NCBI GenBank assembly: GCA_001563335.1 | Contig: LRSL01000109.1 | Location: 1 to 64,000 of the forward strand | Source: Candidatus Thorarchaeota archaeon SMTZ1-45 | GTDB lineage: Archaea > Asgardarchaeota > Thorarchaeia > Thorarchaeales > Thorarchaeaceae | Length of the DNA: 64,000 nucleotides | Direction of reading: 5' to 3' | Shown here: in pieces, positions 1-64,000 of the stretch | Position numbering within the stretch: the stretch's first letter is position 1 | How the letters are laid out: every line of letters starts with the position of its first letter | Made by a program: the position numbers and the translations under genes | Notes under the pieces: generated by a model | Seen by the model: only the letters and a program-made list of their open reading frames with translations | The model's database searches: none | What the model was told of the DNA's origin: nothing

Positions 1-4
1 TGCA

Positions 5-1042
5 TCAAGTAAGTTCAATGTATGACATCTCACCCACATAGTTGATTCTCATCATCTCTTGAACTCTATCTGGCTCACTTGTATGTCCAAGAACCCATGC
101 GAGTTTAACAAGAGCTGCTTCAGAACTCATGTCGTAAGCGCTCATTGCTCCAACTTCCATGGCGGCACGACCAACTTCATAGATTGACAAATCAACCTGT
201 CCAAAAGCACACTGCGAACTCACCACAACAAAGCAGCCTTGATCTATAGCCTGGAGGATCCCTCCTGTTAGGGCATTCTCATCAGTTGGAACATTTCCAG
301 ATCCAAACCCTTCAATGATGATCCCATGATAGCCCATGTCAACTATTCTTCCCAAAATCTGTGGGGGGAGTCCAGGAAATACCTTGAGGAGAAAGACATG
401 ATCGTCTAGGCGATTATCGAATCTGGGCAAAAGACTATGATCACGTTTTTTTCTATTATCATAGAGAATAATGTCACGAGCCAAGATGCCAATTGAGGAT
501 GGATCCATTGAGTCAAATGCATCATATGAGTTCACTCGTACCTTCTTGGTTCTTGTTGCACGATGGATTTCTCCATTGAACACGATGCAGGTTTCCCCTA
601 GGTCACCAAAAGCAGCAACTCGAAATGCATCGAGAAGATTCCTGGGTCCATCGCTCCAAGGAACAGATGCAGGAATCTGTGCTCCTGTAAACACAATCGG
701 TCTGCCAAAGTCTTGTATCATGAAACTCACAGCGGCAGCTGAGTAAGTCATTGTGTCAGTTCCATGAGACACAACAATACCTTGAAGGTCTGGTATCTCT
801 TCGTTTATGTCCTTTATAGCACTGGCAAGTTCTTGCCAATGGTGGGGTTGAGCGTTTGCTGAATCTAATTGGAAGAGCTCTCTCTTGATGACTTCGATGT
901 TGCTCATGCCCTTTGGAAGTCTCTCAAGTAGCTCTTCAACTGATAGGCCTGGTCGAAGTGCTTGGGTGCTAGAGTCGTAGATGCTTGAGATAGTGCCACC
1001 TGTTGTAATAAGACAAATCTTGATGTTTTCTTCGGAAACCAT
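5..1042 (-). CDS. Type I L-asparaginase (AnsA family)
   Basis: Motifs TTGGTIS, DSAN, SHGTDTM, TGAQIP and EGFGSGN. Start moved to ATG 1042 because the ORF extension to 1171 overlaps the divergent gene. Confidence 0.9.
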   Translation of the reverse strand: MVSEENIKICLITTGGTISSIYDSSTQALRPGLSVEELLERLPKGMSNIEVIKRELFQLDSANAQPHHWQELASAIKDINEEIPDLQGIVVSHGTDTMTYSAAAVSFMIQDFGRPIVFTGAQIPASVPWSDGPRNLLDAFRVAAFGDLGETCIVFNGEIHRATRTKKVRVNSYDAFDSMDPSSIGILARDIILYDNRKKRDHSLLPRFDNRLDDHVFLLKVFPGLPPQILGRIVDMGYHGIIIEGFGSGNVPTDENALTGGILQAIDQGCFVVVSSQCAFGQVDLSIYEVGRAAMEVGAMSAYDMSSEAALVKLAWVLGHTSEPDRVQEMMRINYVGEMSYIELT

Positions 1043-1113
1043 TGTGTTGTACCCAAAGTTGTGTCGTGAAAGGAGATTTATCCATGTTGTGATAAGTGGA
1101 TTTGAAATGGTGA

Positions 1114-2328
1114 TTGAAGTTGTATGACCTGGCTGTGATTGGTGGAGGTCCAGCAGGTGCAATATGTGCACGAGATGCGGCTGAGGCAGGGTTGGACGTG
1201 GTTCTGCTCGAGAAGGCGCATCACCCTAGAGAGAAACCATGCGGAGGAGCCCTCGGACCTAGGGCGATTCGAAGCATTGACTTTGATATTTCGAATGTGA
1301 TTGAACGTACTTTCCATGCAGCTTTGGTATATACACCATCTATGAGAAAGGTGATTTTGACCAGTGAAGAACTAATAGGATATCTGGTGACTCGTAGTAA
1401 GTTGGACCTCTTTCTTCTTCAGAAAGCAGAAGAGGCTGGCGCTGAAGTAGTCCAAGGCACACAGGTGGTTGGAATAGAACAAACGCGTACTGGAATCAGA
1501 GCACTATCAGTCGGAGACTCATACAAATCGCATCTTCTTGTAGGAGCAGACGGAGTAAATGGCATTATCGCAAGAGAGCTTGGAATTCGTTCAAAATGGG
1601 CTCCTGATCAAGTAGCGCTTTGCATTTCTGCAGAAGTCCCAGTGAGCCAAAGTGATTTGAAATCAGCAATGATTACGCATGAGTCCAATGGATCACCAGT
1701 AATTGAAATGTATTTTAATCTACTATCTTGGGGATATGGTTGGTGCTTTCCTAAGAAGAACGGATTCAGTATTGGAATAGGCTGTCGCATGGATAAACAA
1801 GAGAATCTCCAACAAAGTTGGGAGAGATTAATAGAATTAATCGAAGTAGAGAAAGAGATAGAGATTGATACCTCAAACAAAGTGTCATATAGAGTTCCAC
1901 TCGGAGGGAAATTAAATCGATATATCGCGAGAAGGAGTATGCTAGTTGGAGATGCTGCGGGTTTAGTTTCTCCACTCACGGGAGAGGGAATATCCTATGC
2001 AATCCAGTCTGGAAAACTTGCTGCAAAAATAGCTTCGGAAGCAGTTGAGATGAGGGCGCCTCTTCATGTTGCAGAGTACGAAAATCAACTGAAAAAGACT
2101 GTTGAACGAGAACTTGTGGACACTAGGTGGATTTCGGAGGTTTTACACAAATCGAAAAGACATACAGATCTACTTTTTGAGATAGTTGATGAGGATCCTT
2201 TGATGAGGAAGTATATGACTAATATAGTGTCACGAATCACTACTTTTTCAGATATAAGAGGCAAGGTCGGAAAACGGATGCTCTCAAAACATCCTCTAAA
2301 GTCCATTAGATTGGGATTGAAGGGTTAG
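1114..2328 (+). CDS. Geranylgeranyl reductase family FAD oxidoreductase
   Basis: GGGPAG, KPCGGA, GADG, GYGWCFP and GDAAGLVSPLTGEGI motifs. Confidence 0.9.
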   Translation: MKLYDLAVIGGGPAGAICARDAAEAGLDVVLLEKAHHPREKPCGGALGPRAIRSIDFDISNVIERTFHAALVYTPSMRKVILTSEELIGYLVTRSKLDLFLLQKAEEAGAEVVQGTQVVGIEQTRTGIRALSVGDSYKSHLLVGADGVNGIIARELGIRSKWAPDQVALCISAEVPVSQSDLKSAMITHESNGSPVIEMYFNLLSWGYGWCFPKKNGFSIGIGCRMDKQENLQQSWERLIELIEVEKEIEIDTSNKVSYRVPLGGKLNRYIARRSMLVGDAAGLVSPLTGEGISYAIQSGKLAAKIASEAVEMRAPLHVAEYENQLKKTVERELVDTRWISEVLHKSKRHTDLLFEIVDEDPLMRKYMTNIVSRITTFSDIRGKVGKRMLSKHPLKSIRLGLKG

Positions 2329-2329
2329 T

Positions 2330-3274
2330 TCAATGATCGATTGGACTCATGATAACAGCTGAACCGTCCTTGCTTAGATGTATCCGCATGAAGTCGCACG
2401 CTAGGACTGAGTTTGAAAAGACTGGGATTGCTTCTCCAATAACATCCTCTCCATCATAATATCTGGGACTATAATGCGTCAGAACCAGTAATTTCACATC
2501 TGATTCTTTTGCCAGATTTGCTGCTGCCGCAGCAGTTGAATGGCCTCGTTCTTCAGCAAGATCGGCATGCTCTGATGTATACATAGCCTCGCATATCAGA
2601 ATGTTAGCTCCACTTGCGGCTTTCTTAAGTTCATCACATGGCCTTGTGTCTCCAGAGTATACAATCTTCAAAGGATTCGGACTGGGTTCAGTCACATCTT
2701 TTGAAGAGATTCTTGTTCCATCTTCAAGTTCTACTGATTCACCAGATGCCAATGCCTTCCAAAGAGGACCCTGAGGAACACCAAGCTCTTTGGCTTTTGA
2801 TGGTAAAAATTTCCCTGTTGTACGAGTCCATATGATCTCATATCCAAGTGCATAGCCCCTGTGGTCAACTTCGAATGCGCGAACTGAAAGATCCTGATGA
2901 TGGAAGATTTCACCAGGACCGATTGCATGAACAGTCGTTTCAAAAGTAGTCCCAAGGTTGATTGTAGATTGACTGACCTTGACATATTCGATCAGCTCTT
3001 TAGGCCCATAGATGTTCAATGGTTTTGTCCTACCAAGAAGAGAAAATCTCAACAGGAGACCTGGCAAACCAAGTACATGGTCAGCATGAACATGTGTCAC
3101 AAAGATTGCCATCTTTTTGTTCAGCCCTAGCTGTGCTTTCTCGTATTGCCTTTGGACATCTTCGCCCGCATCAAAAAGAAGTACCCATCCTTCATAACGA
3201 ATCGCGATAGCTGGATGGTTTCTTTTTTCTGTTGGAATTGACCCACCAGACCCTAAGAAGACTATCTCAATCAT
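2330..3274 (-). CDS. rnz: Ribonuclease Z
   Basis: FLGSGGSIPT, THVHADH, GP-rich exosite arm, YSGDT, GHST and LTHYSPRY. Confidence 0.95.
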   Translation of the reverse strand: MIEIVFLGSGGSIPTEKRNHPAIAIRYEGWVLLFDAGEDVQRQYEKAQLGLNKKMAIFVTHVHADHVLGLPGLLLRFSLLGRTKPLNIYGPKELIEYVKVSQSTINLGTTFETTVHAIGPGEIFHHQDLSVRAFEVDHRGYALGYEIIWTRTTGKFLPSKAKELGVPQGPLWKALASGESVELEDGTRISSKDVTEPSPNPLKIVYSGDTRPCDELKKAASGANILICEAMYTSEHADLAEERGHSTAAAAANLAKESDVKLLVLTHYSPRYYDGEDVIGEAIPVFSNSVLACDFMRIHLSKDGSAVIMSPIDH

Positions 3275-3331
3275 GAGTCACTCACTAAAAAGACTAACAC
3301 CGTACAAGATTAGGGTTGTGTCACTCAGGAC

Positions 3332-4744
3332 TCATGCTAGGTCAAGAGGAATATCATTGGGCGTGGCCTCCCTTCTTACTACACTATAGGTCAATGCATC
3401 GAAGTATTTCGACACATCCCATTTCCAGCTGTCATTTCTTCGATCATACATACTTGCCACTTTCGTTGATTGACCTGTACCTGCTGCAACAACATGGGCA
3501 CTGTAATCATGGATTTTAGAGGTTTCATCATTGAGCACCTTTATTAAATCACGACCAGAGCCAACAGGTAAAGCAGATACAAGCAAGACTTTCTTCTCTG
3601 ATGAATCCTCGATATTCTGAATCCTACTTTGATATGTAATTGGTAGATGATTCCATGCAGAAATTATATCACCGGCGCATTCAGGACTTAGAAGACAAAC
3701 CACTCTGTCACTTAGACGAGGGATATTGACTCTAGCCCTTGGCAATACTACTCGCTTCTTGATTAATTGAGCCCGTCTTCTAAATGCTGTAGAAGCTGAT
3801 AACCCTGTCGAAGTCACAATATCATTTCCAGTGCTATCATATTCATCAACAAGAGCATCAATTATCTTAACATCAGCATAGGTAAAACGGTTTGGTGTTC
3901 CAGGAGAAGGAGTGGCAACGTCAGCCAATAGTAGTGGATCACCACCTTTCCGTAACATTAGACGAAAGTGAAGCAGGTCAAGATTCCAACCATCTTGAGA
4001 ATTGAAGTATCGTCCACTAAAGAATGGTCTTCCATCTGAAAGCGACCAGACAGAAACGCTACCTGTACTCCCTCGGAAAGACCGTATTGTATCCAGAAGT
4101 TCAGTTCTTTTCTTATGAGGGATTGTAGCAACAACCAGGACTAAGGGAGAATAACCATCAACCATGAGGGTCTTTTGTACATAAGGACCAGAGAGGACCA
4201 AAGAGGGAGATTCGAAAATAATAAGCACACGTTCAAGTCCAAGTTTGTATGTGTTCAACATACCAACTGTTCTCAAAACCCCAGATTCACTAAGTCGTTT
4301 TTGAGCTCGTCTTGTCTGAGCATAACTCAACCCGGAGTCTTTGGCTAACTCATTCAAAGCCACGCCAGGATTCTTTATAGCTGTTTCAAGAAATGGAAGC
4401 TCCGTCTTCGATAAACGGGATATATTATCTTCCCAAAGATGTACAATAAGACTCATGACATCCCTTTGAGAGATGATTGAAACATCACCAAGATTTACCA
4501 CTTCTTCTAATCGTCGTGTCAAGAGGGAATATAGACTTCCTCTGTAGGACGTCACCATTGAACGTATTAGTTCAAATTCTGCATCGGTTTGAAATACTTG
4601 GAGTTGACCACCCTCTTCAAAAGTCCTCACAAGACGTAAAATCGCAATTGCACTAGGTGAAAGTTTGTTCTCAAAAGTTGGACCTTCGTCCTTACTCATT
4701 ACTGTTTCATCCTGATCGTGGGTGTCGATATCTGGCTGAGTCAC
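3332..4744 (-). CDS. Multi-HTH (Lrp/AsnC-like) DNA-binding protein
   Basis: Two wHTH-like segments (LNELAKDSGLSYAQTRRAQKRL; IVTSTGLSASTAFRRRAQL), each followed by an alpha/beta segment. Confidence 0.6.
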   Translation of the reverse strand: MTQPDIDTHDQDETVMSKDEGPTFENKLSPSAIAILRLVRTFEEGGQLQVFQTDAEFELIRSMVTSYRGSLYSLLTRRLEEVVNLGDVSIISQRDVMSLIVHLWEDNISRLSKTELPFLETAIKNPGVALNELAKDSGLSYAQTRRAQKRLSESGVLRTVGMLNTYKLGLERVLIIFESPSLVLSGPYVQKTLMVDGYSPLVLVVATIPHKKRTELLDTIRSFRGSTGSVSVWSLSDGRPFFSGRYFNSQDGWNLDLLHFRLMLRKGGDPLLLADVATPSPGTPNRFTYADVKIIDALVDEYDSTGNDIVTSTGLSASTAFRRRAQLIKKRVVLPRARVNIPRLSDRVVCLLSPECAGDIISAWNHLPITYQSRIQNIEDSSEKKVLLVSALPVGSGRDLIKVLNDETSKIHDYSAHVVAAGTGQSTKVASMYDRRNDSWKWDVSKYFDALTYSVVRREATPNDIPLDLA

Positions 4745-4821
4745 AATAAACCCTCACAGACTCTATTCTAAAGGCGAGTAATACCTTTGATAGAAAGTCT
4801 TCAGGATAGCATAAAAGGCCG

Positions 4822-5574
4822 TCAAAGCGGCTTACTGTCTTTCCAGAGGGACTCAAAGTAGCTACTACTCATCGCCGCGAAGATGGCATGGGAGGAGTAT
4901 ATCCCAAGGAATTCATCACTCTCTTCACCACCAGCTAACATAATCAATGTGTCTTTCTGATCTACCACAAGACCAGCTCCAAAAACACGGTCTCTAGTTC
5001 GAATTTCAAACTTCTCTGGAATACGCTTTTTCAAAGCATTTGTGATTGATGATGTGAGGATTCGGACCTTTGCTTTCACAAATAGGACTCGTTCGACAAC
5101 CGTATCAACGTCTTCTGCTGATAAATCAAAAGATGGAAGAGAGAGAAGAACCTCCTCCTTTGCAGAGTCTAGCATCTCCATTGCCTTTGCAAGGATTGAA
5201 GCCCGACCATGAACGACCCAAACATCCCTTGGTGTTACTTTTGTTTCCTTTTCAAACAAAGGTTGGAGCTCTTCAACAACTACCCTACTAGATTCTCTCA
5301 GTCGTGCCTCCCAATCCAATCGAACTAGACGCATCACTTCTGTTGGAGCCTTTGCAATGTATATAGTAGGCTTTCCCTTCTTTATTTGGATGAACTGCTT
5401 TTCTTCAAGGCGACCTAGTACATCATAGATTCTTGAGTAAGGAACCTTGGATTTAGTGGACACATCTGATGCACCCATCTGCCCACCAGCAACAAGTGCA
5501 AGATAAGCTTGGGTTTCGTATTCTGTTAGACCAAGATGTTTCAGTGCCTTTAGGGTAGCCTCGCTAACTGACAT
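4822..5574 (-). CDS. TrmB-family transcriptional regulator
   Basis: LGLTEYETQAYLAL...VPYSRIYDVLGRLEEK N-terminus plus effector domain. Confidence 0.9.
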   Translation of the reverse strand: MSVSEATLKALKHLGLTEYETQAYLALVAGGQMGASDVSTKSKVPYSRIYDVLGRLEEKQFIQIKKGKPTIYIAKAPTEVMRLVRLDWEARLRESSRVVVEELQPLFEKETKVTPRDVWVVHGRASILAKAMEMLDSAKEEVLLSLPSFDLSAEDVDTVVERVLFVKAKVRILTSSITNALKKRIPEKFEIRTRDRVFGAGLVVDQKDTLIMLAGGEESDEFLGIYSSHAIFAAMSSSYFESLWKDSKPL

Positions 5575-5607
5575 TATTGTTCTTAGTAGAGGTCAATCTC
5601 TTCCGAC

Positions 5608-6180
5608 TTAAGGGTTGTCAAGCATAGAAGTATACCAACGCAGAAACCCCTCGAAGGCCCTTGTTCTATGGGAAATGCGGACTTTCTCCTCAAGAGTGAG
5701 CTCTGCATAGGTCTTCGTGAAACCTTCTGGCACAAAGATGGGGTCGTAACCAAAACCACTCTCTCCCGCAGGCGTACGTGCGACAGTTCCGGACATACTT
5801 CCTGAGAAGACCTTCAAGCGTTCACCATCACAGAACCCGACAGCTGTCTTGAACCTCGAGGTTCGTTCCGTTTTATCAGTCATAAGTCGGAGTATACCTT
5901 CATAGCCTATTGACTTCAGGACAATTGCGGCATATGACCCTGGAAAACCATTGAGAGAGTCAACAAAGAACCCTGTGTCATCTACCACAACTGGTTTTTG
6001 AAGAGTATCAAATGCAACTTTGGCCGCAACCCGTGCAATCTCCTCTACGCGCTCAGAGCGAATCTCATGTTTCTCAACCGATGTTGTATTGAATTCCACG
6101 TTGTATTTTCTGAAGAGAGGAGTAAGCTCCTGGAGTTTGTGTTTGTTCTGTGTGATTAGGACTAGCCTATCCTTTGACAT
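5608..6180 (-). CDS. Non-canonical purine NTP pyrophosphatase (HAM1/RdgB)
   Basis: TQNKHK, DDTG, LNGFPG, GFGYDPIF and SHR motifs. Confidence 0.95.
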   Translation of the reverse strand: MSKDRLVLITQNKHKLQELTPLFRKYNVEFNTTSVEKHEIRSERVEEIARVAAKVAFDTLQKPVVVDDTGFFVDSLNGFPGSYAAIVLKSIGYEGILRLMTDKTERTSRFKTAVGFCDGERLKVFSGSMSGTVARTPAGESGFGYDPIFVPEGFTKTYAELTLEEKVRISHRTRAFEGFLRWYTSMLDNP

Positions 6181-7291
6181 ATTCCAGGATCTCCTTAATC
6201 ATCTTGTAAGATGACCGGGTCTTCTCAAGATCAAACATACCCGTAGCGTTCCAGAGAATGACATGTGCGAGCCCTTGTTTCACATAGTCTTCAAGTATTC
6301 CAATGAGGGTTTCTTTATCGCCAGTCATATAGAACTCCTGTAAAACTTCTAGCGGCACCTTTTCGATCGCATCTAATGTGGTCTTTCGATCATATCGCAT
6401 CGGAATGTAGTTGGTGAGTCCATGAAAATCATCACCAAAAGGATGTGAATATCCCAAACGTGTCCAGTTACTTGCTGAATGCATTAGAGCAAATGCTCTG
6501 GCAAGAGGGGTTTTCATCAGCCTCTCACATTCCGCGGGATCATCATCAATAATGCACCACTTCCAAAAGGCGGCTGTGAAAGGTCCGGTGCGATCTAATT
6601 TCTTTCTGTGATCCTGAATGATTTTTAGACCCTCCCCGTATTGCTTTGGTTTTGCGGTATGTGGAACCCATCCATCTCCATATTCAGCTGCGAGTTTGAG
6701 CATCTTGGGGCCCACGGCTGCAATCCAGATTGGCGGTGGCTTTCCATCCACGGCAGGCCTCAGAGACATGACTGCGTCCTTGAGTTTCCAATAGCGGCCA
6801 TCATAGCTAAATGGTTCATGCGTATTCCAAACCATTTTGATAATCTCAAGAGCCTCACGAAGTTTTCCTACCTGGCCAGAGTAGTTCAACCCATATGGTT
6901 CGATATTCTCAAGCTCTCCAGCTCCAATGCCAAGTACTGTTCTTCCTCTACTGATATGATCCAGTGTGAGAAAGGTTTGAGCAATAAGGATTGGATGTCG
7001 TCTGATTGGTTCAGTAACTGAAGAAATCAGTTGTACATTCTCAGTAACCGACGCGCAGGCACTCATGATGCTAGATAACTCGTAGTATGTGTGAGGCGAA
7101 TGTTGGAAAACAGCTAAGGGTGTAATGTCAGGAGTCCAGATGCTTTCAGGAATAAATCCAGCAAAATGGTCTGGAAAAGCCATACTATCGTAGCCTAAGG
7201 AGTCAATAGTTTTTGCATTCTTCATCGCATTGTCCCAGGGTGGAAGAAAGGGGCCAGGAGCTCCAATCTTCAAATCATGTATGTCAGCCAT
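6167..7291 (-). CDS. LLM-class flavin/F420-dependent oxidoreductase
   Basis: FPDHF, TLDHISRGRTVLGIGAG, PPIWIAA.GPKML and GDGW motifs. Confidence 0.9.
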   Translation of the reverse strand: MADIHDLKIGAPGPFLPPWDNAMKNAKTIDSLGYDSMAFPDHFAGFIPESIWTPDITPLAVFQHSPHTYYELSSIMSACASVTENVQLISSVTEPIRRHPILIAQTFLTLDHISRGRTVLGIGAGELENIEPYGLNYSGQVGKLREALEIIKMVWNTHEPFSYDGRYWKLKDAVMSLRPAVDGKPPPIWIAAVGPKMLKLAAEYGDGWVPHTAKPKQYGEGLKIIQDHRKKLDRTGPFTAAFWKWCIIDDDPAECERLMKTPLARAFALMHSASNWTRLGYSHPFGDDFHGLTNYIPMRYDRKTTLDAIEKVPLEVLQEFYMTGDKETLIGILEDYVKQGLAHVILWNATGMFDLEKTRSSYKMIKEILEYVKG

Positions 7292-8476
7292 TTATTCGCA
7301 TGTCTCCGCAAAGTGAATGAGGACTTTCTTGACTTTCTCAAAGTCAGTTAGATGCATGAACTCGTCTACCCCGTGATAATTGTTGTCATCCGCAAGTGTT
7401 CCGTAACAAACTGTTGGTATTCCGTGAGATGTGAAATAGTGACCGTCATTTCCTCCCAAGTCCGCTGCGATGGTAATGTCTGGGTCATCAACCTCTTTAA
7501 CTGCCTCGTGAAATGCAACAATGTATTTGTTCGTAGGGTCAGAACCCCAACCAGCATGTTTAGTCTTGAACTCAAGAGTTGCCTCAACACCAGTTTCCTC
7601 CTTGGCCTTCTCGAAGAAGTCTTCGATGTCCTTGACAACATCTTCCACTCTCTCTTCAGGGATTGTCCTACAATCAAAGGAGATCTCAGCCTTCCCAGGA
7701 ATCGTATTCGTCTTGCTCCCTGCATTGTAGACGGTCATTGAGAACCGACCCCATAGTGTCATGTGAGGACTGCCTGGTGGTGCAAGAAGTTCAGATTCGA
7801 CCTTTCGACGGACGTCTGCAAAGTCTAGCATGACCTGCATTAATGGTATCGAGAGATGAATCGCATTGGCAAACTTGAATGGGTAACCAGCATGACCCTG
7901 TGTGCCTCTCACAGTCATGGTGCCTGAGATGACACCACTTGCCCCATGGCTAACATATTCGGGTCCTGAGTCAACAACTATTCCAAAGTCACCACGAATC
8001 TTTGGAGGTCCGTTCATCAGGTAATCTATACCCCAAACCCCACCGATTTCTTCATTTGGTGAGATGAGTATTTTCCAGTTGACCTTTGAGCTGCCCTTCT
8101 TGATCAATTCTTTTGCAGCACTTACTGAAGCGACGATGTTACCCTTGTTGTCACTGACACCTCGACCATAGGCCTTGTCCTTTTCTACTGTGAGTTCAAA
8201 CGGAGGTCTCGTCCACTCATCTACCTCTCCGGCAGGCACCACATCATAATGTGTGCAGAGCAAGATTGTTGTCTTTGCTCCTACATCCATAGTTGCTACA
8301 ATATTCGGTTGAGGAATACCATCATGCATGGAATCATAGACATCAACCTTGAGTCCTGCGTCTTCACAGTATCTCTTGATTACTTCAGCGCAGACGGCGT
8401 AGTTCTTCTTCTCATCACTGTTTGTATCCAGCTCAACAATCTCTCTAAGGAATTGCTCTTCCCATTTATCCATCAC
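7292..8476 (-). CDS. M20 family metallopeptidase (ArgE/DapE-like)
   Basis: HYDVVP, GRGVSDNKG, NEEIG, GHAG and HGVDE motifs. Confidence 0.9.
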   Translation of the reverse strand: MMDKWEEQFLREIVELDTNSDEKKNYAVCAEVIKRYCEDAGLKVDVYDSMHDGIPQPNIVATMDVGAKTTILLCTHYDVVPAGEVDEWTRPPFELTVEKDKAYGRGVSDNKGNIVASVSAAKELIKKGSSKVNWKILISPNEEIGGVWGIDYLMNGPPKIRGDFGIVVDSGPEYVSHGASGVISGTMTVRGTQGHAGYPFKFANAIHLSIPLMQVMLDFADVRRKVESELLAPPGSPHMTLWGRFSMTVYNAGSKTNTIPGKAEISFDCRTIPEERVEDVVKDIEDFFEKAKEETGVEATLEFKTKHAGWGSDPTNKYIVAFHEAVKEVDDPDITIAADLGGNDGHYFTSHGIPTVCYGTLADDNNYHGVDEFMHLTDFEKVKKVLIHFAETCE

Positions 8477-8522
8477 AGCTCATCTCCAATCCGTATTGCT
8501 GGTAGAGCTAATGTCACTCATA

Positions 8523-9326
8523 TTATTTCTGGCAGGTCTGGCAATAGTTGGTCCTGAACCGATTTGCAGTAACTTCAGAAACTCGACCACCACAGAGAGG
8601 ACAAATCTCACCACCTCTGTTATGAACCATTAGGAAATCCCTCTTCTCTGCTGCAATCTCGTCGAGAGATCTTTCAGCGAGAATGCCTCGAATTTGGACC
8701 AAGACTTTTTTCATTGCAATATAAAGGCTCTCGATTTCCTTGTCAGTCAGACTAGATCGTTTGCGAAAAGGCAAGATTCCAGCGTAAAGTAAAATCTCGT
8801 CAGCATAGGCATTCCCAATTCCTTTCACAAATCTTTGATTCCGTAATACATTCTTGATTTGCCCATTATGGCGTTTGAATCGCTCTTGGAACACATTAAG
8901 AGTTAGGGCAGGATCTAAGGCTGAGGGGCCTCTCCCCTCAAAGTCTGCAACTGCTGAATAATCTCCTTTGTCAACGAGATATATCCGCCCCATTTTCTTT
9001 GTGTCAGAATACCAAATATCCAAGTCTTTGGTGTGAATGGACACCATGTCATATTTTGTAGGCTTTTTGAACCTTGGAATCACCCTAATTTTTCCTGTTA
9101 ACATGAGATTCAGCACAAGATCATAATTGGTAAGTGAAAAAATCAAGAACTTGCCATCTGCGGTCACAACCTCAAAGGTTTCTCCGACTGATTTTTCCTC
9201 AAAGTGTTTAATTGGCAACCCATGGACTACTATATGATTATGAACCACAGTCTTCTTAATGGTCAGACCTGAAAGAAGACTTGTCAATTGTTTGGCAATA
9301 ATCTCTAGTTCTGGAAGTTCTGGCAT
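8523..9326 (-). CDS. Fpg/Nei family DNA glycosylase
   Basis: N-terminal MPELPE (start 9326), GIGNAYADEIL and C-terminal CPLC...CQTCQ zinc finger. Confidence 0.92.
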   Translation of the reverse strand: MPELPELEIIAKQLTSLLSGLTIKKTVVHNHIVVHGLPIKHFEEKSVGETFEVVTADGKFLIFSLTNYDLVLNLMLTGKIRVIPRFKKPTKYDMVSIHTKDLDIWYSDTKKMGRIYLVDKGDYSAVADFEGRGPSALDPALTLNVFQERFKRHNGQIKNVLRNQRFVKGIGNAYADEILLYAGILPFRKRSSLTDKEIESLYIAMKKVLVQIRGILAERSLDEIAAEKRDFLMVHNRGGEICPLCGGRVSEVTANRFRTNYCQTCQK

Positions 9327-9440
9327 CTGCTCACCAAAGTCCAGTTTGGATTGACGCTTGATGATAAGATAGTTTTGCATCCACTAATCGCAACGACCAA
9401 AAAGGGCTACTCGTATCGAGGATGACATAGAAAGTGGTGA

Positions 9441-10097
9441 ATGAACATGAACCATCGCCTGAGAATCATTGCGGCAGTTAGTTTCACATTTTTGATTACT
9501 CTTTCAATTGGATTTGTGACTGAATCTATTCGTCAGTCAATGACATTCTTCTGGATCATAGAGGAAGGTGATGAGTTCATTTTTGATGTTAAGGTCACTG
9601 GGAACATGATAGTCAATTCTACAGTTCTGCCCCCACCATTTATAAAAATGAACAACACGCAAATTCACGCGGAGGTTTTATCACTCCCGAATGTTTCTAT
9701 CATATTTTACGCGCAAACTTTTCTTGAAGACATAGTAGAACACATGAAGACTAGCACTACTTTTTCAAATGGAACCGCTTTGCCAACTGGGGTTGGTTTC
9801 ATAATCAATAGACTCATCTCACAATCTATACTCCCAATTGGAGGATGGACTCACCTTGATTCATTCTTTCCAAACCAAATAGATAAGCCTTCTATGGAGC
9901 ATGAGTCCTATCTCTCGAGATTTCAAAACAACCTCTTCTATTTTGGCTACAGCGCGAATGAAACTAATGAAACGCAAGAGTGGCATGGAATCATAGACCT
10001 GGAAACTGGAGTCCCCCAAGTGGTGTCATTCTGGTTTTTCCGAACGAGTCAAGCTCAGACATATTGGTACAATCTGACTATGAGTCTTTTCACATAG
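9441..10097 (+). CDS. Hypothetical exported/membrane-anchored protein
   Basis: 218-aa ORF filling the gap, N-terminal hydrophobic segment. Confidence 0.55.
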   Translation: MNMNHRLRIIAAVSFTFLITLSIGFVTESIRQSMTFFWIIEEGDEFIFDVKVTGNMIVNSTVLPPPFIKMNNTQIHAEVLSLPNVSIIFYAQTFLEDIVEHMKTSTTFSNGTALPTGVGFIINRLISQSILPIGGWTHLDSFFPNQIDKPSMEHESYLSRFQNNLFYFGYSANETNETQEWHGIIDLETGVPQVVSFWFFRTSQAQTYWYNLTMSLFT

Positions 10098-10183
10098 AGT
10101 TGTTTCTGGAAATCAGTAATCCACTATATCGGACTTTTATTTATACATGAAAATGAAACTACGACACATAGGAGAGGTGTATC

Positions 10184-10780
10184 ATGCGTGAACCAACTGT
10201 TTATCATATTCAAAAAGGCCGACTCGTCAAAATGAAGGATCCAGGAGCGTTTGGACGAGGTGACTGCTATCTTGTTGACGCCGGAATGAAGATCTACCTA
10301 TGGATTGGTCCGAAGTCCACAGTGGATGAGAAATTCCTTACAGCTGCAACAGCAGTCATGAGTGACCAATCACGAGAAGGAAAGGCAGACATCGACCGAA
10401 TTGATGGAGGAAATGAGCCTGCTGAATTTAAAGCGCTCTTTGACGACTTCTGCTTAACTGATGAAGACACCGAAGGCATCTTGAAAAAAGTCCAGATGGA
10501 AACACATGAGCATAGACTTTGGCGAGTTCATCGTGAGGGAGATGAAACTTTCTTTGCAGAAGTTGACTTAAACAAGAACTCTCTGAAGAGTGATGATGTT
10601 TATCTTCTTGATGCATGGGATGACATTTGGGTCTGGCGAGGGAAAGATGCAACAGCTCGCGAGAAATTCGATGGAAACATCCTAGCACGTAGATATGATG
10701 CTGAACGTGTCGGAGTACAAGAGATCGAGATAATTGAAGAAGGACAGGAACCAGAAGAGTTCTTCAAGTCTTTCCCGTAG
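10184..10780 (+). CDS. Two-domain gelsolin-family actin regulator
   Basis: Two gelsolin repeats (GDCYLVD..IYLWIG..ST.DEK; SDDVYLLD...IWVWRG..AT.REK; EEGQEPEEF); GGAGAGG RBS. Confidence 0.92.
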   Translation: MREPTVYHIQKGRLVKMKDPGAFGRGDCYLVDAGMKIYLWIGPKSTVDEKFLTAATAVMSDQSREGKADIDRIDGGNEPAEFKALFDDFCLTDEDTEGILKKVQMETHEHRLWRVHREGDETFFAEVDLNKNSLKSDDVYLLDAWDDIWVWRGKDATAREKFDGNILARRYDAERVGVQEIEIIEEGQEPEEFFKSFP

Positions 10781-10786
10781 AAGAAA

Positions 10787-12235
10787 TCATACTAACCTGT
10801 AGTGACCCGGGCGAGGTTCATAGAGGACACCATTGTCCTTCATCCGCGCAAGGGTTTCTGCAGCAACATGATGCTCAACACCTGCTTCTTCTGCAATTTC
10901 GTTCAGGGTTGGTCCCAGATACCCCCTTTTCCCTGTATCTAATTTCTTGATTGCTTTCAATACACGAGTGTTGAATTTGTCAATGCGACTTCCTTTACCC
11001 CACTCCTTCTCAGCACTTTGTTTCAACTCTGTGAGTTCGATAAACTCCTTGAGGGCTGGTTCGAGGATTCGATCCCATGCGTGTTTTAGGTCATTGGTAT
11101 TCACCTTATCCTTCCAAAACGCCCGGGCTGATGAACGGGCAAGCCTTAGAGTACTTAGTGGTCGTCCAAGAGCGTCCGCGTCCAGCAGATGTCCTCGTGC
11201 CAGAACCCTCTCTTCAAAACCAAAGCTCTCACGGAGAACATCCAATCTTGCCAAGATATGTTCAGTACCAGCATCAATACTCCGCTTAGTAATCTCAGGA
11301 GTAAGCATTTGAAATGTTATTGCAGATTTGAGAATAGGTAATCGTAGATTCGAGGGATTTCCAGTTTCAACCCAAAAGTCTTCAGATGCCAAAGCTAGTG
11401 GAACATCCGGGAGGATTGCAGTTTCAGTTTTTGTGATTGCACCAAGAGAAACTTCTCTATATCCAGCAGGGTCCTTTCGTTGTACACAGATTTGTTGCAT
11501 CTTGTTTATTGAAAAAGATCCAACATCGAATCGCCAGAGGCGGGGAGATTTCACTTTAATACCCTGAGCATTCCTGAATGATGGATGTCGACCCTTCATC
11601 GCAGGAGGAACCACACTCTTGATGAATGACAATAAACGTCGAACTTGAGCCTTGGAAGCAATTGCTTGAATACCTGTGGTTAACCCTCCAATACATTCTT
11701 GATATGGCGGACTAGAAACAAATAGACGGGCAAATACCCTTTTACTTGCTTCACTCATTCCCACGTGCTCAAAGAGGATTTCAGAGATTTCATTAAGCCT
11801 CAGCGGAGGTCGAATATCTGAGATGAAGTCAATCGGTCTGGCACTCCAAGTTTCAGCTGCAATAGCACGAATTATTAAATTTGATTCTTGAAGTGGTCGT
11901 GGTGCCGCCACGCGAGAACCAACCACCTCTATAAAGGCTCCATCTGGAGGTAGCTCTTGATCTCTCTCAAAGAAGATGAATTCTCCATCCATCAGCCAAG
12001 GACTAGGTGTCAGAAGCACCAAGCTTGTGTCACGTGTGTGATGAACAAAGCCATGATATCTGTAAAGACGGGCTGTTTCTTTTTCCCGAAATTGCTTAAG
12101 TAATTGTGATTCCCATTGTGCTAGTTCAGTTCCATACTGTCGGGTATAGAGGTCACTGATACTTGTGGCATCTGCAAGCCTATCATGATTTGAACCATGA
12201 CGTCTAAATAACTCCTCTATATCCATGTGAATCAA
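10787..12235 (-). CDS. Degenerate MCM-like protein (OB-like, lid and winged-helix segments; no Walker motifs)
   Basis: RPLSTLRLARSSARAFWKDKVNTND resembles the MCM sensor-2/lid; C-terminal GVLYEPRPGHYRLV resembles the archaeal MCM winged helix. Confidence 0.6.
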   Translation of the reverse strand: MIHMDIEELFRRHGSNHDRLADATSISDLYTRQYGTELAQWESQLLKQFREKETARLYRYHGFVHHTRDTSLVLLTPSPWLMDGEFIFFERDQELPPDGAFIEVVGSRVAAPRPLQESNLIIRAIAAETWSARPIDFISDIRPPLRLNEISEILFEHVGMSEASKRVFARLFVSSPPYQECIGGLTTGIQAIASKAQVRRLLSFIKSVVPPAMKGRHPSFRNAQGIKVKSPRLWRFDVGSFSINKMQQICVQRKDPAGYREVSLGAITKTETAILPDVPLALASEDFWVETGNPSNLRLPILKSAITFQMLTPEITKRSIDAGTEHILARLDVLRESFGFEERVLARGHLLDADALGRPLSTLRLARSSARAFWKDKVNTNDLKHAWDRILEPALKEFIELTELKQSAEKEWGKGSRIDKFNTRVLKAIKKLDTGKRGYLGPTLNEIAEEAGVEHHVAAETLARMKDNGVLYEPRPGHYRLV

Positions 12236-13230
12236 TCTCTCTTTGCTGCTCTTTTCTGTTTCTTCTCTCTGCGAACATATTCACGATATGCCTTAGGGTA
12301 TGTTTTTGCTAGCTCCTCTGCTGTTGGTAGGCGATCGCTGTAGGGGATATATGATCCTCCGAGTTTAGCCTTGGCGAGTTCCTTTTCTAAGAGAGGTCGA
12401 AGTTTTTTATTGATTTCAAAACCAAGGAAATGGCGGAAGTTCATTTTAGCAGCCACTGCAGTTGTGCCATTCCCCATGAATGGATCAAGTACAATATCAC
12501 CAGGTTTTGAGGAGAAATCTATGCATCTTGAAACCACCTCAAGTGGAAGGGTTGTGGCATTCTTAGTAAGACCTGTACGATACTGGCGCTTAACTGACCA
12601 GACATCCTCAGGATAGTTTTCAATCTTGTTGAAGAAGTACTTTTGTGAGTTCTTGACAAGAAGTACGATGTGGTAATGACTTGTAACAAATCGCCTCTTC
12701 GTATAGACTCCAAATGGATAGTGCCATATTAGATGATTCAGAGTCACAAGCCCAGCGTCACGGGCTCCTTGAAGCACAGCATCGAGGTTTGTCCAACCAC
12801 TGAAGACATAGGCGGATGATTCTGGCTTCATGATTCTAGGTAGTTTCGAAAGCCATCTTGATGTGAATTCTTGATAAGACTCACTTGTTTCCTCATACCC
12901 CTCAACAACTAAGCGCTCATCTCGATTGTACACACTACTCTTTCCATTAAAGGCAATCCCGAAGGGGGGATCTGCAATGACCATGTCTATTGACGCATCA
13001 GGAAGTCGCTTCATCCCAACGACACAGTCTTCGAAACTGATTGTATCCAACTCGAAATTAGGTGATGGTGACTTGGTTTCACTGTAGAGGTTTTCAGCCT
13101 CAGCTTTAGACCAATCGAATGCTGGTTTGAAGTAGAATTCAGCAAGGTTGGGGACATATCGTTTCGTTCGTCCCTTCCTTGTTTCATCCTTCTTTTTTGA
13201 ATCTGTGTTAGTGGTCATATGCAGTTTCAC
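12232..13230 (-). CDS. Amino (N6-A/N4-C) DNA methyltransferase, beta class
   Basis: DPPF catalytic motif precedes the VLDPFMGNGTT SAM-binding motif. Confidence 0.9.
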   Translation of the reverse strand: MKLHMTTNTDSKKKDETRKGRTKRYVPNLAEFYFKPAFDWSKAEAENLYSETKSPSPNFELDTISFEDCVVGMKRLPDASIDMVIADPPFGIAFNGKSSVYNRDERLVVEGYEETSESYQEFTSRWLSKLPRIMKPESSAYVFSGWTNLDAVLQGARDAGLVTLNHLIWHYPFGVYTKRRFVTSHYHIVLLVKNSQKYFFNKIENYPEDVWSVKRQYRTGLTKNATTLPLEVVSRCIDFSSKPGDIVLDPFMGNGTTAVAAKMNFRHFLGFEINKKLRPLLEKELAKAKLGGSYIPYSDRLPTAEELAKTYPKAYREYVRREKKQKRAAKRD

Positions 13231-13267
13231 AAAGATGTTCTAGTCGGTTCTTCTTAAGACTAGTCAT

Positions 13268-14365
13268 TCACATTATATCTGATGGATCGACCCCACGGGA
13301 CATTGCTCGTTTTGTCATCCAGTCCAGTTGGTTAGCTGGCTGTTCGGGTCTATCAGGAGATTCATCACGAACAAGCTCAAGCGCGCCTTCAGGGCAAACG
13401 ATCGCACAAACACCACACCCGATGCATCGCTTTGTGTCAACAACACAGACATCTTCAGGAACACTGAGTGCATCAAACTGGCATCGGTCAACACATGATT
13501 CACAGCCTGTGCAGAGGTCAACATTCACAGTCATTATGAAGTCGGTCTTTATGTATTCACGAGGATTCTCAAGTTTCTCTACACCTCTAAGGATACCACA
13601 GCAACACGTACAACAGTTGCAAATGAAGGTCCTTCCAGACTGAACATTGTAGGTGCAATGAATTAGACCTGCTTCTTCCGCTACTCTCAGAAGTCTGAGT
13701 GCCTCCTCTTTTGTGATTGGTTTTGTGAGCTCATCATCATCAAACGCATTCTCTTTGTTTGGAGCAAATGCAATACAGACTTCCCGCGGATAGTCACAAC
13801 CCTCGCCAATCAGATCTTTTTGCTTGCGACAAATACAGTCTCGAACACCCCATGAAGCAGATGACTCGATTATCGCTTCAGCCTTCTCAAGACTATGAAT
13901 CTCAAGCTCTGTACTCACGCTCTGATTGACAGGAATCACCTGAAAAATGACGGGTCTGGTTTCTACTAATTTTCTGAATCCATTCTTATGTGAAAAATAC
14001 TGTTCGAGGATTTGAGCAAACTCAGCATCCATTCTGTTGAGTTGCTCCTCATAGATACCAACTGCGAAAGGTAGCAGACCGTACTTTCTAGCACCTGCAC
14101 TCTTTGACACCCATGAGTTGATCTGACCCTTCTCACGCATCAGTTCAAGAGTTTTCTCTAGTTCTTCCTTTGGACGATTCAACCTGACAGATATTTCATC
14201 CAATGTTTCACCACTGAGCTTTAACTGGCTGGCAAGCTCAGCCTCCTCTGGTTTGAATATCCACTCGAGTACTCGGAGATGTGAGCCATCTTCAACTGGT
14301 GGAAACCCATTTGGAATAGTGTCTAAGACTTTAGCGAGTTTTTCATATGGATTCATGACAATCAC
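13268..14365 (-). CDS. 4Fe-4S dicluster protein with N-terminal HTH
   Basis: CICR, ICNCCTCCC and two CxxCxxCxxxC ferredoxin motifs. Confidence 0.85.
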   Translation of the reverse strand: MIVMNPYEKLAKVLDTIPNGFPPVEDGSHLRVLEWIFKPEEAELASQLKLSGETLDEISVRLNRPKEELEKTLELMREKGQINSWVSKSAGARKYGLLPFAVGIYEEQLNRMDAEFAQILEQYFSHKNGFRKLVETRPVIFQVIPVNQSVSTELEIHSLEKAEAIIESSASWGVRDCICRKQKDLIGEGCDYPREVCIAFAPNKENAFDDDELTKPITKEEALRLLRVAEEAGLIHCTYNVQSGRTFICNCCTCCCGILRGVEKLENPREYIKTDFIMTVNVDLCTGCESCVDRCQFDALSVPEDVCVVDTKRCIGCGVCAIVCPEGALELVRDESPDRPEQPANQLDWMTKRAMSRGVDPSDIM

Positions 14366-14405
14366 AACTCAGTCTTCATGTGAAGCGTTCAAGATAATCC
14401 TTCTG

Positions 14406-15752
14406 TTATGCTGGACACTGGAGCTTTATACCGAGTGGGCTGAGTTCCTCATTTACTTTCTCCACAATAGTATTGCACTCTAAACCCTTGCCAATCAGAA
14501 TATGAGCTAAAGATTGTTGGAAAGGTGGAAGAAATGGGATTTCACTAGCGGCAAGAATTTCAGTATAAACTTCTTTAACGCGGGGAGCTGTCAGATAGTT
14601 TTCAAGCTCATCGAGAGTCGTCTGTGTATCAAGGAGCATCAGTCCAATCTTCTTGAGAAATGCAGGTTTTGGAACATTAACAGAAGGACCGAATAAAAGA
14701 TCCACCTTCTCCTCGAACCAATCTTGCATCCGGTCTACAGTGTAAGCTGGAAGCACTATTGGTGAATCCCCATCTTTTACGGGAGCAATGATTCTAATTA
14801 GACCACGTTTTTCAGCTGAGAGCACAAAGTCTGAGAAGCGTCTATAGCCTATTTTATTGGTTTCAAGTCCACGCTCTCGAAGCTCAATTCCTAGCTCCAT
14901 AAGAGTAAAAGGAGGACCTTCATTGAAACGTTCTTCCACAACTTGTGTCATGAATGCGAATGCTTCATTCACTTCTTGTGATATCTTGACCGACTGTGGA
15001 GATATCTTATCGGGTAAGCTTAGAATTGTTCTTGGCATTTCACCCTCTCGGATAATGTAGTTTTGTGCTTCAGCCCAATCCAAGAAATCATTCCAATGAC
15101 CAAATCCCATTGTAGCTTCATCAAAATCAGGGTTCAATGACCTCATCACGTGTTTTGCGTGTCCTACACCAGGCATGTTACTTGTTTTAGTGATTACTCG
15201 AATCACTTCCTGTAGTTGAACAGCTGCGAGATGTCGCAGTTGCACAATACTTTGAACTGACTCGTCGCAGTCTTCTGGACGAACACAATCCAGAGCTGGT
15301 CTGAAGGAAAGGATATCGCTGTAGATTGTAGCAAGTTCAGGAAGTTCAGATGCAGTAATGATTGGATTACTGATCAACCACAATTCTACACCATGTTCAC
15401 GGAGTGCACCGGCAATAAGCTTGAAGTCACCATCTCCGGTGATTAGAACATAACGTGTAGTTTCAGGGTAGTGTACAAGATGGTCCAAGATATACGCAGC
15501 CATCTTATAGTCACTAGCATTATCGCGTTCGTCAGGGATGTGAATTAAGTCATAACCTAGAGCATAAAGTTCCTCAGCCATCCGTCGTCTTGCATCCCAA
15601 TCAGCAAAAGCATACGCACGAGTAATAGCCCCAGCTTGGCGTATCCTCTCAGTCATGGTTCTGTGGGTGGCTGATTCATCAGCGACGTTTTCAACGTCCC
15701 AAAAGATTGCCATATGAGGTGTGTTCTGTGGAAAGGCCATTGAGAAACGCAC
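14406..15752 (-). CDS. NYN-domain ribonuclease with OST-HTH/LOTUS domains
   Basis: IFWDVEN, NASD, LITGDGDF (NYN); PDFDEATMGF and GYRRFSDFV (LOTUS-like). Confidence 0.85.
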   Translation of the reverse strand: MRFSMAFPQNTPHMAIFWDVENVADESATHRTMTERIRQAGAITRAYAFADWDARRRMAEELYALGYDLIHIPDERDNASDYKMAAYILDHLVHYPETTRYVLITGDGDFKLIAGALREHGVELWLISNPIITASELPELATIYSDILSFRPALDCVRPEDCDESVQSIVQLRHLAAVQLQEVIRVITKTSNMPGVGHAKHVMRSLNPDFDEATMGFGHWNDFLDWAEAQNYIIREGEMPRTILSLPDKISPQSVKISQEVNEAFAFMTQVVEERFNEGPPFTLMELGIELRERGLETNKIGYRRFSDFVLSAEKRGLIRIIAPVKDGDSPIVLPAYTVDRMQDWFEEKVDLLFGPSVNVPKPAFLKKIGLMLLDTQTTLDELENYLTAPRVKEVYTEILAASEIPFLPPFQQSLAHILIGKGLECNTIVEKVNEELSPLGIKLQCPA

Positions 15753-15954
15753 TCCATTTCATTCACTCTTTGAAACCGGTGCTATATGAGCTTGCTGACA
15801 TTACGAGTTGGGTAATTACTAATACTATCACCCTTTGGTAAAGGGGATTCAACGACTAAGTGCTGTTGTGGATTTTATCTAAGCAGGAGAGTTGTGGAGG
15901 GTCTATTCATCTTGGAATAGTCAAGGAACTACTTATCGTATTCTGCTACAAGCT

Positions 15955-17001
15955 TCATGTAACTCCTTTAGGAAGATGAATCGCAAACTCACATGTATCA
16001 TCTCCCTTTGTCAGGGACTTTACAATTTCTATCTTCAGAGGGTGTTCAAGGATTCCCTCCCAAAGCTGTTTTGGCCAACCTGCAGAACAATAGCAGAAGA
16101 CCTCTGGGGTTTCATCAAGGCAATCTCTAATCAATGGACAGAAGCAGTAGGCTCTTCTTCTCTCAGCAGCATTTTTAGATTCCTTATACGCTGATGGATT
16201 GGCAGGGCTTTTCTCCGAATAGATGATGGAACCCTCACGTCTGAGTAATTTTGGATAGTATCCACCTTTAGATGTCATTGCTTCAATAACAATATCAACA
16301 CTTCTAGTAGATCTGAAGAGATCCCTCATTGGAGGTATGAGCTCTATAGGGTAAACATGTGCACAGTGTGATAAAATCTCGAATTGCTGTTCACCATTTG
16401 CCATATTTTCCAAGATGCCAAGAGATTCACAGAGAGCTTTCTGGCGAACATCTGCAGGAGAGTCGATACTGAGTTTACTTATTGGTGCCAAGATTTCATC
16501 TTTGGCTTCTAAGCCCAGCACAGCTTCTAACTTAGCCATGTATCTCTCGGTCCAATCATGAAGTATTGCTTGAATCTCAATCACAGTATTCTCAGGGTGC
16601 TCTATATCTAAGTTATAGTAGACTTCTCTTGTTGATTCAGCAATAGGATGACCTCTCTCGTAGGTGTGCCTAGATACCCTAGAGTAGGAGTGGTTTATCT
16701 CTGAATAAGGTCCTCTATGTATCATTGTCATTGCATCCTTTCTGGGGAGCTTTACTGAAGTTAGCTCATTCCCTTCAATCTCCTCTTTAATCGGAAGACA
16801 CACATCCATATCATGACCATCTGAATCACTTACGCCCCAATGATGAATTACGATAGGATTTCCAGCGACCAAATTTCCAGCAACTGCGTTAAGACTTGTA
16901 AAAACTTCTGGAAGATCAGCAACTGAGCCATGAATTCGATTCTGTGCTACAAGAGTTTCATCTAACACCTTATGGACTACTTTCTCCTCAATAGAGTGCA
17001 T
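15955..17001 (-). CDS. GyrI-like ligand-binding domain fused to a Cys-rich (V4R-like) domain
   Basis: HRGPYSEI and REVYY (GyrI); YCFCP, FCYCSAGW and GDDTCEF. Start probably ATG 17001. Confidence 0.7.
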   Translation of the reverse strand: MHSIEEKVVHKVLDETLVAQNRIHGSVADLPEVFTSLNAVAGNLVAGNPIVIHHWGVSDSDGHDMDVCLPIKEEIEGNELTSVKLPRKDAMTMIHRGPYSEINHSYSRVSRHTYERGHPIAESTREVYYNLDIEHPENTVIEIQAILHDWTERYMAKLEAVLGLEAKDEILAPISKLSIDSPADVRQKALCESLGILENMANGEQQFEILSHCAHVYPIELIPPMRDLFRSTRSVDIVIEAMTSKGGYYPKLLRREGSIIYSEKSPANPSAYKESKNAAERRRAYCFCPLIRDCLDETPEVFCYCSAGWPKQLWEGILEHPLKIEIVKSLTKGDDTCEFAIHLPKGVT

Positions 17002-17132
17002 CTCTGAATCACTCTGGAGTACATCATTGAAATCATATATCAATAACAAGTTCGTAGCAAGATTTCAGCATTTAGATAGATGCTCACATCAGGTCAGTTT
17101 TAAGAGCATGTCATCTAAACGACGGATGGGTC

Positions 17133-18575
17133 TTGAGTATGAAGAAAGACGCTTGGGATTGGATTTTAGCAAACGAGAGTATGATTATCGAAGCAAGTGA
17201 TAAAGTATGGAGACTCGCAGAACTTGGACTCGTGGAGGAGAAGTCCTCAAAGTTTCTGGCTGAGATTCTGGAGGACCATGGTTTTATCATAGAGATGGGA
17301 GTTGCAGATATGCCAACGGCGTTCATAGCAACATATGGCAAGGGCAATCCCACAATTGGGTTCATGGGAGAATATGATGCACTTCCAGGATTATCACAGA
17401 AGCCAGTTCCATATCAAGACCCTATAGAAGAAGGAGCACCAGGACATGGGTGTGGGCATAATATCCATGGTGTTACTGGTGTGATGGGAGCAATTGCTAC
17501 AAAGGTAGTGCTGGAAAAGCATGGTCTTGATGGTACTATCAAGTTCTTTGGTACTCCCGCTGAGGAAACATATAGTGGGAAGGTCTTCATGGTCAGAGCT
17601 GGTTGTTTTGATGGCATTGATGCAGTTTTCAGCCACCATCCTGGTCGGTTCAATGTTGCGGGATTGGGTAGCAGTCTTGCCATGAATTCAGCGAAGTTTC
17701 ACTTCTATGGCACTACCGCTCATGCAGCGGCTACTCCCTATGTTGGTAGAAGTGCCCTCGATGCAGTTGAGCTCATGAATATCGGTGTGAACTTCATGCG
17801 TGAGCATGTTGTTCAGGAGGCTCGTGTTCACTATGTAATCGAAGAGGGAGGTTTACAGCCAAATGTCGTACCCGATTATGCTCGTACTTGGTATTATATT
17901 CGAGCACCAGAACGTGAACAGGTTGACCAAATCTATGACTGGGTATTGAAAATTGCTGAGGGGGCTGCATTGATGACTCAGACCAAACTCAAGATTGAGT
18001 TTATCGAAGGATTATCCAATGAACTTCCGAGTAAAGGTCTGAGTAAGCTCGTCATTGCTAACATGAGAGAGATTGGTGCTCCTGAGTATACAGAAGACGA
18101 GATGAAATTCGCAACTGAGATGGCCAAGACTGTTTCAAAAGAGGTAAAGATTGAGCAACTAAGGGCCTCTAAACGACCTGGATGGGAGCAATTGGTTGAG
18201 GATGATGTTCATATCGATAGGGAGATACATGACCCTTGGGATGAGGGAATTGTATGGCCAGGTTCCACCGATACTGGCGATGTCAGCTGGATTACGCCAA
18301 CCATGGAATTCCAAACTGCTACAGCCACCCTTGAGGCGGCAGGTCACGATTGGCAATGGACAGCTTGTTGTGGAATGAGTATTGGTCACAAGTCACTCAT
18401 TTTGGCAACCAAGGTTATAGCAGGATCGGCAATAGAACTTTTCACAAAACCAGATTTGCTCAAGAAAATTAAGGATGAACATGTCGAGAAAATGGTGGGT
18501 AGGAAGTACAAGTGTCCAATTCCAAAGGATGTAAGACCACCATTGGAAATTGCTAAAAAACGGGCCTTGAAATGA
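17133..18575 (+). CDS. M20D amidohydrolase (AbgB-like)
   Basis: EYDALPG, GHGCGHN, GTPAEE, GRSALDAVELMN and GSTD motifs. Confidence 0.92.
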   Translation: MSMKKDAWDWILANESMIIEASDKVWRLAELGLVEEKSSKFLAEILEDHGFIIEMGVADMPTAFIATYGKGNPTIGFMGEYDALPGLSQKPVPYQDPIEEGAPGHGCGHNIHGVTGVMGAIATKVVLEKHGLDGTIKFFGTPAEETYSGKVFMVRAGCFDGIDAVFSHHPGRFNVAGLGSSLAMNSAKFHFYGTTAHAAATPYVGRSALDAVELMNIGVNFMREHVVQEARVHYVIEEGGLQPNVVPDYARTWYYIRAPEREQVDQIYDWVLKIAEGAALMTQTKLKIEFIEGLSNELPSKGLSKLVIANMREIGAPEYTEDEMKFATEMAKTVSKEVKIEQLRASKRPGWEQLVEDDVHIDREIHDPWDEGIVWPGSTDTGDVSWITPTMEFQTATATLEAAGHDWQWTACCGMSIGHKSLILATKVIAGSAIELFTKPDLLKKIKDEHVEKMVGRKYKCPIPKDVRPPLEIAKKRALK

Positions 18576-18670
18576 CCAATTTTAAGTTTGGCTATGGCAA
18601 CGTCTTCTACAGCTTGTGACTAAACACTACGCAAAGAAATGATTGAACGTCTTTGATATATCTATTCGAA

Positions 18671-19186
18671 TCAGTGGAATGATGCGATAATGCTTCTTGC
18701 AATCATCTCAAATGCTTTGTTGACATTCATATCGAGGCGAACAGATGTTTCAATATGGTCTATACCGAGCTGAGCAGCTATATTCTGGCCTTCCTCCGTA
18801 GAAACAACCCGATCCATTGCGAGGTCTGTTTTGTTGCCAACAAGAATGGCTCTGTAATCGTCTAGATTTCTATCAACCTCATTCTTCCATTCAAGGACTT
18901 CGTTAAGTGATTCCCAAGATGTAACATCGTACATGAAAATTACTCCTTGAGCCCCTAAGTAGTAGTTCGCACGTGTTCGTTCAAGAAAGTCTTGAGAGCC
19001 TAGATCCCAGATTTGTAAGTTCACAGAGTCCTCATCAACATCCATTTTCTTGTAGGCAAATCCTACTCCAAGTGTTGGGGAATAATGTTCACGGAATGTT
19101 CCAGTTGAATACCTAATTATGATGCTGGTCTTTCCTACTGATGCTGATCCAACTGTAACTATCTTCAATAGATAGGAGGGACTCAT
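18671..19186 (-). CDS. Rab/Ras-like small GTPase
   Basis: GSASVGKTS (G1), PTLG (G2), WDLGSQ (variant G3), NKTD (G4), ETS (G5); no C-terminal prenylation motif. Confidence 0.92.
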   Translation of the reverse strand: MSPSYLLKIVTVGSASVGKTSIIIRYSTGTFREHYSPTLGVGFAYKKMDVDEDSVNLQIWDLGSQDFLERTRANYYLGAQGVIFMYDVTSWESLNEVLEWKNEVDRNLDDYRAILVGNKTDLAMDRVVSTEEGQNIAAQLGIDHIETSVRLDMNVNKAFEMIARSIIASFH

Positions 19187-19261
19187 GCACTGTCACCATC
19201 AATCTTTCTTCAACATTCTTAGATAATAGTTGCTCAGATGAAAGCAACTCTGATTTAACCA

Positions 19262-20848
19262 TTAGATTATGATTTCTTTTGGTATTAATATGCCACGTTG
19301 AGTTGCGAGAATTAGAAGAGTCAATTTAGCAGCAGGACCAAGGTTCGCATATTCCACCATTATACGTTCGAAGGTCTCAACGCGATCTCTTCCTACCCAT
19401 TCAGTAGGAAGAAGATCAATTAATGGAGTTCCTGAAGCTGAGCGGATCTGCGTAATACTCTCAGATTTGTAAATAATATGACCTCTGGTTACAAGAATAT
19501 ATGCAAGTTCCTCTAAGGCACTGGACCAGACAATTTGCAACCGACTTGTTTCAATTGGTCCGACATGCGGCTTTGTAGGAGTACTCAAAATCTCTAGCCA
19601 GTATGCAAATTCTTCAAAGCCTCTAAGGTCGAATGCCGAATAGCGTCTTATGATTCGTTGTGAAAAGACTGTTGTCAAGTTTCCTATAAACCGTTCAATT
19701 TTTGTGGGATTTAATGCATTCACAAATTGAGCAAGTATTTTCATCCATTCTCCAAAGAGCATCATTAGCCTTCTTTGATTCAATCCTTCAAGGACCTTGA
19801 AATCAAAATCAACAGACCATTTACCATCTTTCAGTACTAACTGACTGAGAGCTTCTGGTGCTTTGGAGGTCTTCATGACGAATTGTAACCCATTTGTCGC
19901 TTCAGTCACATTGTAGGTCCCTTCAGCCACGCGAATCGCAAGCTCAAGTGCTTCTTTCGCTAGTAGAATGCGCCTTTTTTCTGGTGTAAGCGCTTCGATG
20001 ACTCCAACTTCAATAAGGAAATCTAAAGATCTCAGGAGTTCACTTTCATCATAGCGAGCACCAAGCTCAGCAAGTATCTCCCTCACCGTCCGACGGCCGT
20101 CTATTAGCCCTGCGAGATGTGGTATTACGTCAGCCATATCAGGATGTAGAGTGCGGAGGTCTTGTGTTTCTGCTGATGTGGCTTGAGCATATCTCACAAA
20201 CTGAGTCCCGGTCGTCATAAAGTCATTGAAATTAAACATATTTCGAAACCGTATGACTCGATGTGCCCAAAGTTTTGAAAGATCAAGGACAACTTCGCGA
20301 CGTGACAGACCACTGACCTCGATTATCTCATTTACATTTCTAGTTCCATTTATGTAGTTCATCAAAAGACTAGGAATTGCTTCACGTGATTGTGACTTAG
20401 TTGTGAAATATGGAACCCAAGTTTCACCTAGAAGCCGGAGGGATAGCTTCTCCATAACACGCTCTCCAAATGCCTCCAAGTAGACATCCACAAATGAAGT
20501 TTCGAAGCTGTAGTCAAAAGGATCGACCACTTCAAGCCAGTCAAGTTCAAACTCAGCAAGAAGTGAGTCCAAGATATCGAGAGACTCCTGAGTCAAGCGT
20601 TGAACACTGACTGCAATCATGTTTGTATTGACACCGTTGATTAATGTAAACAATCGAGCACCATAATCAACTTGGACTATAGGAGATTTCTCATCAAAGA
20701 CTTCCTTCGAGAACATGTCGATAGCAGCAAAAAAACTTGAAGCCATAACTGGGTCCATATTGAGTGCCTTTGGATCAAGCTGCATATAGAATCTAGGTGC
20801 ACCACCCTTGTCAGTTATCAGGAGAGCTTCGATTGCATGACTCATCAA
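19262..20848 (-). CDS. Longin-like + tandem winged-helix protein (NPRL2-like architecture)
   Basis: N-terminal longin-like segment, then WVPYF...YINGTRNVNEI and LIDGRRTVREI winged-helix repeats; upstream of the GTPase on the same strand. Confidence 0.65.
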   Translation of the reverse strand: MMSHAIEALLITDKGGAPRFYMQLDPKALNMDPVMASSFFAAIDMFSKEVFDEKSPIVQVDYGARLFTLINGVNTNMIAVSVQRLTQESLDILDSLLAEFELDWLEVVDPFDYSFETSFVDVYLEAFGERVMEKLSLRLLGETWVPYFTTKSQSREAIPSLLMNYINGTRNVNEIIEVSGLSRREVVLDLSKLWAHRVIRFRNMFNFNDFMTTGTQFVRYAQATSAETQDLRTLHPDMADVIPHLAGLIDGRRTVREILAELGARYDESELLRSLDFLIEVGVIEALTPEKRRILLAKEALELAIRVAEGTYNVTEATNGLQFVMKTSKAPEALSQLVLKDGKWSVDFDFKVLEGLNQRRLMMLFGEWMKILAQFVNALNPTKIERFIGNLTTVFSQRIIRRYSAFDLRGFEEFAYWLEILSTPTKPHVGPIETSRLQIVWSSALEELAYILVTRGHIIYKSESITQIRSASGTPLIDLLPTEWVGRDRVETFERIMVEYANLGPAAKLTLLILATQRGILIPKEIII

Positions 20849-20993
20849 GTCATATCACCGGTAGATAACCTCCAGCGTCAATTCATATTAGCTTACCTTG
20901 GCTATAGAATTGACATTGTTTTTATCTCAGAAAACCTTTACAGCATAGATGTGCCTATTTTTAGCTGATTCGCTTGACGGGGTTGATGAATCT

Positions 20994-22130
20994 ATGAAAA
21001 ATTGTCCCAAATGCGGTAGAGCAAACCAGCCTACTAGAAAGTATTGCATTCGTTGCGGAGGACTTCTTCTCTCAGTAGAAAAGAAACCAAAGACCATTGC
21101 TGCCGCGCCTGAGCCAGAAGTAGTACCTGAAGTAAGAGATGCACAACCCCCAACACCGCCACCAAGCGAAGCAAGAGTAACAACAGATGATCAATGGGTA
21201 AAACCAAGCTCAATATCTCGAGACCGAGTTCGAACTGGTTCAGGATTGTCCAAGCCTAAGTCTGAGATGGAAAAAGCCAAGGAGGCATTTGCCAGAGCTG
21301 AGCAAGTCGGCATTGAAGAAAAAGGTGAGGGAATTATTGAAACACGAATGCTTCGTGCTAGTGAGGTTCAGGAATTGATGGGGGATTTAGAGAGTCAACG
21401 ACAGGCAATGGAACCACAACCAACTGCTCCACCTTCAACAGTCCAGCCCGCAGCTAGTGTGCCTCCTGGAGCGATGGGAACGCCCCCTGGATCAGTTCAG
21501 CCAGCACAGTCTTCAACCCCTCCAGGAGCATCACCAATGGCACCTCAACCAACGCCTGTTCAACAGCCAACACCTGGGTCTCTGGAAAAACCTAAACCAC
21601 CACCTGGTCTTGCACCTGCACCAGAACTAAAACCTACAGTACTTACTCCGCCATCATCACAACCTTCACCAGCACCATCTCCACCTAAACATGACCTACC
21701 ATCGAAAAAGCGTATTCCTCAAGTCGATGCAATTATGTCAGAGATACCAGACTCAGATTTTCTAAAGGACACCATTATCAAAGACACGTTCAACGACTTG
21801 ACAAATCAATACACAGAACTATCACAATTCAATTCTGATCTTGATTCAGTCCGTGGTAGACTTGAGTCAGAGGTGCGAGACTATTGGAACCTTGCGGAGG
21901 TTAAGAGAATAAATTTCGAGAGTCTAGAGGAACAAATGCGACTAGCAAAGCAAGAGTGGACTGATGCCACCAAGGTGTTTCAAACTGCTGAGAAGCGCAT
22001 GAAGAATGAGTTATCTTCAAGGGAAAAGCGTATCAAAGAAATTGAGAAGCGAATCGAAAAGACTGAGGACACCATTAGGAAACGCATAAAGGAGCTGGAG
22101 AAAGAAAAGGAGAAAGAAACTCAGTCCTAG
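20994..22130 (+). CDS. Zinc-ribbon / proline-rich / coiled-coil protein
   Basis: CPKC..CIRC, a long PPT/PQP/PAP tract and a C-terminal heptad coiled coil. Start probably ATG 20994. Confidence 0.75.
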   Translation: MKNCPKCGRANQPTRKYCIRCGGLLLSVEKKPKTIAAAPEPEVVPEVRDAQPPTPPPSEARVTTDDQWVKPSSISRDRVRTGSGLSKPKSEMEKAKEAFARAEQVGIEEKGEGIIETRMLRASEVQELMGDLESQRQAMEPQPTAPPSTVQPAASVPPGAMGTPPGSVQPAQSSTPPGASPMAPQPTPVQQPTPGSLEKPKPPPGLAPAPELKPTVLTPPSSQPSPAPSPPKHDLPSKKRIPQVDAIMSEIPDSDFLKDTIIKDTFNDLTNQYTELSQFNSDLDSVRGRLESEVRDYWNLAEVKRINFESLEEQMRLAKQEWTDATKVFQTAEKRMKNELSSREKRIKEIEKRIEKTEDTIRKRIKELEKEKEKETQS

Positions 22131-22259
22131 AATAAGTTGTTAGGGTCACATCGACCTCAAAAGAGTTTCAGAAGTGTCCTGCAAAATTACTCACTTCACA
22201 ATTACCTTATGTGAGTAATATTTCGAAGAGTATCTGAATCAAGTGAGGTGTGATGATGC

Positions 22260-23282
22260 TTGTCTGTTAGTTATCGAGCTTTTCTACTAAGGTTACGGAA
22301 ACTTGCTAAGATTGCACTTAGTGAGTATGGCTTGGAGCGAGCAAAGCTTAGGTTCATCACCTACACTGGAAATGGGTTGTATCAGGTCACTGTTCCTCCA
22401 GGTAACCCTATTATTCCTGGGAAGTACACATTACGATTACATCAACCAGATTACATGACACCTCAGTTCATTATTTCTGAGATGGAATGGTTGTCTGCTC
22501 TATATCAAGAGGGAATAATGGTTCCAAGACCTGTTCGAAGCCTGAAGGAGGATTGGTTGACGAAGGCTGATGGAGGATATGATGTTCCACAAACGAGAGA
22601 GTGCACTCTCATTGGATGGACTGAGGGCAGATTATTGAATAAGAGAATAAGACCCAAGCACTTCAAAGCTCTTGGAAGAGTAATAGGCAGAATGCATGAA
22701 CAGTCTAGAAGGTGGAAGCGTCCAAAAAGATTTGCACGTCCTCACTGGGATTGGGAGGGCCTCTATGGAGATGGGTTCAGTTATGGTGTTCCTGCTACAG
22801 ACGCACGTGAAGCCATTCCAAAGGCTCATCAAGTCGCGTTTAATGATGTATTGAATCGAATACGTGAGGTCAGTGAGCAGATGGGTAAGAAGAAGATTGT
22901 TTATGGGTTGATTCATGCAGATCTTGGATTAACTGACAATGTAGCGTTTCATGCTGGGGAGGCGCGACCTTTCGACTTTGATGACTGTGGTTTTGGATAC
23001 TGGGTGTTTGATTTTGGAGTTGTACTTGGGCAGTATTTCATTGATACTAATGATGCATCACGAACAATACAAGATGCACTGATTTCAGGATATGAGGAAA
23101 CAGCTGACCCAGAGGATATTGGCATTGAGTATCTCAATCTGTTCATGGCGGCACGCATCGCTCAACTCATGTTCTTCTACCAAGCGAGTGGAATGGCTCA
23201 CCCTCAGCATATGGAAGAGTCCAAACAGGGAGTCAACGAACACGCAAAGTATCTGAAGAAAATTCTCAAGAGAATTAGCTAA
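22260..23282 (+). CDS. APH-family phosphotransferase (SrkA/homoserine kinase II-like)
   Basis: LRLH, SEMEWL, GLIHADL..N and FDFDDCG motifs. Confidence 0.88.
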   Translation: MSVSYRAFLLRLRKLAKIALSEYGLERAKLRFITYTGNGLYQVTVPPGNPIIPGKYTLRLHQPDYMTPQFIISEMEWLSALYQEGIMVPRPVRSLKEDWLTKADGGYDVPQTRECTLIGWTEGRLLNKRIRPKHFKALGRVIGRMHEQSRRWKRPKRFARPHWDWEGLYGDGFSYGVPATDAREAIPKAHQVAFNDVLNRIREVSEQMGKKKIVYGLIHADLGLTDNVAFHAGEARPFDFDDCGFGYWVFDFGVVLGQYFIDTNDASRTIQDALISGYEETADPEDIGIEYLNLFMAARIAQLMFFYQASGMAHPQHMEESKQGVNEHAKYLKKILKRIS

Positions 23283-23341
23283 AGAGCTCGTAACAAACCT
23301 ATTGTCACAAATTCTTAATAACTGCGAGGTGATAAGGTAGG

Positions 23342-24949
23342 TTGGTGGTTATCTTGAAGAGGCGATTGTATGTATTCCTACTATTGGCATTGTTTGCAAG
23401 CCCGATTCTAACTGCCTTTTTGAGTAACACATCTACAGTAACGTACTCAATAATCGAAAGAAAAGTTCTTTCCAATGCGGTTAGCCCGTTTCCAAGAGGG
23501 CCAACTGTAAACATGGTGACTCAAGACTCGGCTGTGATTTTCTGGCGTACGGAGGACTTAACAAACGCTACGGTCAGATACGGGTTGAATGAATCGGTGA
23601 TGGAGATTGTGACAAATTCCACACTTGATAAAGATCATTATGTCAGCTTGAATGAACTTAACATGGATGAGAAATATTACTATCGCGTTATTTCAAACGG
23701 AACAACAAGTCCGCTTTACCACTTCCTTACCGCTCCAGCTGATGGTGACGAATTCAAGATGATTATCATTGGAGATAATCGACCTAGTACAACCGACCCA
23801 GTACAACCTGCCGAATTTGCACAGATGGCTCAGATGATTGTTGCAGAACAGCCACACATTGTCATAATGTCTGGTGATTTTGTTCTGGACGTGTCTGAAA
23901 ATCACGCAGACAATCTCTTGAGATGGGAGCATTTTACTAACATCAGTGATAGTATCGGACACTATGCACCAATCTATGCAGTATTAGGTAATCACGACAC
24001 CGGAGCCAAAACAGGATCACTTAGGTTGGAGTACTACTTCGACTCATTTGTACTATATGATGAGCCATCTACCTATTATTCATTTGACTATGCTGGTGTA
24101 CACTTCACAATGTTGGATTCAGAGCAGTTAGGCTTTGAAGCAAGAATAATCGGCGATCAATTTACCTGGCTTGAGAACGACTTGGAAACAACTTCTAGTG
24201 AGATGAAATTCGTTGTTATTCATCGTCCTCTGTATCCAGTTATACATATCCAAGATGCATACAATGATGTTCCTGCAGCAGAAAGAGAAGCAGTTCAAGC
24301 ATTGTACGAAGAACACAATGTTTCACTATTAATTACTGGACACGATCACTGTTTCAACAGACTCACAGTGAATGGAATTGTCCAAATCATCTCTGGAGGT
24401 GGTGGAGCCCCGTTATACAACCATCCCACTTGGAAAGGCGGATATTACCATTACGTACGTACAAATGTGAGTGCTAGCCACGTCAACATCACAGCAATCA
24501 AGTTGGATGATTCTGTGGGTTACAACTACCAATTACCTTACACAGGACCAATTGAGATCGAGCATCGAATCATTCCAAGTGGTAGTACAAACCCAGTAGG
24601 TACTCTTCCGGTGATTCTCTTCAGTGAGGTGCCAGCAGAGAAGTACTTCTCATGGGACTCGGATGAGAACCAGACTGAATTGACTGGACTTCCCAATTCT
24701 AATGGCGAACACACTCTTGATGTATACGCCTGCAATTCTGATAGTGTTTGGAGTCACGAGTCATTCATGTTCATAGCCACTGGAGGACCTACTACTCCTA
24801 CTACTACTACTACTCCTACTACTACTACTCCTACTACTACTCCCACGGGTGATGGAGCCATTGATCCACTAATTCTCTTTGGTTCCCTTTCAATAGCAGG
24901 AGTAGTCATTGTTGTGGTTGCGGTGATTTGGTTCCGTAGAAAATCATAG
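23342..24949 (+). CDS. Surface-anchored purple acid phosphatase-like metallophosphoesterase
   Basis: Signal peptide, FN3-like domain, GDNR, GDFV, GNHD and GHDH motifs, Thr/Pro linker, C-terminal TM + RRKS. Confidence 0.9.
   Translation: MVVILKRRLYVFLLLALFASPILTAFLSNTSTVTYSIIERKVLSNAVSPFPRGPTVNMVTQDSAVIFWRTEDLTNATVRYGLNESVMEIVTNSTLDKDHYVSLNELNMDEKYYYRVISNGTTSPLYHFLTAPADGDEFKMIIIGDNRPSTTDPVQPAEFAQMAQMIVAEQPHIVIMSGDFVLDVSENHADNLLRWEHFTNISDSIGHYAPIYAVLGNHDTGAKTGSLRLEYYFDSFVLYDEPSTYYSFDYAGVHFTMLDSEQLGFEARIIGDQFTWLENDLETTSSEMKFVVIHRPLYPVIHIQDAYNDVPAAEREAVQALYEEHNVSLLITGHDHCFNRLTVNGIVQIISGGGGAPLYNHPTWKGGYYHYVRTNVSASHVNITAIKLDDSVGYNYQLPYTGPIEIEHRIIPSGSTNPVGTLPVILFSEVPAEKYFSWDSDENQTELTGLPNSNGEHTLDVYACNSDSVWSHESFMFIATGGPTTPTTTTTPTTTTPTTTPTGDGAIDPLILFGSLSIAGVVIVVVAVIWFRRKS
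24788..24844 (+). repeat. (ACT)n/CCT microsatellite encoding a PT-rich linker
   Basis: cctactactcctactactactactactcct... translates to PTTPTTTTTPTTTTPTTTP. Confidence 0.9.
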
Positions 24950-25212
24950 ATGCTTGAAATCATAGAAGATGTGTACTCTTGCACCAAGGGTTCACAAGGG
25001 CTAAGGCGACACAGAGTATTGCAAAACTATGATAGACTCCAAACTACAACCCTATCACACCAACGATTCTTGGTGCGTAGTAGGAAGTATTCATAATTCT
25101 AAATGGTAAATTTTGATTCTCAACGAGCACTTAGACGAAGTTATAAGAGAAGTCAATCACCATGCAAAGTATCTGAAACGTATTTTAAAGATCATTAGAA
25201 GAGAATAAGTGA

Positions 25213-26466
25213 TCAGGGTACCAGAAGAAGAAAAGTGAGATACACAATAGTCTGAACTGATGTCAGCGGAATACCTATTTTCGCAAACTCGAGAAATTCT
25301 ATTGTTTCGCCTTGTTTTTCTGCATTCTGAATAATTATTACATTACTTGCAGCACCAAGCACCAGCATATTACCTGCAATTGTACTTCCGGCAGCGAGTG
25401 TCATTAGTTGAACAATTGAAGCCCCATTCGATGAGAATATTGGGACAAACAGCGCAACCAATGGCACATTGGAAATAAATTGGCTCAGAAGAATCCCAAC
25501 GGTAATTATTGTAGGAACAGATGTGAGGTCAAGATTCATGGCTGAGATGAGTTCTTGGAACACTCCACTTTGCCAAACACTTGCCATCAATACAAACATT
25601 GAAACAAAGAATAGCAGGGTTGTCCAATCAATATTCTTCACAATCTCAACTCTTTGCCTACTTAGTAGTAATATTGGTAATGATGCAGCGATTGCGATGT
25701 GCGACAGTTTCATTTCAATCGAAGGAGCGACAACAACAAGTATGACCTTAACTGCAATCAACAGAATGGTCAGCATCAATGCAAGTTTCGATATCTGAAC
25801 TAGTTGATTGTCCGTCTGTATCCCTTCATTTTGATTCTCAACAAGGGATATGTGAAACTCTGATCTAAAGAATATCCGTAACATGATGAATGTTACAAAT
25901 AGACATAGAATTGTTGGTAGCGCAAGATATTGAATGAAAGTAATGAACGGACTAGCAATACTTCCTGAAGAAGCTATGAGAAGGTTCTGAGGGTTACCGA
26001 TTGGACTCATAACACTGCCAGTAGTGACAGCAAATGCCAAAGTCAGCAGAAGCAGCTTGGGAGAAATACCATGCTTCTTTGAAAGCCCAAGAACAAGTGG
26101 CGTACCTATGATTGCCAATGTATCGTTCATGAGAAGTGCAGAAAGTAGTCCTATTGGGAATAGGATTAGAAGAATAAGCTGGTTCGTATCTGTAGCCCGA
26201 TGAAAAATCCTTTGGGCAAGCATATTGAGATATCCACTACGATACATTGACTCTCCCACTACAAACATTCCAAACAAGAAGACAATCACATCAATGTTTA
26301 CGGAATAGATTGCATCCAATGGACTGATTTGGCCCAATAGTAGTACAGCTGCTGCACCCAAGGTCATTGCATGCCAGATTTTAATCCGGATATTTCCAAT
26401 CTTTCTTACAGCAATAAGGAAAAAGACAATTGACAGAATCAGAAGTGAGATGTACTCTGTGGCCAT
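25213..26466 (-). CDS. ArsB/NhaD/CitMHS-family ion transporter
   Basis: Many TM helices; NDT, GSVMSPIGNPQNLLI, SNVP and GAASN motifs. Confidence 0.88.
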   Translation of the reverse strand: MATEYISLLILSIVFFLIAVRKIGNIRIKIWHAMTLGAAAVLLLGQISPLDAIYSVNIDVIVFLFGMFVVGESMYRSGYLNMLAQRIFHRATDTNQLILLILFPIGLLSALLMNDTLAIIGTPLVLGLSKKHGISPKLLLLTLAFAVTTGSVMSPIGNPQNLLIASSGSIASPFITFIQYLALPTILCLFVTFIMLRIFFRSEFHISLVENQNEGIQTDNQLVQISKLALMLTILLIAVKVILVVVAPSIEMKLSHIAIAASLPILLLSRQRVEIVKNIDWTTLLFFVSMFVLMASVWQSGVFQELISAMNLDLTSVPTIITVGILLSQFISNVPLVALFVPIFSSNGASIVQLMTLAAGSTIAGNMLVLGAASNVIIIQNAEKQGETIEFLEFAKIGIPLTSVQTIVYLTFLLLVP

Positions 26467-26594
26467 GGAATTCTCAACCTACCGTGGAGCATTTTACGGG
26501 AATACATTTTCTCATAGACTCAAGTATAAGCAATCCTTGAACGGAGATCATGTCTATTAATATTATAACGGGAAAAGAAGGGAATTATCTATCA

Positions 26595-26786
26595 CTAACT
26601 TCTGAAAAGAGCTGTTCCGATTAAATAGAAACCTATGAAACCAATCACCACACCAGTTAAACCAAAATTGACTATCAATCCAGGATTTAGTGTTGGAAAA
26701 TTCCCAAGAAGCGCAATTCCAATTGGAATTATGCTAGCGAGAACAAATGCTCCACCAATACCAAATTCAGTTTCCCTAGATACCAC
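26595..26786 (-). CDS. Small two-TM membrane protein
   Basis: 63-aa hydrophobic ORF with an upstream AGGTGA RBS-like site. Confidence 0.5.
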   Translation of the reverse strand: MVSRETEFGIGGAFVLASIIPIGIALLGNFPTLNPGLIVNFGLTGVVIGFIGFYLIGTALFRS

Positions 26787-26976
26787 GTTAGCAGTTCACC
26801 TGGAAAATTGTGGTCTTTGAAAGAATTTGAACTTATTCAACTATTTAATTGGATTCTAGACCCTCCCAAAGCTTGATAGATGCGTTACCACGTTTTTTCG
26901 TGCAGTACAAAGTACTAATAATCCAGAGCAGATGAGTCCTGAAATACATCTAAAAAATAAAGGGAAGCGCTAGTTC

Positions 26977-27930
26977 ATGGTTCAAATAGTATCTAGAAGA
27001 CTCAATTCAGAAGACTACAAAATACTGGCAAAAATCACCAAATCAGCAAGAAAAGATACGCCTGTGGAATCAGAAAAGACGCTTGAGGAGATTCAACAAA
27101 ATATTGAGAAATTATGCACAGATGAGAAATTTCGGAAAATGATCGCTTTCAACGAAGCGGAAAATATAGTCGGTTGGATATACTACTATGTTGGGTTTCC
27201 TCTGATGGCTTTCATTAGTGGATTTCAGCCAATCCTTGATAAAACAGATGAAGCCGACGAGATTGCGTTAGCCCTAATCGAAGCAGCAAAGAAAGATATT
27301 GTGCAACATGGGTTCAGCAGACTGGAGATTGAATTAGTGTTCCCAACTAAGGCACACAGAACATACTCAGAGAGATTTGTTGATCTATATAGAAAGTGTG
27401 GTTTCAAATTTGCTGCGGAAGAAGTGCATATGAAGACGGACCTCACCATCCTTGAATTGCCTAAGATTGATTTGCCTCAGGGATATGTACTGAGGAAGTT
27501 CTCGGAAGTATCTTACGATCAGCTAGAGGGTCCCGGATTCCAATCTTTAAAAGATAGTATGGAGGGTTTGTTTCTCTCCATGAGTCATGCTGAACAAAAA
27601 GTGACTCTAGATTACTTCTTTGACAAGTCTACGAATTACATAGAAGATGCATCATTGATTCTTGAACGTGAAGGCGAGGTCATCGGGTTTATTATCACGC
27701 GTCTAAGAGAGGATGAACCTGAAATTGGACCAATTGGTCTTGTGCCCGAAGCTAGAGGACAAGGACTTGCTAGTTACTTACTTGTTCGTGTGTTAGAGAA
27801 TTTGAAAAATATTGGTTCAACCAGCGTGTATCTTGATACGACAATAACAAATCTTCCAGCTCAAAAGCTCTACAGAAAATATGGCTTCGAAGATGTATAT
27901 TATAAGCAGTTCTACTATTGGTCACCTTAA
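26977..27930 (+). CDS. Tandem GNAT acetyltransferase
   Basis: PEARGQGLA and N.PAQKLYRKYGF; degenerate N-terminal GNAT. Confidence 0.88.
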   Translation: MVQIVSRRLNSEDYKILAKITKSARKDTPVESEKTLEEIQQNIEKLCTDEKFRKMIAFNEAENIVGWIYYYVGFPLMAFISGFQPILDKTDEADEIALALIEAAKKDIVQHGFSRLEIELVFPTKAHRTYSERFVDLYRKCGFKFAAEEVHMKTDLTILELPKIDLPQGYVLRKFSEVSYDQLEGPGFQSLKDSMEGLFLSMSHAEQKVTLDYFFDKSTNYIEDASLILEREGEVIGFIITRLREDEPEIGPIGLVPEARGQGLASYLLVRVLENLKNIGSTSVYLDTTITNLPAQKLYRKYGFEDVYYKQFYYWSP

Positions 27931-28039
27931 TCAACAATGTGCTATGCTGTGAGTTAGTTTGCGGCACAGACCTCGACATAATTCAAAGTTTGTCCACTTC
28001 TTATATTCATTCCATCTATATTCAAACTGGTGATTCATA

Positions 28040-28690
28040 ATGAGGAAATCTGAAATCACAGAAAACACACAAACAAAAAGTTTCGAGTCAACAAGACTCG
28101 ATAAAGCAACACTTGGAGGCACTCTTCTCTATATAGGAAGCATTCAATGGTTTTTGGGCTTGCTTCTTGCAGAGGCGTGGTATCCGGGGTACAGTAGTAG
28201 GATTGACTATGTTAGTGATCTAGGAGTTGGACCCACTGCACTGATTTACAATGTGTCAGTGTTTCTCTTGGGACTCTGCATGTTTCTGAGTGCTTATTTC
28301 ATGATGCAGTCAATCGGCGGTAGAGTCCAATCAATTCTTCTTGCCATCTCAGGGATTGGAGCTATGGGAGTAGGAGTATTTCCTTATCCCCTACAACCAT
28401 GGCATAGTATCTTCACCCTTATTGCCATCCTGTTTGGTGCTTTTGCTGCAATATCTTCGTATCAGAAACAAAAACCACCAATCTCCTATATCTCGGTGGT
28501 TCTTGGATTATTCTCCTTAATTGCAGCAATCATATTCTTTCCCTATCTAGGGCTCCCAGTTGGTGCAACTGATACATTTCTAGGAATGGCAAAGGGTTCA
28601 ATGGAACGATGGGCAATCTATCCAATTCTCTCGTGGGCAATTGGACATGGGAGTCACATCGCTCGGACTCAAAGTGATGAATACATCTGA
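28040..28690 (+). CDS. DUF998-like membrane protein
   Basis: YPGYS...VSDLG, GVGVFP, H and GSMER motifs; multiple TM helices. Confidence 0.75.
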   Translation: MRKSEITENTQTKSFESTRLDKATLGGTLLYIGSIQWFLGLLLAEAWYPGYSSRIDYVSDLGVGPTALIYNVSVFLLGLCMFLSAYFMMQSIGGRVQSILLAISGIGAMGVGVFPYPLQPWHSIFTLIAILFGAFAAISSYQKQKPPISYISVVLGLFSLIAAIIFFPYLGLPVGATDTFLGMAKGSMERWAIYPILSWAIGHGSHIARTQSDEYI

Positions 28691-28713
28691 GTGACAAATC
28701 GATTATATTTGAT

Positions 28714-28763
28714 AAAGAAAAGAAGAGAAAGGACGGAGCAAAGCGCAGTCCTCTTTTTTTTCT
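28714..28763. terminator. Putative bidirectional terminator
   Basis: A-rich tract, AGGAC...GTCCT stem and T-tract between convergent genes. Confidence 0.45.
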
Positions 28764-28841
28764 AACCAGCTATAGAAAATAACATGTAAACTAGATACAC
28801 CAATCAATTGTCTAGAGTGTTACTTCCTCGTATTCCCTTGA

Positions 28842-29114
28842 CTATTTATGATACCCTGGCATCTTTGCTATCTTGAGTTGAAGCACCAAAGTAGGTCCAG
28901 AAACATCTACGAATAGGATATCAGTTGCATTAAAAATGAGAGCAGTATCTTCACTCTCGTAAACTGCGAATTGGTCATAAGATTCTTTCCATCTTTGAAT
29001 CTTAGATATCTCGCAGATCGTGCTCTCCAATGCTTTGATTCGTACACCTTTCTCACCAAGCTCAGCCTTGGATAAAGCGGCTTTCAGCACTTCAAACTGT
29101 GGATATGAAACCAT
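28842..29114 (-). CDS. Small hypothetical protein downstream of actin
   Basis: 90-aa ORF with a GGTGG RBS-like site. Confidence 0.55.
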   Translation of the reverse strand: MVSYPQFEVLKAALSKAELGEKGVRIKALESTICEISKIQRWKESYDQFAVYESEDTALIFNATDILFVDVSGPTLVLQLKIAKMPGYHK

Positions 29115-29159
29115 CTAACCACCAAGTCACTTCACTAACTAATCATAATGAAAGTATTG

Positions 29160-29204
29160 GTGAAAAGAAAGAGATACGAAGGGGGGCTTTGCAGCCCTCC
29201 TTCG
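29160..29204 (-). terminator. Stem-loop + U-tract terminator after actin
   Basis: CGAAGGAGGGCT-GCAA-AGCCCCCCTTCG (12-bp stem with one mismatch, GNRA loop) followed by TATCTCTTTCTTTTCA. Confidence 0.7.
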
Positions 29205-29218
29205 GAAACTAAAGCACA

Positions 29219-30358
29219 CTAGATACAGCGGTGAATGACCTCTGGTCCGACTTCCTCGAACTCCTTTCGTGAAACCCACATCTTCTGGAAGGTCTTCAGC
29301 GAACCGAGAATGCTTCCACCAATCCAGACAGAGTACTGTCTCTCTGGAGGAGCAATAATTCGGACCTCGATGTTCTCTGGGACCAGCTCGGTGATCTCCT
29401 TGTGGAGTCTCTCCTTGAGTCCTGGGAACATGGTTGAGCCACCTGAGAGTACGATGTTGGCGTATAGGTCACGCCTCAAGTCGACGTCGCAGGCTTTAAT
29501 CGACTCGACAATGTGGTCGTCGAGTGGCATTGTATCTAGACCAATGGCACTTGGGTTGAAGAACAGTTCGGGTGCTTGGAACCTCTCTGCACCAACAGTG
29601 ATCACCTCACCGTCTGGTAGCATGTAAGGCTTGTCAACACCGGCTTTGTCAGCGACGGTCCTCTCCCTTTCGGGATCGAGGGCTACATAACATAGCTTCT
29701 CCTTGATATCTCTGACAATCTCTTTCTCTGCACCACTCACGAAGGAGTAACCCCTCTGACGGAGGAGTCTGCGCAGATACTCGGTGATGTCCCTACCAGC
29801 AAGGTCAATTCTTCGGATGGCGTGGTTGATTGAGAAACCCTCATAGATTGGTACTATGTGGGTGACACCATCGCCAGAGTCAATGACCAGACCAGTAGTT
29901 CGACCGGATGCATACAATGAGAGTACTGCCTGTGTGGCAACGTACACTGCGGGTACCCCGAAGTTATCAAACATGACTGATGCCATGCGCTCTCTGTTTT
30001 CTCTAGGGTTGAATGGTGCCTCTGTGAGGAGCACCGGGTTCTCACTTGGGTCTACTTTCAGGTCGTTATAGAACGTATAGCTCCATATCTTCTCGATAGC
30101 ATCCCAGTCTTCTACGATTCCGTGAGAGATTGGATAGACCAGACGGAGTACACCACGAAGGTTGATAGCCTCTTCACCAATGTAGTAGTCACGTGTATAG
30201 TGGTCCACGTCAGTCATGATTGACTCGTAGCGTGGATAACCAATCAGTGTAGGCCAGACGCTGCGTGGCTGATCTTCGCCGGCGTAACCGTTCTTGCTCA
30301 AACCAGTACCATTGTCGATGACAATTGGTTTTGCGCCAAGAAACTCGTCTTCAGCCAT
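29219..30358 (-). CDS. Eukaryote-like actin (Asgard Lokiactin type)
   Basis: [46 protein letters not shown] and [15 protein letters not shown]; 379 aa. Confidence 0.97.
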
Positions 30359-30689
30359 TTTTTATCGGTCCTCGTTTAATGATTTGTTCGGACAAATCCA
30401 AAGAAAGATTCGTCAAGTTCAGAGCTTTTTGATACTCTGTTCTAACAATTCGTTCATTCAAATTCTATTTAAGGGTACGTCCGACAGGTAGGTAAATAAT
30501 TTTAATGTTCATCTATTAGATTCACAATGTATACAATTTATGTATTTTGAGATATATATATCTGGCTATTTATTGCATTATTTTGAGTCAAGAAGCCATT
30601 CTAGTAAAGACTCCAATAATATCTTCGATAAGTATAAAAATAAACTACATCCAATTACTAGATAATATATCCGCAAATGGTGTGTACTG

Positions 30690-31472
30690 GTGCTTCGAAA
30701 ACCAATAGAAGACATCATCCGTGAAGAGATTAAAACAGTGAGAGCTAGACGAGTCATCCTCGACCATCTTGAAAATGGACTGAAGACAGGCACTGAGCTT
30801 CGTGAAGCAATTAGAAGAGATATGCAATCTCAAGAGGTGAAAAGAAAGGGGAAGACTCTTACAAAGAGAGAGGCAGAGAGAATTGAAGTTACCAGTCCAA
30901 AACTCTACCATAACACTAGCAAGCTTGAAGAGCTTGGAATTATAATTAGTTGGAAACAATCTCAATACCGCCTTTTTGAATTAGACCCACGAGCAATTCA
31001 TCCTGTCCGCAGAGCACTAGGTATTTCAAAACCGTTATTGTATGTTACTTCATTGAGTAGACCTGAAGATCAATGGCCTTTTGTGCAGTGGCTATCCAAT
31101 ACAACGCTTTTCAATCCGAGGAATCTACTAGTCTTTGTTGAAGCTCTGCATTGGAGTCGTGGGGTTTCACGTATAGGCGGCAGATTTGTACCTGATGACG
31201 CATTCCGAACGCTAACGACTGAGTGGATTCAGGTGCCAGATGGCATTACCGGGTCTGATGAAGAGAGAGAGTATGGAAATCTTCAGGAAACCTATGAATT
31301 CATAGAAAATGTAATTCTAAACTACATTCAGAAGTTTAGCATCGTTTTTGACCTCACTTTGGGACCAACCCTCATAACTCTCGCAATGGCTAAACTGGCA
31401 AATGAATACTCAACCACTGCATTCCGTGTTTCAAAATACGATGTGAATGATGCTGAAGTCAGCTATTACTAA
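30690..31472 (+). CDS. wHTH + CARF-like domain regulator
   Basis: N-terminal wHTH (KLYHNTSKLEELGII); C-terminal Rossmann-like segment with IVFDLTLGP (CARF DxTxG-like). Confidence 0.6.
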   Translation: MLRKPIEDIIREEIKTVRARRVILDHLENGLKTGTELREAIRRDMQSQEVKRKGKTLTKREAERIEVTSPKLYHNTSKLEELGIIISWKQSQYRLFELDPRAIHPVRRALGISKPLLYVTSLSRPEDQWPFVQWLSNTTLFNPRNLLVFVEALHWSRGVSRIGGRFVPDDAFRTLTTEWIQVPDGITGSDEEREYGNLQETYEFIENVILNYIQKFSIVFDLTLGPTLITLAMAKLANEYSTTAFRVSKYDVNDAEVSYY

Positions 31473-31484
31473 GGAAGTGATTCT

Positions 31485-32183
31485 TTGACGCATAGTAATC
31501 CAATTCCTGCACTCTCTTGGAAGCCAATTCAAATTGAGGAGAAAATGAATCTCCTTTTCGATAGAGTTCGGACAACCCAGAGGGTGACTCCTGAAAACAA
31601 TACAAAGCTCCTGACTAAGATAGATAGATGGTTTCAAGATATGGAATACATCCAAAATTGTCTGGAGAAAATAAGAGAGGAGCTTGTTCCAGACTTAGAG
31701 AGAACACTCGGTTTGAATTTTATGAATGATGAACTTGTACAAGTTGCAATGTTTCAACCGAGTACGAAAAATATCTTCATGGAACTGGAAACACAGTATG
31801 GAGGAGATGAGGATAACCCTCTTGGAGAAGAAGGGTTTGCAATGATGACCAATTTGAGCGAGATGGCAAAAGTCATAGCACTAGTAGGTGATGCAGTGAT
31901 ATCATCAGCTGTCATCCAATATCTGTGGAAGCCACATCTTAGTAACGCCGGCCAAATTACTCAGAGAAGGGCGGAAATAGTGAGCAATGAGAGCATGGCC
32001 AAGCTCTGTGACAATTGGAATCTATATAAGTATCGCATTCATTTTGATCCAGACACACCAAGCAAGTCAGAGATTGAACATGACAAGGGAACACTTGTAG
32101 AGGCTATCTATGGTATTATTTACATTGAATATGAATACAAGCGTGTAGTGGGTCTGGTCAAGCATCTAGTCAATATTCAGTGA
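31485..32183 (+). CDS. RNase III-domain protein lacking dsRBD (Mini-III-like)
   Basis: LERTLGLNF, IALVGDAVI, RRAEIVSN and GTLVEAIYG. Confidence 0.8.
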   Translation: MTHSNPIPALSWKPIQIEEKMNLLFDRVRTTQRVTPENNTKLLTKIDRWFQDMEYIQNCLEKIREELVPDLERTLGLNFMNDELVQVAMFQPSTKNIFMELETQYGGDEDNPLGEEGFAMMTNLSEMAKVIALVGDAVISSAVIQYLWKPHLSNAGQITQRRAEIVSNESMAKLCDNWNLYKYRIHFDPDTPSKSEIEHDKGTLVEAIYGIIYIEYEYKRVVGLVKHLVNIQ

Positions 32184-33678
32184 GATCGTACTCGTCTTCT
32201 CGGTGTGTAGGAGCGTCAGTAACAGGGAAGGTATTGTCGAATCGCTTACGCACCTTTTCTGCGATTTTGGAATCAGCATATACACGAACTGATGGAATAG
32301 TGCTTGCTTGTTGTTTCAAGATGTGCATTAGAGGTCGACCTTCCTTAGTTTCGTCAAGACTGACAATATCAAAACCCTTCTCACCACCTACTAACAATGG
32401 GATTTTCCCAAGTGTCTTCTCACCTAGAGGCGGAGAAACTACGTCTATTACAACACTTCCCTCTTCGTCAGAGATTTCATTCTCTGCATCAACTAATTTT
32501 TTGATGTCATGAAGCATATCATGGAACAATTTTTGCGCGGTATTCTCAAATGAGGTTAATGGTCGAGAGAGTACTACTTTGAAGAGTTTGCGATATCTTA
32601 TACGTGCTGCATACTCTCTCACAAAATCAATCTCGGACTCTTCTAGCCATCGGAAAAGGTCCCCATCAGTCATCCGTGTGAAAAGAGCAATACATTCGTT
32701 CTTCGAGAAATCATCTTCTCGCATTCTGAAGTAAGCTGCTTTAGATATCATTGCTTCAGCAAGTTTGACAGCATGATGAAGATAAAGGTCGGAAAACATC
32801 CAGTTCCTACTTAGTATCAGTGCCTCCAGTGAGTGGATTGCTTTCAACATGAAAGCGCGGATGTATTTACCGTTTCGGGTCCTCACAACACGATTGGTTA
32901 ACATAACTCTCTCAGCTGGAAATATTCCGAGTTGAACTCCACTAAAGTGGGCATCTCTGATGAGGTAGTCAGTCTTGTCTATGTCCAGGGGATGATCAAG
33001 AAAATCGGAGAGAAGACCCATGATAGGATTATTTGTGCGTCTCCGAAAAATACTCACAACATCATTTGGTTCGATGTCATTTTGTGTGAGGACATCAGTG
33101 AGACTACTGTTTAGTATAAGATACTCTCCAAGATCAAGGTGATCGAGACCCACCCATGAATTGAGCGCGTACTCGATAGTATGACTAGTAGGAGGGTGCC
33201 CAACGTCGTGTAATAATGCGGCTGCTCTGAATAATTTTTGATGATACTCATCAAGCAGACGTGAGAAGGGTACAAAACATGCGGTATCCAAGTCATCACA
33301 ATAATTTACTACGCGAATTGATTTCTGTGCAAGAAAATTTGTACCTATACAGTGCTCAAACCGAGTATGTGTAGCTCCTGGATAGACAAGGTGAGCAGGT
33401 CCAAGTTGGCGAACATATCTAAGACGAAGCATTTCCCAAGTCGATATGATGTCAAGTTCCCAAGGTTCTAGGAGGACAGCACCATACACGGGATCTTGAA
33501 CAGCTTTCTGTCGTGTGTGTTTCTCGCCCATTCTAATGAAACGGTTGTGCTCTGAAATAGCTTTCTGGATTATCTCCCAGGATTCTCCCTTTTGTCTACG
33601 AGCTGAATCTATCTCAGACTCCCTAATTCCAGTCAAGCGGATGAGCGTAATCATATCGATATTGAGATCATCGGACAT
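32170..33678 (-). CDS. HD-domain dNTP triphosphohydrolase (SAMHD1-like)
   Basis: RLRYVRQLG, HTRFEH, LLHDVGH, DIDKTDYLIRD and YLHH. Confidence 0.9.
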   Translation of the reverse strand: MSDDLNIDMITLIRLTGIRESEIDSARRQKGESWEIIQKAISEHNRFIRMGEKHTRQKAVQDPVYGAVLLEPWELDIISTWEMLRLRYVRQLGPAHLVYPGATHTRFEHCIGTNFLAQKSIRVVNYCDDLDTACFVPFSRLLDEYHQKLFRAAALLHDVGHPPTSHTIEYALNSWVGLDHLDLGEYLILNSSLTDVLTQNDIEPNDVVSIFRRRTNNPIMGLLSDFLDHPLDIDKTDYLIRDAHFSGVQLGIFPAERVMLTNRVVRTRNGKYIRAFMLKAIHSLEALILSRNWMFSDLYLHHAVKLAEAMISKAAYFRMREDDFSKNECIALFTRMTDGDLFRWLEESEIDFVREYAARIRYRKLFKVVLSRPLTSFENTAQKLFHDMLHDIKKLVDAENEISDEEGSVVIDVVSPPLGEKTLGKIPLLVGGEKGFDIVSLDETKEGRPLMHILKQQASTIPSVRVYADSKIAEKVRKRFDNTFPVTDAPTHREDEYDLTEY

Positions 33679-33738
33679 AAGCTAGAAGCCTCATTTGATT
33701 GATTCCGAGCCCGTATTTAAGCCATCACAATTTCGGAA

Positions 33739-34284
33739 CTAACTCAATTCTCTTGACCTCTTCACACGTTCTCGTGCCGCATTGTACTCTAGGGTATTCT
33801 CGGACTCCATTGCCCGGCAGTATTCATTTGGTTGGCAATATCCCCAGCGGCGCATCAAATTACAGGATGTGGATCCTCTCGCTCTGTAAAAGGGAGTATC
33901 AATGAGATTTGTTTTAGTCAGATAGTTTGCTACTGTCTTAATGCTTTTCTTGGCAAAGGCTAGCCGTATACATGGGGGTGCTCTCTCTACTGTCTTCCAT
34001 TTTATCATTTTGAACAGTCGGTACCAGAGAAGACACTTCTTTGCTTCATAAAGTAAATCACATTTTGAACAGGTCTTGCAATGAATTGAGAGTTCGCATA
34101 GTTCATCACGACTCTGTTTTGTGAAACCTGATCCTCTCAGAAGATGGAACTTGATTTGTGTGAACAGTTCAGGAGTAAAAGAACCAAACTCCTCAGCGAA
34201 TTGCCGAAGTTCCTGAGCAACAATTTCTGAACTTGCAGCCCAAAGCGCAACATCAAGCTTAGGATAGTCCATTTGCTCTTTCAT
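33739..34284 (-). CDS. Cys-rich protein resembling the primase large-subunit C-terminal Fe-S domain
   Basis: APPCI...SCNLMRRWGYCQPNEYC...NTLEY; also CKTC/C..C in the N-terminal half. Confidence 0.55.
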   Translation of the reverse strand: MKEQMDYPKLDVALWAASSEIVAQELRQFAEEFGSFTPELFTQIKFHLLRGSGFTKQSRDELCELSIHCKTCSKCDLLYEAKKCLLWYRLFKMIKWKTVERAPPCIRLAFAKKSIKTVANYLTKTNLIDTPFYRARGSTSCNLMRRWGYCQPNEYCRAMESENTLEYNAARERVKRSRELS

Positions 34285-34332
34285 AGCAATATTACATTTG
34301 GTAAAGGTGGTCTTAAGCACATCAGTTCATAA

Positions 34333-34354
34333 TCTCAGATTTCAATATCTGAGA
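34333..34354. promoter_or_regulatory. Inverted repeat in a divergent intergenic region
   Basis: TCTCAGAT-N6-ATCTGAGA. Confidence 0.35.
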
Positions 34355-34425
34355 GATTGACCTTGCTGGAACAAATTTTAATTGTCACGAATTCTCCAGC
34401 TTCTTTAACCTAGAGGACGCCCCAC

Positions 34426-35433
34426 ATGACCAAGCTTGAAGTTATTTCAAAGGTAACCTTCAAAGAGGTCATCACGTCTGTTGAACTTGTCGATTTTTTG
34501 TCTAATGGACGAGCAAACCCAGTTGTTTCTACACTAAACGGGGATGTGATAGTTTATGAAATTGAGAAGAGTGGTGGTGACCAAGTTAATGAAATTGGTC
34601 GTGTTAGTGGACTGCCTCCATTAGCCGCTATGGGGATTGGGGATGTCATTGGAAACGGCACACCAGATTTTGTCATCGGAGGACTAGATAATATACTGCG
34701 AGTCCTTGTGAATATGGATGGTAATCTGAGTGTCGAGGCAGCAACACCACTAGGAAGTCTACCGACTGCTGTGGTTGTACTGAATGTTCTAAGCGATGAT
34801 AGGTCTGAGGTTGTCGTTGCTACTACTGATGGACACCTACGATGCTATGGATGGTATGATGTAGCTTTGGACAAGCTTGCTGATAAGGTCTTAGAGAGAC
34901 CCATTTTCTCGATACAACCAATACATAGCAGAGGGCTTCCATACAGTCGTTTTGTCTTTGGTGATGATACTGGTCATCTATTTGTGTATCAATATGCGGA
35001 TGACAGACTCCATGAAAGAGCAAAAATCAGCGCTGGAGGAGAGATTAGTCTAGTAGCTACAGGAGATATGACTCAGGATGGCAACTCTGAGATTCTGACA
35101 GTGTCTGATGGACGCAATCTTAGTCTGTTTGGTGTAGTGAAAGGAGCCTTGGAGAAGTTTGATTCAGTAAAAGCTCCAAAACCTGTTACTTCAGTCAAGA
35201 TAGGAAAGTTCTGGGACAACGGAATTGGTCAGATAGTTTCAAGCCACTCAAACTCAACGATAACTGTTCTTGGATTTGTGGGAAATAGAATAGTTGAAGA
35301 TACATCACTTAAGACCTCCAAAAAGTCAACCGAGTCGCACATAGCTATTGGGGATATTGATGGCGACTCACGTCCAGAACTTGTTCAAGCTGTTAGCACT
35401 GATCTTTATTTGATAGATGTTCTGGATGAGTGA
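34426..35433 (+). CDS. FG-GAP/VCBS-repeat beta-propeller protein without signal peptide
   Basis: Repeated GDVIGNG.PDF, GDMTQDG.SEI and GDIDGDS.PEL loops. Confidence 0.75.
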   Translation: MTKLEVISKVTFKEVITSVELVDFLSNGRANPVVSTLNGDVIVYEIEKSGGDQVNEIGRVSGLPPLAAMGIGDVIGNGTPDFVIGGLDNILRVLVNMDGNLSVEAATPLGSLPTAVVVLNVLSDDRSEVVVATTDGHLRCYGWYDVALDKLADKVLERPIFSIQPIHSRGLPYSRFVFGDDTGHLFVYQYADDRLHERAKISAGGEISLVATGDMTQDGNSEILTVSDGRNLSLFGVVKGALEKFDSVKAPKPVTSVKIGKFWDNGIGQIVSSHSNSTITVLGFVGNRIVEDTSLKTSKKSTESHIAIGDIDGDSRPELVQAVSTDLYLIDVLDE

Positions 35434-35439
35434 TTCGTT

Positions 35440-35859
35440 CTAATCAAGAGTAGGCTTAAAGACTTCGTCTGGTTGGAGAACTTTCACTGTCTTTAGATTT
35501 GTTTTTGCTTCAATCTTAGGAACTACATTTTCCTCAATCCATGCTTTCACAATCGAGCGAGCATCCTCTATTGTTTCCCCCTCCGCATTCATGTCGAATC
35601 TAATGAAGAGATGATAGGGCTCCCTTTCTGTGAGACCCTTCTTAATCATAGCCCAGAATGCTTTTGATCCTGCAGGAACGTCAATCCTACCCAAAATTTC
35701 AGTCCAAAACTTGCCCTCCATCCGTTTTGAAGTAATTGCTAGGTCTTTCAATTCAGGGAGTTCTTTCAAGGCGCCTAAGACTTTTTCACCTGTTTCTTTT
35801 GTATCAGTAACTTTTTCGAACTCTGCGATGAGGTAATGATCTGCTCTGAAATTGGCCAT
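35440..35859 (-). CDS. Hypothetical protein
   Basis: 139-aa ORF with a GAGGT RBS. Confidence 0.7.
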   Translation of the reverse strand: MANFRADHYLIAEFEKVTDTKETGEKVLGALKELPELKDLAITSKRMEGKFWTEILGRIDVPAGSKAFWAMIKKGLTEREPYHLFIRFDMNAEGETIEDARSIVKAWIEENVVPKIEAKTNLKTVKVLQPDEVFKPTLD

Positions 35860-35929
35860 GATTGAAACCTCAATTCATTGACTCATGGGCGGCCTAATTG
35901 ACTTGACTCTTAAGTATAATGGTCCATAG

Positions 35930-36538
35930 TTAGTCCAACATTTTCTTGTGAGCGAGTTCATCTCGATATTTGTGGATTCTATACATGGCTGTGAGAATAC
36001 CCATCATGCTGACCACCACAAGACCCCAGAGAAGCTGATCGAGAACAGAAAATACTACTAGGGTGAACAATCTCTCGGAACGACCTCCTAGCCCAATGTC
36101 AAGATTAGAAACACCCAAACTTGATGCACGGGAACGTGTATAGCTCGTAAGTAACCAACCAGAGATTGATATGATTACCCAAAGTTCCACATGTAGGCTG
36201 AGAAACAGCGTACCAGAATACTCTACAGCAATGGATCCTAGAATCATAATTTCTGAAGCCTTATCTGTAACTGAGTCTGTAAAAGCACCAATATCAGATG
36301 CAAGATTCCTCTCACGAGCCACAGCACCGTCGACTCCGTCAAATAGGCCTGATAAGAATACAAGAATTCCAAAAACGATAGAGGACCCTGTTAGATTAAG
36401 AGCAATTGCAGCAAGCAGAGCTAGTAATAGACTAAAGTAGGTTACTGTAAGAGGTCGAGTTCCTGCTCTAGCTAGTGGTCGAGCAATCCATAGTACAACG
36501 CCCTTGAAGATACGTCTGACTCTAAAATTGCTGGGCAA
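35930..36538 (-). CDS. CDP-alcohol phosphatidyltransferase
   Basis: DGVDGAVAR...GAFTDSVTD signature, SYTRSR and RSER. Confidence 0.92.
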   Translation of the reverse strand: MPSNFRVRRIFKGVVLWIARPLARAGTRPLTVTYFSLLLALLAAIALNLTGSSIVFGILVFLSGLFDGVDGAVARERNLASDIGAFTDSVTDKASEIMILGSIAVEYSGTLFLSLHVELWVIISISGWLLTSYTRSRASSLGVSNLDIGLGGRSERLFTLVVFSVLDQLLWGLVVVSMMGILTAMYRIHKYRDELAHKKMLD

Positions 36539-36541
36539 GTA

Positions 36542-37558
36542 TCATACCTCCACATTATACTCAATGGAGTCATAGATGACGCTCTTATGCACTCGGCTCC
36601 GAGGTGAAAGCTTCGACTCACCAAATAATATTGTATCAGTGAGTTCACAACCAATTGACATTGTAGAGTTTGAGCCAATTGTCACATTGGGTCCAATCTT
36701 GCAGTAATCGCCAATCTCACAGTTTGGAAATATCAAAACTGGACCTTGTAGATAGATTCCTTTACCAAGTGTAATTCTCGACTTTAACGATAAGGTATCT
36801 CCAATCTCAATACTATCATCATAAGGAATCAAAACGGATTCCGAGTTTCCGATGGCTCCGCGTCTGAGTATATGGTGATTCGTATCTAGGAGGTCAGACA
36901 ATGTGTCAATATCAAACCAGGGTTGAGTTACATCAAAGTACTGAACATGATCGCCATTCTTGAGTAATTCCTCCAACAGGTGAGTAACTCGTTCATTACC
37001 GCTGTCAATTATAGATTTACAAAGACCTCTAACACGAGTATGACCAATAAGCATCATTGCACTTCTCGCAACATTCTTGGGATTATCACCAGCTTCACCA
37101 ATTCCTAATACTAGTCCATCATCACCAAGCTCAACGAGAGTCCCAAATTTCGCATTGGAGCTTACTGCGAGCATTATACTTTCAGGAGTGCCAAACTTAG
37201 ATTTGTGCTCCAGTAATCCTATAACACTAGATGGTTCTATCATCGCATCTACGGGAGAAAGGAGAAAATCTCCATCAAAGGTTTCGATTGCTGAGAGCAA
37301 GGTCTGAAGAGGGCCTGTTTCGTAATTGTGTACATGAACGACATTAACATTGAGCTTCGAGTCTTTTACAAAATCCTCAATCATGGCTCCTTTCCATCCA
37401 ACAGATATCACAATATCATCAATTCCAGAACTAGTATATCGCTCAATCGCCCACTCTAAGAGCGTCTTTCCTGCAACTTCGACGAGCGCTTTGGGTATTT
37501 TTTTGGTCAAAGGTTTCATTCGTTCGCCTTTGCCAGCTGCAAGAATGACTCCGTGAAT
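36542..37558 (-). CDS. Sugar-phosphate nucleotidyltransferase with hexapeptide (LbH) C-terminus
   Basis: GVILAAGKGERMKPLT lies upstream of the track's ATG 37519, so the start is placed at ATT 37558; also PKAL and WFDID. Confidence 0.85.
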   Translation of the reverse strand: MHGVILAAGKGERMKPLTKKIPKALVEVAGKTLLEWAIERYTSSGIDDIVISVGWKGAMIEDFVKDSKLNVNVVHVHNYETGPLQTLLSAIETFDGDFLLSPVDAMIEPSSVIGLLEHKSKFGTPESIMLAVSSNAKFGTLVELGDDGLVLGIGEAGDNPKNVARSAMMLIGHTRVRGLCKSIIDSGNERVTHLLEELLKNGDHVQYFDVTQPWFDIDTLSDLLDTNHHILRRGAIGNSESVLIPYDDSIEIGDTLSLKSRITLGKGIYLQGPVLIFPNCEIGDYCKIGPNVTIGSNSTMSIGCELTDTILFGESKLSPRSRVHKSVIYDSIEYNVEV

Positions 37559-37633
37559 TTGGATTCCTCCTCAAAAACACCTTCAAACGGAAGGGCCATA
37601 TGTATGTTTGCAGGGATGGATTTGGGAACATCA

Positions 37634-38341
37634 TTGAGTGCCGAGATTATGAGAGTTGAGGACATGGAGAAATGCGATAATGTTATCGATAGAGCTGCAG
37701 AGGTCATTACAGCTGGTGGAATTGTCGCATATCCAACTGATACAAGTTATGGACTCGGATGTGATCCTAGAAACCGTGATGCTTTGGAACGACTTATTGC
37801 AGTAAAAAGACGTGATCGAAGACTTGGGTTTCCTTTATTATTTGCAGATGAGGCTCAGTGTGAGTTATATCATGATTTTCAAAGTCTGGAGAGAATAATC
37901 GTGAGAATATTCTGGCCTGGTGCACTCACCATAATTGTTGAGGCACGACCAGATGTTCCAGCACATATCACTGCTGGAAGGAGCACTATAGCTATCAGAG
38001 TACCAAATCATATAATCCCAAGAGGAATAGCTAGGAAGATCAGCGGCCCAATTATAGGCACAAGTGCAAATCGAAGTGGTGGACCAAACCCTTTCGAATT
38101 ATCAGTAGCTTTAGAGCAACTTGGTGATGAAGTTGATCTGTATATTGATGGAGGAGCTTCATCTGCTCAGGACAATTCCACAATAATAGGAGTTGAAGCT
38201 GCTGAAGCAGAAGGAGAGCCTCGCAACATTAAAATCTACAGAGAGGGTGCATTACCAATTTCACAAATTGAGGCAAGCTTGAAAGTGGATACGGACGCGT
38301 TGAGATTATGGAGCACACGAATCATTGATGCTGATATGTGA
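37634..38341 (+). CDS. L-threonylcarbamoyladenylate synthase (Sua5/TsaC)
   Basis: AYPTDTSYGL, KRR, FWPGALT, AIRVP and TSANRSG. Start probably TTG 37634. Confidence 0.92.
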   Translation: MSAEIMRVEDMEKCDNVIDRAAEVITAGGIVAYPTDTSYGLGCDPRNRDALERLIAVKRRDRRLGFPLLFADEAQCELYHDFQSLERIIVRIFWPGALTIIVEARPDVPAHITAGRSTIAIRVPNHIIPRGIARKISGPIIGTSANRSGGPNPFELSVALEQLGDEVDLYIDGGASSAQDNSTIIGVEAAEAEGEPRNIKIYREGALPISQIEASLKVDTDALRLWSTRIIDADM

Positions 38342-38886
38342 GGCGAGCCATACTGCGAAACTACAATTTACTTGTATCATGTCCGAGAGAGCGTGAACGA
38401 GCTGCAACATCTGAGATAAGATACTTCATCGGAGATTTGTTAGGGGACACAGAATTAAAGATATCTCGAACTCCTGTTTCTGGACTCCTTGCCTGCAAGA
38501 CATCGCTCGATCCCTTTGAGGTCATTAATCGTCTTAAAGAGTATGCGACAGAAAATCCATACCAGTTTCGCTTTGCCATCCGCTTTACTCCTCTGGAGGA
38601 ATGTGTTGATTCAGAGATTACCAAAATTGTAGAAGCAACACAGAAACTACTACCAAAAATTGGCGAGGAAGAGAGTTTTCGTGTGACTGTCAGACGGAGG
38701 CATACTGAGCTTGAGAATATGGAGGTAGTAACAGCTGTCGCACATGTTATCCCTAGGAACGTCAATTTGGATGCACCAGATAAGACCGTATTAGTAGAAA
38801 TTGTTGGAAACTGGACTGGGATTTCGGTTCTTAATGAGAAAGCTGACATTTTGTCAATAATGACTATGCGTGATGATATGTACTAG
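38338..38886 (+). CDS. THUMP-domain RNA-binding protein
   Basis: SFRVTVRRR and VNLDAPDKTVLVEI. Confidence 0.85.
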   Translation: MRRAILRNYNLLVSCPRERERAATSEIRYFIGDLLGDTELKISRTPVSGLLACKTSLDPFEVINRLKEYATENPYQFRFAIRFTPLEECVDSEITKIVEATQKLLPKIGEEESFRVTVRRRHTELENMEVVTAVAHVIPRNVNLDAPDKTVLVEIVGNWTGISVLNEKADILSIMTMRDDMY

Positions 38887-38897
38887 TGATGATCTTT

Positions 38898-39479
38898 TCA
38901 GCTATCAAATGCCACAAGAGAAACCCTACTCACTATACAACGAGAAAGAGCCAATAGCTTTGATTCTAACCCATCTGAGTCTGAAATTGTATTGATTTCC
39001 TTGTCACTGATGTCATAGTGGCTCTTTATTCGTGCTATTCGTTCTTTTGAACTTGGAAATGATGGGATGATCTCTGCCCCTATTCTTCTGGTTAACTCTC
39101 GAATGACCTTTTCTACAGAGTCTACATCAGGCCCAATTACAACAACTGCAATCTCGTCAAGGCCATCAAATACACCTAAGGCATCAATAGCCTTTCCTAT
39201 TTGTCGTTGTGCAGAAGCAAAAACAATGATTTCCACATCTAAACTCCGAGAGAGCATATATTCTCCTTGCTGCGCATTGAGCGCATTCTGTGCTGCTGAG
39301 AGTAAATGAATCTCATCTGCAATCAACAATCCATTGAGAAGTTGAACTGTGAGAACATCGCTTGATAGAGATGCAGCAATCTGTATCAATTCTTTCTGTT
39401 CCAGGTCATTTGAGTTATGAAGATCTGTAATTCCAATGATTTTCCCGGTGGTTTCATTCCCAAGTTGCTCAATTCGCAA
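38898..39479 (-). CDS. cgi121: KEOPS complex subunit Cgi121
   Basis: HLLSAAQNA...RSLDVEIIVFASAQRQIGKAI..LG. Confidence 0.88.
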   Translation of the reverse strand: MRIEQLGNETTGKIIGITDLHNSNDLEQKELIQIAASLSSDVLTVQLLNGLLIADEIHLLSAAQNALNAQQGEYMLSRSLDVEIIVFASAQRQIGKAIDALGVFDGLDEIAVVVIGPDVDSVEKVIRELTRRIGAEIIPSFPSSKERIARIKSHYDISDKEINTISDSDGLESKLLALSRCIVSRVSLVAFDS

Positions 39480-39494
39480 TGAGTTGACCTCACA

Positions 39495-40076
39495 TCAAAG
39501 ACGACTGATGAAATAATCAGCAACAGTTGGTTCAAATCCGACATCAAAAACAAGCTTGTCCCTAATCTCTTTCATTGTGAGTGACTCATCTTCAGATTTG
39601 AAAATCTTGACTAAAGCAATGATTGACTCACGGTTCTCCCAAGGATATACTGTCCAACTAGAAGTTTTGACCATGAAATAGTCAGGTTTTACTATAGATG
39701 TTGGCTTGTAGTGCAACACAGCTGAACGAACAGAAGCTGCACCAAGCTCCTTTACATGATTGATTGCATGCTGTAATGTGTCACCAGTATCTGCAACCTC
39801 ATCAACCAAGAGTACGTTCTTCTTCTCCATCGACCCTGTCAAAGGTTGAGTGATTTGAGGTGCCTTTCCTTTAATCCCAACATCGGTGTAGTATTCAATG
39901 CGGACATTCTGCAAAGCACTTGCATAAAGTACGTCAGAGAGAATTCGCGCTGGAATCCACCCACCTCTTGCAATCCCGACAATGACATCTGGTACAAATC
40001 CACTGTTTACAATTCGTTCAGATAATTGAAGAGTAAGATTATACACATCTTGCCAGCTAAGAATCAGATAATCCAT
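39495..40076 (-). CDS. Purine phosphoribosyltransferase
   Basis: IARGG, LLVDEVADTGDTL and YPWE. Confidence 0.9.
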   Translation of the reverse strand: MDYLILSWQDVYNLTLQLSERIVNSGFVPDVIVGIARGGWIPARILSDVLYASALQNVRIEYYTDVGIKGKAPQITQPLTGSMEKKNVLLVDEVADTGDTLQHAINHVKELGAASVRSAVLHYKPTSIVKPDYFMVKTSSWTVYPWENRESIIALVKIFKSEDESLTMKEIRDKLVFDVGFEPTVADYFISRL

Positions 40077-40186
40077 GATCAGGTACTCCAGTTCTGCCTT
40101 GAGGGTTTCGAACGCCCCTCCTTAATTAATCCGTCTGATTTATTGCTGGACAATCCAAATCAGAGAACCTGTATCTTTAAGGTAGA

Positions 40187-41461
40187 GTGGAAACAATGAA
40201 ACCAGACCTTCTCCTTACAAATATTGGACAGGTTGCTACACTAGCAGGACACAGTGACTCTCCAAAGACTGGAGTACAGATGAATGAGCTATCTATAATT
40301 GAGAACGGCGCTATAGCAATCAGAGATGGTAAAATCATCGCTGTTGGACCTACAAAAGAAGTTCTTTCACAATTGACTGAAGAGCCAAAACTTCCCGCAA
40401 TTGAATTCCCCGGAATGCTTGCTACACCAGGTTTCATAGATAGTCATACTCACCTTATTTTCGGAGGATCAAGAGAGCACGATTTTGCTATGAAACTTGC
40501 AGGGAAGTCGTATCTTGAGATCCTTGAAGCTGGTGGTGGGATTCTGAATACTCTTCGATCTACGAGAGCGGCAAGCCAAAGCGAGTTGGTTAGGAACTCA
40601 TTCTCTTATGCCGAGAGTATGTTGAGTATGGGATGTACTACAATTGAAGCAAAGAGTGGATACGGGCTTGATACAGAGAATGAGCTTAAGATGCTTAGAG
40701 CTGCGGAGAGTTTAAGGAAAAAGCTACCAATCAATCTAGTTTCAACCTTTATTGGAGCACATGCTGTTCCTCCGGAATATGAGGAGAGGACCGAAGAATA
40801 TGTGGACCTTGTCGTTGATGAAATGATTCCAGCTGTAGCTGAAAACAAGCTGGCAGAGTTTTGCGACGTTTTCTGTGAAGAAGGTGTTTTTGACATTGAC
40901 CAATCAAGGAGGATTCTTCTTGCGGCAAAAGGTAAGGGGATGAAGCTCAAAATTCATGCTGATGAAATCGTACAGCTCGGTGGAGCGTTTCTAGCTGCTG
41001 AAGTTGGAGCAGTCTCAGCAGACCACTTATTGATGGCATCGGATGATGGTCTTGAGGCGATGCTTAGAGCAGGTACAATTGCGACCCTCTTGCCTGCAAC
41101 AGCATTCAGCCTTGATACGAGTTATGCAGATGCGCGCAAGATGATAGAGATGGGATTACCTGTATCTCTTGCGACTGACTTTAATCCAAATTGCGCAAAT
41201 GAGTCTCTGTTCTTCACCATCGCGTTGTCGTGCTACAAGATGAAGATGACGCCCAGAGAGGCGCTCTCCGCAGTCACCATCAATGCGGCCCATGCCCTAG
41301 ACATAGGAGCAACCCACGGGAGCATTGAGGTGGGAAAAGCAGCTGATATCCTCGTACTTGACTGTCCCAATCCAGAGTACCTAACTTGGAGGTTCGGTGT
41401 CAATTTGGTTCACACTGTCATCTCAGATGGACAAGTAATTCATACAAAGCTGGGACCCTAG
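40187..41461 (+). CDS. hutI: Imidazolonepropionase
   Basis: PGFIDSHTHL, GGGIL, EAKSGYGL, DVFCE, HADE, SADHL and ATDFNP. Confidence 0.95.
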   Translation: METMKPDLLLTNIGQVATLAGHSDSPKTGVQMNELSIIENGAIAIRDGKIIAVGPTKEVLSQLTEEPKLPAIEFPGMLATPGFIDSHTHLIFGGSREHDFAMKLAGKSYLEILEAGGGILNTLRSTRAASQSELVRNSFSYAESMLSMGCTTIEAKSGYGLDTENELKMLRAAESLRKKLPINLVSTFIGAHAVPPEYEERTEEYVDLVVDEMIPAVAENKLAEFCDVFCEEGVFDIDQSRRILLAAKGKGMKLKIHADEIVQLGGAFLAAEVGAVSADHLLMASDDGLEAMLRAGTIATLLPATAFSLDTSYADARKMIEMGLPVSLATDFNPNCANESLFFTIALSCYKMKMTPREALSAVTINAAHALDIGATHGSIEVGKAADILVLDCPNPEYLTWRFGVNLVHTVISDGQVIHTKLGP

Positions 41462-43002
41462 CTCTCATAGAGAGGACCTGTGACTGACTCAACCGAAGCT
41501 ATAATATCACCAGACTTCATGAGTTCACGGATTTTCTTTATGTCTGGAGAAAGTGGTCGATCATTCTCCAGTTTGGAAACCCCGCTTCTTATGGTCTTGT
41601 GAGCCTCCTGCAGGGGATCTGACGGTTTCAGGGGAGCAAGATAATCAATGCCTTGAGCAGCACACATGTACTCAATCGCAACAACATTTTGTGAGTTCTC
41701 AAGAATATTTGCCGCCTTTCGTGCAGCTATTGTGCCCATACTAACATGATCTTCTTGGTCTGCACTTGTAGGAATTGAGTCGACACTCGCTGGATGCGCT
41801 AACACTTTATTCTCTGAAACGAGCCCTGCGGCAGTATACTGTGCAATCATCATCCCTGACTCAAGTCCCCCCTCAGTTGTTAGAAATGCTGGTAATTCGC
41901 TCAAATTTGGATTGACCAATCGATTGATTCGTCTCTCAGAGATATTTGCAATCTCAGATAATGCAATTCCAAGAAAATCCATTGCGAGCGCAACAGGTTG
42001 TCCGTGGAAATTACCTCCAGATATCACAATTCCGTCATCACCAAAAACCAGTGGATTATCAGTAGCGGAGTTGATTTCTGTTTCGAGAACACTATAGACA
42101 TATCGGATTGTATCCAATGATGCTCCCAATACCTGAGGAATACATCTTAGTGAGTAGGCATCTTGTACTTTCCCACAGTCAGCATGAGACTGGTTGATTT
42201 CACTATCTAGCAGGATCTTTCTTTGAGCTGAAGCTACATCTATTTGTCCTTCATGCGGGCGAAGAGAGTGAATCCTTTCGTCTGATGCCATCCTTGTTCC
42301 ACGTAATGCTTCAAGACTCATTGAGGAAGCAATGGTTGTATCGTAGATTAATCGAAGTGCATCATAGACTGTGATAACACCAACTGCAGTCATTGGTTGA
42401 GTTCCATTGATCAATGCGACTCCCTCCTTAGCTTGTAGCACAATTGGTTTGATTCCAGCCTTACGTAAGGCTTCTCCACCACTAACTAATTTGTCCGATT
42501 TGAAAGCTTCACCCTCACCAATGAGAACCAACGCTATATGAGCTAGAGGAGCCAAATCGCCACTAGATCCTACTGATCCCTGCTGTGGAACAACAGGAAG
42601 TACATCCTTGTTCAACATCTCAATCAGGGTTTCAATGACTTCTAGACGAACTCCAGAGTAGCCTTTCGCAAGTGCATTGACTCTGAGTAACATCATTCCC
42701 CGTACAATTTCTTTTGAGAATGGAGGACCCACTCCTGCACTATGGCTACGGATTAAGTTAACCTGAAGACGAGCTAAATCATCCTTGTTAATGGATACAT
42801 CTGCGAGATCTCCAAAACCAGTGTTTACTCCATATACAACAGCTCCCTCTTTGATTGCTTTTTCCACAACATCTCGACTACTTCTAATTCGCGGGATTGT
42901 TGATTCATGTAGGATTACTGGCTCTTTGTGCCGTGCCACTTGTACGACATCTTCTATAGTGAGACTCTCACCATCAACCATCACAGGCATTGTGTCCACC
43001 AA
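41458..43002 (-). CDS. hutH: Histidine ammonia-lyase
   Basis: VYGVNTGFG, GSSGDLAPL (MIO site), QDAYSLRC, GGNFHG and QEDHVSMG. Confidence 0.95.
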   Translation of the reverse strand: MVDTMPVMVDGESLTIEDVVQVARHKEPVILHESTIPRIRSSRDVVEKAIKEGAVVYGVNTGFGDLADVSINKDDLARLQVNLIRSHSAGVGPPFSKEIVRGMMLLRVNALAKGYSGVRLEVIETLIEMLNKDVLPVVPQQGSVGSSGDLAPLAHIALVLIGEGEAFKSDKLVSGGEALRKAGIKPIVLQAKEGVALINGTQPMTAVGVITVYDALRLIYDTTIASSMSLEALRGTRMASDERIHSLRPHEGQIDVASAQRKILLDSEINQSHADCGKVQDAYSLRCIPQVLGASLDTIRYVYSVLETEINSATDNPLVFGDDGIVISGGNFHGQPVALAMDFLGIALSEIANISERRINRLVNPNLSELPAFLTTEGGLESGMMIAQYTAAGLVSENKVLAHPASVDSIPTSADQEDHVSMGTIAARKAANILENSQNVVAIEYMCAAQGIDYLAPLKPSDPLQEAHKTIRSGVSKLENDRPLSPDIKKIRELMKSGDIIASVESVTGPLYES

Positions 43003-43103
43003 AGCCTTGGAAACACAGCAACAAGTGTGAACTAGTTACTGTCTGATGAGGTTCGTAGAAGCTCTCTTTAGTAGTTATCGTTAAATTTGAAAAATCCAAA
43101 AAG

Positions 43104-45153
43104 TCATGTCTCACCAAGAGTTTTTTGGACTAACTCTTCTATCAGCCCCTCCTTTGGAATAAATGGAAGAGAAATATGACCTTTGTTTCCTAATCTCTTA
43201 TTCCATTCAATCGTTGTTTCAATAGCATGATTATTTCTTGCCCAAGCACGACGTGCAACACCACCCATTACATCCCAATCGAGAGCTAAACGAATAATAG
43301 TATCAACACGTTCAGTGCCATCTAGAACCAGACCAAATCCACTATTGATTGCTTTTCCAGTACCCACACCACCACCGTTTGACAAAACACAGAGTGTCAT
43401 TCCACGAGCTACATTACCAGCCCAACATTGGTGCGCCATGTCACTCATAACATTGCTACCATCACGAATGTTTGCTGTTTCTCTGAATGGCGAGTCTGTC
43501 CCACCAGTATCATGGTGGTCACGTCCCAACATGATAGGGCCAACCCTTTTTTCACGAACCATCTTGTTGAAAGCTAGAGCAATGTCAACTCGACCAAGAG
43601 CATCTGCATACAAAATTCGTGCTTGAGATCCAACGACAAGTGCATTCTTCTCAGCATCTCGAATCCAAATGTAATTATCTCGGTCTTGCCCACGACGCTC
43701 AGGACTGATGCGTGACATTGCCATCTTGTCTGTTGCTGCAAGGTCTTCATGGCTTCCGCTTAGACAGACCCATCGGAACGGACCATAACCATAGTCAAAG
43801 CAGATTGGTCCCATGATGTCTTCAACATATGAAGGGAAGATGAAACCATCTGACTCGTTTTCACCATTCTTTGCAATTCTCCTGACACCAGCATCAAAAA
43901 CAGCCTTCATGAAGCTGTTACCATAGTCCCAGAAGTGGGACCCCCGTTTTGTCATAATCTCAATAAGTTCAAACTGTTTGCGGAGGGATTTGTCAACCAT
44001 CTCGTTGAACTTTTTTCGGTCTGACCGGAGGAGCTCACGTCCCTCTTCAAAGGTAACTCCCTGAGGTGTATATCCACCACCATATACGTCATGACATGAG
44101 GTCTGATCTGATGCAAGCTCAATCTTAATGTCATTTTGAACAACATAGTCCCAAAGATCAACAACATTCCCATAGTAACCTATTGAAACAGATTTACCAT
44201 TGGAACGATGATCTTCAACCCAATGGAAAATCTCATCAAGATTCGAAGAGTATCTGCTTAGCCAACCTTGTTCACTACGTGTTTCAATACGGCTTTTATC
44301 AACCTCAGCAATAATTCCAATTCCACCAGCAATCTCGATTGCCTTAGCCTGAGCGCCACTCATTCCGCCAAGTCCTGATGTCAAGAAGACTTTCCCACTT
44401 AGGTCACCATCATCAGGGATTCCTAGGTATAATCGTCCAGCATTCAAGAGTGTGATGTAGGTCCCATGGACAATCCCTTGAGGTCCTATATACATCCAAC
44501 CACCAGCTGTCATCTGACCATAGTTTGCAACACCCATGGCTGCAGCTTGATGAAATCCATCAAGCGTGTCAAACATTCCTACCATGAGACCATTGGTAGT
44601 GATTGCTCGAGGCGCATTCTTGTGGGAAGGGAACAGACCAATAGGATGTCCTGAATTGACGACAAGTGTTTGCTCATCTGTCATTACTTCAAGATACTTC
44701 TTGATTAATTGATACTGCATCCAGTTCTGGCACACCTGACCACTCTCTCCGGTAAGTTTAGGAAATCTAACAATTTACTCCGTAAGTGACCAGTTCATAT
44801 GGATACAAGGCTACATCAAAGTCCAGATTGTTGTCAATCATCAATTGTATTGCTCTTGCTTCAAGAATACCTTTGTACTCAGTGATTGGCTTGGCTTTTA
44901 TCTCACCAGGGGGTCTGTATCTGTATCCATAAATTCTTCCTCTGGATAACAGCTCAGCCAAAAATTCTGGAGCTAGGTGATTGTGCAGTTCTGAGGGCAC
45001 ATATCGAAGAGCGTTTTTGATTGAAATGATTGTGTCATGTTTATTGAGGTTATATCCTCTATCTGGAGCTCGTCTAATTCTAGGATCAAAAACTGGTTCT
45101 GGAGGAAGCTCTCCAGACAGTTTAATATGCATTGCTTTTGAAGGATCAGTCAT
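43104..45153 (-). CDS. hutU: Urocanate hydratase, long type, interrupted; exons 45153-44778 and 44746-43104 join to 672 aa
   Basis: The 128-aa ORF ends LYPYELVTYG and the next frame resumes ESGQVCQNWMQY; YGQMTAGGWMYIGPQGIVHGT, SGLGGMSGAQ, DQTSCH and GRDHHD motifs are intact. Confidence 0.9.
44747..44777 (-). other. 31-nt insert in hutU, candidate BHB-type intron
   Basis: TAAATTGTTAGATTTCCTAAACTTACCGGAG; removal restores TAC GGA GAG AGT; the flanking exons pair over 10 bp (three G-U pairs). Confidence 0.6.
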
Positions 45154-45214
45154 ACAATAACCACATCCTATTAAGTTTCAATAACATCAGGTTAGTCACG
45201 TCTTATACAGGTTT

Positions 45215-48200
45215 TCATGAATTTGTTTTGTATTTCCTTGCAATCCTACCAATTGTCGCAATACTCCTTGAGATTTTGTGTTCTCTCCAGAGTTGTAGAC
45301 TAATTTCCCCGTATGTCAATCCTTTCTGTCTAAGCCTCGATATTTCTGAGATTTCAAAGGAGGTTACTCGTTTCCTCTTTGGTCTTGCGTCAATCATTTC
45401 ACATAGTTCAGATAGATTTTCAAGACGACTAGTAGCATTCTTGAAAAGAGGAAGATTATGTAAATTGCGAATAGATGCATGATGTACTATTTCAATCCCT
45501 TTTTTCTGTAACAGTGATTCGATATTGAAAGATTCCAGGATTTTTTTGATATGCCGCTTATTAGCTAAAGATCCAATTCCAACACGTTGACTAATTAATG
45601 AAGCATAACCATCACCATCTGCTATCCCTTGAAGAAATGGAATCTGAAAGTCCTGGGGGATTCTATGAATCCAATCAGCTTTTAGAGTGCTGTAGGTTTT
45701 TTTATCATTCGGACCTAGATTGAATATCACCTCTCTCATCCAAACAAAAAAAGGGCTGTCAATGCAAAGTTCACAAATTGAATCAAGTTCTCTTTCCAAA
45801 TACGAAATTCTTGAAGGACTCAGCATTGAGAATGAATTAGAAACATCTTCAAGGATTTTTTTCGACCATTCATATTTCTGACTGAGTAAAATCCTTAATG
45901 AATAAGAAGTCTTACTTGTAGGTTGGATGTACCCATCAGCAAGAATCATACCAAGAATATACATGAATTCTTGAAAAGGTAGTTTCAATTGCTTACAAAC
46001 TTCCAGTATTGATGAAAAATCAATATTCTTGATTGGAACTTCGATATAATCATAGTATACATTTTCTTCTACACGCAGTGGTAGCCATTTCCAGCCATTG
46101 CGAGGAGGATTTGTTGGAATCTCCTTAAGTATCTGCAAACCTCGGGGTAGGATTCCTTTAGTCCACGATAATATGGCGGTTTCGTGGACTTCAAGTAAAC
46201 TTGCTATGATATTTAATGGGTATCCTGTTTCAAACAAGTCTAAGAATCTGAAGTAGGCTTTTGTGTACTTGGTCATATCCTCAATGTTTTTCCATTGGTT
46301 CAGATATGGTTCAATATAGAGGTTCCTTCTTAAAGTGGAGAGATGATCAAATGAGTTTGCAAACAAAGAAGTTCTAAGCTTGTTTGCCTTGATTTTGTTT
46401 TTGATTGCTTGTTCAATATAGACTAGCAGTTGAGGTCTATTTGCTTCAAGTGTCCATCGCCTTGCCTTGGTTGGAGCTATTCCGATTCTGTCAGAGATTG
46501 TTAGAAGTTCGCTGTTCCTGATATTTTGTCTGCCCTTGAAATTTTCTTTCAATGTGAAGTATAGAATAGCATCAGATTTAAGCGACTTAAAATTGCTCAA
46601 AGTTGTTAAACCTGGATACTCTTTGAGCTTGACATTCAGTTGCTGCTGTGATATGACTCCGATATTTTCTAGAGATTCATAGAGTCTTATCGGTGAATGT
46701 TCTGTCTGGATTTTACTCCTTATTGAGTGAGGATTGACAACAATTCGAATGGGCCAAGGAGTAACACCGTCAATAATAGCTTTTGTTCTAGTAGAGCCTA
46801 ATTTCAACTTGCGATCGACATCACATTGTAACATCCCCTTTTCTAATAACTCTAGTATCTGATAGTATAATTCTAGATGTTTCCATTGTTTATCAGCTGT
46901 TGGCCAAGAATCGATTGACTCATCCATTTCTAAGTCTACTAGTTTTTGTTTGATAGTATCAGCATCTTGGAATTTGCCAAGCCGCTTGCGTATGGATTTC
47001 ACTCGAATTTGATTTTGGAGAACATTATTAATCATTCTAAATATAGTAGGATGAGAGTGTAGTTTTTGTGGATTCGATTTCTTAAAATATTTCTTAGCTT
47101 GAGTCATCCATTTAGTATAGGATTTATTCTCTTTTAGTCCTGGAAATTTCTGCTCAACAATTACTTCAAGTTTCCTCAAAGAATCAATTTGTTCATCCCC
47201 GATTTTGGGATAGTTACATGTTTGTACGGGTCCACCTTGAGAGTCAACGAGTTTACGCTTGGACTTCGTTTTTTTGGATTTAGCGTTCAATCTCTCCATG
47301 AGAAACCTTTCAAAAGAACGGCGTATGGATTCACCTACAACCTTTGTCCACTCTCGTTCCACCTCGAGTGCCCACAGTTCTCTAACAAGCTTTGGTGCTG
47401 GACCTTTCTTCATCCCCCTCACAAAAGAACGGGCATCCTTCAGTTTCTGCTTGTAGTCAGAGCTGAGCTTGACAGAGGGATGACGTGCAATGAGTTCCTC
47501 TAGGTCCTCCTCTGATTTTAATCTTGACCTGATAATCTCCTTGAGACGCTCACGCTCCTCCTCTGAGAGTTCACTGAAGAGCTCACGGAATCTTCTCCGG
47601 ATATCCTCCTCTTCAGAGGTCTCCTCATCCTCCCCAAAGAATGACCGGGGCTTGAGGGTCCTGTCGACCACACGTTCTCCTGTCAGAGCCTCAACAATGA
47701 CTCTCTCCTCAGACTCAGATTCCGACTCCTCAAGGCGTTCCACTAACTCTTCTACTCGACTGATGAACTCCTCTGGAATGTCGTCATCAAGTTCACTCTC
47801 AAAGGCCTCTTGTTCGTGAGAGGACTCTTCCTGTTCAATGAATTCAGAGAGCTCAAGCTCAGACATATCAGAATCAATCTCAGGTTCAATGACCTCGTTC
47901 GAGTCTTCAGAGGACTTCTCCACCTCTTGGGCGGCTTTAGCTCCAAGGTCCACGTCGAATTCTTCAACAGAGTCTACATCATCCTCAATTCTGGATTCCT
48001 TGGTGTCTTCATGCCTGAGTTCAGACTGGTCATCATGCTGAGGTTCTATCTTGGAGGACTCAGGCTCAGGTAACTCTGGAGTTTCGTTAGACTCGATTTG
48101 CTGGACTCCTTGGTTCTCTATCTCTTCTACCGGGTTAGAGGACGAGGTTTCCCCGTGCTCGATCTCTGGTGCTTCCTGTCTTGAGATCTTGTTCCTGAAG

Positions 48201-48811
48201 CCATCATCAAGTGATTCCACCTCATCATCAGCTGGCTCATGAGTTTCTGTGTTTTCAAGTTCTTCTTTCTCACACTCAACCTCGGACTGTGTTTCCCCCT
48301 CAGACTCGCTCCTAGTTTCCATTGCATAGACCATTCCAGTGCCTACATCCTCGTAAGACTCACTGGCTTCTGTTGCCTCCGAGGTTACTCCGTCATCACT
48401 TCCTTCTTCCACTTCACTGTCCTTTCTCGAAACCCCCTCCAGCTGATGGCTCAAATCATTGACATATTCGTCATGGAGTTCATCTCGTACTTCGTCAAGG
48501 TCATTCTCCAGATCATCCTCGAAGGACTCCTTAGCCTCCATATCTTTCTCCCGTTGAAGGTCATCGAATTCCTTCGCAGCTACCTCAGCAAGGTCTTCTA
48601 TCTCCTTGATCTTCGATCTGAGCTCATCAAACTCCTTAGCAGCCTCATTGGCTATCCACTCAATCTCCTCCTGACGATCAAAGTCCTCCGCTTCCTCCGT
48701 TGCATCCTTCTCTACCTCATCATGAACCTCTCTACTCTCTGGTTCGTCGGGAGTTTCCTCGCACTCTATCTCTGAATACCAGTCTGCACCGTCTGTTCGT
48801 TCATGCGGCAA
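45215..48811 (-). CDS. Large protein: acidic low-complexity N-terminus, helical/HTH repeats, double LAGLIDADG domain, C-terminal HTH
   Basis: YILGMILADG and FLQGIADGDG motifs; LRQKGLTYGEIS HTH; E/D/S-rich first ~450 aa. Start probably TTG 48811. Confidence 0.8.
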   Translation of the reverse strand: MPHERTDGADWYSEIECEETPDEPESREVHDEVEKDATEEAEDFDRQEEIEWIANEAAKEFDELRSKIKEIEDLAEVAAKEFDDLQREKDMEAKESFEDDLENDLDEVRDELHDEYVNDLSHQLEGVSRKDSEVEEGSDDGVTSEATEASESYEDVGTGMVYAMETRSESEGETQSEVECEKEELENTETHEPADDEVESLDDGFRNKISRQEAPEIEHGETSSSNPVEEIENQGVQQIESNETPELPEPESSKIEPQHDDQSELRHEDTKESRIEDDVDSVEEFDVDLGAKAAQEVEKSSEDSNEVIEPEIDSDMSELELSEFIEQEESSHEQEAFESELDDDIPEEFISRVEELVERLEESESESEERVIVEALTGERVVDRTLKPRSFFGEDEETSEEEDIRRRFRELFSELSEEERERLKEIIRSRLKSEEDLEELIARHPSVKLSSDYKQKLKDARSFVRGMKKGPAPKLVRELWALEVEREWTKVVGESIRRSFERFLMERLNAKSKKTKSKRKLVDSQGGPVQTCNYPKIGDEQIDSLRKLEVIVEQKFPGLKENKSYTKWMTQAKKYFKKSNPQKLHSHPTIFRMINNVLQNQIRVKSIRKRLGKFQDADTIKQKLVDLEMDESIDSWPTADKQWKHLELYYQILELLEKGMLQCDVDRKLKLGSTRTKAIIDGVTPWPIRIVVNPHSIRSKIQTEHSPIRLYESLENIGVISQQQLNVKLKEYPGLTTLSNFKSLKSDAILYFTLKENFKGRQNIRNSELLTISDRIGIAPTKARRWTLEANRPQLLVYIEQAIKNKIKANKLRTSLFANSFDHLSTLRRNLYIEPYLNQWKNIEDMTKYTKAYFRFLDLFETGYPLNIIASLLEVHETAILSWTKGILPRGLQILKEIPTNPPRNGWKWLPLRVEENVYYDYIEVPIKNIDFSSILEVCKQLKLPFQEFMYILGMILADGYIQPTSKTSYSLRILLSQKYEWSKKILEDVSNSFSMLSPSRISYLERELDSICELCIDSPFFVWMREVIFNLGPNDKKTYSTLKADWIHRIPQDFQIPFLQGIADGDGYASLISQRVGIGSLANKRHIKKILESFNIESLLQKKGIEIVHHASIRNLHNLPLFKNATSRLENLSELCEMIDARPKRKRVTSFEISEISRLRQKGLTYGEISLQLWREHKISRSIATIGRIARKYKTNS

Positions 48812-51800
48812 CTTCAGACCCCGAGTTGTTGATTTCCGATTGGACCATATCATGCACAGCGGCCCAAAGTGCATCATTGACTGGAGAGTCCAGAGTTGCC
48901 CTTGCCTCATTCAGTAACAAAATCACTACTTCGGTGATGTCGAAACCATCTCCAGCAATCATTCTGGAGAATGTCGTCAATAGAAGTACGAGTGGCTCAT
49001 AGTTGCCATCCGCAGCCATCTGAGCTAGTGGTTGGTATCTGCTGACAAACTGGTTAGTACACACAATGGATCTCACCTTCTCTTCGAGCTCTCCATCAGG
49101 CTCTACTCCATGATTGTCTGATTGATCTGTACTCTGTAGCTTCTTAATCTCGTCAAGTGCCATTCTCACCGCGGACATCACATCAGATGCTGTTACCTTA
49201 GCATCATGCTTGAATGAGCTGACCCTCCACTCAAGTTCCGAATTGAGCCGTGAGTGATAACGCTCAAGATGGTTGCTTGGCAATTCGCTGAGTGACAGGA
49301 GCAGTTTCAACTCCTCCACTATTTTTCCAAGAAATGACGGATTGAACTCTTTCATCTTTGAGATACACCAGATCAGATGATGAGCATCGAATGATACATG
49401 TGTATCATCTGGTCCTGCGAGCCTCGCAATATTACGAGTGATTAGAGCCCCAAGCCTTGATTTTTTGGTTTCAATGAGAGTCTTCAAGACCTTCTTGAAG
49501 AATGCACTATCCAACATTGTATAGAGTCTGAGTGCTCTAGGAATGTCTATCTTAATGGTTGCTAACCTAAGAGATAGTTCTCCTGATTTCAATGATTTAA
49601 GAGCGTGTGCAGACTTGGTCTGAAAATGAGGGTTCTGTGTGAAGAAAGGGCTCATGTGCTGAATAATCTCCTCATCAGTCACTGGTTTCCCAAGAGCAAG
49701 TTCTGGATGCAACACTACAATGTCATTGACCCGCACCCGCACTGGTCTGCTGATACTGGCAGTTCGAATCACAGCCTCACCGACTGGTAAGGATCCCATC
49801 ATCCGAATCTGGTCCTCGGTACAGTTCATCTGATCGCCGATGAGTTTTCGATCTGATCCCGTACCTCTACCGTGCATGATTATGTTCAGGGCTATTGTGT
49901 ATGCACTGCTTGTGAGTTCTGAGAACCCCGGTGCGATTAGAGTGAAGCCCACTCCTGCACTCCTCGACTCTTTCATAGTGGTGGTGATTGTTTCCACAGC
50001 TGCCTGTTTTGCACCATGCTCCTCATCCACCTTGACCCCAGTTTCAACTTTGAGAATCCTGTGAGACTCCTCAATGACCACGTTATACTTCAGCCCTTTC
50101 TTGTACACCTTCTCAGTCTTCTTCTTTGCCTCAAAGTAGCGAGCCACTCTGGATACGAACCAGAAGACAAAGAACGACTGCTCATCCTTGGATAGTGCAT
50201 ATAGTAGTATAAGACTAGGTTTCTTAGTCAGTTCTTTCATGGTGATACCAGAGGTCGTTCCAAAGACACTGTTGAGTGCACTACTACATAACTTGTTGAA
50301 CCTGATATAGAGTGCTCCCCACACATCCTCGTTTCCTCGTGTACTGTACTGGACCTCCTCCTTGATGAGCGGCAAGGTTTCAAGAAAGTCTGAGAGAACA
50401 ATAGCCAACCCAGGAGTGTTGGTTTCGCGGTCCCAGCCCAATCTCTCGAAGGTCAGTTCGATGACCAGCTCCATATACTCCTTGATGATTCCATGCGCAG
50501 GCATCGCAGCAATGATGATAGCCTTCATGTCATTGATAACTGAGTTGACATGCATGCCCTCACAAAACTCACTGAGAGAGAACCTTACAGGAGTGACAGT
50601 TTCATCACCTGGGGTGAGGACAAGAATGTCCTTCACCTTCCGGAGAAACCGAAGATGGTCCTCATTCTTTGAGAGTAACAGCTTGGTGAAGTTGATCCCC
50701 AGCCGATATAATTCTAGGGTGATGTTCGACTCAGTCACAGTTTTTCCGTTCCCAATGTCGCCGCCAATCACGCTGTGTGATGTCAGATCATTGGTTGGAA
50801 TCACGAAATCATCAGCGGGAGTTCCTGAGTCATCCAAGACCTTCCCAAGTCGGATACCATTAGTCTTGTTTCGTTCCTTCTGATCGCCCCTTCGGGTTGT
50901 GGGATTTGTACGAAATGAAGCATGGTCTGCAACTGAGATACCGAGATCGTTTCGTGCTAAGGAGAAGTAGACACTTGCCTCCTCAAGTGACAGAAGCGTT
51001 GTCCTACCAACTATCTCACCCTCAATCAGTCTGTTGGCTTCTTGAGGACTCTTCTGGGTTTCAATAGAGAGATGGTTCTGGGGATCAGCTGGGATGAGAG
51101 TGCCCCTTAATACTCCCGCTAGCTTCCTTGAGTATTTCTCAGCAATCGCTGCGTCTCGGTCCCAGCAGGTCGCGGAAACCTCAACCTCACACAGATGACT
51201 GTTGCTCAGTCTATCAATCTGTATCTGTAGAGACTCAGCCTTTTTGACAGCCTCCATGTCTGTCCTTGTCTTGGACTCCTGAACCTCACCAGAAAGCAGT
51301 ATTGACCTTGGCTTCGATATGGTCAGCTGTGCCCGTTCACTCTCAGTCTTGTACTGTTTCCCCAGTGACTGGACTGCCCGATTACTAGAGCGTTTTGGAA
51401 TGGCCCAGAACTGCACAATTCCGTTCTGTAGGCCAAGAAGAACCTCCATCATGACAGTGATTGCATCAATCCTCTGTCGTGGGTCGTCCACTGTAAGTGG
51501 TTCACCCAAGAGATATGTCGTCACAGACGTAGCAAATGGACTAATAGTTGGTGCATAAAACCTCGCGTGTACCTTTCGTTTGAAGCCCGAGAGGTTTCCT
51601 TTTACAGTGTCAGCGAGTGTTTCGAGACTCTCCGACAGTTCAGCATCTTTCCTTGCCCAGGTCAGATACAACACACGCATCTTGTTCCTCACACGTTCGT
51701 ACCGGAGCCCCACTGGAAAGTTAGATAGGACCATGACGCGTAGGATGTTGAAGAGAGGTTGATACTTGGACTGATCGGGGTCCTTGTTCAGCAGATGTTC

Positions 51801-52289
51801 TTCTGGGAACTCAGTCAGTTCGACAGCCCCAACCAGACAATCCTTTTTGATCACTCTCTGAGAGATTGCGATTCCAACACTTTGGGGAATGCTTGGGCTT
51901 TCTGGAGGTGATGATGGCACCCTTTGACCATACCACAGCAAGAGTAATGCGGTCACAATTCCAGCAATCATTATGGTTTCAAAGGGGTAGAGGAGTGCGA
52001 TCTGGATGAGAAGCAGGACTCCTCCGACAATGATCGCACCAATTGTGATGACGAATCCACTCAGCCAGAGAATAATTTTGTACTTTGATATCTGTGAAAA
52101 TGCAAGTGTACAAGATCCCAGAAAAAAAATGACACCTGAGAGGAGAAAAGCTTGGAGTTTTAGTTGGGCAGGTCCAAAGGGTACTATCGTTAATAACCAA
52201 AGGCTGATGTATGATGGCAGGAGAGTTGCCATTAAGACTAAACAGAGCTTTGTGATGACTGATCCAGCCCCAGACTTCTCTTCTGACAT
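48801..52289 (-). CDS. Membrane-anchored HerA/VirB4/TraD-like P-loop ATPase
   Basis: About four N-terminal TM helices, HSVIGGDIGNGKT (Walker A), VVIEESHR (Walker B), ESRSAG and LPVGEA; GGAGG RBS. Confidence 0.85.
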   Translation of the reverse strand: MSEEKSGAGSVITKLCLVLMATLLPSYISLWLLTIVPFGPAQLKLQAFLLSGVIFFLGSCTLAFSQISKYKIILWLSGFVITIGAIIVGGVLLLIQIALLYPFETIMIAGIVTALLLLWYGQRVPSSPPESPSIPQSVGIAISQRVIKKDCLVGAVELTEFPEEHLLNKDPDQSKYQPLFNILRVMVLSNFPVGLRYERVRNKMRVLYLTWARKDAELSESLETLADTVKGNLSGFKRKVHARFYAPTISPFATSVTTYLLGEPLTVDDPRQRIDAITVMMEVLLGLQNGIVQFWAIPKRSSNRAVQSLGKQYKTESERAQLTISKPRSILLSGEVQESKTRTDMEAVKKAESLQIQIDRLSNSHLCEVEVSATCWDRDAAIAEKYSRKLAGVLRGTLIPADPQNHLSIETQKSPQEANRLIEGEIVGRTTLLSLEEASVYFSLARNDLGISVADHASFRTNPTTRRGDQKERNKTNGIRLGKVLDDSGTPADDFVIPTNDLTSHSVIGGDIGNGKTVTESNITLELYRLGINFTKLLLSKNEDHLRFLRKVKDILVLTPGDETVTPVRFSLSEFCEGMHVNSVINDMKAIIIAAMPAHGIIKEYMELVIELTFERLGWDRETNTPGLAIVLSDFLETLPLIKEEVQYSTRGNEDVWGALYIRFNKLCSSALNSVFGTTSGITMKELTKKPSLILLYALSKDEQSFFVFWFVSRVARYFEAKKKTEKVYKKGLKYNVVIEESHRILKVETGVKVDEEHGAKQAAVETITTTMKESRSAGVGFTLIAPGFSELTSSAYTIALNIIMHGRGTGSDRKLIGDQMNCTEDQIRMMGSLPVGEAVIRTASISRPVRVRVNDIVVLHPELALGKPVTDEEIIQHMSPFFTQNPHFQTKSAHALKSLKSGELSLRLATIKIDIPRALRLYTMLDSAFFKKVLKTLIETKKSRLGALITRNIARLAGPDDTHVSFDAHHLIWCISKMKEFNPSFLGKIVEELKLLLSLSELPSNHLERYHSRLNSELEWRVSSFKHDAKVTASDVMSAVRMALDEIKKLQSTDQSDNHGVEPDGELEEKVRSIVCTNQFVSRYQPLAQMAADGNYEPLVLLLTTFSRMIAGDGFDITEVVILLLNEARATLDSPVNDALWAAVHDMVQSEINNSGSEVAA

Positions 52290-52714
52290 GAATGACCTCC
52301 AACCTAGTTACTTGTACTCGTTTATCATCTCATATTTAGAAGATAGAAGACATTTCAGCGTTCGGTGGAATATAATTAAGGAATTATAGGGAAGAATTGC
52401 TGCTCTATGTGTTTTAGAATCATCCCGATTGCTAAATTTCGATTATGGGGTTTTATTTTATAAGAAAAAGGCTTATTCCGTGTATTTGATATATGCCAAG
52501 GTCCAAAAGTGCATATTAAAGGTCGGTTTTTCACAGTTTTTCATGTGGTTCGAGCATCTGTCATAAAAAAGGGTGAGTGAGAGAGCTAGATTGATTAGGT
52601 TTCATGCAGGTGAGTTCCTAGTTGAGGCATACCAGATGGTAGGAATACATGAAACAGGTGACGAACTCCTAGAGATCTTACAGAAGAATGGGCATCATAA
52701 GACAAAGAAACTTG

Positions 52715-52846
52715 TTAAGGAACTTCAGTGGGGGTTAGATCGTATCCCCTGTTGGGTGCTCGTCTATACTGTATATCAAAAGCTGGATCAGGAGGCAACT
52801 CAGAAGAAAGTTTGATTGTCATTGCCTTGCTAATATCGAAACTCAT
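52715..52846 (-). pseudogene. Truncated second copy of the hutU 5' end (43 codons)
   Basis: DISKAMTIKLSSELPPDPAFDIQYRRAPNRGYDL vs DPSKAMHIKLSGELPPEPVFDPRIRRAPDRGYNL (24/34 identical by eye). Confidence 0.85.
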
Positions 52847-52923
52847 GGAAACACATCCATTGGTTGTATTTTCTATGAGTACTCCCTTCATAAAAGACTC
52901 GCTAGACAAAATGCTGAGGAGTA

Positions 52924-53301
52924 TTATGAGGGAGGTATGAGCACTTTGAATAAGCTATCTTGGGGTAAATCATCAATATCTAGAGAAGCAGTCCACAGAC
53001 CATCTTGTGACATGACTCCTATTGTTAATCCTTCATCATCAAGTCGAAGCAGATACTCAAGATGTTTGATGAGATTATTAATGGATTGTTTAACGTCTTT
53101 TCGAGTGTTAGGACATGGTTGCCTCGGAAGAGACACCTCAACTTCAATTCTCCAATTTTCTGAGGTTTCAGCATCACGAACAGTGAGAATTCGAACCCAA
53201 TCACTCTGATATAGCACTAATGCGGACTCTTCATTCTCGCTCAAAGACAGCTTGTTCAATGCAAGCATACACTTTGATTTCAACTCAGAATAAGTCAGCA
53301 A
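52924..53301 (-). CDS. Hypothetical protein
   Basis: Start probably TTG 53301 after GGAGTGA; follows the HTH gene. Confidence 0.6.
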   Translation of the reverse strand: MLTYSELKSKCMLALNKLSLSENEESALVLYQSDWVRILTVRDAETSENWRIEVEVSLPRQPCPNTRKDVKQSINNLIKHLEYLLRLDDEGLTIGVMSQDGLWTASLDIDDLPQDSLFKVLIPPS

Positions 53302-53326
53302 TAGATAATCACTCCAAGTAAGGATT

Positions 53327-53587
53327 CTACCTAACAATCGAGCCATATTTGGCAAAGATTGCCCTTGCCTTTTCTTGGTTGACAACATAGAGTGTACTCC
53401 GCATGTCACCAAGATTGGGAATTTTTTCACAAAGGTCTGAACCAACCAAGCGGTCTAACGCAAAAGTTACTGTACGAAGTGGAACATTTGCTTCCTTGCT
53501 AATTACTCTTGGAGGTAGAGGACCTCTGGTTGTTAAATGCTGTAGAACACGAAGTGCACTTTTTGGTAATCTTATCAAGTGTCGCAA
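53327..53587 (-). CDS. Small wHTH (MarR-like) regulator
   Basis: LPKSAL...GPL...RTVTFAL..L...PNLGDMR..LY. Confidence 0.8.
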   Translation of the reverse strand: MRHLIRLPKSALRVLQHLTTRGPLPPRVISKEANVPLRTVTFALDRLVGSDLCEKIPNLGDMRSTLYVVNQEKARAIFAKYGSIVR

Positions 53588-53798
53588 AGATGATCACCAC
53601 CATAATGTACAATTGAAATTCTGGTTTTGTATTCATGTCACGTCCTTAGTTCAGAATTCGACATAATTGGCTCAGTTTGACTGTAGTTTTATGAAGCGAT
53701 AGCTTCCGAAATGGAACACATGGAAGATGGCCTAAGACATTGTGTTTTTTAGGTGAAATTGGAGGTTTCTACAATGGTTTGCTAGAGGTTTGTAACTA

Positions 53799-54929
53799 AT
53801 GAGTAGTGTCTGGACCAAGGCTAGGAAGAACACACCAGAGATTGATTGTGGTCTATGTGGTTTCACTACCTGTGGAGCTTTTGCACGATCAGTTGTCGTT
53901 GGAAGCGTGGAGATATCAGCTTGTCCTATTCTCGGTCTAGAGCGCTTTAGAGTAGAGAGAGAGGAGCTAAAAACCCTTTCAAGAGATGTGAAAAATACCG
54001 AAAAACCAGCTCCTGAGCAACCAGAAAGAGGTGTTCTTCTTTCAAAGCCTTGTACAGATTCTCCAGATCTACTCATGGCAGAGATGAGGATCTTCAATGG
54101 AGTATCTCCAGGAGATCCAATGAAATACGGAGTCCTTGATCCTTCAATACTCTGCTGGTTTTTAGACTGTGTTTCATCAAGATATGAAGACATGCGCTGT
54201 AGTAAAGAGCTTGCTTATGCATGGGGAAATATGGAGGAAATCAAAGTTCACATACTTAGAGATGGTCGAGTGAGAATGCGTAGAGCAAGAGGAGCGGATC
54301 ATGCGCTTGACTCGTTCAAAATTATCGAACGCACAGTTATGGGTGCGATAATTTGTAACTGTTGTGGGCAGGATCTTCTATCAGTTCTAGCTGGTCTTGT
54401 AAAGTCAACAGAAGAATATCATACCGTACTTAGAGCCGGGAGTACAGTGTTCCTGAACCGAGAGTTTGTTCAATGGATACCAAGCAATCAAATTCCAGAT
54501 ATAAAACCGGTTGCAGAGATGAGTAATCTGATTGATGAGCTCTACTCAGACATGACAAAGCGTGTTGATCAATTGATATCAGGAAACTATTCGAATGAAA
54601 GAACAAACGAAACACGCAGCAAGATATGCAAAATCATAAGTCTAATGGTCGATCCTCTAATGCGAGGAAACGAAACCATATTCCTAAGAGGGTTGGCACT
54701 TGCCTTCTTCATAGATAATGCGGTCATTGGTCTGAATTCTTTACATCAGCTATCAACTGAAGGACAGGTTGATCAAAAGTACGTTGTCAAACTCATGAGA
54801 ATAACAAAGAATTTGGATATGCAAGAGTATAAACCTGATACAATGAATGGCTCAGAGATTCTTGCATTTGCACACTGTAATAGAGTTGGTAGAGCATTCC
54901 AACTCTATGATAAATGGAAGAGAAATTGA
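53799..54929 (+). CDS. Fe-S cluster-binding domain protein
   Basis: N-terminal DCGLCGFTTC..FA......CP motif; ICNCCG. Confidence 0.75.
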   Translation: MSSVWTKARKNTPEIDCGLCGFTTCGAFARSVVVGSVEISACPILGLERFRVEREELKTLSRDVKNTEKPAPEQPERGVLLSKPCTDSPDLLMAEMRIFNGVSPGDPMKYGVLDPSILCWFLDCVSSRYEDMRCSKELAYAWGNMEEIKVHILRDGRVRMRRARGADHALDSFKIIERTVMGAIICNCCGQDLLSVLAGLVKSTEEYHTVLRAGSTVFLNREFVQWIPSNQIPDIKPVAEMSNLIDELYSDMTKRVDQLISGNYSNERTNETRSKICKIISLMVDPLMRGNETIFLRGLALAFFIDNAVIGLNSLHQLSTEGQVDQKYVVKLMRITKNLDMQEYKPDTMNGSEILAFAHCNRVGRAFQLYDKWKRN

Positions 54930-54930
54930 A

Positions 54931-55233
54931 TTACATCATTTTGTGCCAAGCCATGGGTGGAATGCTTGACACATATGGGGTGTCTTTGTATCTCTCCAAC
55001 AGACTCCTTGCTTGATCCATATTCACATGGTATTTTGGTCGACGCATATCATGCAGGTTTGGAATTCGACGCAGAATCTTCTTGCTCAATAATTGCTTGA
55101 GTGCAAAACTAACAGTACGGGGAGCCATATCTAATTTGACACTGAGTTCCTTTGGACACATGGGCCCATCAATAATCAACGCACTCAAGATTGTGAAGGT
55201 GCTTCGGGGAGTTCTACCAGCTCTTATCGCCAC
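54931..55233 (-). CDS. Small wHTH (MarR-like) regulator, paralog of 53327-53587
   Basis: GPM...RTVSFAL..L...PNLHDMR..Y. Confidence 0.8.
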   Translation of the reverse strand: MAIRAGRTPRSTFTILSALIIDGPMCPKELSVKLDMAPRTVSFALKQLLSKKILRRIPNLHDMRRPKYHVNMDQARSLLERYKDTPYVSSIPPMAWHKMM

Positions 55234-55434
55234 CTTTCAGTTCCTCCAAGATTCTTTTCAACATTTTTGAGTTATAGAATTAGAATATCTATTTGTGTGA
55301 AATCAATGGGTTTGAAATATACAGGACAACCTATGAAAGGAGCTAAAAACCGAAACAACTGTTGCGGATTTGAGACGTAAAGTGTAGGATTGAGATTCTC
55401 CTAAAACATATCAGGAACGTTGTAGCAATTAGCA

Positions 55435-55803
55435 GTGGTGCATGGATTGGCAGGGATTGTGTTCTTCAAAACAACGATGCTCCAAGAAATAGTTGAATTC
55501 TATGTGAGCGATGTGGGAATGTATGTGTGGTTAGAGCAAGAGGATTGCATCATTCTTAGTCATGGAAATCTTCTCCTGGGATTCTGCCATCGTGAGTCTT
55601 CAGATGTGGAGGGATTAATTACATTCTTTTATCCCACAAGAGAGGATGTTGACGCAATGTATGAAATGCTAAGCTATATCGCCACCTCTCAACCCGTGGA
55701 GAATGAGAAGTATCAGATTTACCAGTTCTTCGCTCAAGATCCAGAAGGAAGAATATTAGAGTTTCAGACGTTCTTGCATCCAATTGAACCAATTGGTTTC
55801 TAA
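55435..55803 (+). CDS. VOC/glyoxalase-family protein
   Basis: FY..VG, DVDAMYE and FFAQDPEGRILEFQ. Confidence 0.85.
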   Translation: MVHGLAGIVFFKTTMLQEIVEFYVSDVGMYVWLEQEDCIILSHGNLLLGFCHRESSDVEGLITFFYPTREDVDAMYEMLSYIATSQPVENEKYQIYQFFAQDPEGRILEFQTFLHPIEPIGF

Positions 55804-55841
55804 GCTTCAATATTAAACTTCAAAAAAGGACTGAACCATTA

Positions 55842-55867
55842 GAGCATCCTAAGTAGATAGGATGTTC
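55842..55867. terminator. Stem-loop between convergent genes
   Basis: GAGCATCCTA-N6-TAGGATGTTC. Confidence 0.4.
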
Positions 55868-55997
55868 GTATTCTCTCATTATGTCAATCCTCATCGAATC
55901 TACTAATTGTAGTTACTCTTTGTTTAGTGATCATCCAACTCCCTAAGAGGACGAACTCAAGTTGTTTATGCATTTTGTTAGAGTATGTGGCTGAAAA

Positions 55998-56570
55998 TCA
56001 AATGGCAACGAGGGTACTGCTCTCTGCCGACCACCCAAGTTCCTTTGCAGTTTTGAATGCTTCACTAGACTCAGAATATTTTCCTAAAATCCATAGTAAA
56101 AGTCGAAGTTTATTCCAGAGATCAGGATTCTTGCTGTCAGCCTTTATTTCAGCACGTACACTCTTCTCGAGTTTTTTATACCGCTTTTTCTCTTCACGCC
56201 TAGATTCGTCTGCTCTCTTGAGAACCTCCTGAATCTGTTCGCTTAGAATTCCAATAGGATGTGTTAGGAATTCCTCAGGTCTATCACGCATGAATGTGTT
56301 GATTGCAGATTTAGGCGTATCCTTTACTCGCCATAATTCTGCGGTGAGTAATTGATTTTCATAATCGTACTGCATGAATTCCATCAAAGCCATCAAATTC
56401 TTGGTTACAAGATGGTCATCCCCAAGAGTCTTCTTGCACCAATCTAGCTCTCGATATACAAGCTCAGACCCAACATCATAGAGAACGCTAGGAGTAGCAT
56501 CAAGCTTCTTCAAATCGTTCATTAGGTCTTTTATTGTGTATAATTTTCTATCAGGCAATTTAGGAGACAC
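55998..56570 (-). CDS. Hypothetical protein with a C-terminal TPR-like repeat
   Basis: NPDLWNKL..LLWILGKYSESSEAFKTA.ELG. Confidence 0.65.
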   Translation of the reverse strand: MSPKLPDRKLYTIKDLMNDLKKLDATPSVLYDVGSELVYRELDWCKKTLGDDHLVTKNLMALMEFMQYDYENQLLTAELWRVKDTPKSAINTFMRDRPEEFLTHPIGILSEQIQEVLKRADESRREEKKRYKKLEKSVRAEIKADSKNPDLWNKLRLLLWILGKYSESSEAFKTAKELGWSAESSTLVAI

Positions 56571-56657
56571 TGCAGCGTCACCACCAATAATGTTTCGTAA
56601 ATGTAATTAATAGTTGATAAATTAACTCAGCGTGTAGCTCCAAAATGAACCAATGAG

Positions 56658-58010
56658 TTATTCAGAGATTCGTTTGACATACATTTCAATATCGAACTTC
56701 CTTCTGAGACCATTAGCATTCATATACCGTACTTTACCAAAGATTTCTCGCTCTTTCCAAGCTCGGTCATGTTTTCCAAAACACCAAGCTATACCTGCGT
56801 AACCATTTGAGTCTCGACCATCAAGTTCGTATTTGTCATTCAGAGTGATACAAGTATTGTAAGCCTCCTCAGGAGAGTCGCTCCACTCAATGATCTTCTT
56901 GCCCCAGTACATCCTCATGTATCCATGCATCTTTCCGTATACGGTCATTTCCTTCTGAGCAGCATTCCAGTAGGAGTCATGAGTTTTCGCTCTTTCCAAA
57001 TCATTAAGTTTGTAAGTATACTCTCGTAGGTCCATTGAATGCAGATCTAGAGTTTCCTTTGCCCAATTCGGGAGACATTCTATGTTATCATAATTCTCGT
57101 TGAAGAAGACGAAGTTCATACTCAGTTCCCTTCGGACTATTAGTTCCTCAAGATAGCTCTCTGAGCCAGGGCTATTTGAGTTCAAGATTTCAAGAGCTAT
57201 TTCCAATGGAGAGATTTGTCCAAAATGGAGAAAAGGACTCATATTTGAAAGACGGTCCTCGGCAGGGTCATTCCGCAACGTTTCAAAAACGACTAAGTCA
57301 TTGCATATGAAGTTTCTCAATAGTTGTCTTGCAGAGGTTAGCCCGCCTTGGAACCGAATCTTCTGAGGTTTCTGATTCTTAATTCGAAGTTTCATTAGCA
57401 CATCTTCAACATCTGTGAATTGAATACCATCAAGACCAATGTCCTCATAGACATTTTTGACTCGTCGTTTTTGTAAGGGCGTCAAGTATTTGTCAAGAAC
57501 CTTACTTATTTTTGGACGAATCGTTCCTGCTGAATATTCTTCTTTTTGGGATACTGTTTCAATTGGAACAATCACATTCGACTCAACCTGTATTAGAGGA
57601 CACTCAAGCGATTGAGCCACTTTCCGCCGCCAGTTTCTCTGATTCTGTTGATAGTCTCTATCAACTACAACCAATGATGCATCTGTACTAAGGGACGGGA
57701 TGATCTTCTTCGGGTCCCCATGATGAATTGCGAAACCAATTCCTCTTTTTTTCAACGATTCTTTTACCTCATATAGACCCTGAAGCATGAATCGATAATG
57801 TGAGATGTTGGCACGGGGATAGTTATCAACTAGGCAAAATACAGCTAAGAGCGGTTGATTGTATTTGTTTGACTGCTCAATGGCATATTCTAAAGCATGA
57901 TTGAATTCAGTCCTCTGAGATGACTGCATCCAATAAAGGACATAATTCCCGGTCTTTACCGCATTGGAGTTTAAGAAGCGAATCCGGTCTTTATTGATCA
58001 ATTCAGGCAC
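56658..58010 (-). CDS. Class II CPD photolyase
   Basis: YVLYWM, SPFLHFGQIS, LEELIVRREL, GKMHGYMRMYWGKKI and DGRD.NGY. Confidence 0.93.
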   Translation of the reverse strand: MPELINKDRIRFLNSNAVKTGNYVLYWMQSSQRTEFNHALEYAIEQSNKYNQPLLAVFCLVDNYPRANISHYRFMLQGLYEVKESLKKRGIGFAIHHGDPKKIIPSLSTDASLVVVDRDYQQNQRNWRRKVAQSLECPLIQVESNVIVPIETVSQKEEYSAGTIRPKISKVLDKYLTPLQKRRVKNVYEDIGLDGIQFTDVEDVLMKLRIKNQKPQKIRFQGGLTSARQLLRNFICNDLVVFETLRNDPAEDRLSNMSPFLHFGQISPLEIALEILNSNSPGSESYLEELIVRRELSMNFVFFNENYDNIECLPNWAKETLDLHSMDLREYTYKLNDLERAKTHDSYWNAAQKEMTVYGKMHGYMRMYWGKKIIEWSDSPEEAYNTCITLNDKYELDGRDSNGYAGIAWCFGKHDRAWKEREIFGKVRYMNANGLRRKFDIEMYVKRISE

Positions 58011-58046
58011 TCTCTTTAAAATAGACCTTTTGAAGAATTAGTTCTT

Positions 58047-58817
58047 CTAGAAAGGTATTTCCCAAAGCATCCATGGTGGCAGTGGTATAAAGAATCTCAC
58101 ATAAACAACAAAAACTAGTACAAACAGTGAAATCATGACAACTGCCCACTCACGTCTTCTGAATTTAAGGACAGTCATGTAAGTTCTATTCTCACTAAAG
58201 CCAAATCCTCTGGATTCCATACTCTCTGCAATTGATAATGCTCTTCTGATTGACACAATTATCAATGGAACGATAATGGGCACAATGTTGCGAATTCGCT
58301 TGAGTAGATTTCCTTTGTCAAGCTCTACTCCTCTCGCTTTCTGAGCGTCCATTATTGCATAGGCTTCTTGTCCAAGCGTTGGAACATATCTCATCGCCAT
58401 ACTCATTGCGAAAGCGAACTCAAATCTAACACGCATCTGAATCAATGCTTGTGAAAGCTCATCAGGATGTACAGTCAGAAAGAAGACCGAAAATGAAGTC
58501 ATCAAAGCTACAAGTCGAAGAGTCAGTGCTATCGAGTGCGAGAAAGGATTAGGCTGAGTAGATAACAAAGTATTGAATATGATGATGAAAATAAGCAAAA
58601 TGGATAACCCTCTCATGCTACGAGTCCATCTGCCAATTGATTTTGCAGCAGCAATGATAGGAATTAGAAACGAGAATATGATTAGGAGCGGTATTATCGA
58701 TAGGAATAGAAGTGACACCACTGCAAGCACAATAGACAAGAACAGCTTTGCACGGGGGTCTAATCTGTGAATCACAGAGTCTTGACGAGTATATTGAAAG
58801 ATTTCAAGGAATGACAG
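58047..58817 (-). CDS. ecfT: ECF transporter transmembrane T component
   Basis: HRLDPRAK, RYVP, AQKARG and MESRGF. Start proposed at CTG 58817. Confidence 0.9.
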   Translation of the reverse strand: MSFLEIFQYTRQDSVIHRLDPRAKLFLSIVLAVVSLLFLSIIPLLIIFSFLIPIIAAAKSIGRWTRSMRGLSILLIFIIIFNTLLSTQPNPFSHSIALTLRLVALMTSFSVFFLTVHPDELSQALIQMRVRFEFAFAMSMAMRYVPTLGQEAYAIMDAQKARGVELDKGNLLKRIRNIVPIIVPLIIVSIRRALSIAESMESRGFGFSENRTYMTVLKFRRREWAVVMISLFVLVFVVYVRFFIPLPPWMLWEIPF

Positions 58818-58818
58818 T

Positions 58819-59643
58819 TTATATACCTCCCAAGATTTTGACCACGATCTCTTCGAGGTCATCCATTAGCGTTAATCTTTCTGGAACATCTGGAAACACA
58901 TTATGCAGACATCTGGCGGTTTCTGTTAGCTGCGGTCTCGTAAGAGAGCACATCTCAATTACTTCATTATTACTTAGAACTGAGTTTGTAGGACCATCAG
59001 CTATTATTCTCCCATTGGCCATCGCAACAGTGCGAGGAAAGTTTTCAATAACAAACTCGATATCATGAGTGACTACAATAACTGCTTTGCCTTTCTCATT
59101 AAGCTCATTCAACATCATAGCAAGGGTCTCTTTTTGTCTTGCATCTTGCCCAATCGTGGGTTCATCAAGTGATAGAACTCTTGGTTGTGTGGCAAGTACT
59201 GAAGCAAGAGCTACTCGCTTTCGTTCGCCCCCAGACAACGTGAATGGAGACCGATCTGAGAGAGCTTCGAGGCCCAGATGATTTAGTGTCTGTTTACATC
59301 GTATCTTAGATTCTTCTTTTGAATATCCGAGGTTCTCCAGACTAAATAAGACCTCACGTTCTACACTGTCTAGGAAGAGTTGGTGGTCAGGGTTTTGCAT
59401 CACAAGCCCAATCTCACGAGCAAGTTCTGCGACAGAGTAGTGTTTTGTATCTACACCATCTAAGATTACACGACCCTTATCAGGACGAAGCAGACCATTT
59501 AGATGCTTCACTAATGTGGTTTTTCCAGCACCATTACTTCCCATTATTGCAACACTTTCACCTTCATCAATTTGGAGAGAGACTCCACGAAGTGCTGTGT
59601 ATAAGCCATCATAAGCAAAATGCACATCTTCCAGGATTATCAT
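58819..59643 (-). CDS. ECF transporter ATPase A2
   Basis: GSNGAGKTT, QNPDHQ, LSGGE, LDEPT and THD; start ATG 59643. Confidence 0.92.
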   Translation of the reverse strand: MIILEDVHFAYDGLYTALRGVSLQIDEGESVAIMGSNGAGKTTLVKHLNGLLRPDKGRVILDGVDTKHYSVAELAREIGLVMQNPDHQLFLDSVEREVLFSLENLGYSKEESKIRCKQTLNHLGLEALSDRSPFTLSGGERKRVALASVLATQPRVLSLDEPTIGQDARQKETLAMMLNELNEKGKAVIVVTHDIEFVIENFPRTVAMANGRIIADGPTNSVLSNNEVIEMCSLTRPQLTETARCLHNVFPDVPERLTLMDDLEEIVVKILGGI

Positions 59644-60482
59644 CCGTTTTTGACCTCCTGGACAATTGTTGCCAGTTCTGCGCCTGTGAGCGGTACTTTG
59701 TTGAGAACAATCCCCCGGTCTTTCAATCGTTTGTATAGTTGTGTTGCCTTCGGAATTCCAACACCAATCTCTTGGCAAAGGTCCATTGTCAAAATTTCAC
59801 GAGGTTCACCATCAGCTACGATACTGCCTTTGTCCATCAATATTACTCGAGATGCATCTTTTGAAACCAAATCTAATCTATGTTCAACAAGTACTACAGT
59901 CATATCGCGGTGGTTTAGCTCTGCTATCAAATCAAGAATAGTTGCAGCACTCTGAGGATCTAGATTTGAAGTGGGTTCGTCAGCCACAAGTATCTTTGGT
60001 TTAAGCGCCAACGTTGCAGCCATTGCTACTCTCTGTTGTTCTCCTCCTGACATTTCGTGAGGGTGTTTCTCCCGTAGATGCTCAAGGTCCAACATCTCAA
60101 TAAGTTCCTCGACTCTTCGACGCACTTCATTTGGTTCAACGCCAAGATTCTCAGGACCGAAAGCAATCTCACGTTCTACGTTCAATGTGACAAGCTGATT
60201 CTCTGGTTGTTGAAATACTAACCCAGCGATTGTAGCAAGTTCAGCAACACTACAATCTCTCGTGCTTTTCCCATCAATTATTACATTACCAGCAATGTAG
60301 CCACGATGAAATTGTGGTACAAGACCATTGATAGCTCGACATAGAGTAGTCTTTCCGCAGCCACTGGGACCAGTAAGAACAACATATTCACCCTCCTCTA
60401 TGCGGAGGTTTATTTTCCGAAGTGCTAGAGTTTCTGCTCCTAGATACTTGAAACTGAAGTCTGCAAACTCTATCAGGGGCAC
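59640..60482 (-). CDS. ECF transporter ATPase A1
   Basis: GPSGCGKTT, QPENQ, MSGGEQQR, DEPT and EH; start GTG 60482. Confidence 0.92.
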   Translation of the reverse strand: MPLIEFADFSFKYLGAETLALRKINLRIEEGEYVVLTGPSGCGKTTLCRAINGLVPQFHRGYIAGNVIIDGKSTRDCSVAELATIAGLVFQQPENQLVTLNVEREIAFGPENLGVEPNEVRRRVEELIEMLDLEHLREKHPHEMSGGEQQRVAMAATLALKPKILVADEPTSNLDPQSAATILDLIAELNHRDMTVVLVEHRLDLVSKDASRVILMDKGSIVADGEPREILTMDLCQEIGVGIPKATQLYKRLKDRGIVLNKVPLTGAELATIVQEVKNG

Positions 60483-60495
60483 TCTAGGGTTCCTC

Positions 60496-61503
60496 CTATA
60501 CTGGACTATCTTCGTTCGAATCAGTTGTTTTTTCAACAATCCTCCTAATGAGCTCTACCGAAGTGACAAGCGCCTTATCGAGGTTTGACTTTCCATTGGC
60601 TCCGGCGGCATTTGCATGTCCACCACCCTCACCCTCTATAATTTGACCGACTGGTTCCATTACATCAGAACCAAGACTGACTCCTGTCTTTTCGTAGAAT
60701 TCTCTTCTACTACGTGAGCTGAGTCTCACAACATCTTTAGATGGACTACCACCAACAATGGCAACATCAGCGCCTAACTCAATGAGTCCTCGACATGCAC
60801 TTGCTTCGAATGCATTGACTTTTGAAATAGCTACAATCCAATCACCAATTGTATGTACTTTAACTCGTCCGGCTGCCTTTAAGCGAGCAATTCTTTCAGA
60901 TTTGTCAGGCTTGATTAATAGAGATTTCATGCATTCTTGATAATTAGCTCCTGCAACAATCAGTTCAATAGCTGTGGATAGTGTTTCATAGCCTGCGAAG
61001 AAAAACCGGCGTGTGTCAAAAATCATACCTGTGAGCAATAGGTCAGCAGTGTTAGCATCAATTTGAACTCCTAAGTCAGAATATAGTTTCACCATAATCT
61101 CACATGTAGATGACATCTCATCATGTAATATTTGGTGCTCAGCAATCAGATTGATCTCGGGGTTCCGTTCATGATGATCAATCACTATCGTCTTTTTGGG
61201 ATTTTCTAGAATGTTTTTCAGTGAAGGTCCAAGTTGGAATCTGCTGTTTGTATCAAGTAAAACAAATAAGTCGTGGTTCGAGCCGGCAGTATTTGAAACC
61301 TGTACCTTGGGTGCGAATGTCTGTAAAACCTGATTCGATAGTCGACTAATGTCGTCTGCTGCAAGGTGGAGGTTACCATTAGGATTTAGTGTTTTATAGA
61401 GCCTAGCAAATGCAATCATTGAACAGACTGCATCAGGATCAGCGTTTTGATGTCCAAGAATGAGGAGGTTCTTTGAGTCCTTTAGGAGACTCTCTAGACT
61501 CAC
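60496..61503 (-). CDS. DHH/DHHA1 phosphoesterase
   Basis: HQNADPDA, IDHH, DT and GGGHANAAG. Confidence 0.92.
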   Translation of the reverse strand: MSLESLLKDSKNLLILGHQNADPDAVCSMIAFARLYKTLNPNGNLHLAADDISRLSNQVLQTFAPKVQVSNTAGSNHDLFVLLDTNSRFQLGPSLKNILENPKKTIVIDHHERNPEINLIAEHQILHDEMSSTCEIMVKLYSDLGVQIDANTADLLLTGMIFDTRRFFFAGYETLSTAIELIVAGANYQECMKSLLIKPDKSERIARLKAAGRVKVHTIGDWIVAISKVNAFEASACRGLIELGADVAIVGGSPSKDVVRLSSRSRREFYEKTGVSLGSDVMEPVGQIIEGEGGGHANAAGANGKSNLDKALVTSVELIRRIVEKTTDSNEDSPV

Positions 61504-61811
61504 TTTTTCTTCATCTCCGTCAGCCGATTCTCAAGCCACTTCACTCCAAAATCAGTTGCATCTTGTAGCAGGTCATCAAGGGGTTGACTTGTACCGAACA
61601 GTTGATCTATCTCTATCTCAACATCGAGGTCAAGCTGACCATCAATTAGTTCCAAAGCACAGCTAACGAATAAAGTATCAATACTCTTCTCAGGAATCTT
61701 CTTCAGAATGAATTTGCTAATTTGTGATTCGCAATCTTCTGCAAGTTGCTCTAGAACATCCTCAGTCATATCTGGAAGTCCTAGTGTAATTATGGGACTC
61801 ATCTTTCTCAC
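61500..61811 (-). CDS. DUF3194-like conserved archaeal protein
   Basis: GLP.L..E.L N-terminus, acidic; usual position after prefoldin beta. Confidence 0.6.
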   Translation of the reverse strand: MRKMSPIITLGLPDMTEDVLEQLAEDCESQISKFILKKIPEKSIDTLFVSCALELIDGQLDLDVEIEIDQLFGTSQPLDDLLQDATDFGVKWLENRLTEMKKK

Positions 61812-62170
61812 TGAAGACGTAGGTTACGCTTGGAAAGCTCAAGCTGAATCTTATTATCAAGTTCTGTGAGCTCAGGGGTAAGTGTTGCGAGCTTGGTTTC
61901 AGCTTGCTTTATGCTCTTCTCAAGACCCTTTGCTTCAGTTTCAAGTTCGCTAACCATTGCAGGTTTTTCGACTCGGAACATGACCTGTCCCACAGCCTTG
62001 TAGGTAACCGTGTCATCAGGTTGTTTCCTTAAATTTTCAAGTGTTTCATTCAGCTGCTTAACCCGTTCCTTATAGGTTTCAACCATGTTAGTAAATGCGT
62101 CATGCTGACGTTTTAGATTATACAACTTCCGAATGTCAGAGTCCAATTCTGGAGGAATATTCTGAGCCAT
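61808..62170 (-). CDS. pfdB: Prefoldin beta subunit
   Basis: Coiled coil - YKAVGQVM hairpin - coiled coil; operon context. Confidence 0.88.
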   Translation of the reverse strand: MAQNIPPELDSDIRKLYNLKRQHDAFTNMVETYKERVKQLNETLENLRKQPDDTVTYKAVGQVMFRVEKPAMVSELETEAKGLEKSIKQAETKLATLTPELTELDNKIQLELSKRNLRLQ

Positions 62171-62254
62171 AGTTAGTGCACTCCTGTTTTCTCAAAAAGC
62201 TCCTTTCAAACTGCGCCTTATTAGTTGGGACTTAAGCATTTTGATTGGTCGATT

Positions 62255-62524
62255 TCAGCCTACTTGCTCAATTGATTTGATGCAGGCGGAAACCCATGCA
62301 ATATAGGAGTTCATTGCAGCACGCAATGAGGTTATGTCGCTAGCCTCGATTTCGATGATCAGAACTTTATCTCGAACAGATACTTGAGTTGTTGCTCTTT
62401 CAGATGGACTCGACCGAGTTTCAGGTTTGAGAGCAGCAAGGAGTATTTCTGCTGTTTGTTTTGAGTCGACTGGAATCTCAATCACTGATTTTCCTGAAAC
62501 AATACTTGAACCCATCCTACACAT
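62255..62524 (-). CDS. pcc1: KEOPS complex subunit Pcc1
   Basis: ALKPE and IEASDITSLRAAMNSY. Confidence 0.9.
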   Translation of the reverse strand: MCRMGSSIVSGKSVIEIPVDSKQTAEILLAALKPETRSSPSERATTQVSVRDKVLIIEIEASDITSLRAAMNSYIAWVSACIKSIEQVG

Positions 62525-63074
62525 TACTCCTGATTGATGTTACCTTGATTCTTGGACCTATTTCGATTCTTTCTGTAGAATGATAATGTGTCCAAAGAAT
62601 CTTTCCAGAAGGCTGGTCTTCTAACCAAATTAGTGACAAATTTTCCTCTATCAGAGCATCTTTGGGATGAGCTATCTCAACCATAGCAATACCAAGAAAT
62701 GATGATAATATCAATCCAAGTTCTCTAGTTTTGATATGGCTTCCTGATTTTATGAAGACTCCAGCAGTTCCGACGAGTCTTGTTTTCTTGTTCGCATTAA
62801 CCTCACGTCTGAGTTTTGCACTCTCAATCTTTATTGTAACAAGTTCTTCTCCTTTAGAAGATTTGAAACTAAGTATACTTGGATTTCCTTTCCACATCGA
62901 AATAACAAGCGCAGCCTTGGCACCAGACTGCGCTACACGAGCAGCTAGTTCAGTTAAACCCATTCCACCCCGGTTGAATCGTTCAGTTCCAGGAAGGACT
63001 GCCCATAGATCACGTGAAAAAGAGCGCACTCGGTTGCTTGTCTTCCGTGAGGTTGTAATAAGCAGATTGGGCAA
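62517..63074 (-). CDS. Brix-domain ribosome biogenesis protein (Imp4-like)
   Basis: LITTSRK.S.R.RSF, NRG, KGNP and IGPRI. Confidence 0.88.
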   Translation of the reverse strand: MPNLLITTSRKTSNRVRSFSRDLWAVLPGTERFNRGGMGLTELAARVAQSGAKAALVISMWKGNPSILSFKSSKGEELVTIKIESAKLRREVNANKKTRLVGTAGVFIKSGSHIKTRELGLILSSFLGIAMVEIAHPKDALIEENLSLIWLEDQPSGKILWTHYHSTERIEIGPRIKVTSIRSNV

Positions 63075-63091
63075 GATATTTCGGCCTGAAG

Positions 63092-63493
63092 TTACTCTAC
63101 ATCATTAAGAGTTTCTGTATCATCAGTGGTGACTGCTTCAGTGTCGATTTCGACCTTTTCCGTTTCAACATTAGGAAGGAAATCAACTACTTCTTCAATG
63201 TCTTCATCTTCTCGAAGTGAAAGAAAATCACCTGAAACCCTCTGAGCAATAGCTCTCTTTGCAGCTTTTCCAGCCTCAGTAAATGGTACATATGCACCAC
63301 CAGCAAAGAGCAGGTCGCATTTACTGCACTCCCAAAGGCCAACAGCTTTTCTCTTCAACGCTTTCGTAGCACATGAAGGACAACGTGTTGGTTCCTTCCT
63401 TCGGCTGTCGATATCAAGGGCTCTACGCCGCAGCTTGGCACCATACCTTGATCCATATCTTCCTGTGCTACCAACCTTCTTAGTTCGTGCCAT
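63092..63493 (-). CDS. rpl37ae: 50S ribosomal protein L37Ae (eL43)
   Basis: TKKVG.TGRYGSRYG, CPSC, GLWECSKC and FAGGAY; acidic tail. Confidence 0.95.
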   Translation of the reverse strand: MARTKKVGSTGRYGSRYGAKLRRRALDIDSRRKEPTRCPSCATKALKRKAVGLWECSKCDLLFAGGAYVPFTEAGKAAKRAIAQRVSGDFLSLREDEDIEEVVDFLPNVETEKVEIDTEAVTTDDTETLNDVE

Positions 63494-63647
63494 TTCTTGG
63501 ACTCCTTTGCTGTTTACTTTACTCTCATGAAAAGAGTGGTTAGGCTGCTGGAACCTATCAGTCGCCCAGCAGTTCCTCTTATTATCTTATCTATCGGTAA
63601 ATAGAAGTTGGATGATTGGGAACTAGTCCAAATCATCTACATTTAAA

Positions 63648-64000
63648 CTATTCAACTGATTTTACAGCCTCGTCAATGACTTTATGAAGGTCCTTGTTTG
63701 CCTCCTGAGCAATGTCCATAGCTTGATCAATAAGCTCAAGGGACATTGGTCCGGATCCGCCACCTTTTTGCATGGCTGTGAAGTTATTATTCCTATCAAC
63801 TGCCATGGTCAATCTACAATCTTGAACGAACTCTTCCTTTAGAATTGTATCAAGGATTAGAATGTCATCAATCTTCGCGACTGTTACCTCAACAGCGACA
63901 TTCTTTATCGGAAGAGACAGTAGTTCTCCGGTTTCTATGAGTTTACCATCTTCAACCTTCATTTCAGGATACTTTGTTGTGAGGAGCGCTGCATTGACAG
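63648..64000 (-). CDS. rrp42: Exosome subunit Rrp42, C-terminal part (runs off the window)
   Basis: ALLTT.YP upstream in frame, LPI, ILD...EE and AMQKGG; position upstream of rpl37ae. Confidence 0.85.
   Translation of the reverse strand, partial: VNAALLTTKYPEMKVEDGKLIETGELLSLPIKNVAVEVTVAKIDDILILDTILKEEFVQDCRLTMAVDRNNNFTAMQKGGGSGPMSLELIDQAMDIAQEANKDLHKVIDEAVKSVE

Follow-up and report, generated by a model that had tools for sequence, protein, structure and literature searches.

The interval 44747-52900 of the window, the whole 64,000-nucleotide stretch of Thorarchaeota DNA that was analysed, probably represents a homing-type selfish unit lodged in the 5' part of hutU and made up of a nuclease gene, a replaced first exon (exon 1') and a BHB mini-intron; from the comparative sequence evidence we put the probability of this reading at roughly 0.7. 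The core of the unit would be a free-standing gene for a two-motif LAGLIDADG protein upstream of hutU, the diverged exon 1' and an ORF-less 31-nt intron in the codons of the invariant YG/ESGQ motif. Below, G and L numbers denote genomes and loci of relatives, and the window genome is G000.

The unit and hutU lie on the minus strand. An ATPase ORF of 1162 aa (48801-52289) is overlapped by 110 nt by the longest ORF (1231 aa, 45215-48910) of the LAGLIDADG protein, the presumed homing endonuclease; the database version of this protein has 1198 aa and starts about 99 nt later, giving a calculated overlap of about 11 nt. A spacer of 61 nt separates the nuclease stop (45215) from the hutU ATG (45153). 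hutU is called in two pieces, of 128 aa (44767-45153), matching positions 1-43 of the Urocanase_N profile, and of 543 aa (43104-44735), matching Urocanase_N positions 48-127, Urocanase and Urocanase_C. ORFs and profiles thus confirm the layout described in the sequence-only reading: a membrane HerA/VirB4 ATPase, an overlapping LAGLIDADG gene, a gap of about 60 bp and an interrupted hutU. The histidine-utilisation cluster is otherwise intact, with hutH at 41458..43002 (minus strand) and hutI at 40187-41461 (plus strand). A homologue of the window gene at 52924-53445 is directly followed by hutU in all seven congeners fetched, and the ATPase-nuclease pair is therefore an insertion of ~7.6 kb. 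The non-coding leader of the inserted unit, running from an exon-1 remnant to the ATPase start (52290..52723, minus), showed no homology to hutU or to the intergenic DNA of relatives. A different cargo of 4.5 kb occupies the same spot upstream of hutU in G022.

Alignment with 17 congeneric hutU genes, none of which carries an insertion, revealed an exact 31-nt insertion between the residues ELVTYG and ESGQVCQNW. It maps to 44747..44777 on the minus strand (alternatively 44752-44782), the boundary sliding by 5 nt because of a CGGAG repeat. Contigs of runs X1 and X2, which may be the source sample, and of run X3, from another study, spanned the insert without differences, and their agreement ruled out an assembly slip as its origin. 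Insert and flanks are predicted to pair as a BHB motif (44738..44791, minus). The outer helix joins 44784-44791 to 44738-44745; the central helix joins ACGG (44780-44783) to CCGG (44749-44752) through 3 bp and an A.G mismatch; AGT (44777-44779) and AGA (44746-44748) form the bulges, and the inner hairpin spans 44753-44776. The inner helix is weak, with 5 of 10 aligned columns pairing or, by manual reading, ~7 A-U-rich pairs in a shifted register; it is 10 bp long in G075 and G101. G075, G101 and L073 each have a 32-nt insert at the same hutU codon (site A), which differs in sequence from that of the window genome, shares its BHB architecture and lies between intact exons. The G101 and L073 introns are identical, so site A provides three independent intron sequences. 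The geometry of 3 nt, inner hairpin and 4 nt gives 31, 32 and 32 nt, the same lengths as those restoring frame and motif.

The central helix at site A conforms to a relaxed motif, with 3 bp and the A.G mismatch in the window genome and G075 and two of four pairs in G101/L073. This relaxed motif has a genome-wide background of 5e-4 per position, or 0.0045 expected over the nine possible registers. At site A, 85.5% of cells were paired, versus 28-45% with the partners slid; compensatory change was confined to two pairs, and 23 of 500 shuffles reached the covariation score. The minimum-free-energy fold of the insert region was not unusual (z = 0.99). The G000 insert is a singleton in sequence, with one match in its own genome and none in 27 congeners (allowing up to 3 mismatches) or in metagenome contigs. 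A search of 43000-53500 against Rfam gave no match at E <= 1; a group I or group II intron was rejected on this result and on the 31-nt length. Taken as a predicted structure, the insert is a mini-intron of the BHB (tRNA-splicing) type and not a scar.

A second site in hutU, between NYGQ and MTAGG (site B), holds a predicted BHB intron of 29-30 nt in eight genomes. In seven of them, 96.4% of cells were paired versus 33-45% with partners slid, compensatory change affected 7 of 16 pairs, and none of 500 shuffles reached the observed score. All four central-helix pairs form in six of these seven, and within this helix a G/A position of the intron covaries with the third base (C/T) of a Tyr codon. 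G070 carries a 29-nt, frameshifting version. Covariation thus backs the outer and inner helices strongly at site B and more weakly at site A. The nuclease gene stands beside hutU at one of the eight site-B loci (G093), where it is frameshifted and lacks the C-terminal helix-turn-helix (HTH). At the seven others, the ~5 kb preceding hutU yielded no nuclease gene, and in six of these genomes nuclease-family matches were on other contigs or absent genome-wide. The second site, the BHB type of the intron and a duplicated native exon-1 remnant go beyond the sequence-only reading.

The two exons of hutU differ in apparent origin. Identities, informative sites and trees indicate that exon 1' (codons 1-125 and part of the next; 44778..45153, minus) is a foreign, re-coded copy and that exon 2 (43104..44746, minus) is native: amino acid identity to G010 is 68% for exon 1 and 90% for exon 2, and exon 2 is sister to G010 within its own genus with support of 100/98. 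Of the sites identical in the three closest relatives, the window genome matches 68% before ~44880 and 93.5% after. This change-point lies ~100 nt before the intron, in an interval with only five informative sites, split 3 to 2. Unit-bearing and unit-free species alternate patchily as sisters, and nucleotide identities of exon 1/exon 2 between each carrier and its nearest relative are 64/82% (G000-G010), 69/90% (G075-G086), 67/93% (G101-G097) and 66/93% (L073-G096); between the carriers G101 and L073 they are 97/91%. The AU test rejected placing exon 1 of G101 or L073 with their exon-2 sisters (p = 2e-83 and 6e-72) and rejected the G101+L073 grouping for exon 2 (p = 1e-5). In the exon-1 tree, native placement of G000 and G075 was not rejected (p = 0.27, 0.13, 0.32). 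Mismatches continue up to the intron and cease within ~10 nt past it. The pattern recurs at site B, where nucleotide identities upstream/downstream of the intron are 74/96, 73/90 and 77/93%. Judged by these comparisons, exon 1 is foreign in all four site-A genes with the switch at the intron; a break at the intron site predicts such a switch, and a random crossover does not. The earlier proposal of co-conversion is supported in that the exon lying between nuclease gene and intron is the foreign one.

Remnants of the native exon 1 persist upstream of the nuclease gene in two of the four units, those of G000 and G101. The G000 remnant (52724..52900, minus) comprises the 5' leader, the start codon and ~45-47 codons. 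It matched residues 5-49 of G010 at 71% in tblastn (52858-52724), is 85% identical in amino acids to G022 over 47 aa and 73-76% identical in nucleotides to L004 and L005, and its leader is near-identical to those of congeners. The G101 remnant covers codons 1-95, with 88-92% nucleotide identity to G097.

The LAGLIDADG protein consists of an acidic low-complexity N-terminal half, HTH repeats, a two-motif LAGLIDADG core and a C-terminal HTH. The core (residues ~965-1152; 45455..46018, minus) was delimited by a structure model and invariant Asp residues; Pfam LAGLIDADG_3 matched at E 3e-6. Both motifs, ILGMILADGY and FLQGIADGDGY, end with a conserved acidic residue, and D244, G347, D350, G351, D352 and G353 (model numbering) are invariant across 42 family sequences. 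The model of the C-terminal region (pLDDT 94.5; core at model residues 217-404) contains the alpha-beta-beta-alpha-beta-beta-alpha fold twice, and Foldseek matched it to I-SceI (2.4e-5), I-DmoI, I-WcaI and PI-type inteins, and also to WhiA and the bI3 maturase. PADLOC returned nothing for this protein. pN/pS between the G101 and L073 copies is 0.31. With its invariant Asp residues, modelled homing-endonuclease fold and pN/pS, the nuclease looks competent. GC content drops at ~47000 inside the gene, and tblastx against G014:C67 found the ATPase (73% identical) and the nuclease N-half alike and the C-half unlike (19-41% in HSPs); the nuclease gene is therefore a chimera.

We surveyed 87 Thorarchaeia genomes, of which 77 have hutU and 37 have matches to the nuclease family profile. 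Four of them alone have a family member adjoining hutU: G000, G075 and G101, with the site-A intron, and G093, with the site-B intron. The homologues most similar to the window nuclease (43-47% identity) are encoded immediately upstream of hutU in G075/L074, G101/L075 and the metagenome contig L073, and nuclease gene and site-A intron occur together at all four site-A loci, in three genera. Not one intron-less hutU locus in the 77 hutU genomes has an adjoining nuclease gene. Other clades of the family adjoin an acyl-CoA carboxyltransferase (CT) gene or the aIF2-alpha gene, and no intron was found in these neighbours; inspection of 35 further family loci, many of them truncated by contig ends, revealed no downstream gene that is split. 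At the CT locus of the congeners G001, G014 and G015, unrelated cargo such as toxin-antitoxin pairs and surface proteins lies between partly duplicated gene ends, so gene-end duplication is not specific to the hutU nuclease. The central idea of the sequence-only reading, a free-standing LAGLIDADG gene co-inherited with an ORF-less mini-intron, gains comparative support from the co-occurrence, the BHB fold and the foreign exon ending at the intron. The survey divided that reading's gene pair: the nuclease gene accompanied the intron in four of four site-A units, the ATPase in two of four.

The ATPase combines a RecA-like HerA/VirB4 fold with Walker A and B motifs. It matched the PDB HerA entry 4d2i (E 1e-3) and PADLOC HerA (7e-6), and the Walker A residues G510, G513, G515 and K516 together with E740/E741 are invariant in 30 ATPase sequences. 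The structure prediction called for earlier was run with AlphaFold (pLDDT 81.7) and returned the VirB4/HerA fold with four long N-terminal helices; Foldseek matched TrwK/VirB4 (1.7e-14) and HerA (1.4e-12), as well as SIR2-HerA and DUF4297-HerA. NCBIfam CedD scored 30 bits against a cut-off of 600, and no type IV secretion, Ced or conjugation genes adjoin the ATPase gene in the window or at 10 other copies inspected. All named homologues are from Thorarchaeota. The ATPase is present in the G000 and G075 units, where the genes for ATPase and nuclease form a predicted operon and the nuclease bears a long acidic N-terminal extension, and it is absent from the G101 unit. Occurring in two of four units, with copies only 27% identical, the ATPase is accessory and no integral part of the element. 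As far as can be read from these genomes, ATPase and acidic extension are an exchangeable accessory module.

The window genome encodes two EndA (PF01974) paralogues. Asgard archaea are reported to have an (alpha-beta)2 EndA with an L1 loop, of the broad-specificity type (PMC5829648), and according to a preprint 44 of 60 Asgard genomes encode two paralogues (bioRxiv 10.64898/2026.10.13.758758). The host has a predicted splicing endonuclease able to cut relaxed motifs. Deletion of 31, 32, 30 or 29 nt restores frame and invariant motifs, and all predicted spliced reading frames are open. RNA runs were searched for the locus, and none contains it. The site-B genes of G090 and G091, both with an in-frame stop inside the intron, have dN/dS 0.039 at dS 0.93; between G101 and L073, dN/dS is 0.07 for exon 1 and 0.11 for exon 2. 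As judged by substitution patterns, hutU function is kept under purifying selection in intron-bearing genes.

In the homing mechanism that we propose, the two-subunit tRNA-splicing endonuclease would excise the intron and an RNA ligase would join the exons, and hutU would thereby stay functional. The nuclease would cut intron-less hutU alleles at the position of the intron or close to it. Because the conversion tract ends at the intron, we infer that the intron splits the nuclease recognition site, which would protect the carrier; we also infer the direction of transfer. Repair of the cut allele from the carrier would copy intron, exon 1' and nuclease gene together, with the upstream native exon-1 remnant as the presumed left homology arm, and strong re-coding of exon 1' would stop recombination between the two exon-1 copies. 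A more elaborate version, which we consider decidedly doubtful, is a self-spreading three-part element. The nuclease would cut a conserved metabolic gene, the ~30-nt intron would give immunity while the tRNA-splicing machinery kept the gene working, and, in the long form of the unit, a VirB4/HerA translocase in the membrane, tethered by way of the acidic extension of the nuclease, would carry DNA or nuclease from cell to cell; this transfer would unite carrier and naive alleles in infectious homing.

An alternative reading involves no cutting of hutU. The nuclease-like gene, exon 1' and the intron may have been co-transferred passively, by homology-facilitated illegitimate recombination anchored in hutU, the BHB intron being independent. 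The LAGLIDADG protein would then be a DNA-binding regulator like WhiA or, with the HerA-type ATPase, defence or other cargo; WhiA is indeed among its fold matches, SIR2-HerA and DUF4297-HerA are among those of the ATPase, and HerA-nuclease pairs are known defence systems. The gene-end duplicates around unrelated cargo at the CT locus and the G022 cargo upstream of hutU fit passive transfer, as do the seven of eight site-B loci where no nuclease gene was found near hutU and the family clades lacking an adjoining intron. Yet beside hutU the family occurs only with an intron (four of four such genomes among 87, in three or four genera), and independent genomes, for both intron sites, show the switch from foreign to native sequence at the intron. 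The catalytic Asp residues, lost in WhiA, are invariant here, and PADLOC was blank for the LAGLIDADG protein. We therefore regard passive transfer as unlikely.

It is considerably less probable that hutU is a recent pseudogene in G000 and the 31-nt insert a repair or slippage scar, that is, a 10-nt flanking duplication plus filler. The flanks ACTTACGGAG / ACTTACCGGAG, the singleton sequence and the ordinary folding energy would suit a scar, but at the same codon two other genera have 32-nt inserts that share the BHB architecture and leave the exons intact, the site-B counterpart covaries, hutH and hutI are intact, and exon 1' and exon 2 of intron-bearing genes are under strong purifying selection. 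We give least credence, and very little, to two further ideas: that ribosomes bypass the insert, taking off at the GGA that precedes it and landing at the GGA with which it ends, or that the LAGLIDADG protein is a splicing maturase and no nuclease. Programmed ribosomal bypassing is exemplified by T4 gene 60, and matching GGA codons do flank the G000 insert; however, the insert ends with GGC AAG in L073 and G101, so there is no conserved match between take-off and landing codons; the site-B introns lack a pair of this kind, and the covariation fits BHB helices and not a bypass signal. The bI3 maturase is among the fold matches of the nuclease, but BHB splicing is known to require no maturase.

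The homing unit that we favour resembles collaborative (trans) homing in phages, as described for the free-standing F-CphI and the ORF-less psbA group I intron of cyanophage S-PM2 and for T4 mobE and the I-TevIII intron (PMC6083498, PMC2790892). In hutU as in the phages, a free-standing endonuclease gene adjoins a gene with an ORF-less intron at the presumed target and is co-inherited with the DNA between. The phage introns are self-splicing group I introns, whereas that of hutU is a predicted BHB intron of 31-32 nt that a host enzyme would remove; the hutU nuclease is of the LAGLIDADG type, the host is a cellular Asgard archaeon, and the unit has a re-coded exon 1, a native exon-1 remnant and an optional VirB4/HerA ATPase. 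Archaeal rRNA BHB introns encode LAGLIDADG homing endonucleases (I-DmoI, I-PorI) and are spliced by host EndA. They share with the hutU unit the association of a BHB intron with an archaeal LAGLIDADG nuclease, but there the ORF lies inside a long rRNA intron, whereas the hutU intron is ~30 nt, ORF-less and in a protein-coding gene, with the nuclease gene outside and upstream. T4 SegF exemplifies intron-less homing by a free-standing endonuclease. Nuclease genes have also been reported at boundaries of phage genetic exchange (PMC10055350). As in these cases, the hutU nuclease gene lies beside its presumed target gene and the co-conversion tract ends near the presumed cut site; in contrast to them, an intron marks the site in hutU and the setting is an archaeal chromosome.

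A BHB intron in an archaeal protein-coding mRNA has been described in cbf5 pre-mRNA of Crenarchaeota, where it is handled by the tRNA splicing endonuclease and gained or lost among relatives (PMC2738675). Gene, phylum and size differ from those of hutU, and the abstract of that report mentions no linked homing endonuclease or exon replacement. The ATPase shares its fold, Walker motifs and pairing with a nuclease gene with VirB4/TrwK, HerA, HerA-NurA, SIR2-HerA and DUF4297-HerA, and differs in its four N-terminal membrane helices, a helical C-terminal domain of 300 aa and its acidic-extended LAGLIDADG partner. The hutU unit appears to be a new variant of collaborative homing, undescribed before in archaeal protein-coding genes.

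In the literature searched, no archaeal protein-coding gene other than cbf5 is reported to have a BHB intron, and introns in such genes therefore appear rare. The family contributes a new LAGLIDADG scaffold with HTH repeat arrays and a nuclease paired with a VirB4/HerA-type membrane ATPase. For annotation it matters that genes of Asgard MAGs which look like "pseudogenes" because of a frameshift or a stop can be functional and intron-bearing. How introns in archaeal protein-coding genes originate and spread matters particularly in Asgard archaea, which are sister to eukaryotes. With two independent intron sites in one gene and natural pairs of carrier and non-carrier sister species, the hutU locus offers a concrete proposed mechanism, in which a conserved gene would acquire a very small intron, spliced by the host, together with a re-coded exon through the action of a free-standing homing nuclease.

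Within the window, a 1162-aa ORF (48801-52289, minus strand) overlaps by 110 nt a 1231-aa ORF encoding a LAGLIDADG protein (45215-48910, minus strand); for the stored 1198-aa version of the latter protein, the overlap was calculated to be ~11 nt. A 61-nt spacer separates the LAGLIDADG ORF from hutU, which is present in two pieces (44767-45153 and 43104-44735, minus strand) and followed by hutH (41458-43002, minus strand). On the Pfam Urocanase_N profile, the hutU break falls between positions 43 and 48. Alignment with 17 congeneric hutU genes, none of which has the insertion, reduced it to a single and exact 31-nt insertion within ELVTYG|ESGQVCQNW; the motif search in this comparison left out two loci, L011 and L013. 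The layout of ATPase, LAGLIDADG protein, spacer and interrupted hutU described in the sequence-only reading was thus borne out by the ORFs, Pfam, the 17-gene alignment and contigs of public sequencing runs. Contigs of three runs, two of which may represent the source sample, span the insert unchanged. The runs listed as containing the locus include no RNA run. No insert-free variant with the same flanks was present in contigs of the four DNA runs, contigs being prone to drop rare variants. A joint from 44742 to 44816 and a loose end at 44735 in one run (X4) seem to derive from different relatives that lack the intron. The insert has no sequence copy in its own genome, in 27 congeners or in metagenome contigs, and was therefore rejected as a mobile mini-element. 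Rfam gave no matches in the hutU/nuclease/ATPase region.

The nearest homologues of the nuclease, at 43-47% identity, come from a Thorarchaeota MAG (G075, locus L074), another Thorarchaeia genome (G101, locus L075) and a metagenome contig (L073). The locus search gave no matches with a single nuclease protein, and L073 and L074 were found with a three-sequence nuclease alignment. In all three homologous loci, the nuclease gene is directly upstream of a hutU that is split by 32 nt at the same codon (YG|ESGQ, site A) as in the genome analysed here (G000). The intron sequence of G101 is identical to that of L073; those of G000 and G075 are distinct from it and from each other. Common to all site-A introns is an outer helix formed by GGUCACUU and its exon-2 partner. 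The central helix ACGG/CCGG consists of 3 bp and one A.G mismatch, with just 2 bp in G101, the two bulges are 3 nt each, and the inner hairpin with a 5-nt loop has 10 bp in G075 and G101 and is weak in G000. This bulge-helix-bulge (BHB) geometry (3 + inner hairpin + 4) fixes the intron lengths at 31, 32 and 32 nt, exactly those that restore the reading frame and the YGESGQ motif. A relaxed BHB motif occurs at 5e-4 per position genome-wide, so that 0.0045 would be expected in nine registers under a criterion set post hoc. By minimum free energy, the 121 nt surrounding the insert fold in no unusual way (z 0.99); as such folding gives no preference to bulged BHB shapes, the explicit geometry was tested instead. 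Scanning the whole G000 genome for ORF fusion combined with BHB geometry was uninformative, since adjacent genes fuse easily and 5825 of 1,248,695 structural candidates passed.

The hutU survey covered 87 Thorarchaeia genomes (77 with hutU) and identified a second intron position, NYGQ|MTAGG (site B). Here, seven hutU genes are 30 nt longer and have a single in-frame stop, and an eighth carrier, G070, has a 29-nt, frameshifting version. The site-B intron is therefore found in 8 of the 87 genomes, from five genera (loci L077-L083 and L134, corresponding to G050, G071, G062, G090, G063, G091, G093 and G070). Both sites are preceded by the same exon words, TTACGGA. In the seven-sequence alignment of site B, 96.4% of cells pair, as opposed to 33-45% with the partners slid; compensatory changes were observed in 7 of 16 pairs, and the observed covariation was reached by 0 of 500 shuffles. 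Covariation also links the third position of the Tyr codon to an intron nucleotide of the central helix. Comparison of the hutU genes of G090 and G091, both site-B carriers, gave a dN/dS of 0.039 at a dS of 0.93, indicating that hutU is under strong selection while the insert carries a stop codon. A stop-bearing insert under such selection would be hard to explain unless it is removed, and gene callers would read these hutU genes as broken. The covariance model built on the site-B intron retrieved only its 8 training sequences among the 87 genomes, other matches having E values of 0.05-0.5; this intron type thus seems confined to hutU. The model found nothing in G000 and does not detect site A, and a joint alignment of both sites, which no single structure fits, was discarded. 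In four assemblies, contigs break at hutU residue ~204-208, which corresponds to site B (G014, ends of C34 and C117; G016, start of C79; G074, end of C357; G087, start of C276), suggesting mixtures of intron-bearing and intron-free strains. A 1-base frameshift near residue 161-166 in the hutU of G066 (L136, contig C15, ~6189-6205) is not intron-sized; an error or genuine pseudogenisation is the probable cause.

Compared with its closest relative G010, hutU of G000 is 90% identical over residues 134-678 and only 68% identical over residues 3-134. A third match to G010 hutU lies at 52858-52724 of the window and comprises the native leader, the start codon and ~45 codons; this native exon-1 remnant has 85% identity to G022, and its leader is almost the same as congeneric leaders. 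Of the sites on which its three closest relatives concur, G000 agrees at 68% before ~44880 and at 93.5% after. From 44884 to the insert there are five clade-informative sites, three pointing one way and two the other; in G000 alone, the switch can therefore be located only to ~130 nt that include the insert. Nucleotide identities to the nearest relative for exon 1/exon 2 of the four site-A genes are 64/82, 69/90, 67/93 and 66/93%, and in close pairs third-position mismatches continue up to the last exon-1 bases and end within ~10 nt of exon 2. Site B shows the same pattern, with upstream/downstream identities of 74/96, 73/90 and 77/93%. The exon-2 tree follows genera (G000 with G010, 100/98; G075 with G086, 100/100; G101 with G097, 96/89; L073 with G096, 100/100). 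The exon-1 tree groups G101 with L073 (100/98), separate from G097 with G096 (100/99), and G000 with G075 (91/81); the trees were built without L125, the exon 1 of which is too short, and without L008, L011, L012, L013 and L015. AU tests rejected placement of exon 1 of G101 or L073 with the exon-2 sisters (p 2e-83 and 6e-72) as well as exon-2 unions of carriers (p 1e-5 and 1e-41), groupings chosen once the trees had been seen. For G000 and G075, a native exon 1 was not rejected (p 0.27, 0.13 and 0.32). The earlier suggestion that the insert is co-converted fits an exon-1 replacement bounded at the intron, as seen in identities and trees and, for G101 and L073, in the AU tests. In G101, native exon-1 codons 1-95 are kept upstream of the nuclease gene and are 88-92% identical to G097; a ~273-nt insertion (L075, contig C104, 6898-7172) interrupts this remnant at ~codon 29. 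These data are best explained by a homing-type unit composed of the nuclease gene, a re-coded foreign exon 1 (exon 1') and a BHB mini-intron, with intron splicing, cutting by the nuclease and transfer direction as predictions.

The N-terminal half of the nuclease is acidic and of low complexity, with conserved segments at residues ~60-210 and ~440-560. Its C-terminal 480 residues were modelled with a pLDDT of 94.5 and contain HTH repeats, a two-motif LAGLIDADG core with fold matches to I-SceI, I-DmoI and I-WcaI, and an HTH at the terminus. Both LAGLIDADG motifs end in acidic residues that do not vary among 42 members of the family; at E <= 1e-3, 1.84 billion representatives yield 240 family clusters. 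Between G101 and L073, the nuclease genes show a pN/pS of 0.31. The G000 nuclease gene is a chimera: the adjoining ATPase is 73% identical to the copy on contig C67 of G014, the N-terminal half of the nuclease gives HSPs of 47-73% identity to that contig and the C-terminal half HSPs of 19-41%, and the GC content drops from 0.47-0.49 to 0.36-0.38 at ~47000, similarity also shifting (window ~47000-47500). This points to module shuffling, the ATPase and acidic half being G014:C67-like and the DNA-binding/nuclease half not.

The nuclease family profile matches 37 of the 87 genomes, and the gene adjoins hutU only in G000, G075 and G101 at site A and in G093 at site B. Within Thorarchaeia, the survey proposed in the sequence-only reading, on co-occurrence of the gene pair with interrupted neighbours, thus found nuclease-hutU adjacency only together with an intron, and the ATPase-nuclease pair proved incomplete in G101. 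The G093 nuclease is the closest outgroup to the site-A clade, at 33-35% identity, and is frameshifted and without the terminal HTH; a search of ~5 kb upstream of hutU found no nuclease gene in the remaining seven site-B loci retrieved. One further clade of the family (68% identity between G000 and G014) neighbours the aIF2-alpha gene in three genomes (G000:C24:371-2119; L030, G014:C8; L031, G001:C3), and another (52% identity) upstream of an acyl-CoA carboxyltransferase (CT) gene in G014:C67 and G001:C4. No intron was observed in these CT and aIF2-alpha genes. No split genes were detected, by comparison with G000 orthologues, downstream of 35 other family loci, a null that is weak because many of these loci stop at contig ends; the same run re-detected only the two site-B control loci included (L077 and L083). 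The evidence thus speaks against an intron beside this nuclease family as a general rule.

We identify the 1162-aa protein as a VirB4/HerA-type ATPase. The ORF has no Pfam match and gave weak HerA matches; its Walker A and B residues are invariant across 30 homologues. Every homologue with a name is from Thorarchaeota. The structure prediction suggested earlier yielded a VirB4/HerA-type fold with four long N-terminal helices (pLDDT 81.7), a C-terminal domain at residues ~860-1162 and matches to TrwK/VirB4 (1.7e-14), HerA (1.4e-12) and HerA partners of defence nucleases. Among 41 related genomes, an ATPase gene adjoins long nuclease forms (ORF of at least 1000 aa) in 7 of 8 places and short forms (ORF <800 aa) in 0 of 8. 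The idea that the ATPase belongs to the unit holds for G000 and G075, where it stands beside the nuclease, and fails for G101, where it is absent; the L073 contig starts 297 nt upstream of the nuclease gene, short of any ATPase position. With the G000 and G075 copies 27% identical, the ATPase is an exchangeable accessory of the unit; the role in cell-to-cell transfer proposed in the sequence-only reading is hypothetical.

In 7/7 congeners fetched, hutU directly follows the homologue of window gene 52924-53445, and by this gene order the ATPase-nuclease pair is an insertion. The same spot in G022 (L041, contig C8, 725-5259) contains a different 4.5-kb cargo encoding two membrane proteins of 620-660 aa and a 154-aa HTH protein. 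Partial gene-end duplicates flank unrelated cargo too in these genomes. The CT locus has serial partial 3' copies of the CT gene with cargo cassettes between them (L029 and L034, G014:C67 10895-12155; L069, G015:C209; L070, G001:C10), the cargo including pairs resembling MNT/HEPN (judged by eye from motifs at the ORF starts), AbiE and Fic/Doc, as well as large surface proteins with a beta-helix; the locus looks like an insertion hot spot with gene-end replacement. A family of ~150-aa HTH proteins has seven copies in G000 (C24:5-229, C57, C69, two on C89, C109:103424-103882 and C114), and its members often adjoin variable cassettes such as a short-form nuclease gene (C24) or an ATPase gene (G014:C67).

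The homing-type unit would spread when a break at the intron site is repaired, and the intron would protect the carrier allele from the nuclease. The native exon-1 remnant could act as the left homology arm, and exon 1' has diverged so strongly that the two exon-1 copies would not be expected to recombine. Host splicing machinery would keep hutU functional; G000 encodes two paralogues of the tRNA-splicing endonuclease EndA (C29:33521-33775 and C69:146793-147053), and a broad-specificity (alpha-beta)2 EndA is assigned to Asgard archaea in two sources (PMC5829648; bioRxiv 10.64898/2026.10.13.758758). A literature search of articles without their supplements, which may list some cases, returned nothing on hutU or on mRNA introns in Asgard archaea, and nothing linking a free-standing LAGLIDADG gene to a BHB intron. 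It did return collaborative homing in phages and the crenarchaeal cbf5 mRNA intron. We rate the unit as a variant of collaborative homing with unusual parts, the variant itself being new.
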